Program-made: the position numbers and the translations under genes
NCBI GenBank assembly: GCA_904063045.1
Contig: CAJFCJ010000019.1
Coordinates: 3,416,684 to 3,480,683 of the forward strand
Direction of reading: 5' to 3'
DNA: 64,000 nt
Origin: Dimorphilus gyrociliatus
Taxonomy: Eukaryota > Animalia > Annelida
The notes under the pieces: generated by a model
The model's database searches: none
The model's input: the letters and a program-made list of their open reading frames with translations, nothing else
What the model was told of the DNA's origin: nothing
Shown here: in pieces, positions 1 to 64,000 of the stretch
Layout: every line of letters starts with the position of its first letter
Position numbering within the stretch: position 1 is the first letter of the stretch

Positions 1-1784
1 CATATTGATCTTGAATACCCTTAAGAACAATTGTTTTAAGCTCTTCTTCCGAATACAAATCTTAGAGAAAGAAAATGGGATATAGTAGTGTAAATACACA
101 TACATGTACTGTATATAAGTATTGAATGAAAACCTTGATTATCTTCAATTAACTTCTTTCTTAAAGGAATATACCAAGTTCTATCGTTAGCAATAGATTT
201 TGATATTACGACGATACGCTTTTTAATGGTTTGCCATAGATCTATTAATTCACGATAAATTGCATTTTAAAATGTGATTTTAAAGGTTGTTTTTTTTTAT
301 TTAATAGACCTATTTCACTAATTGAACGAAGTGTTAGATCGATGTCTATGCTATTATCGGGAGTCGTAAATTTCACGGGATAGACTACGTTGACATTAAT
401 ATCCTGTTTGAAGAGAGATAACCCTTATATTGTTTGTTTTTAAGTATAAATACAATAATAATATAGATAATGTAATTATAAAAAAACGTAAATAAATGAT
501 AAGGATGATAAGAAAAATTTTACTTGTTCTGCTACTCTCTTTGACATATTCTCTAGAAATTTCAGCTCTTGCCTTTCAACAAAGGCGCACAAATTTTCAA
601 ACTTTTCCATTTCTTCGTTCTTAAATGTTAAAGAAAGTGAAAAAAAAATTATTTAAAGTATATTTAAATCACTTTATATTTCAATTCAGCAGATAAAAAT
701 TTAGTATTCTCTTCCTCAACTTGAGTATGAACACTGTATTTTGGTTGTTTCCATGGTATTCCTACCAGAACGTCTAAAAAAATGGTAAAAAGTTTTTACA
801 AGTTGATGGATCTTTTTTTATTAAAAATAAACAAGCCTTTTTACCTATCAACCCTAAAAAAGCTTTTGTAAGATTTTTTACGGAATTGTATAAACTGAGT
901 GATCGACGAGAGAGGAGCATTCTTTTTGCTAAGACTATAAATAAATATAGAGCCTTTGCTAATCCCTTAGTACAAAAAATGCTTATTATATTTTATCCTT
1001 AAATATTTAAGTTATTTTCAACAAACATCATAAAAATCCTCCATAACTAATTGAGTTCCCTTTTGAAGAAACTTTGAAAGTTTCCACTTGTGAAAATATT
1101 GAGGAAAGTTTATACTTTTCACTTTAAATGTTCTATTATAAAAATATGTAAATTAATTGAAATCTGTTTTTATAGCATATTATTAATTTAACCCTTCTCT
1201 TCTAATAGAAGTTAATTGTTCTTCGGAAAGAGGCTTTGCTGAACCTGATTCGTCTACCGCCACTTGCCTTAATTCGTTAAAGTTAGGCATAATAAAAGCA
1301 GTTGTATAAATATCTTCGTATGTCTGGATTAGTGAGGACCGTAACTTAATTATCTTATATTATAGTAGTAATATTTATACGGAAAAAATACAAACATCGG
1401 TAATTGAATCGGGAGGTTTCATGTCAAATGATGACCAATGGAAAAGTTTAGCCTCTGCATCCTATTATAAATGTATTAGATTTTAGTTTGTAAAACTCTC
1501 TTAGTAAACTCAGGCTTACATCTTTAATCTTTCTTGCTATTGAATCCGAGGGTACTGGACCGAATTCCAGGGGTTCTTTCTAAAGAATTAGCGACAATAA
1601 ATATATTTTTTTGACTTTTTTTTTATTTGATTGTTTATTAAAACTTAGAGAATCACATAAAAATAGGAAATAAAATAACCATTGTATTGTTGATAACATC
1701 CAGTAAAATATCTTTGGTTTGAGCCATTTTATGGCTTGAGGCTGTTTTATAAAGATCGTCTGAGTTTGTTGTATTTTCGGCCAT
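1..1784 (-). CDS. Uncharacterised multi-exon protein (runs off the left edge of the window)
   Basis: Eleven exons read by hand join in frame through GT-AG introns from the ATG at 1784: MAENTTNSDDLYKTASSHKMAQTKDILLDVINNTM|KEPLEFGPVP...|LRSSLIQTYEDIY...|...DLYSEEELKTIVLKGIQDQY. No family recognised. Confidence 0.75.
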
Positions 1785-1899
1785 TTATAATAAAATTCAA
1801 TGCTGGCAGTTTTTCGGTGTACAGCAAATTAAAATAAATAGTCCGTGGAAAAGTGGTACATCGTCTGCTAAATCAGAGTGGCTCCATCTTCAATATATA

Positions 1900-3282
1900 T
1901 TAGTCATCATGTCTCGGAGTGTGCAATAAAATATCATGCAAATCGTCTTGATCCTTAACTTTTTGCTTGTCAACAATTATTTCATCAACCTTTAAGTCTT
2001 GAAAATTTTGAGCAATTTCTTTTGCTGTCTTATAAAGGGAGACGCCTTGCATATTACACATAATAGCGACGCTTACACCATGAAGTTTCTCTTCAGAGTT
2101 CTCTTTTGGAACGATTAAAAGTACACTCGAACTACCTATAGACCCTCCTGTGTGACTTATATATTTTGAATGAATACACCAGCCCATTCCATAGGATCCA
2201 TCTTTTTCCCATATACATTTAGCATTAGGAACACCTTGCCACATTTCTATCATAGTTTTCCTAGTTAAGAAGTTATTCGGTGAGTTCGTTTGATAACTAG
2301 ACAACATTGAAAGTCCAAATTTTACTAAATCGGGAGCAGTCGATAAAAGTCCACCTCCACCCCATTTATAAGAGTTATCAACATATTCAGCATTTTTCAG
2401 CTTTCCAGTTTTTGCCTCTCTTACGTAATTGCTAAAATACGAAATTGAAAGAAAGCCAATTGTCTTAATACTATATAACTACTAATAAAAAGTTTACCTT
2501 GCTCTGTGATAGATAATTGTATCATTTTCATCTAAATAAGTATTTTTTAAATCTAAAGTTTGAAATAAATTCTTTATCATTACTTCAAAGGATTTTGAAG
2601 AGACGCTCTCTAAAACTGCACTAATTAGTGTCCATCCGTAAGTTGTGTATAAAAACTCTGTTCCAGGTAGACTGCATAATTCGTCATCCTTAAATATGGA
2701 TAGAGCTTCGGATATTGTTTTATATCTTTTTTTATTATAGTACTCTGGTATCAGCAGCTCATTTTCAACTGGTGTTGAGCTTTTCTGATTGCACTTTAAA
2801 TAGTGACGAATACCGCCGAAATGAGAAAGTAGTTGACGTATCGTTATTTTCGCTGGCTTTCCATTAAAATACTTTTCGGGCCATGTTTTAACATATTTTT
2901 CAATAAACTGATCATAATCCAACAGTCCATCTTCATGGAGTTTACCGACTAGTGCCATTGTAAATGATTTACTTATACTGGCTATCCTCATCACTGTTTT
3001 TGGAGTACATTCGATTCTATGTTCTATATTTGCATAACCAAATCCCTGAGACCAGACCAATTGGCCATCGATGCCTACGGCTGCTACTATACCAGGGCAA
3101 CCAGATTCATCCTTTATTCTTTGAACGAGATCAGTTGCATTTTCCACGGCAATATCAAAATCAGTTTTTTTCCGAGTCTTTTCGCCTAATGCTACAAAAG
3201 CCAATAATCCCGATCCACATGTTAGCAAATACTTTGTTGATGCATTGCGGTTAAGTCTCTTTAAAAATGACCAATAATTCAT
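1900..3282 (-). CDS. LACTB: Serine beta-lactamase-like protein LACTB (2 exons, intron ~2432-2498)
   Basis: VMRIASISK (SxxK), YTTYGW and VDNSYKWGGGGLLST motifs. The two track ORFs are joined by an AG|gtaaac...tttag intron. Confidence 0.93.
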
Positions 3283-3340
3283 AATTCCTAAAATAGTTCG
3301 TGTAAATATTCCTGCAACTGTATTATCGCTCAGGTGTTTA

Positions 3341-3350
3341 GCGCCATCTT
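3341..3350 (-). promoter_or_regulatory. YY1-like motif (AAGATGGCGC) ~60 bp upstream of the LACTB start
   Basis: The + strand reads gcgccatctt, matching the AAGATGGCG core at a housekeeping-gene start. Motif match only. Confidence 0.35.
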
Positions 3351-4181
3351 CCAGATTTTTATGATTCTAAATAATTGCATCTTTTGATCTCATTTTATGT
3401 TTCGTTTCCTCATAATGTTTCAATCAAAGTGAAAAAATACTTTTTGAAAATAGTTTAACTTCACAAGAGGAAAGTAGAAGAGAGCATTGTAGAAATTGAG
3501 AAACAAGTTGATACCATATAGAAGACTACTCCTTTACATGATTAAAGAGTAAAGATGCATTCAAATAGCTTATTATTCGAATTATTTAGAAATTTTGCTT
3601 TTATTTACAAAGAAAAAGTGTTTCTACTGCAACAATACATCATAAACCTGGACAAAAATTAAAAGAATATCAAATGCTGTACCTGCTTTCTTAAACAATC
3701 GCGTTTTTCATATCACTGATGATAATATGAGATTTATCAGAAAAGATCTCCGACAGATATCAATAGAAATTACAAAAAACGAAGTTTCTTTATATTGGTA
3801 TTCGATAGGGTAATTAATAGAACTTTATGCATAAAAAGACCTTTTCATAGCAAAATATCATGAACAAACTATATCTATATCAAATATCTTTTCACTGCTA
3901 AATAAATGTTAGATCTACAATCCTTAGCTTCATAATTCCGCTTTAAAGTTTTAATTACAGTCGAAAAATGCTGAAAACTTGCTTTATTAATAAGATAAAT
4001 TCGTAAAAAACACATTTAAATGTTTTCCTCTACCTTAGCCATTTTCTCTATAAAGTAAACAATATTTATTTATAGTACTCAGTCGAATATAATAACTGCT
4101 GACAGAGGCGTCACCAAGTAGAGAAATAAGATGTAATCTTTGTCACTAGTCTATATGAAGTTTTAATTTGAGCATCAATGT

Positions 4182-7100
4182 ATGATGTACCTCTTGGGAC
4201 TAATTCTTTTTCTATCGAATTGTAATATTATTATTGCAAAGGAGGAGATAAGATTTTTAGTTTTACTTCCAGGAGAGAAAAATGGATACAAATTTCCTTT
4301 TGGAAAAGAAATGGCAGGACCTGCGGGTAAGTTGTCATATTGCATAGACTTTGCAATTATTTTCCTAATATCTGATAGTTGAGACGGCGTTCGAAGAGAT
4401 TGAAAGACTCCAAATGTTGCCTTCATACTCTTTAAATGCTGAGTTTTACGATTCAGGATGTAATTCTTTAAAAGGCCTAGGTATATCTAGCGACAAGTCT
4501 AATATAGTTGTAATTACTTGAGATATTTTAGGAGCTGCATACAACGCACTATCAACGAAAGAGTATCATATAATGATAGGACCTCAATGTTCATCTGTAT
4601 GTAGTTCTGTTGGACGTCTGGCAGCGCACGTAAATATACCAGTATTTACTGGTCTTTGCCAAGGCGTAGAAATGTCGAACAAGAATCAATTTAAGGTCAA
4701 CCCGCACAAAACTCTACCTACGGTTTTAAACCAATTATACATTTTAAAACGTTTACAGACGATGACGAGACTGTTAGCAACATTTGAAATGACTGGTCTA
4801 TTCGTTATGAATATATTAGAGAAATTGAATTGGAAGATAGTTGGTGTCCTTGCAGAAAGACGAACTGATCTGATATGGCGTTTAACTAGAGATGGATTAA
4901 AATATGCTGCTCAAATAAAAAACATTACTCTAGTAAAATCCATACTATTTCATGAAACAGACGATCTAGAAAGTTTATTACTTCTTGTAGCAGCAAAGAG
5001 TCGAAGTGAGTTTTAATTGTTGAAAACTTAGTTCCTTTAGACAGTCATTAATAAACTATCAGACTAATAGGAATAACTATTACAGTAATAATAATTGGTG
5101 CTCATGGAGATACGTTTCGCACATTAGCTAAATTAATTTATAAGCATAAGCTTCACCTACGAAGATTCTTTTTTATTGTTATTACCTATTATGAGCAGCG
5201 TCGAATATTTGGTGATTTTGCTTGGAAGCAGGTAGTATTTAATTAGTTAATTAACTTAGATATATTATTTACGGTTAAGCTGTATCGTATGTTTTTACTT
5301 CTGTCTTTTTACAATCTATTGTATAGCGATTAGATAACTTAATGGGCTTTTTTTTTCTTTGTAACTCGATAATTTTCAATTATCCATCTCATTTAGTTTA
5401 ATGTATCATTTTTTTTCATATTCTAAAGAATCAGGAAGATGATATTAACATAAAAGAAGTATATTCTTCTATTATCTTTGTTTCATACTACAATAGAGAA
5501 AATTCAATGGAGTATACCATATTCAATGAAATAATTCGTCAGAAAGCAAATACACAATTCGGTTTTAACTATAAGTCTGATGAAAAAGTTCCTTATCCGG
5601 CAGCTAACCTATACGAAGCGACCATTTTATCAGCTATATCCCTTAACGAAACAATAGCCACTGAAGGTGATATAAAAGATGGAATGTTAGTTGCACAAAG
5701 GTTGTGGAATCGAAGTTATGATAGTAAGTACATGTAAAAAAGATTCTTACTTATTATCCAACTTAAATTCAAAAAGGTTTAACTGGAGGTATGACCTTGA
5801 ATTCTAATGGTGATAGAGAACAAAAGTACACTATTTTGCAGTTAGATACGAATGATCAAATGACAGTCAGTCTAAATTGTTGAAATATGTAAAAAGACGC
5901 AAATAAAAAATCAATTTTGCAGACGGTTGCTATTTATACGACTGAAAATGAATCTCTTATGTGGATAAGGCCAATTTTATGGGTTGACGGTGAGAAGCCA
6001 CTAGACATTCCTAGATGTGGTTTCGACAATGAACTCTGTGAAGAAGGTAAAAACTAATACTTTTATAAAGTTCCTTTAAGTTTTAAAACTATATCCTACA
6101 GATGTCAAACTAAAATTAGTACGAATAATTCTTATTATCGTTGGTGTTTTTGGCATTGTTTTAATTTTTGGCTTAGGAGGATTCCTTCTAATTTTCAAGT
6201 TAGTAACGACTCTATTTCTAAAGTTAATTATCTAACTATAAAAACACTTCAATTCGTAGGAAAATGAAATGGGAGAAAGATTTGGCGAGTATGTCTTGGA
6301 AATTAGATTTAAATGATATACAATTTCATGATTCAACTGTTAAACCCTTTAATTCTGCCCTAAGCGTTAGGATTACAATTTCAAGCAACTTCCCACAAAG
6401 AAATTATAAACTCTAATTATTACTTTGCAGATTTCCAGATCAAAGACAACTCTAGATAATTATTCAATTAGTTTCAATAAATTTGAACAAATTTTTACTA
6501 AAACAGGTTATTTTAAAGTAAGTTCTTTCAAAAACAATATTTCTAAAATGTCTTTCTAATAAGTTGATAAAAAAAGGGAATTATTGTGGCATTGAAGTCG
6601 GCTTCACACGTAAAACAAGTCAACTTGAATGATAGAAACTTTTTAACCGAGCTAAAACATGTAAAGTTGAAATTAGAAAAACCATACCTTACTAATAATG
6701 CCTCCAATAGATGCATGACCTTAGCCATAACAACATCTGCAAATTTATGGGAGTTACTGTAGAAGTGCCTGACTTGTGGATTGTAACTGAATATTGTTCC
6801 AAAGGAAGTTTACAGGATTTACTGGCTAATGATGACGTTAACCTTGACTGGACCTTCAAAAGTTCTTTGGCTTTAGATATAGTTTCGGTAATTAAAAAAT
6901 AAATATGATACTTTAGACGGCTAGTTTAAGTGAACAATTCTTTGTCACGCAATAGGGGATGCTTCATCTATATTCATCAAAGTATTTTAAGTATCATGGT
7001 AATTTAAAGAGTTCAAATTGCGTGATCGATGGACGATTTGTGGTAAAAATTACTGATTTTGGCCTTATGAATTGGAGAACAGAAAAATTACCTAAAGATT

Positions 7101-8378
7101 TATTATGGACTTCTCCGGAAGGCTTAAGAGATAGCGAAAATGCATTAAATATGAAATCTGATATTTACTCTTTTTCTATTATTCTCCATGAAATTATTTA
7201 TCGGGAAGGCCCTTTTTTCTGTGAATGCGATACTTTATCAGCTGATGGTTATTAGTTTTACAACTATTAGAATGAACCCAATAGTTTACTTCCTATAGGT
7301 ATTATCCAGAAAGTTCTTTCTGATCGAAAACTACCGTTTAGACCCTTCGTAAAAGATGACTATCATGAAGATACTCCAGAAAAAATAATACAGCTTATGA
7401 GAAAATGTTGGAATGAACAGCCAGAGAATCGTCCAAATTTTAATTATATTAAGGCGACGTTGATTGCCAGTGTAAATCAGTAATACTATAATTTTTAATT
7501 GCTTAATCAACTATAATTAGCTAATTCGTATGTTTTTTTTATTGTATTGTTAGCAAATCTTTAAGCATTATGGATAATCTGATAAATAGGATGGAACAAT
7601 ACGCTAATAATCTTGAAACTCTTGTTGAAGAAAGAACGTCCAGTTATCTTGAAGAGAAGAAAAGGGCTGAGGATTTATTATATCGGCTTTTACCGCCGTA
7701 AGAATTTTACTATATTAATCTCTTTATTAGACTATTAACATTATTACAATATTTTTAAGATCGATTGCAAAAGAAATTCAAAAAACTGGAAATGCAAAAC
7801 CTCAAGACTACGAATGCGTTACTATATACTTTAGTGATATTGTCAGTTTTACGGTGTTGTCATCTAAGAGCACTCCATTGCAAATAATCAAGCTATTGAA
7901 CGATCTTTACACTCTTTTCGATAGCGTTATAGAAAAGTTTGACGTCTATAAAGTGGAAACAATAGGGGATTCTTATATGGTTGTTTCCGGTCTGCCAAAG
8001 AAAAATGACAATAGTCATGCTGAAAATATAGCCAAGATGTCAATTATATTATTGAATGCAATCAAAACATTTGAAATACATCATCGTCCAGGGGAGAAAT
8101 TACTATTAAGAATTGGTATTCACTCGGGACCTTGTGCAGCTGGAGTTGTTGGACTGACAATGCCAAGATATTGTTTATTTGGAGATACAGTAAATACTGC
8201 TTCAAGAATGGAGACTCATGGAGAACCCTTAAAAATTCATATGAGCAAAACAACAAACGACCTTTTAAGAAGAGACGCACAATTTTCCATACAAGAAAGA
8301 GGAGAATTAGAAATAAAAGGTAAAGGAAAAATGCTAACCTACTGGTTGGATCCTTTCTTAAATGAGAAGCAAATGTAA
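4182..8378 (+). CDS. Receptor-type guanylyl cyclase (natriuretic-peptide-receptor-like), multi-exon
   Basis: Signal peptide, ANF-receptor ectodomain ([28 protein letters not shown]), one TM helix, kinase-homology domain (HGNLKSSNC...ITDFGL), coiled coil (MEQYANNLE) and cyclase domain ([32 protein letters not shown]). Confidence 0.93.
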
Positions 8379-8858
8379 TTTCATTTAGTAGACAATATAC
8401 TGTATATTTCTTTGAATAAACCTTAGTCTGTTAGTTTTGAACGCTGGAGAGATTTGCTTATTTTACATAAAAAGAAAAAGATAGAAAGCAATTAAATAAT
8501 GTAAAGAAATTGTAGATTTCCAGGTAAGTATAAAAAATAGGTAAGTAGATTGTAATCCTTTAATTCTTTCTATTTGAGAAAATATTAAATGATAACAATT
8601 CAACAATAGTATAATCCTACTACATATGCTAATATCTGACCTATTTTGTTTTGTTTTCTTTTTTCAATATAAAGTTATACTTTCAAGGTTACGAGAAATC
8701 TGTATTGTACTAATAAAATAGTGTCTTTTAAGCTTTGAAATTCTAATATTGAATATAATCAAGGGAAACGTAAATTTATCACTGAAATTATTCATTAATC
8801 AATCTTCAATCTTCTAATAGGTTTCGTTAACTTTGTTTAATTTATTAGCAATTTAAGA

Positions 8859-9218
8859 CTAGGATCTCAAATCTGCAATCGTTTTTCCTTTCCATCCAAT
8901 CATTTCAGGTGAGGAATCACGATATATAATATGGATTCTCTCACTGGATAGCTTTAACTGTGTTTGCAGGAAATCGGTAATAACCTGCGTATGTTTCGAA
9001 TTCACATCCTTCCCTAAACTACCAACGGAAACAATAAAAACTTCACAACAGGGTGAACTACTCCCATTCCAAAACATATCTAGATCTGGTCTTAATGTAA
9101 TGCAAATAAGTTCTTTCGACTTGCCCAAAGTACTTGCAAGAACATTTGCAAGGTTGCTGGTGAAATCAGCTGGCACATCAGATTTCGAAATATTACTGTT
9201 TATAACGCAGCTAGGCAT
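8859..9218 (-). CDS. MIF: MIF / D-dopachrome tautomerase family protein; intronless CDS, probable 5'UTR intron 9240-9306
   Basis: 119 aa with catalytic Pro immediately after Met1, GKS, SVG and C-terminal IGWKG. Upstream G|gtaagg donor and atttag acceptor. Confidence 0.88.
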   Translation of the reverse strand: MPSCVINSNISKSDVPADFTSNLANVLASTLGKSKELICITLRPDLDMFWNGSSSPCCEVFIVSVGSLGKDVNSKHTQVITDFLQTQLKLSSERIHIIYRDSSPEMIGWKGKTIADLRS

Positions 9219-9306
9219 AATTTAGCTCCCAACGAATAGCTAAATCTTAATCAAAGAATATAAAGATCAACGATTAAATACAGGATTATATATTTATTGG
9301 CCTTAC

Positions 9307-9448
9307 CAGGAAAGGTGGAATTGTAGATTTCGACCAATGAGACATTCAATAAGAATCGTCTGCTTCAACCAATCAAGTCAGTCGCCTGCTAGCCACCATT
9401 TTTACTGACGTTTTCAGTCTAAAGAGTTGAAAGGAATCAGCAACGAAA
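9307..9448. promoter_or_regulatory. Compact bidirectional promoter, MIF / MFSD5
   Basis: Divergent genes with <145 bp between the MIF 5'UTR donor (9306) and the MFSD5 ATG (9449). Two CCAAT boxes (~9334, ~9369) and a YY1-like ccatttt (~9395). Confidence 0.55.
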
Positions 9449-11483
9449 ATGAATGTATTCATCGCTGGTTTCTGGATTTTGTTAGCAATTTGCTTACTTT
9501 TGTATATCTTTACAAGAACAAAGCTGAAATCAAGTACTGACGCTTCCTTCTTGCATTTCCAAAGAACTTACCTAATTGTCTTCGTGTTGGCTATGTGTAA
9601 ATATTTAAATAAGTAACGAAAATGATTATCAGTAACTTAAAATTGATTTTAGCGGGTGATTGGCTACAAGGTCCCTATGTTTATGCACTGTACGACTCCT
9701 ATAAAATGTCAAGTCATCAAATAGATATCTTATTTGTAGCTGGTTTCGGTTCAAGCATGCTTTTTGGGACCATTATTGGATCATTTGCCGACAAATAGTA
9801 AGAATATTACATGTATAACAATATAGTTTACCAATTTATGCAATGTTTTAGCGGAAGAAAAAAGAATGCTATTCTATATGGAATTCTTTATGGCTTGTCT
9901 TGTTTAACAAAGGTAGTCTTATAACATATTTTTCTATTTGTATAATGTATTGACTGCATTTATTATACTATATAGCATTTCAATAATTTTTGGATTTTGA
10001 TGATTGGTCGGTTATTGGGTGGAATGGCCACTTCAATTTTGTACAGTGCATTTGAAGCGTGGCTTGTTTATGAAAACAATAAAGTATATATGAACTTTTA
10101 TTAATAGTTAAAGGAAAACATCTATATTAATCATTTTTATATTAATTAGAGAGGATACGATGTTGATCTTTTAGGATCGATATTTTCTCATGCCATATTT
10201 GGTAATTCCATTGCTGCTATTCTATCCGGTTTAGTTGCTCAAACTGCTGTTGATAAATTTGGTTTTGTTAGTCCATTTGATATTGCATTTTGTATTCTTG
10301 TCATTATGATAATTGTTGTATCCCTTACTTGGACGGAGAATTTTGGTGACACATCTACAAGCCTGGTTTCTTCTTACGGAAATGCCTATAATTCAATTAA
10401 GAAAGATCACAAGATTATCTGTCTTGGTTTAATTCAAAGTTTGTTCGAAGGAGCAATGTATACTTTTGTATTGAAATGGACTCCATCTTTGGAAAATGCA
10501 GCAAAGGAGACGATCACAGAACACGCTGGAAAAATACCTCATGGTTTCATATTTGCAGGCTTTATGATTGCTATTATGATAGGATCGTCACTGTTTAAGA
10601 TTCTTTCTAAAAGTTTACAACCCGAAAACTTTATGAGAGGTGTACTCTGCATTTCTAGTATTTGTATGACAATTCCTGTTTTGTTTCCTGATTCTCAAAC
10701 CTTAATATTCATCTCATTTTTGGTTTTTGAATCTTGCGTTGGAATATTTTGGCCGTCCATGAGTACTATGAGAGGAAAATACGTACCCGAATCAACAAGA
10801 GCTACTATTATGAATTTTTTTAGAATACCTTTAAATTTAATAGTTGTTATTATACTCACTCAGGATCTCACAAACTCCACTCTATTTAAATTTTGTACGA
10901 TCTTCTTAGGATTAACAGCTGTTGCTCAACATTGGCTCTACAGGTTTGTAATATCTTTACAAAATTCGAACTATTCATTTAAAAAATAATTTATTAGTTA
11001 TTTCCTCAAATATTTTCTTTTCGCTGGCTTAAGTCTGCTGCTAATTTTTTTTTTTAAAAAAAAAATGATATCCTTTCTCAGCTTTTTTTCATCACTAAGA
11101 TTTATATTGTTAAATATTTGAGAATTTAACTAATATTTGAATTTAAATCTATACTATATATATATGTAAATGTATATATTATATACAGTATATACAAACA
11201 AACTTTTACGGTTAAGCATTAGCTCATGTCAAAGTTTTTCTTTATATTTTAATTGTAAGATTATTCAATTAAAAAAGAGAAAATTAATTAAAAATTACTA
11301 ATTTAGTTGAGTATAATATAAAATCAATTACTTGACTTTATTGGTTTAAGATTATTGTTTATTTCTTTACCTAGATTATCAGTTGCAAAAGTAACGGAAG
11401 TGTTAAATAGTAACGAAGAAAAAGATGGATTAAAGCAAGGCGATAAAGAATTACCCATACAGTCAAATATATCTGAAGCTTAG
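9449..11483 (+). CDS. MFSD5: Molybdate-anion transporter (MFS, MFSD5)
   Basis: FQRTYL...AGDWLQGPYVYALY, ILYSAFEAWL, LFEGAMYTFVLKWTP and IMNFFRIPLN. Probable last intron 10944-11374 followed by an in-frame terminal exon ending ...SNISEA*. Confidence 0.92.
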
Positions 11484-12284
11484 GTAAAAAAACTAACAAA
11501 TTTCTCTGCATCTAAGATTCTACTTTGTCTCTTACAAATTTTTTCTAAGCCTCAAAAAGCAATCTGTGTTATGTAATAATTCTATACTAATATTTTTATA
11601 TTAAAATTAAAACAATTTGAATTATAAACATTCCTAGCAATGAATAATTTGAAATACCAAATAAATGGGGGGATAAAATTGATTAATACAAAAATATATC
11701 GAATTTTCTAACTGGTAGTATAAATTTATAATATACCAAACTATACTTCTATACTGCAGTATATATTAGATTAATCTCTGCATATGTCAGCTGCTTGTGG
11801 CATCTTTCATTTTTGTCTTTTCATTTAACTGCTTCCACGTCAAAATATCTATACTATAAAATAATGAATATTTACATTTGTTGAACTGGTTATAGAACTA
11901 AAATGGATAATAATAGAAATGAATAAATTTGGATTTTGGGAGTTTTGTTGTGAACTCATAATAAACTGTCTCGTTTATTTTGTCTATTAGAAAAATGTCA
12001 AAGAATATGATATTTATACAGCCTCTAGAACTTTATAATGAGATATATCATAAGAAAATTTCAAATATCAAAATGGTTAGTGACTTTGTTGATAGACGTT
12101 ATAATAAGATTTCTTTTTCGTAAAATATATGGCTCCTACTGAGTTTTGAAGTCGATTCATACCAATTAAACAACAAACTATAAATAGAATTATTTTCATT
12201 TTAAAACGGAAATAGTAGCCATAATCCTTTATTGTAAGAAACAATTAAATTAGTAGTGGCATATCAGAGACGGTGAATCGTTCA

Positions 12285-15200
12285 TTATAGACGATCAATA
12301 AAGTATAAATCAGAGTATTTAAGGCATACAGTTTGTTCTCCTACACTGACAAACACTTCGTCCGATGACATATTTTGTACAGTACCAAACATATACTCTC
12401 CATCAACATTAACAACAACGCTTTCGTTTATGCTATAGTCATTTTTCTTCATTAGAAACTTTTCCTGTTTACTGTGAACTTTTGATGAAGGTGAATTAGT
12501 TTTTGAAGAATCAACCTGTTTCACTCTAATATTTAATGCATCTAGTAGAATTTCAAATTCATTATCGTTTTCTGCAGTTAACAAAGACACTAAGTAAAGT
12601 GAACTACTTCCGAGTACACCCTCTAATATAGTGTCAGCCAGATAATGCACTATTTCGATAAGAGTCTGTTTATCAAACTCTTCTTTATTTTCGATGTATA
12701 GCATTCCCGAATCCCAAACACAACATTTTGATATTTCAGTTCCCTTTACAACTTTGGAATCAAGCATAAGTTGAGTTCGAACTCTTTTTACTGCCATTAT
12801 ATCAACGTTATGTAATATTTCATTTGTTCTTGATGAGTCAGCTTGAATAGAATTATGATATATTAAACGTTCCACCGCGATGTGGAATTTTGCGCTCTTT
12901 AAACGATTCGACAAAAACTTGACTAGTTTCGAATCTTTAGTAGCAGTTTTCCTCTCTTCCTCCATTAAAACTTCCCTCACTCTGTCGCTTAAAAGTTTAG
13001 GTCTAACTTTTACTGGCACATTTTTAATCAAATCTAGCGTTTGGTGAAGAGTTAGATTGACCTGAGTTAAATCAGATAATAATTTTATTTCTTTACATCC
13101 ATTTATCCTATTATAAAATGCTGGTGTGTCATTAAATACCAGTAGGTTTGAAGGTATCATTTCCATATCTTCGGAAGGAAGGTGAAACTCCTCCAACTCT
13201 GTCTCGCCTTTCTTAATTGAGAGTAGTAAGCCTTTTGTTGCTCTAAGAGCTAATTTAAATTCATTAGGCGTTAAAGGAAGTTCCAATTTTGCAATCTCAT
13301 TTAAACCATAGGAATACTGATTGGGAGTGGGACATTCCGTTGCACCAAGCATTTCAAAAAAGGTTAAAAATTCACCGAAAGACGGTGGTATTTTATGTAT
13401 GAAGTGATTCAGTTCATCGTCAACGTTATTGAAGCCGAGACAAGTACACCTGGCTTTTGTAACATGTGTTTCAAGGAAAACAATCTTGTTTTCAAACAAT
13501 AACTTTAGTAATTTTTCATTATCAGCTTCGTTTGGTAAGTGTTCTTGTAAATAGCTATAGCAACCTCTGAATACGCATTTTAAGATATGATTCTTTTCAC
13601 TCAATGAAAATTGTCTATTTCCAACGGCATTACTTAATTTCAATAAATGATTAACGACCATTTTACAAGTTGGATTTTCCTGGAAATTCAATGAAATTTG
13701 AAGCCTCTTAGCTCTAATTTTGTCCTCTATCGTATCGATAGGATTGGCCCAATTACGAACAAAAGATGCTTGTGTCCAACAGCAGTCGCTAAACTTGACC
13801 GGAAGGCACTTATTTAGAGAAGAATATTTATTTTCAGAGGGAATTGGTAAGAGATCAATAAAATCGTTATTAATAGGTGTTGTGCTAACGCATTCAATTT
13901 TGGACAATTCAGATCCAATATTTTCCACCTTATCAATGTTCATTTTTTCGTAAATATATTCCCAGAAAGTTAGGGATGCTTTTTCAGCATTTTCTCCATT
14001 CTTGAATTTTTCTTCTATGTCACGAGCAAAACCTAAAATCATCTTTTCATCTATGTCATTTTCACTTTTTAAACCTAAAAGTAAAAGAAATTCTTTCCAT
14101 TCACTTTTAGAGAAAGGTTTCAAATTTTCATAAGCCAAGAAGCTACTTGCTGAGAGTAGGCATTTGAAAATTGATACATCTTCATCGTAAAATTCGCAAA
14201 CCCTCTGCATACTCTCTTTTTCCGAATGATAGAATAGCGGTGTATCCATTAAGAATTTCACTAAATCTGATTTATCATTGTCGGTTATTTCTGGATTCTT
14301 TATACGATTGAATAAATAATTTAAATGTTTCATTCTTCCTTCGTCGGTCAAGAATTCGACATTTTTAAGTATAAAGTTTTGATAGACATCCAAATCAGAC
14401 AACTCACTTACCCCAATAGTTTTATGGAACTCTTCCAAATCGGGATTAGTTTTCAGGAATACTGTACCCGTTTTACTATGGAAAACTTCTGTATCATCAC
14501 TAGGGACTTGCGAAGGCAAAGTATAAACAAAAGCATCACTTAGACTAACTAATTCTCCTGCTGCCGTTAAATGTATAGGTAAATCTCTTAATCTCTCAAC
14601 ATCTTCCTCTAAAAACAGATCCTTCTTTTTTCTACCGAAATAAGAACATAAATTGTTTGTGTCACTCTGATTGAGGTTTGAAATTCTATCTTTTCTCTCA
14701 CAGATAATATTCAAAACATTCCTAGCATCATCCTCGCATGCTATAAGACTTCTAACATATTCTATGTTCTGTTTAAGGACTCCTGAATTTAGCTTGGGAA
14801 CATTCAATTTCTTTAGGGCATTCGATAGGCCCTGCGTATCGTCTAGTCTAAAATCAAAAGCAATGTTCTTTGCCATGCTTGGTTGCATTAGTATCTGTTT
14901 GCCTCCTTCTTCAGCTGGAATTAGAGCCCAATAATCTAATGGAGAAATAGTTTTCTTCATAGCTATTTCTTTTCTCGTGCTTCCAGACTCATTTATATCA
15001 GCTGCTGTTATCTGATCCATAGTTTCCAATGTCTCTTCTCCAATCATATTCCATAATGTAGTCATCCACTTCTTGGATGGAATATCATTCCATTCTACTG
15101 GATCTTGCACTTGGCAAAATTTCTCTTTAGAAAGTTGAAGATCAAGTAAATCTGCTACAAAGCTAATACTCATGGGCTTAATAACAGGCAAGTTCTTTGG

Positions 15201-18200
15201 AGAGCTTTTATAAACTGCATCCCAAAGTATTGGATGAATGAACATTGACTTGGATCCAGGTAATAGCTCCATATAAGTCGGAATAAATACTGGTTTCGCT
15301 GAATCAAAAGTCCTCAATATGTTATCTGCTGTCAAAAGTAGAGGAACGCAGTCCAACCTGTACCAGAACGATTCAGCACTTGAACAGTATACAGAGAGTT
15401 CTTTAATCGTTTCAATATCTTTAAATTTAGTATTATTCACTGGACAAGGGAGAGTAGCACCTATATCGCAAGATTCAGTAAAAGAAGAATAGGAAAAAAG
15501 AAACGTAAGTACACCGCTGGGCTCGTAAAAGTCTATGTCAGCATTTACTTCTTGTAGATGTCTCAAAACAAATTTCGGAGTAGCAACCAAACGTAGGCCA
15601 CAATCTATTAAAACATCTTTCATTATTTGTTCTTTAGTTTTTGGAACTTTCGCATTGTCGGCTGATTTGAAAAGAGATCTAACTCTGCCAAAGAACGATG
15701 GAACTCCTTCATTACTAGTAAGAGATTCAGAATCATGGGTAAAATATGCTTTCTTTCCTCCGATTGAATTTGCTACGGCTGGGAGCCACGTTATAAACGA
15801 CTGTTGTGGTGCTTGATTTGGTTCATCATCGGCAATTTGAACACAAGGAAAGAACGGAGATTTCTCTTCCTTAACTAGTTCATAGAAGGATGTAACAAGT
15901 TCATTTAGAATATTATCTTCAGAAGCTTTTGGCCAAAATTCATAGAAAGCCTTCATTGAACTCTCAATCAAGGCTTTACTACAACCTGGAACGACAAGCG
16001 CAAAATTATCACTCATTGTATGCCCCAATCCTCTCATCCTTAAACACGAGATTAGTTCAATATAAGACGGTGCTAATACGAATCGTTGAAGCATTTGATT
16101 CCAATCTGCTCCCAAGCCTTCTTTTGCCAAGTTTAATCTGTTTTCATGCTCAAGAACAAAATGAGCATTTACATGTACTGGAAGACTGGTTGAAAGCGGT
16201 AGGGGCAGGAAGCAAAATATTTTACGATTACCACTTTGGACAGCCAATTCTCCCCTTACAGTTTTCTTTAAAAGACAAGCCAGAGAGCCTCTCGGTATTA
16301 TCTTTTTCAATTCTCCGTTTATGAAAGCTTCTTCAATGTTTTGCGGAACCATCGTACCAAAGCCAAATCTTTGTGACACAAACCAAGTTTGTTCTCTTTC
16401 CAAGCTATCTTTCATCATCAAACTGTAACAAACGTGTTCCACTTCTATTTTATTTATATTCGAAGGGTTGCGCTTCAAGTCAGCGACTCCAATGTGATAT
16501 TTATCATAATAGTCACTTCGAAGTCTTTCGTCCTCGGGACTAAGAAACGACTTTACAATATATTCATTAGTTTTATACCCAGAAACTGCAATATCAAAGA
16601 AAGTAATTTTCTTTAAATTTTTTGCAAAGAGAAGTAAATCAGTTGCTATATTCTTTAATCTATCGATAATTGTTTGAACTTCTTCAACAGTAGTTTCTAC
16701 TTTTGATATTATAGAAGTTCGAGCCATATCAGCTGTTCTTAAAGGGAATCTGAAGATTGTGGCATTCTCTTTATCGAGAAGTTTAAAAGGTGCAAAAACG
16801 TCAGGGAAATCGTGTTGAACTGATGCAACATCATCAAACCGAAGACCTGGATCACTTGATGTTGATCCTGGTATATAACGGCAATGAGGATCAAAAACGC
16901 ACAAAGTTTTCTTGCATTCAATGCTAGTTAATAATACAGGAACATCAGTTAAATGATAGACGCTGCTAAATCCAACACCATATTGACCGAAACTGTCTGG
17001 ATCTTCCAATTTACTACCCTCACCAAACTGCTGGATACCATAAAGGTCTTTGTCCGTAAATTGCTGATTGTTAAACACCATAAGAGCTGGACCTTGTAAT
17101 TTACGCCATTCATCTCCAAATACCAGCTTGCTTTGATGCATCCGATAATCTAGAACTATTTGTATTTCGGTGGCTTTTGCATCATCAGCATTTTGAACGA
17201 GTTCATACAAAATTCTCTCATCTTTTGGGATATTACGGATGAGTCTCTTTATAGAGCTTGTGAATTTTTCCTTCTGACCAAATGGCAATGACTTTGCATA
17301 ACGTCTTACTGCTTCACCCCTTGTTGTTCTTACTCCTAAAAAAGCTGCCGTCGAATGAGACAATTTTGGGTGAGCTAATGAACCATTGATCCCTTTCATC
17401 CAAGGACAATCATTAACAACAAGAGATCTTCCTTCTCTCAGAATTCCTTCATTATCGGGTACATAGATTGTTCCACTAGTCTTTTCCACTTCTTCTAGGC
17501 TTTTATTGCTAACTTCCAAAAGCGATGATAGACTATTAGTTAATGCCAAGCTTACTAGTAGGTCTTTGTCGCACAGAGGTTTGTCTTCGGAGTTATTTTT
17601 TAGCTCGGTCAAGCTGTTTGCAAAATCTTCGATCTCGAATGATTCACGTACTCCGCATAATAGAAGTAAACTATGACAATCTTTTACACCATCTGGTATT
17701 CTGTATAAATAAGGAGAGCAATCTTTGTCTAAACGCATTGCAACCTTACACGGATTAACCAAATTGTTGTCAACAAAGATAGATTGCTGTACGCTAACAT
17801 TGTTTATAAAATAATCTTCAAACTTAGTCTTATCTTCTTCATTTAAATTCGGGTAAACCTGATTTAACGACCGCAAAGTTCTCAACCAGCATATCTCTAG
17901 TTCTTTCCTTTCTTTTTCGTTTAATTTATCAAATGAACAATGTAAAATATTTTCAAACTGCTTTTGCAGTAGTTCCCAGGAGCACTTTTTCTTAATAAGA
18001 CGTAAGAAGCTTTTCAAACGAGTACTAAAATTTTCCAAATTTCCAACACTTTCTTCAACAATGGGTGCAACGCTTCCTAATCGTTTCTCATCCTCCTTTT
18101 CATAGATTTCTTCAGGTGTAAACAATTTTGATTTTTCATCTGTTATAAACCATTCAAGAGGATAATTTTCTGGTTTCTTTCTGGCTATCAAAAAGGGTAT

Positions 18201-21200
18201 ATTTTGCACAGCGTCCATAGCAAATCCCAGACCAACATCATTGTTCGGATTGTACGTTCTTCTAAGTTTCATTTCAAGGAAAGATATTATTGAGGAAATT
18301 CTGTCCATCCGATGTTGCTCATTTTCTATTCTCTCTACAGTTTTCAGTCGATCTATAGTCTCCTCCCAAGAAATATCATTCGATCGCATGCCTAGTTTCT
18401 GAAGGAGTCCTAAGGAATATGCTTCGTTCAGTTCTTTTCCGTTGGGAAATCTATTATCACTTTCATCATACAACTTCGCCAACTCTTGGGTCGGATTAAT
18501 TAATTCGCAAGGTTTCTTTAAAATCTTATTAGGACCAGCAGGTATACATGCAAAGGCTGATATTAAGGCATTGATTTCTCCATCATTCAAACGAAGTGCA
18601 AAGCATATCATTGTATAAATATCTTCTTCCTCTAGAATGCCAAGATTCTCAAAAAAATACTCCTTAAAAAATTTTGAAATAGTAATCAAGCGCTCTTCAA
18701 TTATATACTTCTTTCCTGTTTTCCTTAAAGCTTTCATTAATAACACAGATAGCTTAACAACGTGAAAATCCTTCAAGACAGTTTGAATGATAGACGTACA
18801 AGCAGTTTCAATTATTTCACTCTTTTGCAATTCGTCTACCAGAAATAGCGAATTATTTAAATAAACAGTCTTTCCATTTTTTTCCAAAAGTGGAACTTTT
18901 TCTAAGCAGGCTACGTTATTGTAAAATGCTTGGATAAGTGGTTCCAAATACATTGGAAGATGCGGTACATCACTTGGCCATAGAGAATATAGTTCGAATG
19001 AAAACTCACTAGGTAGGAGACGTCGTACATCCTCTATAGCTTTCATGTACACTCTATTGACAGCATCTTTAAGCAGCAGTTCATTCCAAAGCACCTTAAT
19101 ATTTTCCTTATCATCGATTGTCTTATAATTTAAGCTTCGTCTGTTTGATTGAACAGAAAAGAGTGCATTAATTTGAACAGGAAGTTTTGAATGTATCGGA
19201 AGTGGAAGAAAACAAAATAGTTGAGAGTTCTGTAGTGCGATTGGAACAAAATTACTTTCAACTTTTTGGAGAGCAATTGCAACCGAGCAAGCAGAATTAA
19301 ATCCGTATTGTGTATTCTCCAAGGATAGCGTGAGACTCTCTTCAATACCCATACCACATCTAATTAGCCAAAAATCATCTGCTGATGCCTTCGTATTTAA
19401 TAGTAATGCATTGTTATTGGTTTTTAATGTTTTATTAGTGCTATCATCATTCGTCTTATTTTCTTCTGAAGCTTCCGAGTTGTTCACTTCAACTTCCTTT
19501 TCTTTATCAGTTATGCTAGGATTTTCATCCTGTTTTCCATCATAAATCAAACCACTCTTAAATGACATCTGTAGAATATAAGACCATTGGAAATTATTCA
19601 AGTTTGATTGTCTTTTATTCTTTAAGAAATCAGCTGAGTTTTTGAGCAAGGAAGAAACATTTCGCAACAACTCTCGATCATCTGAAAAATTGAAATCAAC
19701 TGGTGGTGGAGCTAAAATTACTTTACATGATTTTGAAACTTCAAATATTTTAGATATATCTTCAGTAGTTCCATCTTTCTTTAAATGATGTAATTCTATT
19801 TTTGTTACACTTTGTGTAAAAAGGAGTAAACTTTGAGCATGATCGATGAGCAAATTTAACAACACTCTCATTTGATTTTCATCATAAAACTTTGAACTTA
19901 TCTCCGATTGAGCAGCCTGAAGTTTTGTTCTAAGAGGCAGACGGAACAAGGTTCCTGAAAATTTATGTGATTTCTCCGAACATATTTTACATCCAAATAT
20001 ATCTTGATAAGTATGAAATTGATGAGGAAGCTTTTTCAGGAGAGCTCTTGAATTCTTTATTGCTATTTTAATACCAGGTTTTGTACAGTCTCTTACTGCT
20101 TTTCTTAAATATTTCAAGTGGGGATCGAAAATAACAAGATGATCGTTAGAGACACAGCTAGGAACATCAGTTAGATTGTAGACTGCATTAAATCCTAATC
20201 CAAACTTTCCAACTTTATCCGTTCTCTCCAGCTTTGTTGCCCCTCCCAATTGTGTAATTGCCTTGAAATCATTATCACTGAACTTGGCATTATTGTAAGA
20301 CCAAAAAGCTGGTCCTTGGCATTCACTCATTCTTTCATCCAACAAGTACTGTCTATAACTTTCGTTCTCTCTTTCGTCATAAAGAAATTTTACAACTGTT
20401 GCTCCAGCATCATCAGCATTTTGAATCAACTCTTTTGGAACAGCTAGTCCATCTGTATAATCGTCTAAAAGCGCTTTAAGTCGGGTTGTTAACGGTTCAG
20501 ATTGCCCAAATCCGGTAAAGCAAAGTTCCTCAGCATCTAACATTCTACTCATTAAAGTTGGAACATTTAATGCCTCACAAGTTGTTGCAGGCAGTAAATT
20601 GTGAGCCAATTTTATATCATCACCCTCGTCAATAGCCATATCAAAGCCTTGTCTGAGCCAGTCAAGATCACAGTAGCTTGTCTCTTCAATAGGAAAAAAT
20701 TGAAAGCCCTGTTGATGATTTACGGGAATAAGGATAAATTTTTGAAGTTGACCTTTAGCTTCCTCCAAATCTTTCATATAGTTTAGTATATCAATTGTCA
20801 TTTGTAAGTTTTGTTTATAATCAAATTGTCCATCTTGACATTGTTTCATCTTATTCGACATTCTATGTTGAACTTTCAGTAAAGTTTTTATCGAACATTT
20901 TGATTCAACCCCTAATTCTTTAAGAATTTTTATATATTTCAACATCTCCGATGGGCAAAAGAAACAAAAAGGTTCTAGAGTAACTTGAAATTTTTCTAAA
21001 ACCATCAAATCTACGGAACAAAATCCATCACCACTCCATAAAAACTGAGTAAAGTTTAAATCTTCTAAAGCTTTCCTTAGCTTTTCAACGGGTTTTGAAA
21101 AAATAAACTCATAAACGTTGATAATCAATGGCAAATAGTTAACTTTTTCCTCGGAAATATAGCAATTCTTGATGTTTTGTAAGTGTTTTATGACCACATG

Positions 21201-24200
21201 AAGAGGTGGTTCCTTCTCAATACCCAAGTTGTCTTCTAACTCAGTTGATAAATTTTTACTTGTAACATTTGAGACAGATCCACAAATTCTGCTCCATCTT
21301 CTTCCATAAACTTCTGTTGGTTTTGATAGGTAATTATCTTGTTCAGCCTTCCATTTCAGAGATTTCGGATAATTGTCTGGAGGCAATTGACAAATTGGAA
21401 TAAATCGCGATTTTTTCAAAGTAGACAAGCTGCTTTTGAAGCAAGAATTTGAAGATAATTTTATATTTCTTTCCAAAAAGAGGGTAATTGCAATAGCTTT
21501 ATTTAAAATATCCTGTTTCATAGTACAACTATTTTCTAGATCTTCATTCACAGTATTATTTGTCAAGTTTGATTTATTCTTCACACTTTCATCTTCAATT
21601 AAAAGCTGGTTTACACAGTATATTGCTTCTAAAAGATCCTCAGCCGTAATGTTCTTTTCTCCTTTTAATCCTAATCTACGCAGAACACTTCTAGAATTAT
21701 CTTCTGCATACAATCCTATTGGAAAAAGTTTTTGAAGAGCAAAAATGCTCCTCACCGTTTCACTTGAATCATCAAACGCCTCTGATGGAGTAAGAAACGT
21801 TTGAGAATCAGTTTTGACACATGGAACTGTTGCTAAAGTAGCACAAAATTCTTTAGATTTCGAATATTCGTTAAATTTTTGGACAATATACAGAAAGAAT
21901 GCTTCAACCTCGTCCGGTTGATATGTATTAGTACTCATCGCAGGTAGAACTAGTTGTACTAAAATATCAGTTATTTGAATAACTTGAACATTACACATTC
22001 TTGCCAAAATGGATGCATTCTTGTCTGCGACGTTGATATGAGGTGAAAACATCTGAATAGGAAGTTTTTCAGCTGGTGCGGCTTTTGAAACTTCACATGC
22101 TGTGACAACGAAAGGTTTATTCCCAACTGTTTCAAAAAGAGGCATATTTTTTAAAAGTTCTATATGTTTCGATTGAATTTTTTGAGTTCGATTCGAGACT
22201 ATCCACTCTCTAAATGCCTCTCTCTCTTCAGACGTACAATTCTCCCTAATATTATCTCTCCAGGAATTTTTATCACAACTTTGCGAAGATGAATAAAGAG
22301 CCTCCATAATATCTTCGAATACTGGTAGTTTTACATAATTGCCTAGCATTAGAGGATGAGATGCTACGAAATTTGGAATTCCCTCCAAAATACAAAGCCC
22401 TGATTTTTCTAAGAAGTATAATACTTTTTCGGGCAAAGTAATACCCATAGCTGATTTTAACAGAGTTAAAGGACCAGCATCTAATTTTAGTAATCGCGTT
22501 GAATTATCGTCAGACTCTAGAAGAATAATTGGAAGTTTTTCGAAATTGGACAAATCTGTCGAAAATTCACGGCATAAATGTTTCCAAAGGTTTTCGAACC
22601 ATTCAGCATTTAAAACAGACTGGTATAATGTTAGAATGTCCTGCTTTTCTTGCCTAAATACGCAGTTATTTTCCAATAAAACTTGCTTAATAAGAAAACT
22701 GAGATTACTCTTCTTACAATCCGTCAACTGTAGAGATCCTACAAAAGATAAGCTCATTTTCAATTGTCTTTATAAAAGTAGGGATAAATACCTTCTTTAC
22801 ATATCCTTTTTAGCGCTTCGTAGAGAGACGTGTCAATATCATCTCGAACTAGCAAATGATCGATGCCAAGAAATAATTTCCTAGGATCGTTTTTCTCCAT
22901 AAGAAATATGGATTGATTTTGGCTTGATTTTGGAAGAAAAGTAGTAAACGAGCCATTTTTTAGCGGTAACAAAGGCAAATTAATCAAACTATTATAATCA
23001 TGATCTTTAACAACATATTTGAGTACCAATAATTTTGAGGAACAATCAAATTTTTGTTCAAAATTCTTTTGCTTCAAAATAACTCTTCTAACCAAGTCTG
23101 GAGTTATCATAAATAAATCATTGTTATAAAATGTACTGAGAGCATGTAATATATGTTCTGGAGCTTTTACCACAGGAACCTGACAATCAAGAAGAAGTCT
23201 GCGTACACCTAACACGACCGTGCTTTCGTCTTTCATACAATCGAAAATAGCTTCTTTTATGTGCAACCATTTACCATTCAAGACTTCAGAGAAGAGGAAT
23301 GATTCTTTAAATAAAGTCTGATAAAAAGGTTGTAAGATAATTTTCCAATGATCAAAAACTAATCTTAAATCTGGTAAGGAACTTAAAATATCTTCGACAT
23401 TTAACTGACCCATTTTGTTACTTTCGATTGCTTTTAAAATCATTGTGCAATAACATTGCGGTAGCATCTGTCCAAGTAAATATCTATTCCATAACAGATC
23501 TACATCTGTTTTTAATAGCTTTTGATTTGGATGACTAGACCACTTTAGGTGACGTCGATTTTGACTGACGGCAAAATGCCCATTAACATGAATGGGTAGA
23601 CCACTAACAGTTTTCTGTTCGGAAGGTAGGGGAAGAAAACAAAAAACTTGTCCAGTAACATCTCTCTCACTAGTTACAATAGGCATTGCAGTGCCAACGA
23701 TCGGTATATATTTGTGCCCAACATTTTTTAATAAGTCTTTCAATTGTTCGTCTTGAATTTTCGAAGAGAATTTTTCAGTAATAAAATAAGATTGTTTATT
23801 CTTTGCGTTGCTTTCATAATCTATAGTTTCAATTGTTCCCCTATACGTTTTTAGAAAATCAATATTTCGCACCAAATTCAGTTTTATAGCTTGTTTAAAT
23901 TTCCAAGTCTCTTCATCCAAGTTTACTTGAAATATTGTCCTTATAGTTGAATTTTGCCTGACGCATAATTCGATCTTTTTTATATTTTTCAGAAATATTA
24001 AGAGCAAATGCGCATCTTGTTTAAAACTCTGAAATAAATTGAGGATTTTCGTAGAACCATAAACAGTTTTTGATAGAGCTGATGGAATCTTCCTTAGAGG
24101 AAATCTGAAAAGTGTTCCTGAATAATTTCCGCGTTTGAAATTCTCCTCATTACATCCAAATATGGATTTAAATGGTTTAAATTGGCTGGGATATTGATTC

Positions 24201-24749
24201 ATTTCTCTATTCCTTTCGTCAATGTTCCAACAATATCCTGTTGTCGCCTCTCCATCAAAAGTAAAATATTTTTCGTGGGGGTCAATGTATGCTAGTTTAT
24301 TCTTACTGATAACAGACGGCAGATCAGTCATATGAAATACAGATTTGAAGCCGAGACCAAAACGCCCAACTTTAAGTGGATCTTTTTCTTTTACGCTGTC
24401 TTGCAGCATACGAATTCCTAACCAATCTTTGTTTGTAAACGTTGCATCATTAAAAGCATAAAGCGCGGGTCCCTGAAAATTCGATAAATCAGGATGTTGA
24501 AATTCTTTTAGATTCGATGAGTCATAATTCGTTTCATCATAGAGGAATTTAATGGTAGTTGCACCAGCATCTTCTGCATTCTGAAGCAACTCCTGCAATA
24601 TACATATGTCGTTAAAAAAGATGGATTCTAGTGAACCGAGATAATACTTTTAATATTTGACCATCATCAGGATATTGATCCAAAATTGACTTTAATTGAC
24701 GAATAAGACTTGGTCTTATGATGGAGAATTCTTCTTCTCTTCCAGCCAT
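12285..24749 (-). CDS. SACS: Sacsin-like protein, ~4118 aa, 3 exons (24648-24749, 22792-24592, 12285-22738)
   Basis: Three GHKL/Hsp90-like sacsin repeat regions (ELLQNAEDAGA, ELIQNADDAGA, ELVQNADDAKA, each followed by G(x)FG(L/V)GF). Introns of 55 and 53 bp join the track ORFs in frame; 12,357 bp = 4,119 codons. Confidence 0.94.
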
Positions 24750-25460
24750 GATTCTTGATAACTAACACCTAAAACCGTTTTATTTATTAAGAATATGCAT
24801 TTAATGGTGCCCTACGAGTTTTTCATATTTCGCCCTATATTATAGTGTACGCTATCTGCGTCATTCAAATGTTATATATAACTAATAAAATTAAATGCTC
24901 TCTCTTTGGTTGCAGAATACTTTATTAAAACTGATGATCAGATTTAGCAGTAAAAAACCGATTGTCAATTTAAAATGTTTTAAGTATTATTTAAGTAAAA
25001 GAAATACTTACAATAGTAGAAATTTTCGTCAATTAATTTATAAAAGCAGGAACATTCCTTTCCTAACAAGACAATCTAGCGTACAAAATATGTCGATTGA
25101 CAAATTCTCATATCCTAAATGTTGAATAATATTTCTTATTTCGTTCGTTTACAGAACCCTTAATACCAGTTGTCACAAAGTCAGAATATTTTGCAATTCC
25201 ATCACTTCCGTTTCGTAATCTGGCAGAGGGCGTTCAATTTAATATTCGTTTACTTCAAAGAATACCCTTAAGAATTTCTAAAACTGAGAAAAAGAACTAA
25301 ATGCTTAAAGCTTTGAACTCTTTAAAAAGATCAGGTATGCAGATAATTACTTAATGAACACAAATGTATAAATACCGCTACACAGTTTTTATAGTCCCAA
25401 TTCCAATTATTTTTAACCAACAACTGTTTTTAGTTTGAATACATCTGCTGCAATAGAAAT

Positions 25461-26639
25461 ATGTCAGCGTCTAACATTTTGCAAAGTATCCGTCAATGCG
25501 TTCCCGTTTTAAGTGAAAATCTATATAAGGGAAATTGCGGTCGTTTGGGAGTAGTTGGAGGATGCAGAGAATATACCGGTGCGCCTTATTTTGCAGCAAT
25601 AACCATTTTAAAAATGGTTAGATAACAAAATATTTAATTTTTTGACATTATTAATAAAGTAATATTTGAAAGGGAGGAGACTTGAGTCATGTTTTTTGTG
25701 CCGAAGCGGCTGCTCCCGTCATCAAATCTTATTCTCCAGAACTTATAGTACATCCTGTTCTGTAAGAATTATACTTCAGTATACTTCATAGCTCATTACT
25801 TGCTTATTTCCTCAGTGATTCACCTGATGTTGACAGTGAAATAAAGAAATGGATACCGAAATTGCACTCAATAGTCATAGGGCCAGGGTTAGGACGCGAG
25901 GAAAAGCTGTTAAATACAACATCGAAAGTAATTGAAGCAATAAGAACACTTGAAAAGCCTATGGTTATTGACGCCGTTTGTATATTCTATAAGCCTCTCT
26001 CTTTGTTTAATTTGGATATATCTTATCTGTAGGATGGAGTTTATTGTATATCAGACCGCTTAAATTTAGTCAAAGATAATAAGAATCTAATCCTAACTCC
26101 TAATGCTGTTGAATTCAATAATCTTTTCCAGAAAGTTGTAAGTTTGTTGCCAGTTGTTTATATTTAAATTCTAAAGTTTAAAACAAACAGCATGGTAGAA
26201 AATTTGAAGGTGATGAAGGTCTTGATGAAGCTGTTAAAAGTACATGCTTGGCTCTAGGTGGTGTAACTATCGTCAGAAAAGGTGCAGAGGACGTTATTTC
26301 TGATGGGACGCATAGTAAGAATCTTAGTAAGATTGGAAAATGTAATATTATTGTATTTCATATTACATAGCTCTTAGATGTAGCGAAAAGGGTAGTACTA
26401 GACGATGTGGTGGTCAAGGAGATCTTCTCTCTGGGTCTATGGCTCTATTTCTCGCTTGGATTTCTGCTTCGAAAAATAATCTTCCACTTCCAGCAACCGT
26501 CCTAGCAGCGTTTGGAGGTTGTGTATTAACAAGACAATGTTCCCTTGCGGGATTTAAAAGGTTTGGTAGATCAATGACGACGACTGACATGATAAGCTGT
26601 ATTCATGAGTGTTTTGAAAAGACCTTTGAACATAAGTGA
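25461..26639 (+). CDS. NAXD: ATP-dependent NAD(P)H-hydrate dehydratase (6 exons)
   Basis: [46 protein letters not shown] and [12 protein letters not shown]. Confidence 0.94.
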
Positions 26640-26805
26640 ATAAGTATAATAATAAAAAAAAATCTTTCTATCAAGATAAATGCAGAACTTTCATAGTAAA
26701 TTTACACTTCTACATGTGTTACATGCACAATTGTTCACCTACATATTACTTTTTACAAAATACTGAAGGAGATAAAACTTTACAGGTTCTAAAGAGTAGA
26801 TCATT

Positions 26806-27722
26806 TTATATAGCAGCTTCACAATCGTGTTGGAAGTTGGTGTTAACATAGCTGAGATCTTCTCTATTCCTTGAACTTCTTTCAATACTTTCGGCATAAC
26901 CTCTTATTTCCTTTATTAAGAAAAAAATCGAGTTTCTTATGTAATAGATTTGATAATGGTCCTTACATTGAGTAAGCGGTCTAGGTCAGCAAGGCAAACG
27001 TTTACAAAGGCTTCAAAATCCCCCAACCTGAGAACATTTCGAGTTACAACAACGAGCTGGTTAACTATCTGAATAAGTCTTTTAGACCTAATGGAATAAA
27101 TTATATTAGCTAACAGTGAAAGTTTCTTTTAGTCACTGATAAGATAGTTTACTTGACTTCGAGTAAGTGGTGGTCCAAAGGGGAATACATACTATATATT
27201 AAATCATCAACACGAGGAGTCATCATCTTAGCTACTCTGATAATTTCTTCCAACTTTTCCAAAGGCTTTATCTGAGCAGAACGTAAATAATAGCTAAAAC
27301 TTTTGAGATAAAAAACCTTCTCAGTAACTTACTTCCTTGGCTTGACTGACAGTCATTGTCTTTAGTTTAGTTGTAAGAGCATGACAATTTTTTAAGATTT
27401 GTAAACAAAAGGGAGCGAGACTCATCATTTCTTCTACCCATTCTTCATCTTGTAATAAGCGATCAAGGTTTGTATTATTCACAGAAAATTCATGTAACTG
27501 CATGTTGGCAGCTATTCGGGCTTCTGCTTGGGGATCGTTGTATTCATCAATACTTGATACTGAACTAATACCCCCATCATAAAGAGAACACTCGTCACTT
27601 GTATCACTAGATTTTCGTCGTTGAAATTTCATCTTACACATTACGACGAGACTCACAAGGGTACCAAAAAATATACAAACTAAAACAGATATAGCGACAA
27701 TAGAGATTGTTGAAGGCGACAT
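26806..27722 (-). CDS. TMEM98: Transmembrane protein 98 (4 exons)
   Basis: N-terminal TM helix, LLQDEEW...ILKNCHALTTKL, IIRVAKMMTPRVDDLIYSMYSPLD and LVVVTRN. Exons join in frame to TAA at 26806. Confidence 0.85.
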
Positions 27723-28440
27723 GATGGCTTCTGTCCTCAGAGTGAGAATTTATCTTATCATTGTTTACTAGATAAGGTACATTTTTAGGATAGCAAAAGT
27801 AAAAGCAATAGAAGATTCAGAAAGGTACAACATAATCTTAAGAATAATGACGTAAATACGGCTCAATAGCCTACTTTTCATATCTAAAAGAGATTTGTTT
27901 TAAAAATACATATTTTGTGATATAAACAAACTTTTTAACTCATTGCTGAAAATCCCATTTTGTTACAATACCTAAGGTAAAAAAAATACTGTTTTCGATA
28001 AATATTCTAAAAAAATGACTACTTGAATATAAACTGATAATAGTTTTGGAAATTTTAAATTTGTACTAAAAGTCAGTTATCATAAAAAAAAAGAAACTTT
28101 TAAATGTAATACTTTATTACTAAATTTTAATTTATTATTCTTTTTGAGGTAGTTTGATATTTGATCCTTAAATATTGTTAATTGATTTAAAATGAATAAA
28201 ATATATAATTTAAAATTTACCGCTAAATATTCAAAATGGAAGATTCTTAATTTCCTGCCAAATTTGTAAAATTTACAATTTACTCAATTCAACTTTGTCT
28301 TATGAAATATTATACAATTTTTATTAAAATATATTGAAAGTATAGAATAAAAAATATCTTAAGTTATAACATTTTTTTGATTAGAAAAGTTGTTGTTTAA
28401 CTAAAAATCCGAACTTAAACGTCAGTGCTTGCGTACAATC

Positions 28441-29654
28441 ATGGATCCCCTCGTATATCTTGTTATCGGGATAATAATAGCAATTTTGATTACCCTACTC
28501 ACATTGCTAAAAAGACAAAATGGTAACTCAGGTAAGAATTCACTCTTGTTAACAAATTATTTATCAGTTCAAAAATACCTTTCGGTTTTCAATATAGTCA
28601 AGAGTGTTCCTATTTTTGTGCAAATCAATTTTTCGTTCAATTTCTAACAAGAAAACATATGTTACAGTCGAAGTTGAAGCATCAGAAGAGGATGCCAGAC
28701 GAGTTCCCGTAGTCGGCGGCAGGAGACGAGAACCAGGTGGGAGAGGAGTTAGAAACAGACGAGCTCCAATTCGGGATGAAGAAGGTTAGTGTGGTGAAAG
28801 AGTCTAAAATTGCTAAAGAGTTTAATAACAGAAGACGATTTTGAGTCGGAGCTGGTTTTGCCGGAAGGAAAAGTGGGAGCTAAAAAATTAAGAAAACTAC
28901 AAGAAAAAGAGGAAAAACGAAGACAAAGAGAAGCTGATTTGGCAGAACGAGAGGATAGAAAAAAGCGTGAAGAGGAGAGAGAAAAGCGAAGAAGAGAGTT
29001 GGAAGAAATTGAGAAGTTGAAAGAAGAAGAAAGGGTAAATATATAAATTTATCTTAAACGAAATATTTTATTCAAATGCTAAAAAGGAAGAAGATGAGAA
29101 AAGATTGAAAGAAGAACAGGAAAGAAGGGAACATGAGGAATACTTGAAACTAAAAGAGGCTTTTTCTATAGATGAAGAAGGTGAAGATGCCCAAGAGGAA
29201 ACAAATGTAAATTATTCAAGCACTTTTATTAAGTATTTTTACATATTTATTTTCAAATTTTAGAGTGAATCCCTTCTTCAAGAATTCATCGATTACATTC
29301 AAGTAAAAATTCTTTCTTTTAAGTTTTTATACATTTCTTTAAAATTAAAATTAATTAACCCTTCTATTTTATTTTCAGCAAGTTAAAGTGGTTATGTTGG
29401 AGGATCTAGCGGCTCAGTTTAAAATTAAAACTCAAGATGCTATCGATAGAATAAATACCCTACAAGAAGATGAAAGATTAACGGGTGTATTAGATGATCG
29501 AGGAAAGTTCATATTTATAACTAGAGATGAACTTCAAGCTGTAGCAGATTTTATTCGTCGAAGAGGAAGAGTGTCAATAACCGAATTAGCCGAAAAATCT
29601 AATAATTTGATTGATTTGACTCCAGCTGTTGAAGCCTTACATGCCCTTTCGTAA
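28441..29654 (+). CDS. DDRGK1: DDRGK domain-containing protein 1 (UFBP1)
   Basis: N-terminal membrane anchor, charged coiled coil ([22 protein letters not shown]) and PCI-like C-terminus containing [14 protein letters not shown]. Confidence 0.94.
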
Positions 29655-29723
29655 TAAATTCTAAGATGTTTATTTTTTCTTTTAGGTCTGTTGTTGGATT
29701 ATTTCAAATAATAAATGCAAAAA

Positions 29724-31024
29724 TTAACTATGACTTAGTTCACTAGCTCTCTTCGCAGCTGCTTCAACGGCGCACATTAACGCTGCTCTAAGTCCACCTT
29801 TTTCCAACTCATGGAGGCCAGATATTGTAGTACCTCCTGGTGAAGTGACAGCATCTTTCAAAGCTCCAGGATGTAGGCCTGTCTCTAAGACCATTTTCGC
29901 CGCACCCATTAATGTCTGAGCAGCTAATTTTGTAGCGAGATCTCTAGGTAATCCTTGTTTCACTCCCCCGTCGGACATAGCTTCTACCATTTGGAAAACG
30001 TACGCTGGTCCTGAACCACTTAAACCAGTTACACCATTCAAAAGTCTCTCGGGTGCAACATGGCAAATACCTATTGATGACATGAGTTTCACTATCATGT
30101 CACAATCTTCTTTTGTGGCAGAACTACCAGGTGAACAAACACTGGCCCCACATTGAACCAAACATGGTGTGTTTGGCATTACACGAATAGCTCGAGTATT
30201 TTTGGGTAGCAATTCTTCAATCTTCTCCAGTGTTATGCCTGCTGCCACAGATACAAAAAGTTTACTTTTCATTTCTATGCAGTTAATTTCTTGAAGAACC
30301 GTTGAAACTATATGAGGTTTAACTGCTATTATAATAATATCAGACGAGTGCATAACATCAGCATTTGAGTTAGCCATTCTGACACCAATGTTTTTCATGG
30401 ACTCAACATTTGAGGTGTTCATTCCTGTTGACGAAGCCGAAACATTTTCAGCTTTAATTAATTTTGATATTATGAAGCCTTTACAAATGGCTTGAGCCAT
30501 TTTTCCGGCACCAATAAAGCCTATCTTCAAATTTAACTGCGATAGACTTGTATTATCAGAAGTTTCCTGAAAAAAATATAAAAAAAACCTATCAAGCAGA
30601 TGGAAAGTGGATTTCCTATTTATCTTATCTATGATAATAACAGTCTATACTATTTCAACCTCGTTGAATTTCGATATAACACTTTGCAAGAAACGTTCAA
30701 AAGTTGCATTACTCTTTCTTTCCTCTAATAATAAAGAACTCTTCGAGCCTACTATATCATATTTCTCTTTAACATTATTACAAAGCATCGTTTCAGTTTT
30801 ACCATTGGATATTATTTCAGAATTGTCTGAAACCTAAATTAATTTATGTCAAGCAACTCTAAAAAGTCTAAGATTATTACATAGTCTGTTTTATGATAAA
30901 TAACCTTTTGTATGGTTTTGTACGATTATATATTTTAAGTAATACAAGACTTATCAAGGGAGTATATACTATATTTAACTAATTATACCTTAACACCCTT
31001 CTTAGTATTATCCATGCAATCCAT
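29724..31024 (-). CDS. PYCR: Pyrroline-5-carboxylate reductase; core exon 29724-30566, probable upstream exons 30660-30833 and 30989-31024
   Basis: KIGFIGAGKMA Rossmann motif, RVMPNTP, GLSGSGPAY and VTSPGGTT. The core ORF has no ATG of its own; two phase-0 exons upstream supply one (this part is less certain). Confidence 0.9.
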
Positions 31025-31503
31025 ATCTGATAAATTTTTTCCTGATTTTAGTGATTCTTAGGTTTCAAAAAATTTTTTCTCTCCCAATATTTAATGCTAT
31101 TATTCTGTGTAAAAAAATTCAATTAAGGATGAATTCTGTAACAATAGCATAATAAATATTTTAACATCATAAACGTCATTATTAGAATTATTTTATATTT
31201 ATTTTTATTTAAATATCTACAAACCTTTTGATGATGTGATTTTCTTCGAGTTTCTCTTATTTTATTTTATCGCCACGCATTGGTCATAGCCAACATATTA
31301 TACCAGTTTTCACAAAAAAGGCGGACTTTTCATTTAAATGTTCTTTTTTATCGAACGTTTTTGGCTGAGTTTTATGTTTTATACTATTATTCGTGGGCTA
31401 TAAAATTTCAAAATAATTTATTCTTTTCTTTAAAATTAACAATAAATCTAATATTCTTTAATTAATCATTATTTTGCAATCAAAGACTTAGTAAAAGTCA
31501 TTT

Positions 31504-34500
31504 TTAATAACTACTCATCGCTCCTGAATCGCTATCTGTATCTCTCCTTAAAGTTCCTAATAGACTCTTTAGCATAGTTTCCATTTTGTCCATTCTAGAA
31601 TTAATCGTTTTGACCTGTTCTTTTATATAGTTATATGATTCTGTATGAGAGTCTTCTATAGTTTGACCTTCATCCTCCTTTATTAAATAAAATGATTTTA
31701 AAGAAAATGTAATAAACGGCTACTGTTAAATTATTTAAAGAGAAACAAACATTTGTATTATCGCTTTTGTAAACAGCCTTCGTAATAGCTATTGCTGATA
31801 GAGGACCCGATAGAAAAACCTTAATTAATGTCATTATTTTAGAAGAATAATGATTCGGTCGAATGATTGATTTTCCAATGACACAATTGAACTTCTTTCT
31901 AAGAGCCTCTGGAAGTGACATTTCAACGTCTAAAGATAATTCAACTTGCATAGCCAGCTTCTTTAGTCTAGCTTGATTTTTTATCTCTTGAACATCGCCA
32001 ACCGCTAAACCAGTCTAAAATAATAATAAAAAAGACAAACGTAGTGCCTATTTTGGGATGAAAGACAAGACTTACCAATAAATTTGTTATGATAATTGTG
32101 ACTAATATAAGAAATGTTACGAATAAAGCATACGTAACACCTTCGTAGTGTACTCTTGATCCGGGATCATTTTCGCTATCTGCATGAAATATTGCACCAA
32201 AGTCGAGTTCACCTATCATCATAACACCAGCCTTAACAAAAGCATAACCCGGCGTTGAAAATTGATGTTGGTTTCTCAATAATACAAAAAAGGAAAATCC
32301 AAACGCAAAAATGAATAAAGAGAAGCAAAAGATGAAAAACTTTGCAAAAGTTATAAAGACTTCGCCAACCATAACAATATATATACCAACTCTAGGAAGT
32401 CTCCTAAGAAACAATATTAAGTTTATCCACATAACAAACATACATGCGGCTCCAAGTTGCCATTGCCAAGGCTTTTAAAGTGAAGAGGAAAAAAATAGAC
32501 ACTCATTTAAAATATTACTCATTTTATTATTTCTACTTACCAGTCTAATTCCGCAAGGATGAACTGGAGCTATAACAATTGCAGATGAAATATAACTGAA
32601 CCAATCTAGAATATTGGTTGCGTTTTGAATATATTGCGATCTTGTATTATAAACTTGAACTAACTGTAAATATATTTTCATCAAATAGCTTTTCTATAAC
32701 GTATATTTCATTTATAAATTAAAAAACTCCTCTAACCTCAATTATAATTCCTATTATCGAAAATATCCACATTACCAAAGTAGTTACTGTCGCTTCAGCC
32801 GTGTTCATTGCTAAATTAGTTGTTTTTGCATCGTCATCTAAAACTTGTATACAAACAGAAGTCATATTTTTTTCCATTAATGTTGAATTCCTAGAAAAAT
32901 TTTGTTGAATAAGATATCTAATCAATTAATTAATAGATACTACTCATTACATCATATAAGGTGGTCTGTGGGATACCATATAGGCCGTTAATAAAAACGT
33001 GAAGAAGACATAATAAATAAGGAAGCTGAAATATGTTATTTGAGCCATTTTCCATTTATGTCTTATTAAAGATAAAACGAGTGGATGATATAGCATATCG
33101 GCTCTCTTCGATCTAACCATAATCGAAAGAGGATGGTTTTCTTGACGGACGGCGGCAATTTTTGTGTATGGTTCAGCATCTGGGACAAGATGCCACCTCT
33201 TGTCATATAAGTTATCTATTTCATTTTTTACGATTAGACTTGGATAATAAAGTAACAGAAAAATTTGTGTTTAAGTACCTACTGATTCTGGGCAGTCTTT
33301 TTTCCCATCTGCCCAGAGAACGCTTGTATAGGTATCATCTATAAATTCGAAATCGCATGTTATTTTTAGGTCTTTAGCCTTTATATCCTTATCTTTGTTG
33401 AAGTCTATACACTTTTCTAAAACTTTATTTGTTACATCGGGCATTTTTTTAACTAGTTGACGAAAGGGAGTAATCATCTTTTCATCTTCCCACCTCAAAT
33501 TTCTCAAAGATTTTCTCCATTGAGAACTGTTTATTATGATCATTGCTGTTTCCTTTTGATTATATTGTATAGCAATATCAAGAACGTTTAATCCTTTTGT
33601 ATCTCGAATATCCACCTGAAAGTTTTTATTTAGTAATTCTTTTACCACAGCAGGATGACCTCTTCCAGTTGCAATATGAAGGGCTGAATGCTACAAAACG
33701 CAGGTAATAGGTATAAATGGTACAAGGTTAACTGTACAAAATCATTAACGAACCCTATATCTATCCAAACTATCTATTTCGCATCCATTGTTTAATAATA
33801 TAGTTACTGCTGAAGATTGTCCCGATTCAGCTGCGCACATAATGGGAGTCCACATAAAACGGTTTCTAAGAAGGAAATGTTTGACTAACGGCATCGCAAT
33901 GCTAAAAATTGTTACCTATGATTTACGTGACCACCGGATCTTATAAGCAATTGCAGGGTCTTTGTATGGCCAGCAGTTGCAGCATGGTGAAGAGGTGTCC
34001 CGCCATCTTCGTCCTCATCGTTAACAATACTTTTGTCTTTTGTACAGTCCATCATTTTCTTTAGCGCCAAAACTTTACCAAATTTTGCTGCAACATGCAT
34101 TGCGGTTTCCTCGTCTTCGTTTTTATTTCTTACATCAGCACCATTCTTGAGTAGTCTTTCTACAACATCAGAATACCCTTTTTTGGCAGCCAAATGGAGT
34201 GGACTATTGCCTCTTTTGTCGTCTCCACTGATGAATTTATCTATTATACCGGCATTTTTCATAAAATCCAACAATATCTTTAAAACTGCATCTCTGTTGT
34301 GTCTAGCAGCTAAATGTATAACTGATCTATCCATATTTGTTAAATTCGCGGCATCTGCCCCATTTTCGAGTAGTAAGCTTACAACTTTCTTACTTCCCTC
34401 TTGACAAGCAGCGTGCAAGGCAGTAAAGGATTGATGGTCTTCCAAATTAATTTCAATACCCCTTTAGGAGATGAAGAAAGAAAAATTTTTCTCCGGAAAT

Positions 34501-35817
34501 CTAACATTTTAAATATTTAATTAAACCTATTTATGAGTTTATTCGCTACAGCAACCTGGTCGTTCAAAGCAGCTTTATGGAGAGCACTACGCCCTTCACA
34601 AGTCAAAGAATTCAGAAGGGCTGGTTCCCTCTTCAGAATCATATCGGCTATTAAGGTATCACCAGACATTGCAGAAAGGTGAAGTGGAGTTAGCTTTTCG
34701 CCTCTGCAAGTTTTGTTTATTTTTGCATGGTTGTCGACTAGAATCTTGAAAGTGTCCCTATGACAATTCTCTACAGAGAAATCTAATGCGCTTTCGCTAT
34801 TTTTAGTTAATCTATTTACATATTCTTTATTGTTTGCTGTTTTAATTAATAATTCTGAAATTTCGGCGTTTCCTTCATACGCTGCAACATGAAGGGGTGT
34901 GTAGTCATCTTCATCTTCGACGTCGATTCTTGCTCCTGCCCGCATCAAGTGAGGTAAAATATTAATTCTATTATATTTAGCAACATGATGCATTGCTGTG
35001 AAGCCTCTTTTGTCCGAATGCTACCGTAACATAAATATAATGGCAATTATTTTACAAAGATAAAGTTTTTTTACAAACATTCAAGTCAATTCCATGGATG
35101 GAGAGAAGTTCAAGAACAACTGGAATATTTCCTCTCTGAATGGAATACATTAGAGGAGTTCCACCAGCCTCGTCCTCTTCGTTAATTGATAATCCAGCAT
35201 CCATAAGTGATCGTATAATTTTTTTATACGCCGATTTATCACCCTAAAAGTAACGATTAGAAAGTGATGAGTATATTAAATTCTCCTTAAGTAAAAGATG
35301 AACCTTCCGACTTGAGTCTGATGTGTTGAACATTGCCTGTTTATTTCTAGCAGCATAATGTAGGGCCGTTGCTCCTTCAAGATCGCCTACGTGCACATCT
35401 AATTATCCAAATTATACATTTTAGTAGTTGTTCCATATATAAACCGAATGTTTACCTATCCCACATTCAATAAGTACATCAACAGCTTCGCTTTTATTAT
35501 ACCATGCCGCATAATGTATAGGCGATAGCTTTAAATCTGCTACCTTTAATTAATCTTAATAGAGATTTCTTTCAAATATATCAAACAATAAGAAGAGATT
35601 TTTTATTCTATACCTGAGGATTTTTGAAGCTAAATTCCTCTAGACCTGGAATTTTACGTATTTCACGTTCACTTGACAAATTATAGTTAAATTCCGAATG
35701 TTGTCTAGTAATTAAATCAAATTTTGGAACAGATAAATGATCCTTTGATTTTTTTCTATGTTTAAACTTTTTTACTTTAATTTTTGATTTAGTTGAATGG
35801 GCATCTGAAGACTTCAT
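31504..35817 (-). CDS. TRPA1: TRPA1-like ankyrin-repeat cation channel (5' end uncertain, possibly extends to 36642)
   Basis: A long ankyrin-repeat run (SPIHYAAW, TPLHVAA, SPLHLAAKKG, TPLHHAA), NHPLSIMV...HPLVLSLIRHKW, TM region (WQWQLGA, GIYIVM, MMIGELDF) and TRP-like helix NLLTGLAVGDV. Last exon ends ...GAMSSY*. Confidence 0.88.
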
Positions 35818-36882
35818 ATTTATGAATGGTACAGTTGAACCGTTCTTATCAGTTTATCATAGTCTACCTTATCATATTTATGGTGAATATTTGAAGTTCT
35901 AAATGACATTTAATCTAAAGTCTAGGTTAATTCTTCTTGGCCAATTTATTGATTTTTTAGTAATAAGAATGTTTATAATCATATTTTTTTAAAACAAATT
36001 TAAGAGGAACTGTTTAATAATAGATCACATGACGTATACCATATATTTACTCGCAAACACTATATTCAGTATCGAAAACAGGTCAACAACGAAAAATTAC
36101 ATAAAGTATCATAATAAAGGTGAATAGAACAAAATCTAATAATAAATAATAAAAGAAATAATAAACTTGAACGTTTTTTCAAAAGAAATTAATATAAATT
36201 ACAATCTTCTTCAAAACATGCCTTAGTTTCAATTGGATAATTTTATTAAGTTGTTGAAGATTTATTTCATACAGTCACTTCTGGATGCCTAAGGAATTTA
36301 TAGATTACGTGGTAGTGCTGAATATAAATACGTCACTAATCCGTTTTACATTTCGTGGATTTAAACACTTGTAAAGGTGTATATTTCTTGTTTATTTGTT
36401 GTGCCGTTGACGTTATAGATTTAACTGTACTAACAACTCTTGATAGGGCATTTGGCTTCGAATCTGAAATAATAGGCGATTGTATTTAGTCGGTTTAGAA
36501 ACAAGATTATTTCTGGCTTTTCTTTCGATAACTTACATGTGGTTTCTTGTCCAGTTTCACAATCGTCTTCTAAAACTTCATAATCAGATTTAAGAGATAA
36601 GAATGAACTGTACGATTGAGATTTAGATACGGAGCTACTCATGATGCGGAATCTATTTCTAAAATGCTGAATTGTTTACGTAAATTTCTTCCGAACACAT
36701 GTTGCAATTTAGTTTTAATAATCAATGAAGCTATTGATTGAAAAAAATATACAACGGGCACAGGAGATGAAGAAAAAGAGTATAGATATAGGCTTTCTGG
36801 GGTTAATTAGGCCTACCTACATACGTAAACGCATGTTTATCACATTCTATATTTAGATCACGGTTTTTAAACATAATTCATC

Positions 36883-36890
36883 TGACGTCA
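36883..36890. promoter_or_regulatory. Full CRE palindrome TGACGTCA upstream of the TRPA1-like locus
   Basis: Exact 8-bp palindrome ~240 bp upstream of the spliced ORF at 36642. Motif match only. Confidence 0.3.
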
Positions 36891-38201
36891 GCATCATTCC
36901 ATTACTCCTTTAATAACTAAAAAGGAAATAATTTACAAATTATAAAAGAATAGTAAAATAACTATTTCTATTATTTGTTGTTTATAACCAATGTTACTCT
37001 TTGTTTGTTATAGATTATCAAATAATCCAAACTGATATCTTTAATTCTAATTTTAAATTAACCCGGCTTTTCATCGATAAAATGTTGAAATGGCTTAAAC
37101 ACTTTTAATAAAAGCTTTAAAGAAAAATTATTGATATTTAAGTATATTATGTATTTAATTAAGAGACTTCTTTACATCTGCTGCATTTATTAGTGAACTT
37201 AGGTCGTCTGCAATGAACTTGAGTGTAACTTTTTGTACAGACGATTATTTTATCAATATATTAATTGGCTAATATGTAATTCTTTTGGAGCATTTTGATA
37301 GAGGAGGAGGAAGAGGGTGTGGGGGAGGAATTGATATCATTAAATCTACGTGCTTATATTTGCTAATTTAATAATTAAAATATTACATTTCCCTATTTAA
37401 GAGGATAAATCGAAAAAATCAATACAGTATATTTCTATTTCCTGAACTTTACACTCCTTTTGCTTGTATTTATATACGATTGTAACGATTGCTTCAAATA
37501 TGAAATGCGTATTTCGTCTTTAACTGGTTTACGACAAAGGGTGAATAACCCATATATGTTGGATCCACACTTTTATCCTTTTAATATGATATATTCCGTA
37601 AAATAGATATAACAATACTTTTCTGCGAAACTAATTTTCATTGTTATTTCAGTATATTTCAAAAAAAGATTCCCTCTATCTTTCCTTTTCAAGGCTATAA
37701 TAACAATAACTTAACAAATTACACAGAATTAGCATTGAATATTAAAATCCTCCTATTCAATTCAGGCTGATGAGGAGCTTTATTCTACTTAGAAAAAACT
37801 TGTTCAAGTACTTTTATAACGTAAACTAAAAGCTTTGCTACAAACAATTACAATGCCCATTCAAAACGATTGGTTAAATTTTAATGATAGTGTTATAAAT
37901 AACAATCGCTCCATACGATAAATTAGTTTCGGCGTATCTGCAAATTATTAATAATTTTATTTATGATGGCAGGATATATTATGGCACAAAATGAAATAGA
38001 AAAACGACTGTAAACAGTATAAATGAGAATAGTAGCTTCATAAATGTTCTTTGGTAAATGAATCAACTTTTGAACAATCAAAATTCAATATCTTTTTGAA
38101 ATTCTTTTTTTTTTGATAGTAAAAACAGTTTTCTAACTCAGTGAGAAGATATTCACGATCATCTTTCTTCTTAGACATTCTCCTCATTTTAGCTTGATTA
38201 T

Positions 38202-38750
38202 TCATGGAGTAACTTTTGGTAGTGACTTTGATTTGAACTTATAGCAGCATAAAAATCCAACATCGACTGCTAACTCGAAGAATTCAAACAGAGTTATTAC
38301 AGAGAATCCTAGCCATAAGCCAACTTGACCACCCAAGTCCGATAACAGATTGACCACCTATAGAAAAATTACATTGATCGAAAGGATTAATGACATTATC
38401 TTGTAACTATATGACTTACCCCATAAGAAGCTGCTGTTGTAATTTGAGAATACGACAGAGAGGAAAAATACACGTTAACTTTTAATACATTTTCAGTTAC
38501 GAAATTTTTCCTTGCTTCAACAGGCTTATTCGTTAATAGATCATACAATTCTTCATTTCGATTAAAAAGAATATCTATAGTATCTCCCTACGAAGTTTAA
38601 AATGATAAAGTTAATAACAAATTAATTACAAATTAGACTCTATCGAATTTGAAAGTGAACACTAACAATCTTAACGTTTGACGGCCATGCAGAGTAGCTA
38701 GCAGCCAAGTTATATTCGTCTTCACTAAAAATATGATGAAATATATACAG

Positions 38751-38786
<36 letters not shown>

Positions 38787-40422
38787 TTAGATACGAAAAG
38801 CCAACTTAAAAATACATACACACAAGCCGGAGGACACTTTGTCTGACAATTTAAATTTCCATTCGAAAAGTCTGTCTGAATTTTATTCTTGCACATTGCT
38901 ATTAAAAGAAATTTGAAAAAATCCTACTTTAGAGAATGATTTATAACTAACTTTCTGTATTATTATCAAGTCTGCAAGGTTCTATTTCTACTTTATGTGC
39001 AGCTGATTCTAAAGCGAAAGCTTCGCCTTCAAAATTATAAATAGGATCTGCACAACCGCATTTCAATATAACGTTTTGTTGATAACAGGTTTTCTTGCAA
39101 GCCTATTGGATTTATACGTTAATTGAATAGAATGACAGTTAAGAATTATACCTTACTTGTTCACTATACGATATATTCTTCAATTCTTGTAGAAAACCAT
39201 TTCTTAGCTTTATTTCCGAAGATGTAAAATTTTTGCACTTTCCGTGAGGTGGATCTTCTCTAAAATGTTTTATAAGCCGAATACCAATGCTTGACATTGT
39301 TCCAGGAGCAGTGCTTATTCCCATATCTTCTGGAAAAGGCATATCTGTTTGATCATGAACAATTACTCTGGCTCCGGCTGTTTCTGCCACGTCTTTAACA
39401 TATTCTCCCTGATTTATGAAAAGTGTCATCGATAGCCCTATTTAAAAAAATTAAAAGATTAATCGTGAACAAACAATAATAAGAAATAGGAAAAATATAC
39501 CGTAAAGTGGTCCGGGTTTATTGCTAACTAAACGTTTAGATGAATTTTTGGATAAGAAAGCATTGAATGTAAAACAATTACCATACAAATAGTTGCTAAA
39601 GTAAGTAAAGTTCCTGGAAAAACATTATATAAACATTTCCGAATAAGAGGACTTTTTTGAAAGTTGATAGTTTACTTTGGACCACATTTACGACCGTTAA
39701 ATGTGCATGAAATTAATAGAGATGATATGTTAGAGCCAATTGCTTTTCGATCCTTTGGTTCCAATGCAGCAAAATATTGAATAAATTTGGTACTCCTTGT
39801 AAAATCCTCATCTTCTATGTCGTCTTCTTCTGTGTCCCAATTAAAAAACTTCGGAGGCCTATCGTTCACTTCCCCATTTTCATTTGATTCTCTTCCCTGT
39901 AATAAGGAAAAGTTTCTTATCAATCAACAAACAGAATCCAATACGAAAGTTTACTTTTAACGTACTCTAAAGAGTGATCTAATATCCTCACCGGCTTCAT
40001 GAATAGCGTGTACTCTAACAGGATTTAAATTACAAATGGTTACTGCAGGAAACTGAAGAGATGGAGTATTTTGAGATATTTCTGTAGTAGTAGTAGGATA
40101 CGAATAGAATTGCTGAACTGCCATCACTATTTGCCAGATAAGCAAGCCTGGAAACGCGCAGAAAGGTGCTTCGTTAGACTAATTAAATTAGACTGTTATT
40201 CCTTTTGCTTCCTACCTAAGCCTGATACTGTTATAAATAACCAAAAGAATTTTCGACAATGACTGCTGGATCTTTGAACATTTGGCAGTCCATGCATGCC
40301 AGTTTTTTCTGCCAGTCCTCCAATAAGAGAAACAAGGGAAGGCTCTTTCTCTTCATTATATCCGATAGTAGTACTCCTGACTACTGGTGGAGGAGCGCCG
40401 TAATTATCTCTAGTCTCTGTAT

Positions 40423-40426
<4 letters not shown>
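38202..40426 (-). CDS. DEG/ENaC family sodium channel subunit (10 exons)
   Basis: TGMHG pre-TM1 motif, FPAVTICNLNP, YGNCFTFN, GARVIVHDQ...PFP, Cys-rich thumb and TM2 LLSDLGGQVGLWLGFS. Confidence 0.94.
38755..38784. repeat. (TA)15 microsatellite in a DEG/ENaC intron
   Basis: Directly visible; produces the IYIYIY run in ORF 38633..38896. Confidence 0.9.
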
Positions 40427-40457
<31 letters not shown>

Positions 40458-40590
40458 TTCGGTTTGCTGAGAATTACTTGAATGTCACTCTAAGGTTTTG
40501 CGTATGGATATTAATACACCTGACTCATAATTTAAATCGTCCAATTAATGAATATTAATAAACTGTAATGTAAATGCTTATTATAAATAA

Positions 40591-40630
<40 letters not shown>
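40425..40630. repeat. Two (AT)n microsatellites (40425-40454 and 40595-40630); the first abuts the DEG/ENaC ATG
   Basis: Directly visible. Confidence 0.9.
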
Positions 40631-40632
<2 letters not shown>

Positions 40633-41351
40633 AAGTATTCCTTTTTTGTAATTGCTCGGTTAATAATACATGCGTCAAAATAGTTTTCCTTAACCTAGAG
40701 GAATGCAAATATTTTTGTAATCAAAAATGGTTGGCAACTGTCGCTGCTGCAAGAAAAGAAAAAAAGCTGTCTGATTCGGGATACAACTTATTAATCTACC
40801 GTTAAGCCTTTCATTTTATGAGTCAGGAGCCCTCGTTTGAATATCTATATATATATATCAATCCCTAATGACAATAAGAAAATATTTGGATCGAATTAAT
40901 TAAAAATAATTAAAATAAAGACTAATTTATCTAATCAAATTATAGTATATTTCGTATATTCTTCGTAAAAATGATAATCTTGTTTGTTCAGTCTGCTAAA
41001 AAAAAAGTTTTTAACTTTCTTTTTTTAAAAGCATTTTTACATTATTTAAACAATTCCATTAAGTTTATTAGTTAACAATACACATTTATAAAAGCTACAT
41101 TTTTCAATTATTATAGATTTTAGTATAAAAAAATAGATATAAAAATTCTATGTTTGTAGTATTTTCTTTTAATTTAATGTCATGTTCTATTAGAAGAACA
41201 TTTTACTTCCATAAGTAGTATATGAAAGAATAGTTGAATACTACTTTAGACAACAAAAAGTTTTGCTTGTTTGTTTGCTTATTATATAAAAAATAACTAT
41301 TTATTAGTTAGACACTAATTCCTTTCTGTATAAAGATAATAGAAAAAGTTA

Positions 41352-42068
41352 TCATTGAATTTTCTTTTCAATTCTTCTCTTCTTTAAATAGGCATTTCGA
41401 TAGAAGTTGGCGAATAAATAAATCATTATTATTCCGTATATGACTCCATAGATGCAGAAATTGTGATAGAGATATCCATAGAAAGCAAATATCATATCAA
41501 ATATGAATTGAATTATTTGTATTTCCGTTAGTCTTCTCTTCCAAACAGGAGGCTGATTTGGTTCGTATGCCGATAAGGCGTAGTAAAAGTACATGAGTAC
41601 ATGAATTCCGGCGTTTAAAGCAATAATTGGAGTGATTGCCGGCCAGGAAGAATAGTTTGCAGCGTAATCAGTCAATAGAACCATAGATGAATGATGATAA
41701 ACATGAAGGAAGCTAATCTGTCTAGTTTTGTGTCGAAGGATCATAAAGACTGTATCCATCAGTTCAATGATTTTTGAAAGCCAATAAAGCGTATAAGGCA
41801 ACTGTAAGCTTGCAACTGTAGATTTTTGATATATATGTTCAGCATCCATCAGACCAATAATAAACAACACAACGCATACTGCATTTGTAATACACATACT
41901 TGAATTATATAAAATTAACAGCCATTTTAAATTTAAAGGTCTGCTAAATTTAGGATAAACAAAGGCTAAAATACAAGCCACAATATAAACGCAAAATATT
42001 GGGAATGATTTTAATTCTGATAGCTTGTATAAGAAGTTCCAGAGAACTGTAACCGAGAATAAAGACAT
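41352..42068 (-). CDS. Fatty-acid elongase (ELOVL family), single exon
   Basis: KIIELMDTVF, FLHVYHH histidine box, NAGIHVLMYFYY, TEIQIIQF and a C-terminal di-lysine ER-retrieval-like KKIQ. Confidence 0.92.
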   Translation of the reverse strand: MSLFSVTVLWNFLYKLSELKSFPIFCVYIVACILAFVYPKFSRPLNLKWLLILYNSSMCITNAVCVVLFIIGLMDAEHIYQKSTVASLQLPYTLYWLSKIIELMDTVFMILRHKTRQISFLHVYHHSSMVLLTDYAANYSSWPAITPIIALNAGIHVLMYFYYALSAYEPNQPPVWKRRLTEIQIIQFIFDMIFAFYGYLYHNFCIYGVIYGIIMIYLFANFYRNAYLKKRRIEKKIQ

Positions 42069-42360
42069 GATTTCCCTATGAAGTTTCTACTAGTCTCCGC
42101 CAAACACGAAATATGCAAAATCATACTTACTTACTTACTTACTCACTACCAGTTTTTCTTAATAATATACATGAAATCTTAATGAAAAGTAGCAAAGTTG
42201 TTACTTATAGAGAGTAAAGCAATATCAATTCAAATAGCTTAAATCAAGGGATTCTTGTCAGAAAGTTGATTGTACGATTAACAATAAAAAAACTAATTTT
42301 TAAAAAAATTTCATAAAATAGACTCTATATTTGCTTTTTAAATGCCAGAAATCATGAGGA

Positions 42361-42433
42361 GGCCTCGTGGCGCAATGGATAACGCGTCTGACTACGGATC
42401 AGAAGATTCCAGGTTCGAATCCTGGCGAGGTCG
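42361..42433 (+). tRNA. tRNA-Arg (anticodon ACG)
   Basis: 73 nt. Acceptor stem GGCCTCG/CGAGGTC, A box TGGCGCAATGG, anticodon loop CT-ACG-GA and B box GGTTCGAATCC. No encoded CCA. Confidence 0.97.
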
Positions 42434-42439
42434 AACTTA

Positions 42440-42446
42440 TTTTTTT
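42440..42446 (+). terminator. Pol III terminator (T7) of tRNA-Arg
   Basis: Run of seven T starting 7 nt after the tRNA 3' end. Confidence 0.75.
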
Positions 42447-42678
42447 ATTAAAAATTTTTACTCCTTAATCTAGACTAATCTTTATTATTAAAATAATCTA
42501 TAAAGAAAGAGAGTTTTAATCCAATTCCCTATACCAAATATTTCCTATTACTATTACTATCTGCTTCTCTTAGTAGAGTCTTCATTAACAAATGCGCAAG
42601 ACGAATCCAACGAAGTATATGAATCTAAATGGTAAATGAAACGTTTGAAAGCTTGATAGCTAATATTTAATATACAAA

Positions 42679-45600
42679 TCAATTACTCGTTAAGCCATTA
42701 GAATGTTCTAAACAATCAATAGTATTAAATTTTAATTCACAAAATTCACTATTAGTAAGAGATTCAAGCTGTTCTGTTTGTTGAATTGACTTTTCTATTG
42801 ACATACTCCTTTTTCTTCTTCTTTCCTTTCTTTCAGTAAAAGCAAACTATTGATAAAAAATTTAAAACTTCTACTCTAAACTTACTCTAATTCATTCATT
42901 AGCGATTGTTTTGAGTTAATAATGACTGGATTGAATTTGGCTTGGTCCAATAATTTGGTAATATGATACTTCTCCTTTAAAAGAATATATATATATATAT
43001 AAATTAATACTATATAATATATAACTTTGACATAGACCTTTCTCTCTCTAACTTTAAGCCAATTAGGTTTATCTGGTATAAATATATCTATAAGAAATTT
43101 CACCAAGAAGACAACATGCTGTTCATTTGATTGTTTTGTATTTTATGAATTAAATGCTAAAACGAAAGAATCGTTAATTACTTCAAATCCTATTACTATT
43201 AATAGTTGTTTAGTAGGTGAATTGAATGATTTTCCCCAATAGGATGTAAACGCTATTAAGCATGCATTTGTAACTGTTCCAATTATATTTAAAATATGTA
43301 GAATACCGAACCACATTCCTATAAAAATCTTATATATAGTTATTTTATAATTGTTTTTTCTTTATCTTCATAATTTTTTCGTTACCAATATCGTCTGATA
43401 TGACGCCAATAGGCCTACGAAAATTCCATAACATTCGTTTCCCATCCTGTCGTATGTCCATTAAGCAAACAATTAAAGCAATTAGAGGGGCCAGCGGAAA
43501 TGACGCGGCGAATAGCTAAGAAATATTTATATATCTAAAATATATATGTAACAATTTACTGATGAATTGAACATTTTTTTTACCATAAGATAACCGTACA
43601 TAATGATTTTTTCAGTGAATTCTGATAGTGTAAAATCATTTAAATCTGGTTTTTTTCTCTCTCTCTCTAAGAAGGAATTTTGTAGAATTTCTTTTCTCTT
43701 AATTTCATCTTCGCTATCAATCTTTTTACCCAGATAATATTTAAGAGATATCATTTTCCTCTTAAATAAACTGATAAAGAAATAATAAAGAAATAACGTA
43801 TTATCTTATAATATAGAAAGTTTTTACATTAATAAAACATCTTTAAAAAATTTTGGAAATGGTTTTAATATCATTAAAACCAATAATTGGAGAGAAAGCA
43901 TCGCCATACAATTGTTATCTGTTCCACAACTGTCGGAATAACTTGATCCCATACCAAACATTCCATTGTCCCCGTAATCAATCTTAATAGAACGAGGAAT
44001 AATCTATTAATGAGCATTACCTTTTTCGTCAACCTACCCCTCGGAAGAAAGCTATATAGATGAGTGATGAATAACTATTGGCAAACTGAAAAGCGAATAG
44101 TTTAACAATCAAGGCATCGTCGTATTGACTCTGAGTTCTGTGATTTTCTAAATATTAAATAATTAACGAATGAAATGATGAATAAGAAATGTAGGGATCA
44201 ATAATTATTTTGACTATATCAAACCCCAGTTGGTAAGGACATAGGCCAAGTAATAATAGACTTTACCAAGCATTAATATTGATACAGCATTCAGAACAGA
44301 TGGTATTAGTGCATTTACTAATATACAAAAGTACTTTGAACTACAATACTGTACAGTTGCATAAACCCTGAATAAGATGACTAGAGTCAGCGAAACAATA
44401 ACAATTAAAACCTAAAGTAAAGATAGAAAATTCGTTTTCGTCTATGAATCAGTTAGACAAGAGATAATACGTATTTTAAGGAAATGGATTACTTAACCAT
44501 AAACAATATGACTGTAACTGATGTTAAATACTTAAGAAATTTCCTTGATATAGGATAATATAGTATTTCCTCGTCAGTAATTAAATCTCGTTTCGTCTTT
44601 GTACCGTAAAATTCCGGTCTATCTGGTTCGTACTCCTCATAGAAATCAACATCCCAATAATAGGCTAGTATTGCTTTTTTCCTTTTCCATATTTCTAAGA
44701 ATATTGTTCCCCATAGGCAAATTATTAGAGCGTAATAAGGAGTAAGATCATTATCAAAAGCGTGTCTAACGACATTAATAGAGTTTTGAACTGCCTGTTT
44801 AGTTCTAATTTGCAATGGGGGGGGGGGGAGGAGGGAGGGGAGCGCATATTTAATTTTAATTTCATACCATTAGAATATAAATTACGAACATTTCAACCGG
44901 ATTTGTTGTATTCGGAAGGGGCGTGGTATAATTATGACTTTGAGAAACGCTTAAGTATAGACCATAAGAAAAGACTCCCAACCCAATAAATGCAGGAATC
45001 CAAAGACTCACTATTAAAATACCAACCCATGCGAAATAGAAGGCAATTTTTTCTCCGAAATAGTTACGAATTTTCCATATTGGCTGATATTTTCGATAAT
45101 TTAACCAAGTTTCCTTCGTAAATATAGAAGACATTAGACAATAGAAAAACACGCTAAAATATCGCATCATCCTCTTACGTGCAGCTCTTTTCTTGCATCT
45201 TTAAACAGTAATTCTTTACCTTTAGGTGGATCATGAAGAACAAAGGAACAGCGATAGATCCTTAGTATCTCTTTCTTAGCATTTTTATATGGATCCAAGT
45301 CACTTTCATCATGCATTACAAACGAATCGCTAAATACCTTTTTCATAAGTAAATACTGAAGACCTATCTTTGGGAAGAGAATTATACTAATTCATATATT
45401 TATAACTTTGTTATTTTTGTACTAGATAAAGTTAACCTCTTCTACTGAGTATATTTTCATTTTCGTCTTTTCTTAAATCTATATTAATAAGGATATTGTG
45501 TGTCTAAAGAGGAGATATCAATAGGTTGTTTCAATAGGTTTACACATGCAAGACGACTTTTTAGATATATATAACATAAATTATCACCAGAAAATTTCTC

Positions 45601-46242
45601 AATGAAGATCTAAAGAAAACGTTTGGTTTGTTGTAATTATTATACATTTTCAACTTATCCGTTTTAAAAGTGGTAGCAACCCTGTCAACTAAATCGGATA
45701 ATAATTGTATAATTAATAAATCTTCTTGTTTGTTTATAGATTAAAAACCTTCATCGTCTGTTACGAATAGTTTCTTTTCTATTTTGCGAAAGAATTTAAA
45801 AAAGTTAAGATGCTCTTCAGGGATTTCAAGCTAAGAAAATTTTGTTTAAAGTAATTAGCTATTAGTTGATAATCTTTTCAATTATTAACTCCTCTTAGTT
45901 CCATTTCTAGTTTAATCTTTTCTGCCTGTTCGCATAGCCTATAAAATGGAGTATGAATCTTTATAAAGATATTCATTTTATCCACATTTCCTGAGTCTTC
46001 AACCTCTTCGGTTTCGAACTCTAGATCTTCAGCTTTCATTTGTTCCTTTAAAATGTTTCTCTTATATTCGTAGTGTAAAATATATTTGTGCTACAGTTTA
46101 CCAAAAATCGATTACGCAACTCTTCATTTTCAACTAATTCCTCTTTAGGATACACTAGGACGTAATCTATTTTTTTCACTTCATATTCTACTTCGTCCTC
46201 ATCGGATGTCAAAGGCGTTAGAGTTAAATTTTCTTCCGCCAT
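42679..46242 (-). CDS. Anoctamin / TMEM16 family protein (last exon frame uncertain)
   Basis: IRNYFGEKIAFYFAW, FDN...FLEIWKR, ENHRTQSQYDDALIVKLFAFQFANSY, EFTEKIIMYGYLMLFAASFPLAP, RRPI and DIGMWFGIL. Confidence 0.92.
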
Positions 46243-46600
46243 AGACTTTCAAGTATTATTTACTTTGCTATAAAATTCAAATATTTGAATAGGCTTTTAA
46301 AGGCACTGTATTTAAATACAACAGCGTATCATATCATCTAATACAAGATAAAGCATAACTTTTTTGCATTCAAAAGTACACATATTTCGAAGTATATTTT
46401 ATATTTCTACAATAAGACAAAAGCGTATAATATGCACCTAAATCTCTGATAAATTTTAATGTAAATGAACGTTTTATAAAAGTTACAACGAAATAGAATA
46501 GCAATGAAATAAAATCGAACCTCTTCCTTAATGTGTTTTTCATGAGGACAAAACGGTTTATAAATGGTAACTTAAAAACAAACTCAACAACAAACAAGCT

Positions 46601-49600
46601 TTAAACTTCCAATTCAAATATATTGTCAACCGCTTGTCCTCTTTCGTGCCTTTTCCACATAGTACCATATAATCTTTCAAGATCTTTTGCGTAAATATCA
46701 GTATCAAACAGCGTTGATGTCATCCTTTTCCTCCAAACTTTCGCCCGAATAGCTTTTCTGAATACTTCATCTGTTCCAAGACGAATAGCAATTCTTTCGT
46801 AATCAGCCTTATCCTTGGCAACTAATTCTTGAACACCTAGAGCACACAATTGGGAAGACGCTACGCGGGACGCCAGCGTCTCTCCAGGAAGGGTAACCAT
46901 TGGTGTTCCCGCCCAGAGAACATCCATTCCTGTTGTGTGCCCATTGCAAAGTGGTGTATCTAAACATACATCAGCTAATTGGCCCCTTCTAACATGTTCT
47001 TCTTTAGGGGCAACTTGCGAGAAGACTACGCGTGTTTGATCCAATCCCAGCTTAGCCACATGTGCCAAAAGATTAGGCTCTCCCACAGCTGGGAATCTTA
47101 GTAGCCAAAGAACAGATTTTGGGACTTCCTGTAATATATTTACCCACATTCTAATGGTTTCTGGATCGGTTTTATACAGCTGATTAAAATTGCAGTAAAC
47201 AATAGCGTCATCAGACAGACCATACTGTGCTCTTGTGGATACTATAATAGTTGATGGTATATCTTCTCCTGACGCAGCTTTTGAATTTGTTTGACTAATA
47301 CTTAATCCGCTCTGGATTGTAAAAGACTCAAATTGAACGTTCGGTTGATCGGCTGATTGCGATGAAACATCTAAACAAATTTTGGAAAATTCCTCTGAAA
47401 GGAGGGGTAATGTCAATTGTCCATCTTCTGTCTCTTCTACTTCACCTATTTGCACTTCGCCAGTCCCGTGAGCTTCCACAAGTTCTTCAAGATTATTAAA
47501 ATTAACAATTGCCGCATTTTCTCTGCTTTTACCGTCTTTTATCAAAACAGCTCTGTTTCTTAAATGAGGAAACATATTCTTATGATCTCCTATGAAAAAA
47601 GTATGTGGCATATAAGCTAATTTTTCACTATACAAGTAAGCAAGATGGCCTGGTGATGTAACTTTATCCGTAATTATATAATCCATACACTGTGCACCTG
47701 ATGTCGAAGGATAGCCTAACCACATTACTTGCAATGGAGCAGGTTTCAGCGAAAACAATTCGTTGCGGGCACCCTTTGTATAACCATTCATATTTACAAG
47801 GATATTAATACCATCAGCATAAATTCTATCGGCTGCTTTCGAATTACAAGGTATGGAAGATAAATCAACAAAATGCTCGCCCTCAGTCATAATTTTGTTC
47901 CTAAAGTTAGTGTTGTCGTCAGAAGTGAGGGCATAACAAAATACCTCGACGTTCGATGTATGTTTTCCGGGTATCGATTGCATCAAATGAGAAGTAGGGT
48001 GATTACCGAAATCTGAACTAACATAACCTATCCGTAGTTTACCTTGTAAAGTTTTCTGATGTTCGTAAGGTTTTTTATGCAATACATTAACTTTTTCTTG
48101 GCAAAGAGCTGCATGTCTTGCTGCGATGGCTTTGCGCATTTCATGGGTTAATGGATATAGCATAGAATGATGAGGGTGAACGGAAGGTAAACGATTCTTT
48201 TCTAACTGCTCAGCTACAATTGCCACTAATTTTTTCATTCGATATTCATAGTCATTCCAATCGCAGACTATCTGTAGGCAATGTGCCAAATTACAATAAG
48301 CGTCAGGAAAGTCGGGTTTCAATTTCAGAGCTGTTCTATAGGAAGCTATAGCATCAGGTATGTTTCCGCTGTCTTTATGTATGGAGGCTAGATTTGAATG
48401 TGCATCAGCAAATGCTGGATTGATTTGTATAGCACGATTGTAACACTGTAGGGCACCCTGTACATCTTGCATTTCTTTTAGTGTATTTCCCATATTTGAG
48501 TATGCATCCGCAAACGTTGGAGAAATACGTATTGCTTGACCGTAATGCTCAAGCGCCTCTTGTAGTTTTCCTTGCTGTTGCAGCACCGAAGCCAAATTGG
48601 AATGGGCGACTGCAAATTCTGGATAAATTTCCAGAGCTTTTGAATAATAAGTAACTGCTTCATCTTTGTTGCCTTGCTCAAATTTGATATTTGCTAAATT
48701 ATTTAAGGAATCTACGTGTGTGGGACATAATTGAAGAGCCACATTATAGTATTTTTCGGCTTCAGTTATCTACAAAGATCATAATTAGGTATTGATATAG
48801 AGTAATATGTGGAAACTTACCTTTCCCTTCTCTTTAAGTGCATTAGCAAGATTGCAGTAAGCGTCAGGAAAGTTTGGTTGTAATTCAATGGATCTTTTAT
48901 AAGTATCAATAGCTAAATCAATCAAGCCTTGCTCATAGTACACACAGGCTAAATTTCCGTGAACAACTGCATGATTCGGACTCAAATTTAAAGCTCTCAG
49001 ATAAGCTGCGACTGCTCGATCGAAGATTCTTGCTTCTTTTAAAACATTCCCTAGATTTATGTAGGCATCCAAAAAGTTAGGATCCAGAGCAACGGCCTGT
49101 AATGTAGGGTTTTTGAAGTTAATCAAACAAATTATTTGCAACAGTACCTTTTCAAAATGATGAATAGCCAACCAAATTTCTCCTTGAGCATTGAAGACAC
49201 AGCCCAAGTTGCTCCATGCGACTGCGAAGTTAGGTTGGGTTTCGATTGCCTTCAGGTAGCATGCCTAATCATAAAATTAAACAGGGTTAGATTTGGTTAG
49301 CTTATTTCAGACGCAGCGCAGGGAGAGCGTCCCTAATGCGCACGCATTGCAAATCGCTATCGCATCGCACGCAAGCATCGCTAATATATACTCGTTTACC
49401 AACTTTTTTACATAGAAACAATAACAATGAATTAAATAGTTGGTAAACGATATGCGCACAATATCGCCGCTGCTATATAAAAAAAATAGAATAAACGCTA
49501 TGCGCGTGGTTCAAGCGCAGATATCGCAGGCGCTACGCAAAATGCGCAATATTCTGGTTGTTCTGAAAACAACTTGCCTTTACTGACAAGTCAAGTTATG

Positions 49601-50249
49601 CATACCCAGTACAGGGCAGTTCCTTTTCATTTAGTCCAACGTCACTGGCGGTGTTCGTCGATGCCACTAACACTACGACAGCAATAAACGATTATTAGCC
49701 TTGATGTAAAAATTTGACTGTTTGTTGAAGTTATAGTTTTATCCCAACCCCATCATATTTTCTTGTGCACTAAAGGACCCAAAAGCTGATAGATTTATCG
49801 TATTATCATTCTTTAATTACATAATTTTAAATTATATAATATTATCAATAGCAATTGGGCAGCCTCAGATTAAAATCTCAGTCTTAATTTTCCATTCACA
49901 TTAGACAATCGTTTGACACAAAACATAAAGCACGCTGTTAAAATATCATTATTTAGTGTATAAAAAATCCTTGCAACAAACATATTGGAATGTATCAAAA
50001 AAAGTAAGAAAAAAGCGCTTCCTTGTCGCGTTATCGCTTAGATTTCCTTTTAAAAAGCTACATTTTTTCAAAATTAGCATTTTTGATGGCTCGGAAACCC
50101 GATGAGCCTGTAAAAATAAGACTGATGATTTCTGCAACATCTGCTATCTATGATTGCCTGCTGCAAGGATCTTGTATAAATTTATATACATATATGTGTG
50201 TATGTATATATATATACATATATACTATTTGCTGAGTATATATATATAC

Positions 50250-50292
<43 letters not shown>

Positions 50293-51285
50293 TAACAATG
50301 ATAATGCCAATGGAGGAACTGAGGCACAAGAAAGTAGTCGATAATTTTGTCTAAAAACATCCCTACCCATAACTAAAAACAATATTATTCTATTCACTGG
50401 ACAGGTTACACACCTTTGCTTCGTCTAATCGACCTAAAGCTTTTAATAGATTACCCAAATCAGATCTAACGCAGTACAAGTCCTGAAAAAATTATGTAAT
50501 TTTTTAAAAGTTAAACACATTCAATGAAAAATAACTTACGGGGTTGTATCTCAAAGCCGTACAATAACATTGTACTGCTTGTTCCATGTCACCAGCGGCC
50601 ACCAGAGCTGCAGCTAGATTTATATAACCATCAATGAAGTCAGGTTTAAGGCGTACGGCATGTCTATAGTTCTCCAGTGCTTCTTGTAGTTTATCTTTTT
50701 CCTTGTAAACATTACCCAAATTACTGTAGGCTTCAGCAAGCATAGGGTTTTGTTTTATAGCCAACTGACTAAAATATGCCGACCTGTAAACAAGAAAATT
50801 GAGTTTCTTAAGCAATAAAAGTCAGGCACTCTATATTCGTACTTGTCTAGTCGTCGACATTGAAAATGAATTGATGAGAGAAGGAGGAGCACCCCGGTAT
50901 TTTCTGCATCTTGACGAAAAAGCATCATACAATGAGCTTCTGCATTCTCATAATCTCCCATTTGATACTCTCTATGTGCTAGTTCAGCTAGAGCTGTAGA
51001 ATCATTTTATTTATTTTACGATTTGGATAAATCTTATCTTATACTAATTTCCTAAGCTCTTTCAATCTCTTTCAAAGCTTTTAATTTAAAATTTCATAAG
51101 ATTCTTAACCAAAAGAAGTTCCCTGATAAACTTGACGGTTTTCGACAACAAAGACGCTCTCACGATTCATAATAATTTTACACTTTGCACGTTTTTATAC
51201 CAACAATAATAAAATAAACACGTTCAAAACTTTAATACTTACAAGCTGCGTCGGTAACCTGTGCTATATCGTCTGGATGACCCAT
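46601..51285 (-). CDS. OGT: O-GlcNAc transferase (7 exons)
   Basis: First exon [14 protein letters not shown], then [10 protein letters not shown] and a near-identical TPR array ([23 protein letters not shown]|[21 protein letters not shown]), [31 protein letters not shown] and LCNGHTT. Confidence 0.98.
49265..50413 (-). other. OGT: 1,149-bp OGT intron between ...RLDEAK and ACYLKAIE...
   Basis: Donor AAG|gtgtgt at 50413 and acceptor gattag|GCA at 49265. Roughly 20 times the typical intron length in this window. Confidence 0.92.
50183..50290. repeat. (TA)n / (TACA) microsatellite cluster inside the long OGT intron
   Basis: Directly visible; explains three overlapping IYIYIY ORFs in the track. 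Confidence 0.9.
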
Positions 51286-51534
51286 ATTTTCTCGAGAAAA
51301 TATCACTTTGTGTAGACACAACTAGTCGACCGGACAGAGTGACGTTACAAAAAGTAGTTCCACGTTGTCACCTGTACTTTGAGATTTTCAGAAAAAATAT
51401 TTTTATAATATCACTAAATTGTGTTTTATAAAATTATGAAGTATTAAAACATACAGTTTCTTTAAAAGTACACAAATTAACTAATAATAGATAGCTAATA
51501 CAAGCCGCGTAGTAATACAAACTCTTTCGAGTAA

Positions 51535-53996
<2,462 letters not shown>

Positions 53997-54196
53997 ATGG
54001 TTTAAACTGAAATATATCAATTACGTTATCACTAAGCAACAGTGTTTGTAATCAATTTAGACGCCACAATCGATTGGCGCTACTCGTTGTCCTCTTACAA
54101 GACCTATACAAACAAACGGCGAAAAATTAATCTTTAATTCTAAATAGTCGGACATATGTAAGAAGGAAATTCAATTATTAATTTATTGTTTCAACG

Positions 54197-55139
54197 ATGA
54201 TAAGAGTATCAAAATCAGTCTTCCTTTTCACTATCTTCTTTCAATTATTCTTAATAAGTGGTAAGTGTTATATTTATTCTATTTAGCAGCTTTTATTACG
54301 TTCAGCCATTTATAGAAGCAAGCACTGAAAAAGCTTGTGACGGATTAATTGCTGAAGAAATAGCTAGACCCCAACATGGGTATCTATATTCTCAAGGCTA
54401 TCTTACTCAAGAATATTATCCGAAGTATTCTAAATAAAGCTAATTTAAGTTGTATAAATACTAAATCCCATTTTAAAATATGAACAGTAAAGCGTTGTGT
54501 AGATGGGCAGTTTCGGCTGAAAAAGATTACGAAATTGTAAAGTTTCGGCTTGTCAATACAACAATACGAAGAAGTGCTACTTGTAGTGAAGACTATGTCG
54601 AGGTAAAAGATGGTCGAACATTATGGTCAAGAAGCATAAAGAGGTGGTGTGGTGAACAACTTATAACGGATACTGTTACATCTTCCGGTCCGAAAATTCT
54701 TGTAACTTTTCGAACGAACAATAAATATCAAGATAAAGGATTCATATTTGAATATTGGAGTGAACCTAAAGGTGTGTATCATCTTTTACTGCTAGGACAA
54801 TTAAAGAATTTTTGTTCTTTTACAGCTATAACTACGTATGTTAAAGCGGAGATGACTATCGTCACTTATATACTCTTTGCCCTGTTTATAATCACGACAA
54901 GCTTTATAGTAATCTCGGCGATTATTCTTTACATTATAACAAATAAGAGGAAAAAAATCCTAAAGAAAACCTTCACCGGTAATGTTCTACCAGAGTCAAA
55001 AATTGAGCGTCGATCAGCAATGGGCAACAAAGATACGAATGGTTACGCTCTTTCTCCAAACAACGAGACTAAAGTAACACCTCGAATGGTCAAAACCGAA
55101 GTTGACCCTTGTCCCAAGCCAGCAACATCAGCCGTTTAA
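54197..55139 (+). CDS. Single-CUB-domain type I membrane protein (4 exons)
   Basis: Signal-peptide exon MIRVSKSVFLFTIFFQLFLIS, CUB motifs (C...GYLYS, CRW, CSEDYVEVKDG, WCGE, VTFRT...KGF), a TM helix and a short cytoplasmic tail. Confidence 0.85.
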
Positions 55140-56208
55140 ATAGAAATTGGATTTCCTGACCTGTGATAGATATAATCTATATGCAAATATATTAAAACCT
55201 ATAGTTATATAGCGCATAAAAACAGAGATTGGTTTAAAGAATGGGTTTAGGTTGAAGAGCAAAAATTAATACCTAAACCTGTATTTAATTGCTGTTGAAA
55301 AAAAAACTCTGCTTAAACATTGCAGCCTACTTTTAATGGTTATATTTAACGTTAATCGTAGTTTGTACACGAATACCTTCCATGCTATTATACTATGTAA
55401 TCGAATAAATATAATATTTCATTATATATCTCATTAAGTGTCTTTAAACAGTAAAATAGTGGATATAACTACATTAAAATGTTAAGAATTGTAATACGAT
55501 TTTCTTTACTTTTCTCAGAATTTTTTTTTAATCCTCTCCATTGAAATAGCTAAGTAAAAGAGCAGAACAGAACTGTACACAGGCTTAATTTATTACTTAT
55601 ATTACAGTTTGATTTGAATAGAGAAATCAATTAAATTTATTATTTTATAGACGAAATTTATGAAAAGCAGGAAAGAAAGTTGAACAACAATAAAACCTCT
55701 GTTTAAAACCAAATTTTTCCCATTTGCATACTATCTCTACTCCTTATCCGTTAGGTAGCGCTCAAGGGTTACCTTTTAATATTCGTAATGGAAAGAGTTT
55801 AAACAATCATGATTTCGACTTGAAGGTTACTTTCTAACTATTTCCGGTTGATTGCTCAGGGTGTTTTATTCGAATAATTTATGCTTAAAGGATTGGAATT
55901 TGAAAAATATGGGTAGGTTCTTCAACCTAACATTGAAATAATGCATGTGAGAAATGTCATTTCTTTCAATCTTCTATCATAAAAAAGATTGTCAGATAAA
56001 TGGGCAGACACCTAACATAGAGAAAAGCATATTCTGCTTTCAATCAGAATTTCCTAAGCTGCACTGGTATGCGTAAACATAACTAGGCCTACTTTTACAC
56101 TTCTGTATCGCTTTCCAGTTCTCGCTTATCAGCTGCACCTTGCAGTGCATAGGTCTGGAATATTTTAACTGTGAAAATTTACAGAATTACGAGTTTTCTG
56201 GTTATAGT

Positions 56209-56655
56209 ATGGATAATATAACTTATCTGCAAAACACGGAATATCCAAGTTCTCTAGAAAGGACAAGTCAACGAAAGCCAGCTGATATTTATACATCGCA
56301 TTTGAGTGTTAAAGAAAGAGCTTACGTCGAAGTACAAACTCCGTTAGTAACTCCATTCCCTACGTTGGATGATGAAGAGCCAAAATTAAAAGAAGAAGTT
56401 ACTTGGAGATATGTTCCAAATAGACATAGTTACTTTGCATTTGCCATAATAGTGGCTATCTTTTTTAATTGCCCATTGGGGATTCTGGCTGCTTGGATGA
56501 GTGTCAGTTCAGCTAAAAAAAGGATGAACGGAGAAAAGTATGCTGCAGCGAAAAGGGCAAAGTTGTCGTTGTGTATATCTCTTTTGGGAATATTTATTAG
56601 TAGCATAACTGTTGTGCTTCTATTATACTTTTATATTCGTAATAATCCAAAGTGA
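56209..56655 (+). CDS. CD225/dispanin family membrane protein (start uncertain)
   Basis: C-terminal two hydrophobic segments: AIIVAIFFNCPLGILAAWMSVSS...G...AAAKRAKLSLCISLLGI. The first in-frame ATG is at 56209; the track start is TTG. Confidence 0.72.
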   Translation: MDNITYLQNTEYPSSLERTSQRKPADIYTSHLSVKERAYVEVQTPLVTPFPTLDDEEPKLKEEVTWRYVPNRHSYFAFAIIVAIFFNCPLGILAAWMSVSSAKKRMNGEKYAAAKRAKLSLCISLLGIFISSITVVLLLYFYIRNNPK

Positions 56656-56956
56656 TTCGAGTGTGCTGTGATTCTTTTATTAATGGAGAGACCAAGCTCT
56701 CTATTTCATCATTCTTTATTACTTTCTAGAATAATTTACATTTTTCTCATTGGCGAAAATATTTTATACGTGAAGAATGAAGAGAACTTTTGTTTCTATA
56801 TATAGTTTAGATTATTGTCAATTATATTTAAATAATTTAGAGCAAAAGGAAAGTTGTAGGTAAATGACTATTTTTATTAACTGATGTTAAATTTTTGTTG
56901 CTATTCAACGTGTACCAACTGTGCTCTTTTCTCTTTCCCTTTCTCACTTTTATGTT

Positions 56957-56990
56957 CGTATATACGTATATACGTATATACGTATATACG
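56957..56990. repeat. (CGTATATA)4CG self-complementary tandem repeat
   Basis: Directly visible; the 34-bp array is its own reverse complement. Confidence 0.85.
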
Positions 56991-57026
56991 CAGCTAATGT
57001 GTAAGCATGCACTTCAATGCTATACC

Positions 57027-57160
57027 TCTCTCTTCCTCTGCTGCCCTCCCCCCTTCCTCTCTCTGTCTCTCTCTATCTTTTCTTTTTTTCTCTATCTGTT
57101 CTTTTCATTTTCTCATTCGTTCCCCTCTCCCTTTCCCTTCTCCCTCCACTCTCTGTTTTC
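57027..57160. repeat. CT-rich polypyrimidine low-complexity tract
   Basis: Almost only C/T on the + strand; source of the F/S/L/P-rich spurious ORFs 56895 and 57007. Confidence 0.8.
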
Positions 57161-57633
57161 ATTCTTTCATATTTTCGCTCAATCAAAAATTAATTTGTAC
57201 TCATTTATGCTTTGTTCTTTTCAAGCCAGCGGAATAGAAAACGCACTTTACTACATATGTTACAAAGAGAGATCCCGTATACTCTTTATTAATTATAATT
57301 TAGATAAAAAATTTTCTATTTAAAAGTCAAACAATTTTTTATTTGGAAGTTAACAACACTTTTTTTGTGTCAGTTTAATAGTTCATAGGAAGAGAATAGA
57401 ACGTTATAAACATTTATTCTTATCAGTTCTTTTTTATTTGTTCTTTATTTTTTTACAAACTAAATATCATTTAAAATATTTATTCTTTAACTTAAAAGGA
57501 GGAAGATGAATTGAAATCTTCTTTGAAAAAGCTCGATTTTAGAAAAATTTTGTTCTATTCTTTATTTTCAAACTGAAATCAAGAGTACCATTCTATTTAA
57601 TTTCTCTTATCCTTACTTCTCTGCATAAGATTC

Positions 57634-58020
57634 TTAATCTGAATGATTAGAATTGTTCATAATATATCTATTGTTTGAACCGTTAAAATTTGAAGTGTTA
57701 TTGTTTGTCAAACAACAACAAATAACGCAACAGCAAGGATATTTGCAACACTTTAAGCAAGGTGGAGAACAAGTAGGGCAAATACAACGTCCCGGAGGTA
57801 GGCAGAGAATGCAAGATGTACAGGGTACACAGCAAGGTCTGGGAGAGCAGGGAGGTGGATAAAATGGTTGTGGAAAACAATTTGATTGCGCTTCCATCAC
57901 AGCTGATTGATAAGCAGTACAAATATTTTTAGCTCTAACTCCAATTGTCTTTCCAGTAAAGTATGGGCTTGTTCTAGCCCAGGATGAGGAATCTATATCG
58001 TTATTCCTATGTCCAGACAT
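57634..58020 (-). CDS. Small Cys/Pro-rich protein (128 aa)
   Basis: 20 Cys, 18 of them in a 46-aa core. GC-richer than its flanks, with a strong upstream donor AG|gtgagt at 58457 consistent with a 5'UTR intron. Confidence 0.62.
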   Translation of the reverse strand: MSGHRNNDIDSSSWARTSPYFTGKTIGVRAKNICTAYQSAVMEAQSNCFPQPFYPPPCSPRPCCVPCTSCILCLPPGRCICPTCSPPCLKCCKYPCCCVICCCLTNNNTSNFNGSNNRYIMNNSNHSD

Positions 58021-59352
58021 GTACTCCGTTTTCTTTTTATAATAATATCAAAGTAGTAACAACGATTAAAAGATTTTTATGTGCCTTGCACGCGCTTTTG
58101 TATTCTAATTCTTTTTGTTCTTTTTGATATGATTTCTTAAAATATTTTGATAATAAAAAGGTCTTAATTCTAAAATATTATCTTATTTTATTATATTCTT
58201 ATTATTATTATTATTATTATTACAGAAACTCTTATGATAATTTTAAATCTTTTTATATGAAGTCATAGTTTAATTTACTGTATTTATTGATTCGTAATGA
58301 AGAATTTCCCCAGTCACTATATATAAATTAATTGTCTAATTTTCTTTTAACTAAATTTAGCACATTCTCTATAAAGTTCTATTAAAAATATAGGAAAGTT
58401 TATTTTATTTAATTCTTGTCAACTTAACACCTAAATTGATAAACTAATTAAACTCACCTATCCAAATTGCCAAAAAATCGAATACTATACACTTATAATG
58501 TATTTTTTATTGTCTTATTGACTGGATAATTTGGAAAGAAATTTTTAATGTCAAAGAGCAAATTCTTAAATACGAAACATTTAAAAGATTATAAAAAAGT
58601 ATTAGATTATACGTTAAGAATCTTCAATGTTTAATGCATCATCCATGAACTGCAAATTGATTAAGGAAGTGCTAATTAATTCAATTTGCTGACTTAAAAG
58701 TTAATTGTAGGCTTAGTGATAATATATAACATTGATGAACGTATAATCTTACAGTAAAGTTTGATCCTATATTTATAGCTCGCGCACTAGGTGGTTCAGG
58801 TAAAATATCAGTATAAACTATCAAAATACCCGACTACTGTATGTAGATCTGGTTTGTTTTCAAATTTTTTTAGATATATTTTTTTATTCGGCACATAGAT
58901 AACAACTTAACACAAGACTTTCTGTAATAAATGAAACAAAGAATAAATTTTCCGAATTTGATTTTAAATATTCCGAAATAAGTATAACGCTTTAAGCAAC
59001 TTATGAATCATTTCTTGCCAGAAGTCAAACATATAGAGTGCTATTAAGGGTCTAAGGAAATATACAAGGGATTTTTCGATGGATGTATGAAAAAGCTGTT
59101 AATGGCCAATGGCGATCTTTTTTTCACAACTACGGATGCCATAATTCATTGACTTTGCGTCAAAAGTTTGTGAAGCGCCATCTTTAGGAAACATTTGTTG
59201 CCAATTGTTTTCCTAATCCACTCAGTTTAAGATAAGAAATTGTTTAAGCTTTATGCCTCTATAGATAAGCCAGTAATATTTTTTTTTTTGTAAGCAAAGG
59301 GCACAGAATCATTGATCTCTTAATACTGGTCAGATATTCAGTAGAATAGATG

Positions 59353-62300
59353 TTAGTTCAAATGTTTGCGAAGCCTTGGGAATTGTTGATGCAAACTTTC
59401 TAAGATTGTAGGGTTGTTCTTTCCCATAGCATTTAAGAGAAAAATAACCGCCGCTTTTCCTTCCTCATTCATGTCTTCATTTTCAAAGAAAGTTGGTAAG
59501 ACTGGGGCTAGCTCCTCAAAATGTGGAAGTACCGAGTTTGCTCTTTGACATATTCTAGCCAAGCATATGACGCAAGTATTATTTTCCACTGGATCGTCTT
59601 CCAAAGGCAATGATGAAACAATAGTTTTAATAACAGAATCCAGAGGTAAGCAGTCGCCGATTTTCGAAGCTACTCTAGCCAAGGCTGCGACTATTTGGTC
59701 TTTGCATCTGGGATTAGATTCGTTTTGTAGCAAAGAAGACAATGTTGAATATATTTCTTGATTAATAGCGGGCCCCAAGTTTCCGTAAAGTACCAGCAAG
59801 CCAAGACCATAAATAGCATTATTACGAACGTCGGTGTCGTTGTCAGAGGCCGATGACAAAAAGCTGTCTTTGGCAGCAAGTACAAGCTTTTCAAGATTTG
59901 CTGAAGTTTTACCCTCTCTTTCCAATTTCCTTCCCAAAGTTTCAATACTTTCGGCTATACATCCTATTGCAAAAGCTTTCTCTTCATTCATATTTTGGGA
60001 CTTCATGTATTTATCAAATAGAGTGCTTAAGCTAGCAAAATAGCTAAGAAAAGTATCGACGTCTAAATGCTCAGCAAGAGCTGGTAGTATTTCTCCAGCA
60101 GTTTCCAGGAGTAACTCGTCGTCTTCTTCCTCTTCTTCATCATCTTCTGTCTCTAAATCAATCACTTGACAAGGAAGTTTTACACGTAATACATTTCTAA
60201 CAAGATTTAAGGATGTATCTGTAATTCTTTGATCTCCAACCAAAATTTGTCCTGCATTCTTGATTAAATAGGCGTAGGAAGAGAGCGCAGTAGTAACAAG
60301 AGTCTTCTCCTTTTGGTTGTTGATTGTTTCCGTGAGGCATGTGACAACCTCCATGCATAGTACTCTAACTGCATTTTGAGAGCTTTCATCTCCACCGAGT
60401 TTGGAAGCTGCAACAGCCAACTTACTTATGGATTCGATGGCAGCCTTCTGAACAAACATGTGATTTGACTTAGTTAGATCACGTATAATTTTAAAACTTT
60501 TCTCCAAATAAGGAGCAAACAGAGGGCCAGTAGATTCAGCAATATCGGCTAGATTGATGCAGGCATCCTCTTTTTCATCTAAATATGGGTTTTCGACATC
60601 AGTAAGTTCGTCGTCATCATAATCCTCCTCCATAGTTTCAATTTCTTTCTCCAAATCTGCCAGAGAACTCATGGTATTTTCCATGCCTTTACCAGGTCTA
60701 TTCATTCCTTCTTGACTATTAAGTGCTATGATCATTGACTGAACAACACGTTCTAAATAACCAACTGGGAAAGATGTTTTAAGACATTTAGCGATTGATG
60801 CCCAAAGACCATGGATAGCTCTTCTTTGATCCGGATCTGAAGCTGTTGATTCGATTTCAAAAGCAATCCGAGCAGACTGCTCAATAATTGCCCTGTCATC
60901 TTCGCCTAGAACATTCCTCACAATTAAGCTAAGGGTTTCGATAGCTTGTGCTTGACTTCTTATTTGCTCTTCACTTCTGACAGAAGGTGCAAAATAACTC
61001 TGAAGATAATGTAGAATCTTCTCTACAAAAGGTGCTAGATTTTTTCCAGCTGTTGCCGAAACTGCTCCAAGGGAACTAAAAACGTAGGTTCGAACTGAAT
61101 CTGATAGCGATGGTATTTGTAATACCGATAATAAGGTATTGGTTACAGACTCCACATATGGAGAAAACTTTTGCTGCGACATATTTTCGCAAAATGTTTC
61201 AATAGCATAAAATACTTTACTGTGGGCTCGAAGGCTATCAGAAGTCAACTTCCCCGATATCTTTTGGGGATCAATTAAAGATAGTAGAAAAGGAATAATA
61301 TCTGAAGCATGATTACTTATATCTGGTTGAAGACAGAGGCACATTTGACCGAGCATAAACATAGCTCCATTTTTAACACTTTGAACCGTATCATTAACAG
61401 CTTGAGAAGTAACTCGCATTAACGATTGGAGATGCCTTTTTCTAACATATTCTGAATTTCCTTCAACGGCAAGGGCTAAAGTTATAAGTGCTGTCCTACG
61501 CTGTATAGGATCTTCCGATGCAAGCATTGGCTCCACTCTCTCAAGTATTGCAGGCATTAATTGGTTACTAGGTAAATTATTGCACATTGATAGAACTAGC
61601 TGTATAGACATAAACAAAAAGATTAAAAGCTTAATTGGTAAACGAACAGAAATATGTATTTTAGTAAGTATCCTAATTCTAACAATCTTTACCGAGGATA
61701 TTGCATAATCCATGCTACTTATATCTTCTGAATTAGATTTAAATAACTTATCCTTTAAGAAATGCTATCAATTCAACTGAGTGATTTAAAAACTTAAAAC
61801 TTACCACTGCCGTTTCCCTAGGCAATACATTTTCATCATCGTCGTCATCAGGGTCAACTTCACCCATTATTTTCATAGCTGCATCCAACAGGCTATCCAT
61901 TAATTTTTGCTTAACGACAAGCTTTTTCTTTCTCTAGATAGATTTGAAAATAAATATAATTTAGCATAAGAATAATGTACGCTCATTCATCAGCTACCTT
62001 AACAATCCAGGATAAATAAGTTGCAGCTCTAGCTCTTAAACTTTCGTCCAAACTCTGATTATTCATTATTCCGAATAAAAGTTCAAAAATTGAACCAATA
62101 AAGGGCTGTATTATTGGAACTTCATATTCAAATAAATCATCGAAAACTTCAAGAGATTCTAAAGCCATAGTTTCGTCCGTTTCGATTAATTTGTTAATTA
62201 CTCTAATTATTTCTGGAATAAGGGCTCTAAACTTTTTCTGCAATAAGACATGAGTTATTTAAATGTTTCGACGTTGGTTGTACTTAACTAGGCAGTCACT

Positions 62301-63138
62301 TTCCACGTTTACGACAAGGTGTTGAGCTGTTCTGAAAAATAAACAACTTATACTATAAAACAGACCAGTTCGCTACTCTTCGCTACCACTGATAAAATGC
62401 TTCCTATTCTAATTATCAGACAAATTTATAAAACAAAATCATGGCCAAATAAATAAATTCAACTTGCTTGATAGTGTAGAAAAGAATTCCTGGTTCAGCA
62501 TCCTTTAATCTTTCGTTACAAAGTGATATTAATGTAGGCATTAGAGGGAGCAAGCTATCCGTTGCATAATCTGCCACCAAACTCAAAACCCACATTCCTA
62601 GTTCTCTAATGTTAGCAGCTGAGTTAGAGCAAGCTTCATGGAAGAAGTTCATCAACTCTGGCCAATCATGTTCATTTACTCCGAATCTAGCAATGCTACC
62701 AATTAAGGCAACAAGAGACTTTTTGACAGGCTTTCTAAAAAGAAAAGGAACAGTAAAGTGAATGTCAGAAAGCTGTAAGGCAAGCTTACGTGTTTTCAGT
62801 ACAGACGAGTTGAATTGTATCTTTTCTGAGGATAGATTTAATATCACAGTGCATTGAGTGCCACTTTTCTTCTTTTGCCACGCATTTTCTCAGCAATATG
62901 CAAGCATATTGACGTATACCATCATTTTGATGTCGAAGAAGAGAGCAAAGAGCGCTAACTCCTTCCTGTGTGTCAATAGCCTTTGATATTTGCCTAGAAA
63001 TCTGAAAAGCAGAAGACCACGTGTAGCCGGCTATCATAAAAACTTGACAAAAAAACATTTAAATCTTACTTCATATATATGGGCATTGTCACCACTAAGT
63101 ATTTGTAACAAGAGTTTCTCCAATAGTTCTGCTGCCAT
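59353..63138 (-). CDS. IPO4: Importin-4 (HEAT-repeat karyopherin-beta)
   Basis: N-terminus MAAELLEKLLLQIL...IRQYACILLRK, WPELM, SLEVFDDLFE, V(K)NGAMFMLGQ...LQPDIS, YLDEKEDAC, EEKAFAIG, DVRNNAIYGLG and LPLEDDPVEN; the pattern fits the IPO4 subfamily. Confidence 0.88.
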
Positions 63139-63296
63139 TTTCTAATACTTATTTTGTTTCAAATCCGTAGGAACGTCAAAAATGACATCATTTACGATTT
63201 TATCCCTTGTATATAGGTGGCATTAGTTTTTGCACCAACTTCCGTCGTCTGCTTCGTACGACTGCAGAGTGTATAGAGAAACTCCACTCGGTTTCA

Positions 63297-63789
63297 ATGA
63301 GCAGCTTAATTCCGTTCTGCTAGTATATCATTGTCGTTAAGTCTTAAAAGTTTAATTGTTTGGAATTATCTATATACTTCATTAGTAACTCGTCTATAGC
63401 AGATGTCAGACAATGCAGAGAAAATACGTTAAACAAATTAGTCAAATACAAATTTTAAATCAGCTGTCTTCCCAAGAAGAAAGCACCGACGATTTTGAAT
63501 TTAATGAAATACCAGCAAATGTTTTTGCACAAGACTTACAAAAGTTGATGTTGAGGTTTGTTCTGATAAATTAATTTTTTTGCAAGTTCATTTACATAGA
63601 GGAAGTGTATCTTTAAATTACGTCATAACAGACTAAGAGGAGAGAATATATCAAAGAATGGACGTTTTGTTCAATACGCTAAGCTGCATGAGTCAGAATT
63701 ATATAAAGACTATAAAAAGAAAGCAATGGCTTTAAATTTTATCAATTTATCTGGGTTATCAGAAAATCAAAAGAAGGCGTTTTTCATAA
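63297..63789 (+). CDS. DUF547-like protein, partial (continues beyond the window)
   Basis: Three in-frame exons: MSSLIPFCY|RCQTMQ...LQKLMLR|LRGENISKNGRFVQYAKLHESELYKDYKKKAMALNFINLSGLSENQKKAFFI. This resembles the DUF547 L..L...EKKAF(F/W)IN lead-in as I recall it. Confidence 0.6.
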
Positions 63790-64000
63790 GTATCCTTTCA
63801 CAGAAAGCAACTACGCATAGAGTAGTCCATTGAATCGTATATAATAAAAAAGAGTTGGCCTATTTTTATTATCTAATCAATTGTATAACCAGGTATTGTA
63901 TTCGATACCTTTTACTAATTTATATGACAATTAAAAATCGACAAACCTCATCCCATTTGGTTTGTTGAATTTGGTTTTGAGGCTAAACATTGTAGTTTAC

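Follow-up and report, generated by a model that had tools for sequence, protein, structure and literature searches.

A conserved stop-carrying cassette exon in the oversized fourth intron of OGT from the annelid Dimorphilus gyrociliatus, a likely counterpart of the vertebrate decoy exon

The homeostasis of O-GlcNAc in mammals relies on the splicing of intron 4 of OGT, to which the sugar modification is linked by a sensor. In vertebrates, this intron is known as a detained intron equipped with a decoy or poison exon and an intronic splicing silencer (ISS; Park, 2017, PMC5588854; Parra, 2018, PMC6097662; Tan, 2020, PMC7261177; Govindan and Conrad, 2025, PMC12017769), and in the mammalian version a poison/decoy exon whose several splice sites compete is joined by an ISS located downstream, an ultraconserved element, and control by O-GlcNAc (PMC5588854, PMC7261177, PMC6097662, PMC12017769, PMC12864184). 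Decoy exons are also carried by the retained introns of ARGLU1, SF3B1, and DDX39B (PMC6097662, PMC7373989). The papers searched on the OGT element trace it no further back than to jawless fish, and Drosophila is stated in one OGT paper to have no ISS-like element. A further related class is represented by the ultraconserved poison exons of SR proteins and other splicing factors (regulated unproductive splicing and translation), which are cassettes with an in-frame stop and flanks more conserved than the coding exons, acting via AS-NMD as a presumed feedback cap.

A comparison of these systems with the OGT gene of Dimorphilus gyrociliatus shows that the vertebrate and the annelid loci have an oversized intron in the same gene, at the same position and in the same phase (EAK/ACYLKAIET). 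Both introns contain an internal premature-stop cassette with competing splice sites, in both the conserved regulatory sequence lies mostly downstream of the cassette, the intronic conservation exceeds that of the coding sequence, and intron-containing RNA occurs beside the spliced mRNA. The differences concern the size of the cassette (143-153 nt in vertebrates, 67 or 95 nt in Dimorphilus), its splice sites, which in Dimorphilus comprise a single acceptor and two donors, including a GC-type one, unlike in vertebrate OGT, and the alternative form, which seems to be dominated by cassette inclusion in the Dimorphilus runs and by intron detention in vertebrates. Sequence similarity to the vertebrate element, compared with that of pike only, is undetectable. 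The SR-protein poison exons share the stop cassette and the highly conserved flanks with Dimorphilus OGT, but OGT itself does not bind RNA, and a feedback loop would therefore need a sensor factor as intermediary; moreover, the conservation in Dimorphilus is confined to one small annelid clade and does not extend across phyla. With the decoys of ARGLU1, SF3B1, and DDX39B, the Dimorphilus cassette has in common that it is a small cryptic exon in a comparatively long intron, with weak or competing sites and retention of the flanks. However, those decoys rarely appear in mature RNA, whereas the inclusion joints are prominent in Dimorphilus, and its intron, unlike theirs, measures merely 1.1 kb, in a genome with a median intron size of 66 bp (PMC7854359).

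The OGT gene and the features of its fourth intron

The analysed stretch of 64,000 nucleotides of D. gyrociliatus DNA (the window) encodes OGT on its minus strand, which was the strand read. The gene consists of seven coding exons, which add up to 3,066 nt or 1,022 aa, the same size as the annotated D. gyrociliatus protein DgyrCDS12170. Its introns measure 249, 59, 57, 1,149, 51, and 51 nt, the fourth being far above its neighbours and separating ...RLDEAK from ACYLKAIET. All six junctions, including the excision of the whole fourth intron, were found as spliced contigs in public runs, which bears out the claim of the earlier note that a 1,149-bp intron stands here among small ones. The GC-richer blocks described in the same note were likewise recovered: the GC content reaches 0.46-0.475 near 49200-49400 and 49500-49700, as compared to 0.22-0.30 in the remainder of the intron. 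The observed/expected ratio of CpG is 1.79 in the 3' part of the intron and 0.83 in the whole window. The coordinates of all features are compiled in Table 1.

Table 1. Features in and around intron 4 of D. gyrociliatus OGT, in window coordinates; joints are those of spliced contigs from public runs.
Feature	Position	Strand	Length	Remarks
OGT exon 4	50414..50482	-	69 nt	joints 49263->50413, 49672->50414
OGT intron 4	49265..50413	-	1,149 nt	GT..AG, phase 0; skip of 1149 in runs X8, X1, X2
OGT exon 5	49148..49264	-	117 nt	ACYLKAIET...HHFEK
TA/TG microsatellite	50164..50300			sole intron 4 segment with copies elsewhere in the genome
Upstream sub-intron	49673..50413	-	741 nt	exon 4 donor to cassette acceptor (AG 49674-49673); joint 49672->50414 in X8, X2
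Conserved block A	50086..50175	-		in upstream sub-intron; 92% identity to L013; UUAUUUUUACAG/G and small GGCUC..GAGCC hairpin
Conserved block B	49903..49985	-		in upstream sub-intron; 95% identity to L013; 3' splice-site-like UAUUUUAACAG
Ultraconserved block C	49530..49712	-		40 nt before acceptor, cassette, both donors, 48 nt after
Cassette exon, short form	49606..49672	-	67 nt	joints 49672->50414, 49263->49605 (cut +1); contig 49605-49674
Cassette extension	49578..49605	-	28 nt	makes 95-nt long form 49672-49578; joint 49261->49575
UGCG array	49315..49551	-		12 motifs (7 GCGC), in sub-intron downstream of cassette
13-bp hairpin, predicted	49392..49450	-		UCGUUUACCAACU / AGUUGGUAAACGA; loop diverged
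GC-rich hairpin, predicted	49311..49345	-		45-80 nt upstream of exon 5 acceptor

Use and conservation of the cassette exon

The exon 4 donor (AAG/GTGTGT) serves not only the full excision of intron 4, but also the joining to a cassette exon inside it. The cassette starts with TGT TAG and therefore, following the phase-0 exon 4, carries an in-frame stop as its second codon. It shows one observed 3' splice site and two 5' splice sites in use, namely TGG/GTATGC for the short form (GT at 49605-49604) and the alternative AAG/GCAAGT for the long form (GC at 49577-49576). The joint defining the long form was assigned from a skip of 313 nt with five ambiguous letters, which yields GC..AG ends when shifted by 3. 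A single run of the same species (X8, 100% identical to the window) contains the joints of exon 4 to 49672, of 49606 to exon 5, and of 49578 to exon 5 together with the full excision, and the joint of exon 4 to 49672 recurs in a run of a close relative (X2). A constitutive full splicing of the intron is contradicted by these cassette joints. Unspliced RNA is represented by a contig of X2 that covers the stretch between exon 5 and the acceptor of the cassette (49237-49674), by one of run X5 that spans both cassette donors (49441-49619), and by intronic contigs of X8 at 49439-49604 and 49645-50179, while no X8 contig covers intron 1.

The RNA evidence consists of assembled contigs rather than reads, the depths of which cannot rank isoforms, the gaps in which prove nothing, and which carry no information on level, poly(A) status, or cell compartment. 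Taken as indicative only, the depths of the X8 contigs (205 for skipping, 392 and 113 for inclusion) add up to approximately 711, which equals the depth of the contig for exons 2-3, and the inclusion contigs equal or exceed the skipping contig, which would correspond to a cassette inclusion near 70%. It looks as if cassette inclusion, rather than detention of the whole intron, is the main alternative form in the examined runs. Because the stop at cassette codon 2 is followed by three exon junctions downstream, the geometry agrees with that of the poison exon/AS-NMD class, in which the stop precedes a downstream exon junction by more than 50 nt, and the inclusion isoform is a predicted NMD target. 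Its apparent abundance, however, points to nuclear retention or to NMD of low efficiency. The mitochondrial OGT isoform presumably joins at ACYLKAIET; an mOGT-like alternative start in the cassette was considered and dismissed, as the frame into exon 5 is open but devoid of an ATG, and the cassette is spliced to exon 4. As a separate point, an efficient NMD target would not usually make up the steady-state majority, as this stop-carrying isoform seems to do.

A genomic contig from a related species (L013) is identical to the window in 180 of the 183 positions of block C (98.4%), with a perfect run of 95 nt, and the acceptor and both donors of the cassette are 100% identical. By comparison, the two sequences disagree at 46% of the third codon positions of exons 5-7, the small introns 5 and 6 are unalignable, and the best coding window of 183 nt (in exon 7) attains only 87% identity. 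The length of the cassette varies between 66, 67, and 68 nt across lineages, with TGT TAG and all splice sites being retained. The cassette and its flanks are under strong purifying selection, and the scope of this above-coding conservation is that of the dinophilid-level relatives. Blocks A and B are not touched by any splice joint among the spliced contigs of the public runs. A metagenome scan with a 34-nt invariant stretch returned zero matches, and a further contig (L015, from cluster member P0122) did not match the OGT locus.

The sub-intron downstream of the cassette is distinguished by its UGCG motifs, 12 of which are observed as compared to 0.45 expected from the window (27-fold enrichment), and most of these are retained in L013. 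Two hairpins are predicted in the same region. Judged from two sequences only, the stems of the 13-bp hairpin are preserved in L013 with one A-U to G-U change and a changed loop, and the GC-rich hairpin keeps five pairs with a one-sided change and one with a two-sided change. The folding of block C is no better than that of shuffled sequence (z = -0.25).

The same junction in vertebrates and other invertebrates

The earlier note had located the intron at the position of vertebrate OGT intron 4, which is confirmed by the gene from pike (L022): its first six coding exons have boundaries identical to those of Dimorphilus OGT, and its intron 4 (3244-7134, 3,891 nt) splits ...RLEEAK from ACYLKAIET in the same phase 0. 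At this junction, Owenia has an intron of 3,627 nt, Lingula one of 2,501 nt, and Ridgeia one of 2,592 nt, which is the longest in its OGT gene, and an exon 4 of 69 nt precedes the intron in these three species as well as in pike. Stop-carrying inserts occur at the same place in further animals. Contigs from cuttlefish contain a cassette of 245 or 262 nt with two donors between EAK and ACYLKAIET, copepod-like transcripts contain cassettes of 96 and 64 nt, and an isopod-like transcript contains an insert of 722 nt with a 3' splice-site-like end adjoining exon 5. Moreover, among the short N-terminal OGT fragments, 100 of the best 120 end directly after ...EAK, and the tails that follow show no relation between clades in either sequence or length.

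A sensitive blastn comparison of the Dimorphilus intron and its blocks with pike intron 4, with the introns of Owenia, Ridgeia, and Lingula, and with the inserts of cuttlefish and crustaceans detected no homology; the only cross-phylum matches are three short ones of 25-45 nt with weak E-values, the longest of which lies inside the TA repeat. The cuttlefish, copepod-like, and isopod-like inserts also resemble neither each other nor the pike intron. Since sequence similarity to pike intron 4 and to other phyla is lacking, the Dimorphilus element may be either homologous or convergent with the vertebrate ISS/decoy. The mollusc and crustacean inserts at the junction fit an arrangement that predates the vertebrates.

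Interpretation of the intron and a proposed splicing switch

In our judgement, intron 4 of Dimorphilus OGT is likely to be a module for regulated unproductive splicing, which would correspond in an invertebrate to the decoy/poison exon of vertebrates. The idea of the earlier note that the long intron carries a splicing switch is partly supported: its cassette is used, conserved, and equipped with two donors, it has blocks conserved beyond synonymous sites, intronic contigs occur in RNA runs, and its position is orthologous to that of vertebrate intron 4. A homology with the vertebrate ISS and decoy is hypothetical. We regard it as unlikely that the conserved blocks are instead transcriptional cis-regulatory DNA, such as an intronic enhancer or internal promoter of OGT or a neighbour, with the cassette as tolerated splicing noise. 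The CpG-rich 3' part and the lack of observed splice joints at blocks A and B would suit cis-regulatory DNA, and open chromatin is often found within long introns of D. gyrociliatus (PMC7854359), for which reason blocks A and B may serve transcription rather than splicing; however, the conservation peak is centred on precisely the cassette acceptor and both donors, which are invariant in L013. Mere noise is difficult to reconcile with the in-frame TAG being retained despite the drifting length of the cassette, with an exon 4-to-cassette joint in two lineages and inclusion contigs at least as deep as the skipping one, and with the stop-bearing inserts at the OGT junction in unrelated animals. 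It appears still less probable that the cassette yields a functional short protein, e.g., a dominant-negative form or adaptor composed of the first 169 OGT residues (about 4.5 TPRs) plus one residue. Although the inclusion isoform is apparently abundant and short N-terminal ORFs stopping at the OGT junction are frequent in many animals, the tails after ...EAK are unrelated between clades, leaving only the truncation as shared, and in mammals the counterpart is subject to NMD (PMC7261177). The conservation also extends far into the non-coding flanks of a cassette that encodes nothing, given its stop at codon 2.

A non-coding RNA gene housed in the intron (snoRNA, miRNA, or other), which would explain both length and conservation and might account for the intronic contigs and the predicted hairpins, is very improbable, because Rfam, scanned with a permissive cut-off, gave no family above threshold and only weak mir-297/466 matches in the TA repeat, the hairpins show by eye no miRNA-like or snoRNA box features, and the central block is accounted for by splice joints. 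No tRNA was found, and no credible ORF on either strand; a nested protein gene was rejected because only short ORFs are present, the longer ones in the low-complexity TA repeat. Finally, the intron might have no special function at all, its length being neutral or the remnant of an old insertion. When the entire intron and its two unique halves were searched against the 77.9-Mb genome of the species itself, the TA/TG microsatellite was recovered with more than 100 occurrences, which would favour such a reading, but the other approximately 1,000 nt are single copy, so an origin from a repeat or transposon was dismissed and the extra length is not a species-specific repeat insertion. As the intron is also conserved far above synonymous sites in a related species and alternatively spliced, we give this last explanation next to no credence.

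For the unproductive-splicing module, we propose that joining the exon 4 donor to the exon 5 acceptor would give the productive mRNA, while joining it to the weak internal acceptor at 49673/4 would bring in the cassette of 67 or 95 nt. Translation would then stop after 169 OGT residues and one cysteine, and the resulting isoform, a predicted NMD target, would at any rate encode nothing useful. The two cassette donors, a weak GUAUGC and the GC-type GCAAGU, would compete with each other, and a base pairing is predicted between the GC donor and the nucleotides that directly follow the GU donor. Behind the cassette, an invariant stretch of about 50 nt forms, together with the UGCG array and the two hairpins, a likely binding platform for one or more factors setting the inclusion level, which may also slow the removal of the downstream sub-intron. 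We infer that cassette inclusion is regulated and that it lowers the output of OGT; the intron would then have stayed long because it carries the functional RNA elements of the switch. By analogy with mammals, the input may be the O-GlcNAc level, an assumption for and against which the prospects are about even. As regards SFSWAP, on which the vertebrate-type homeostat depends, SFSWAP-like loci with a DRY_EERY domain exist on C16 and C13 of the genome. A reciprocal arrangement at OGA was discarded, as that locus is compact and has no comparable oversized intron.

Self-limiting control of OGT of this kind is probably far older than the vertebrates. A more far-reaching proposal, which we put forward tentatively and hold to be somewhat more doubtful than not, is that OGT already possessed a stop-carrying cassette between ...EAK and ACYLKAIET in the bilaterian ancestor, more than 550 million years ago, and that O-GlcNAc homeostasis by unproductive splicing predates the vertebrates, the cis elements having been wholly turned over while position and logic were kept. 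The mollusc and crustacean inserts make this question of bilaterian ancestry answerable from existing RNA-seq data. An annelid with a matching architecture at the same junction, condensed to 1.1 kb and with near-invariant blocks, offers a compact and tractable version of the system, in which the cassette of 67 or 95 nt, the two donors, the UGCG array, and the two hairpins are elements available for testing. With regard to the organism itself, its miniaturised genome would have retained a long intron where regulation at the RNA level requires it. If the ancestral reading is true, the sensor would work via the general, conserved splicing machinery rather than via a conserved RNA motif, and the 1.1-kb module of Dimorphilus would represent a minimal system for finding it.

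The OGT gene and the position of its long intron

OGT lies on the minus strand of the window, and its exons (table) sum to 3,066 nt or 1,022 aa, the same length as the annotated protein O-GlcNAc transferase DgyrCDS12170, which matches exon 7 at 100%. All junctions are covered by spliced contigs in public runs. Introns 1-6 measure 249, 59, 57, 1,149, 51, and 51 nt, and the earlier description of intron 4 as oversized is borne out by these neighbours as well as by the median intron of 66 bp in this species (PMC7854359), whose genome has a size of 77.9 Mb. Intron 4 (50413-49265) has GT..AG borders and phase 0, and splits the protein at ...GRLDEAK / ACYLKAIET. Intron 1 (50994-51242) is itself several times the genome median in length.

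The regulated intron of mammalian OGT is the fourth one (PMC5588854), and the proposal of the earlier note that the Dimorphilus intron occupies the same position is confirmed via the OGT locus of pike (L022). There, the boundaries of coding exons 1-6 are the same as in Dimorphilus, and the fourth intron, with 3,891 nt by far the longest among the first five, splits ...GRLEEAK / ACYLKAIET. A long intron at this junction is also found in the OGT genes of Owenia, Ridgeia, and Lingula, in which the same 69-nt exon is followed by introns of 3,627, 2,592, and 2,501 nt, respectively. Note that all six 5' introns of Dimorphilus OGT are at pike positions, yet the C-terminal 722 codons (46604-48769) are devoid of introns, a pattern which fits a loss of the 3' introns and retention of the 5' ones.

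Origin of the extra length by repeat insertion, which the earlier note had considered as a refutation, was ruled out, as only a TA/TG microsatellite (~50164-50300) recurs in the genome and the two unique halves of intron 4 gave no other match in a search of the species' own genome. A nested protein gene was rejected for want of a credible ORF, and a known RNA because Rfam and ARAGORN scans of the intron returned nothing real; that intron 4 hosts a small RNA is effectively excluded.

Features of the OGT locus, of the stop-carrying inserts at the exon 4/5 junction in other animals, and of predicted RNA structures
Feature	Position	Strand	Basis or remark
OGT exon 1	51285-51243	minus	strand reading
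OGT exon 2	50993-50843	minus	strand reading
OGT exon 3	50783-50540	minus	strand reading
OGT exon 4	50482-50414	minus	strand reading
OGT exon 5	49264-49148	minus	strand reading
OGT exon 6	49096-48821	minus	strand reading
OGT exon 7	48769-46604	minus	single intronless exon, 722 codons
Exon 4 donor to cassette acceptor	AG at 49674/3	minus	X8 joint, 741 nt skipped
Cassette GU donor to exon 5	49605/4	minus	X8 joint, 341 nt skipped
Cassette GC donor to exon 5	49577/6	minus	X8 joint, 313 nt skipped after resolving 5 ambiguous letters
Stop-bearing insert, exons 4/5 (...EAK / ACYLKAIET)	L019:610-871		262 nt, cuttlefish RNA contig
Stop-bearing insert, exons 4/5 (...EAK / ACYLKAIET)	L020:614-858		245 nt, cuttlefish RNA contig
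Stop-carrying cassette, same junction	L027:596-691		96 nt, ends in TAG; copepod-like metatranscriptome contig
Stop-carrying cassette, same junction	L028:668-731		64 nt; copepod-like metatranscriptome contig
Insert, same junction	L021:714-1435		722 nt, isopod-like contig; spliced junction at start, 3' splice-site-like end abutting exon 5
Predicted 13-bp hairpin	49392-49450		RNAalifold; stem preserved, one A-U pair turned into G-U, loop diverged
Predicted GC-rich hairpin	49311-49345		RNAalifold; one-side changes in 5 pairs, both-side in 1, all still pair

A stop-carrying cassette exon and its conservation

The RNA evidence consists of assembled contigs throughout. Those of X8, a run from the same species, are 100% identical to the window and spliced, and are therefore RNA-derived. 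In addition to the full 1,149-nt excision of intron 4, they carry three extra joints, whose ends are canonical when read on the minus strand and which define a cassette exon of either 67 nt (49672-49606) or 95 nt (49672-49578); the arithmetic of the short form closes exactly (741 + 67 + 341 = 1,149). Because exon 4 ends with a complete codon, the cassette is read as TGT TAG, placing a stop at its second codon with three exon junctions still downstream. The close relative represented by run X2, whose exons show a divergence of 5-12% from the window that is confined almost entirely to third codon positions, has contigs for the complete removal of intron 4 as well as for the joint between exon 4 and the cassette, together with an unspliced contig (49237-49674) which reaches from exon 5 across the downstream sub-intron and the cassette and ends exactly at the cassette acceptor. 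Unspliced sequence is further represented by a contig of run X5 spanning both cassette donors and by X8 contigs at 49439-49604 and 49645-50179, and no contig in the RNA runs covers intron 1. Contig depths, which are unfit to rank isoforms, are 205 for skipping plus 392 and 113 for inclusion with the two donors in X8 (710 in total, versus 711 for the exon 2-3 contig), 205 + 493 = 698 on the upstream side, and 25 versus 20 in X2; at face value, the cassette would be included in ~70% of the transcripts of the X8 sample. In X2, exon 1 is also joined directly to exon 3 (50779->51243), so that the 151 nt of exon 2 are left out and the reading frame shifts; exon 2 skipping may represent a second regulated splicing event in OGT.

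Two loci from relatives were found via protein cluster members, namely a 7.6-kb genomic contig of a related species (L013; ~90% amino-acid identity, and 80% nucleotide identity in exon 7) and a spliced transcript of another relative (L014). Exons 5-7 of L013 are 80-86% identical to the window, with 46% of third codon positions different, and introns 5 and 6 fail to align (identity of 38-46% when every aligned column is counted). Block C (49712-49530, 183 nt), which takes in the cassette and its two donors together with 40 nt in front of the acceptor and 48 nt past the donors, is identical at 180 of 183 positions, versus 87% in the best 183-nt window of exon 7; perfect identity extends for up to 95 nt, compared to a maximum of 29 nt in exon 7. 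Two blocks of the upstream sub-intron, A (50175-50086) and B (49985-49903), reach 92-95% identity, and the downstream sub-intron 88% overall. X2 differs over 49237-49674 by 14 substitutions and 22 indel letters in 424 nt of contig, and in exon 6 by 33 substitutions in 275 nt. The length of the cassette is 66, 67, or 68 nt across the three lineages, and TGT TAG and every splice site stay the same; what is conserved is therefore the stop rather than a frameshift. A neutral long intron is effectively excluded. The main alternative regards the conserved blocks as transcriptional elements, since long introns of this genome often hold open chromatin (PMC7854359), and this may be true for blocks A and B, but it leaves unexplained why conservation is centred on used splice sites and why the stop is retained.

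Nucleotide conservation is unusually high at the 5' end of OGT, both in exon 2 (50843-50993; 1 of 151 positions different in X2, versus 33 of 275 in exon 6) and in the 5' UTR plus exon 1 (51243-51329), with L014 identities of 91 and 95%, respectively, versus 78-81% in exons 3 and 5-7. Synteny with L013 extends to the anoctamin-like neighbour downstream of OGT (L013:4266-6252 versus window 44031-46030; ~71% nucleotide identity).

Short OGT fragments and junction inserts in other animals

A word-index search with residues 1-176 of DgyrCDS12170 (P0001:1-176) yielded as best matches 120 short N-terminal OGT fragments with lengths of 138-300 aa. Some of these derive from ab initio gene prediction and may merely break at a long intron, but many are transcript contigs. 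After ...EAK, 65 continue with a tail starting with V, as expected from a GTN codon when reading into the intron, and 35 with another residue, being spliced to something else; four stop exactly at EAK, ten read into intron 3, four run normally into exon 5, and two fall outside all classes. Five transcript contigs were inspected, two from cuttlefish, two copepod-like, and one isopod-like, which carry inserts at the same junction (table). The downstream ORF of both cuttlefish contigs is 100% identical to OGT of Acanthosepion pharaonis, and the longer insert continues for another 17 nt, across a GT, as would be expected from two alternative donors. The isopod-like insert has the same form as the unspliced X2 contig, with the upstream part spliced out and the downstream part kept. 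A functional 170-aa TPR fragment as the purpose of such truncation is possible but not favoured, because the clades share the truncation but not the tail.

Neither the cuttlefish and crustacean inserts nor the introns of the other annelids, the brachiopod, and pike show sequence likeness to Dimorphilus intron 4; what is shared is thus the position and the logic rather than the sequence. This is compatible with common descent, the cis-elements having turned over, and likewise with repeated convergence. Conservation of the OGT element has been traced to jawless fish, with Drosophila lacking an ISS-like element (Park et al., PMC5588854), and no description of such an OGT switch in invertebrates was found across open-access papers and bioRxiv. 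The similar inserts in other invertebrate phyla fit the suggestion that the mechanism is much older than vertebrates.

Proposed mechanism and comparison with mammalian OGT

Intron 4 of mammalian OGT contains a poison/decoy exon (143-153 nt) for which alternative 5' and 3' splice sites are described, an ISS which overlaps this exon and extends downstream, and a 397-nt ultraconserved element, and high O-GlcNAc leads to more inclusion and detention (PMC6097662, PMC7261177, PMC12017769, PMC12864184). Two loci of the Dimorphilus genome (G000:C16:249439-249768 and G000:C13:917450-917817) encode DRY_EERY domains, which splicing regulators of the SFSWAP type carry at the N-terminus; by domain presence, these loci are candidates for the mammalian trans-factor SFSWAP. 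The OGA gene (G000:C15:993100-996100, equivalent to L026:6100-9100) is compact with many short exons and a largest gap of ~160 nt, and no oversized intron is apparent at this locus, unlike the detained introns of mammalian OGA.

The downstream sub-intron of Dimorphilus contains 12 copies of UGCG in 313 nt, versus 0.45 expected from the window, and L013 retains most of them. From the window and L013, a pair of sequences that does not suffice for a genuine covariation test, RNAalifold predicted two hairpins as well as a short stem between the GC donor GGCAAGUU and GACUUGUC directly after the GU donor; this stem is invariant and therefore neutral with respect to structure. Block C does not fold better than shuffled sequence.

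In the most likely scheme, the exon 4 donor would pair productively with the exon 5 acceptor or unproductively with the weak internal one. After cassette definition, the competition between its donors, together with the invariant sequence downstream, the array of UGCG motifs, and the hairpins, would set the removal of the 341/313-nt sub-intron, governing both whether and how fast it leaves. The result would be an mRNA carrying the stop or a transcript left partly unspliced, and the yield of OGT would fall with both. The homeostatic switch proposed in the earlier note is partly supported. The cassette joints in X8 and X2 and the near-identity of block C show a conserved unproductive-splicing switch at the vertebrate intron 4 position, and we infer that cassette splicing is regulated, that the product is decayed or detained, and that O-GlcNAc serves as the input, in which case Dimorphilus OGT would follow the same logic of a poison/decoy exon with downstream elements as its mammalian counterpart.
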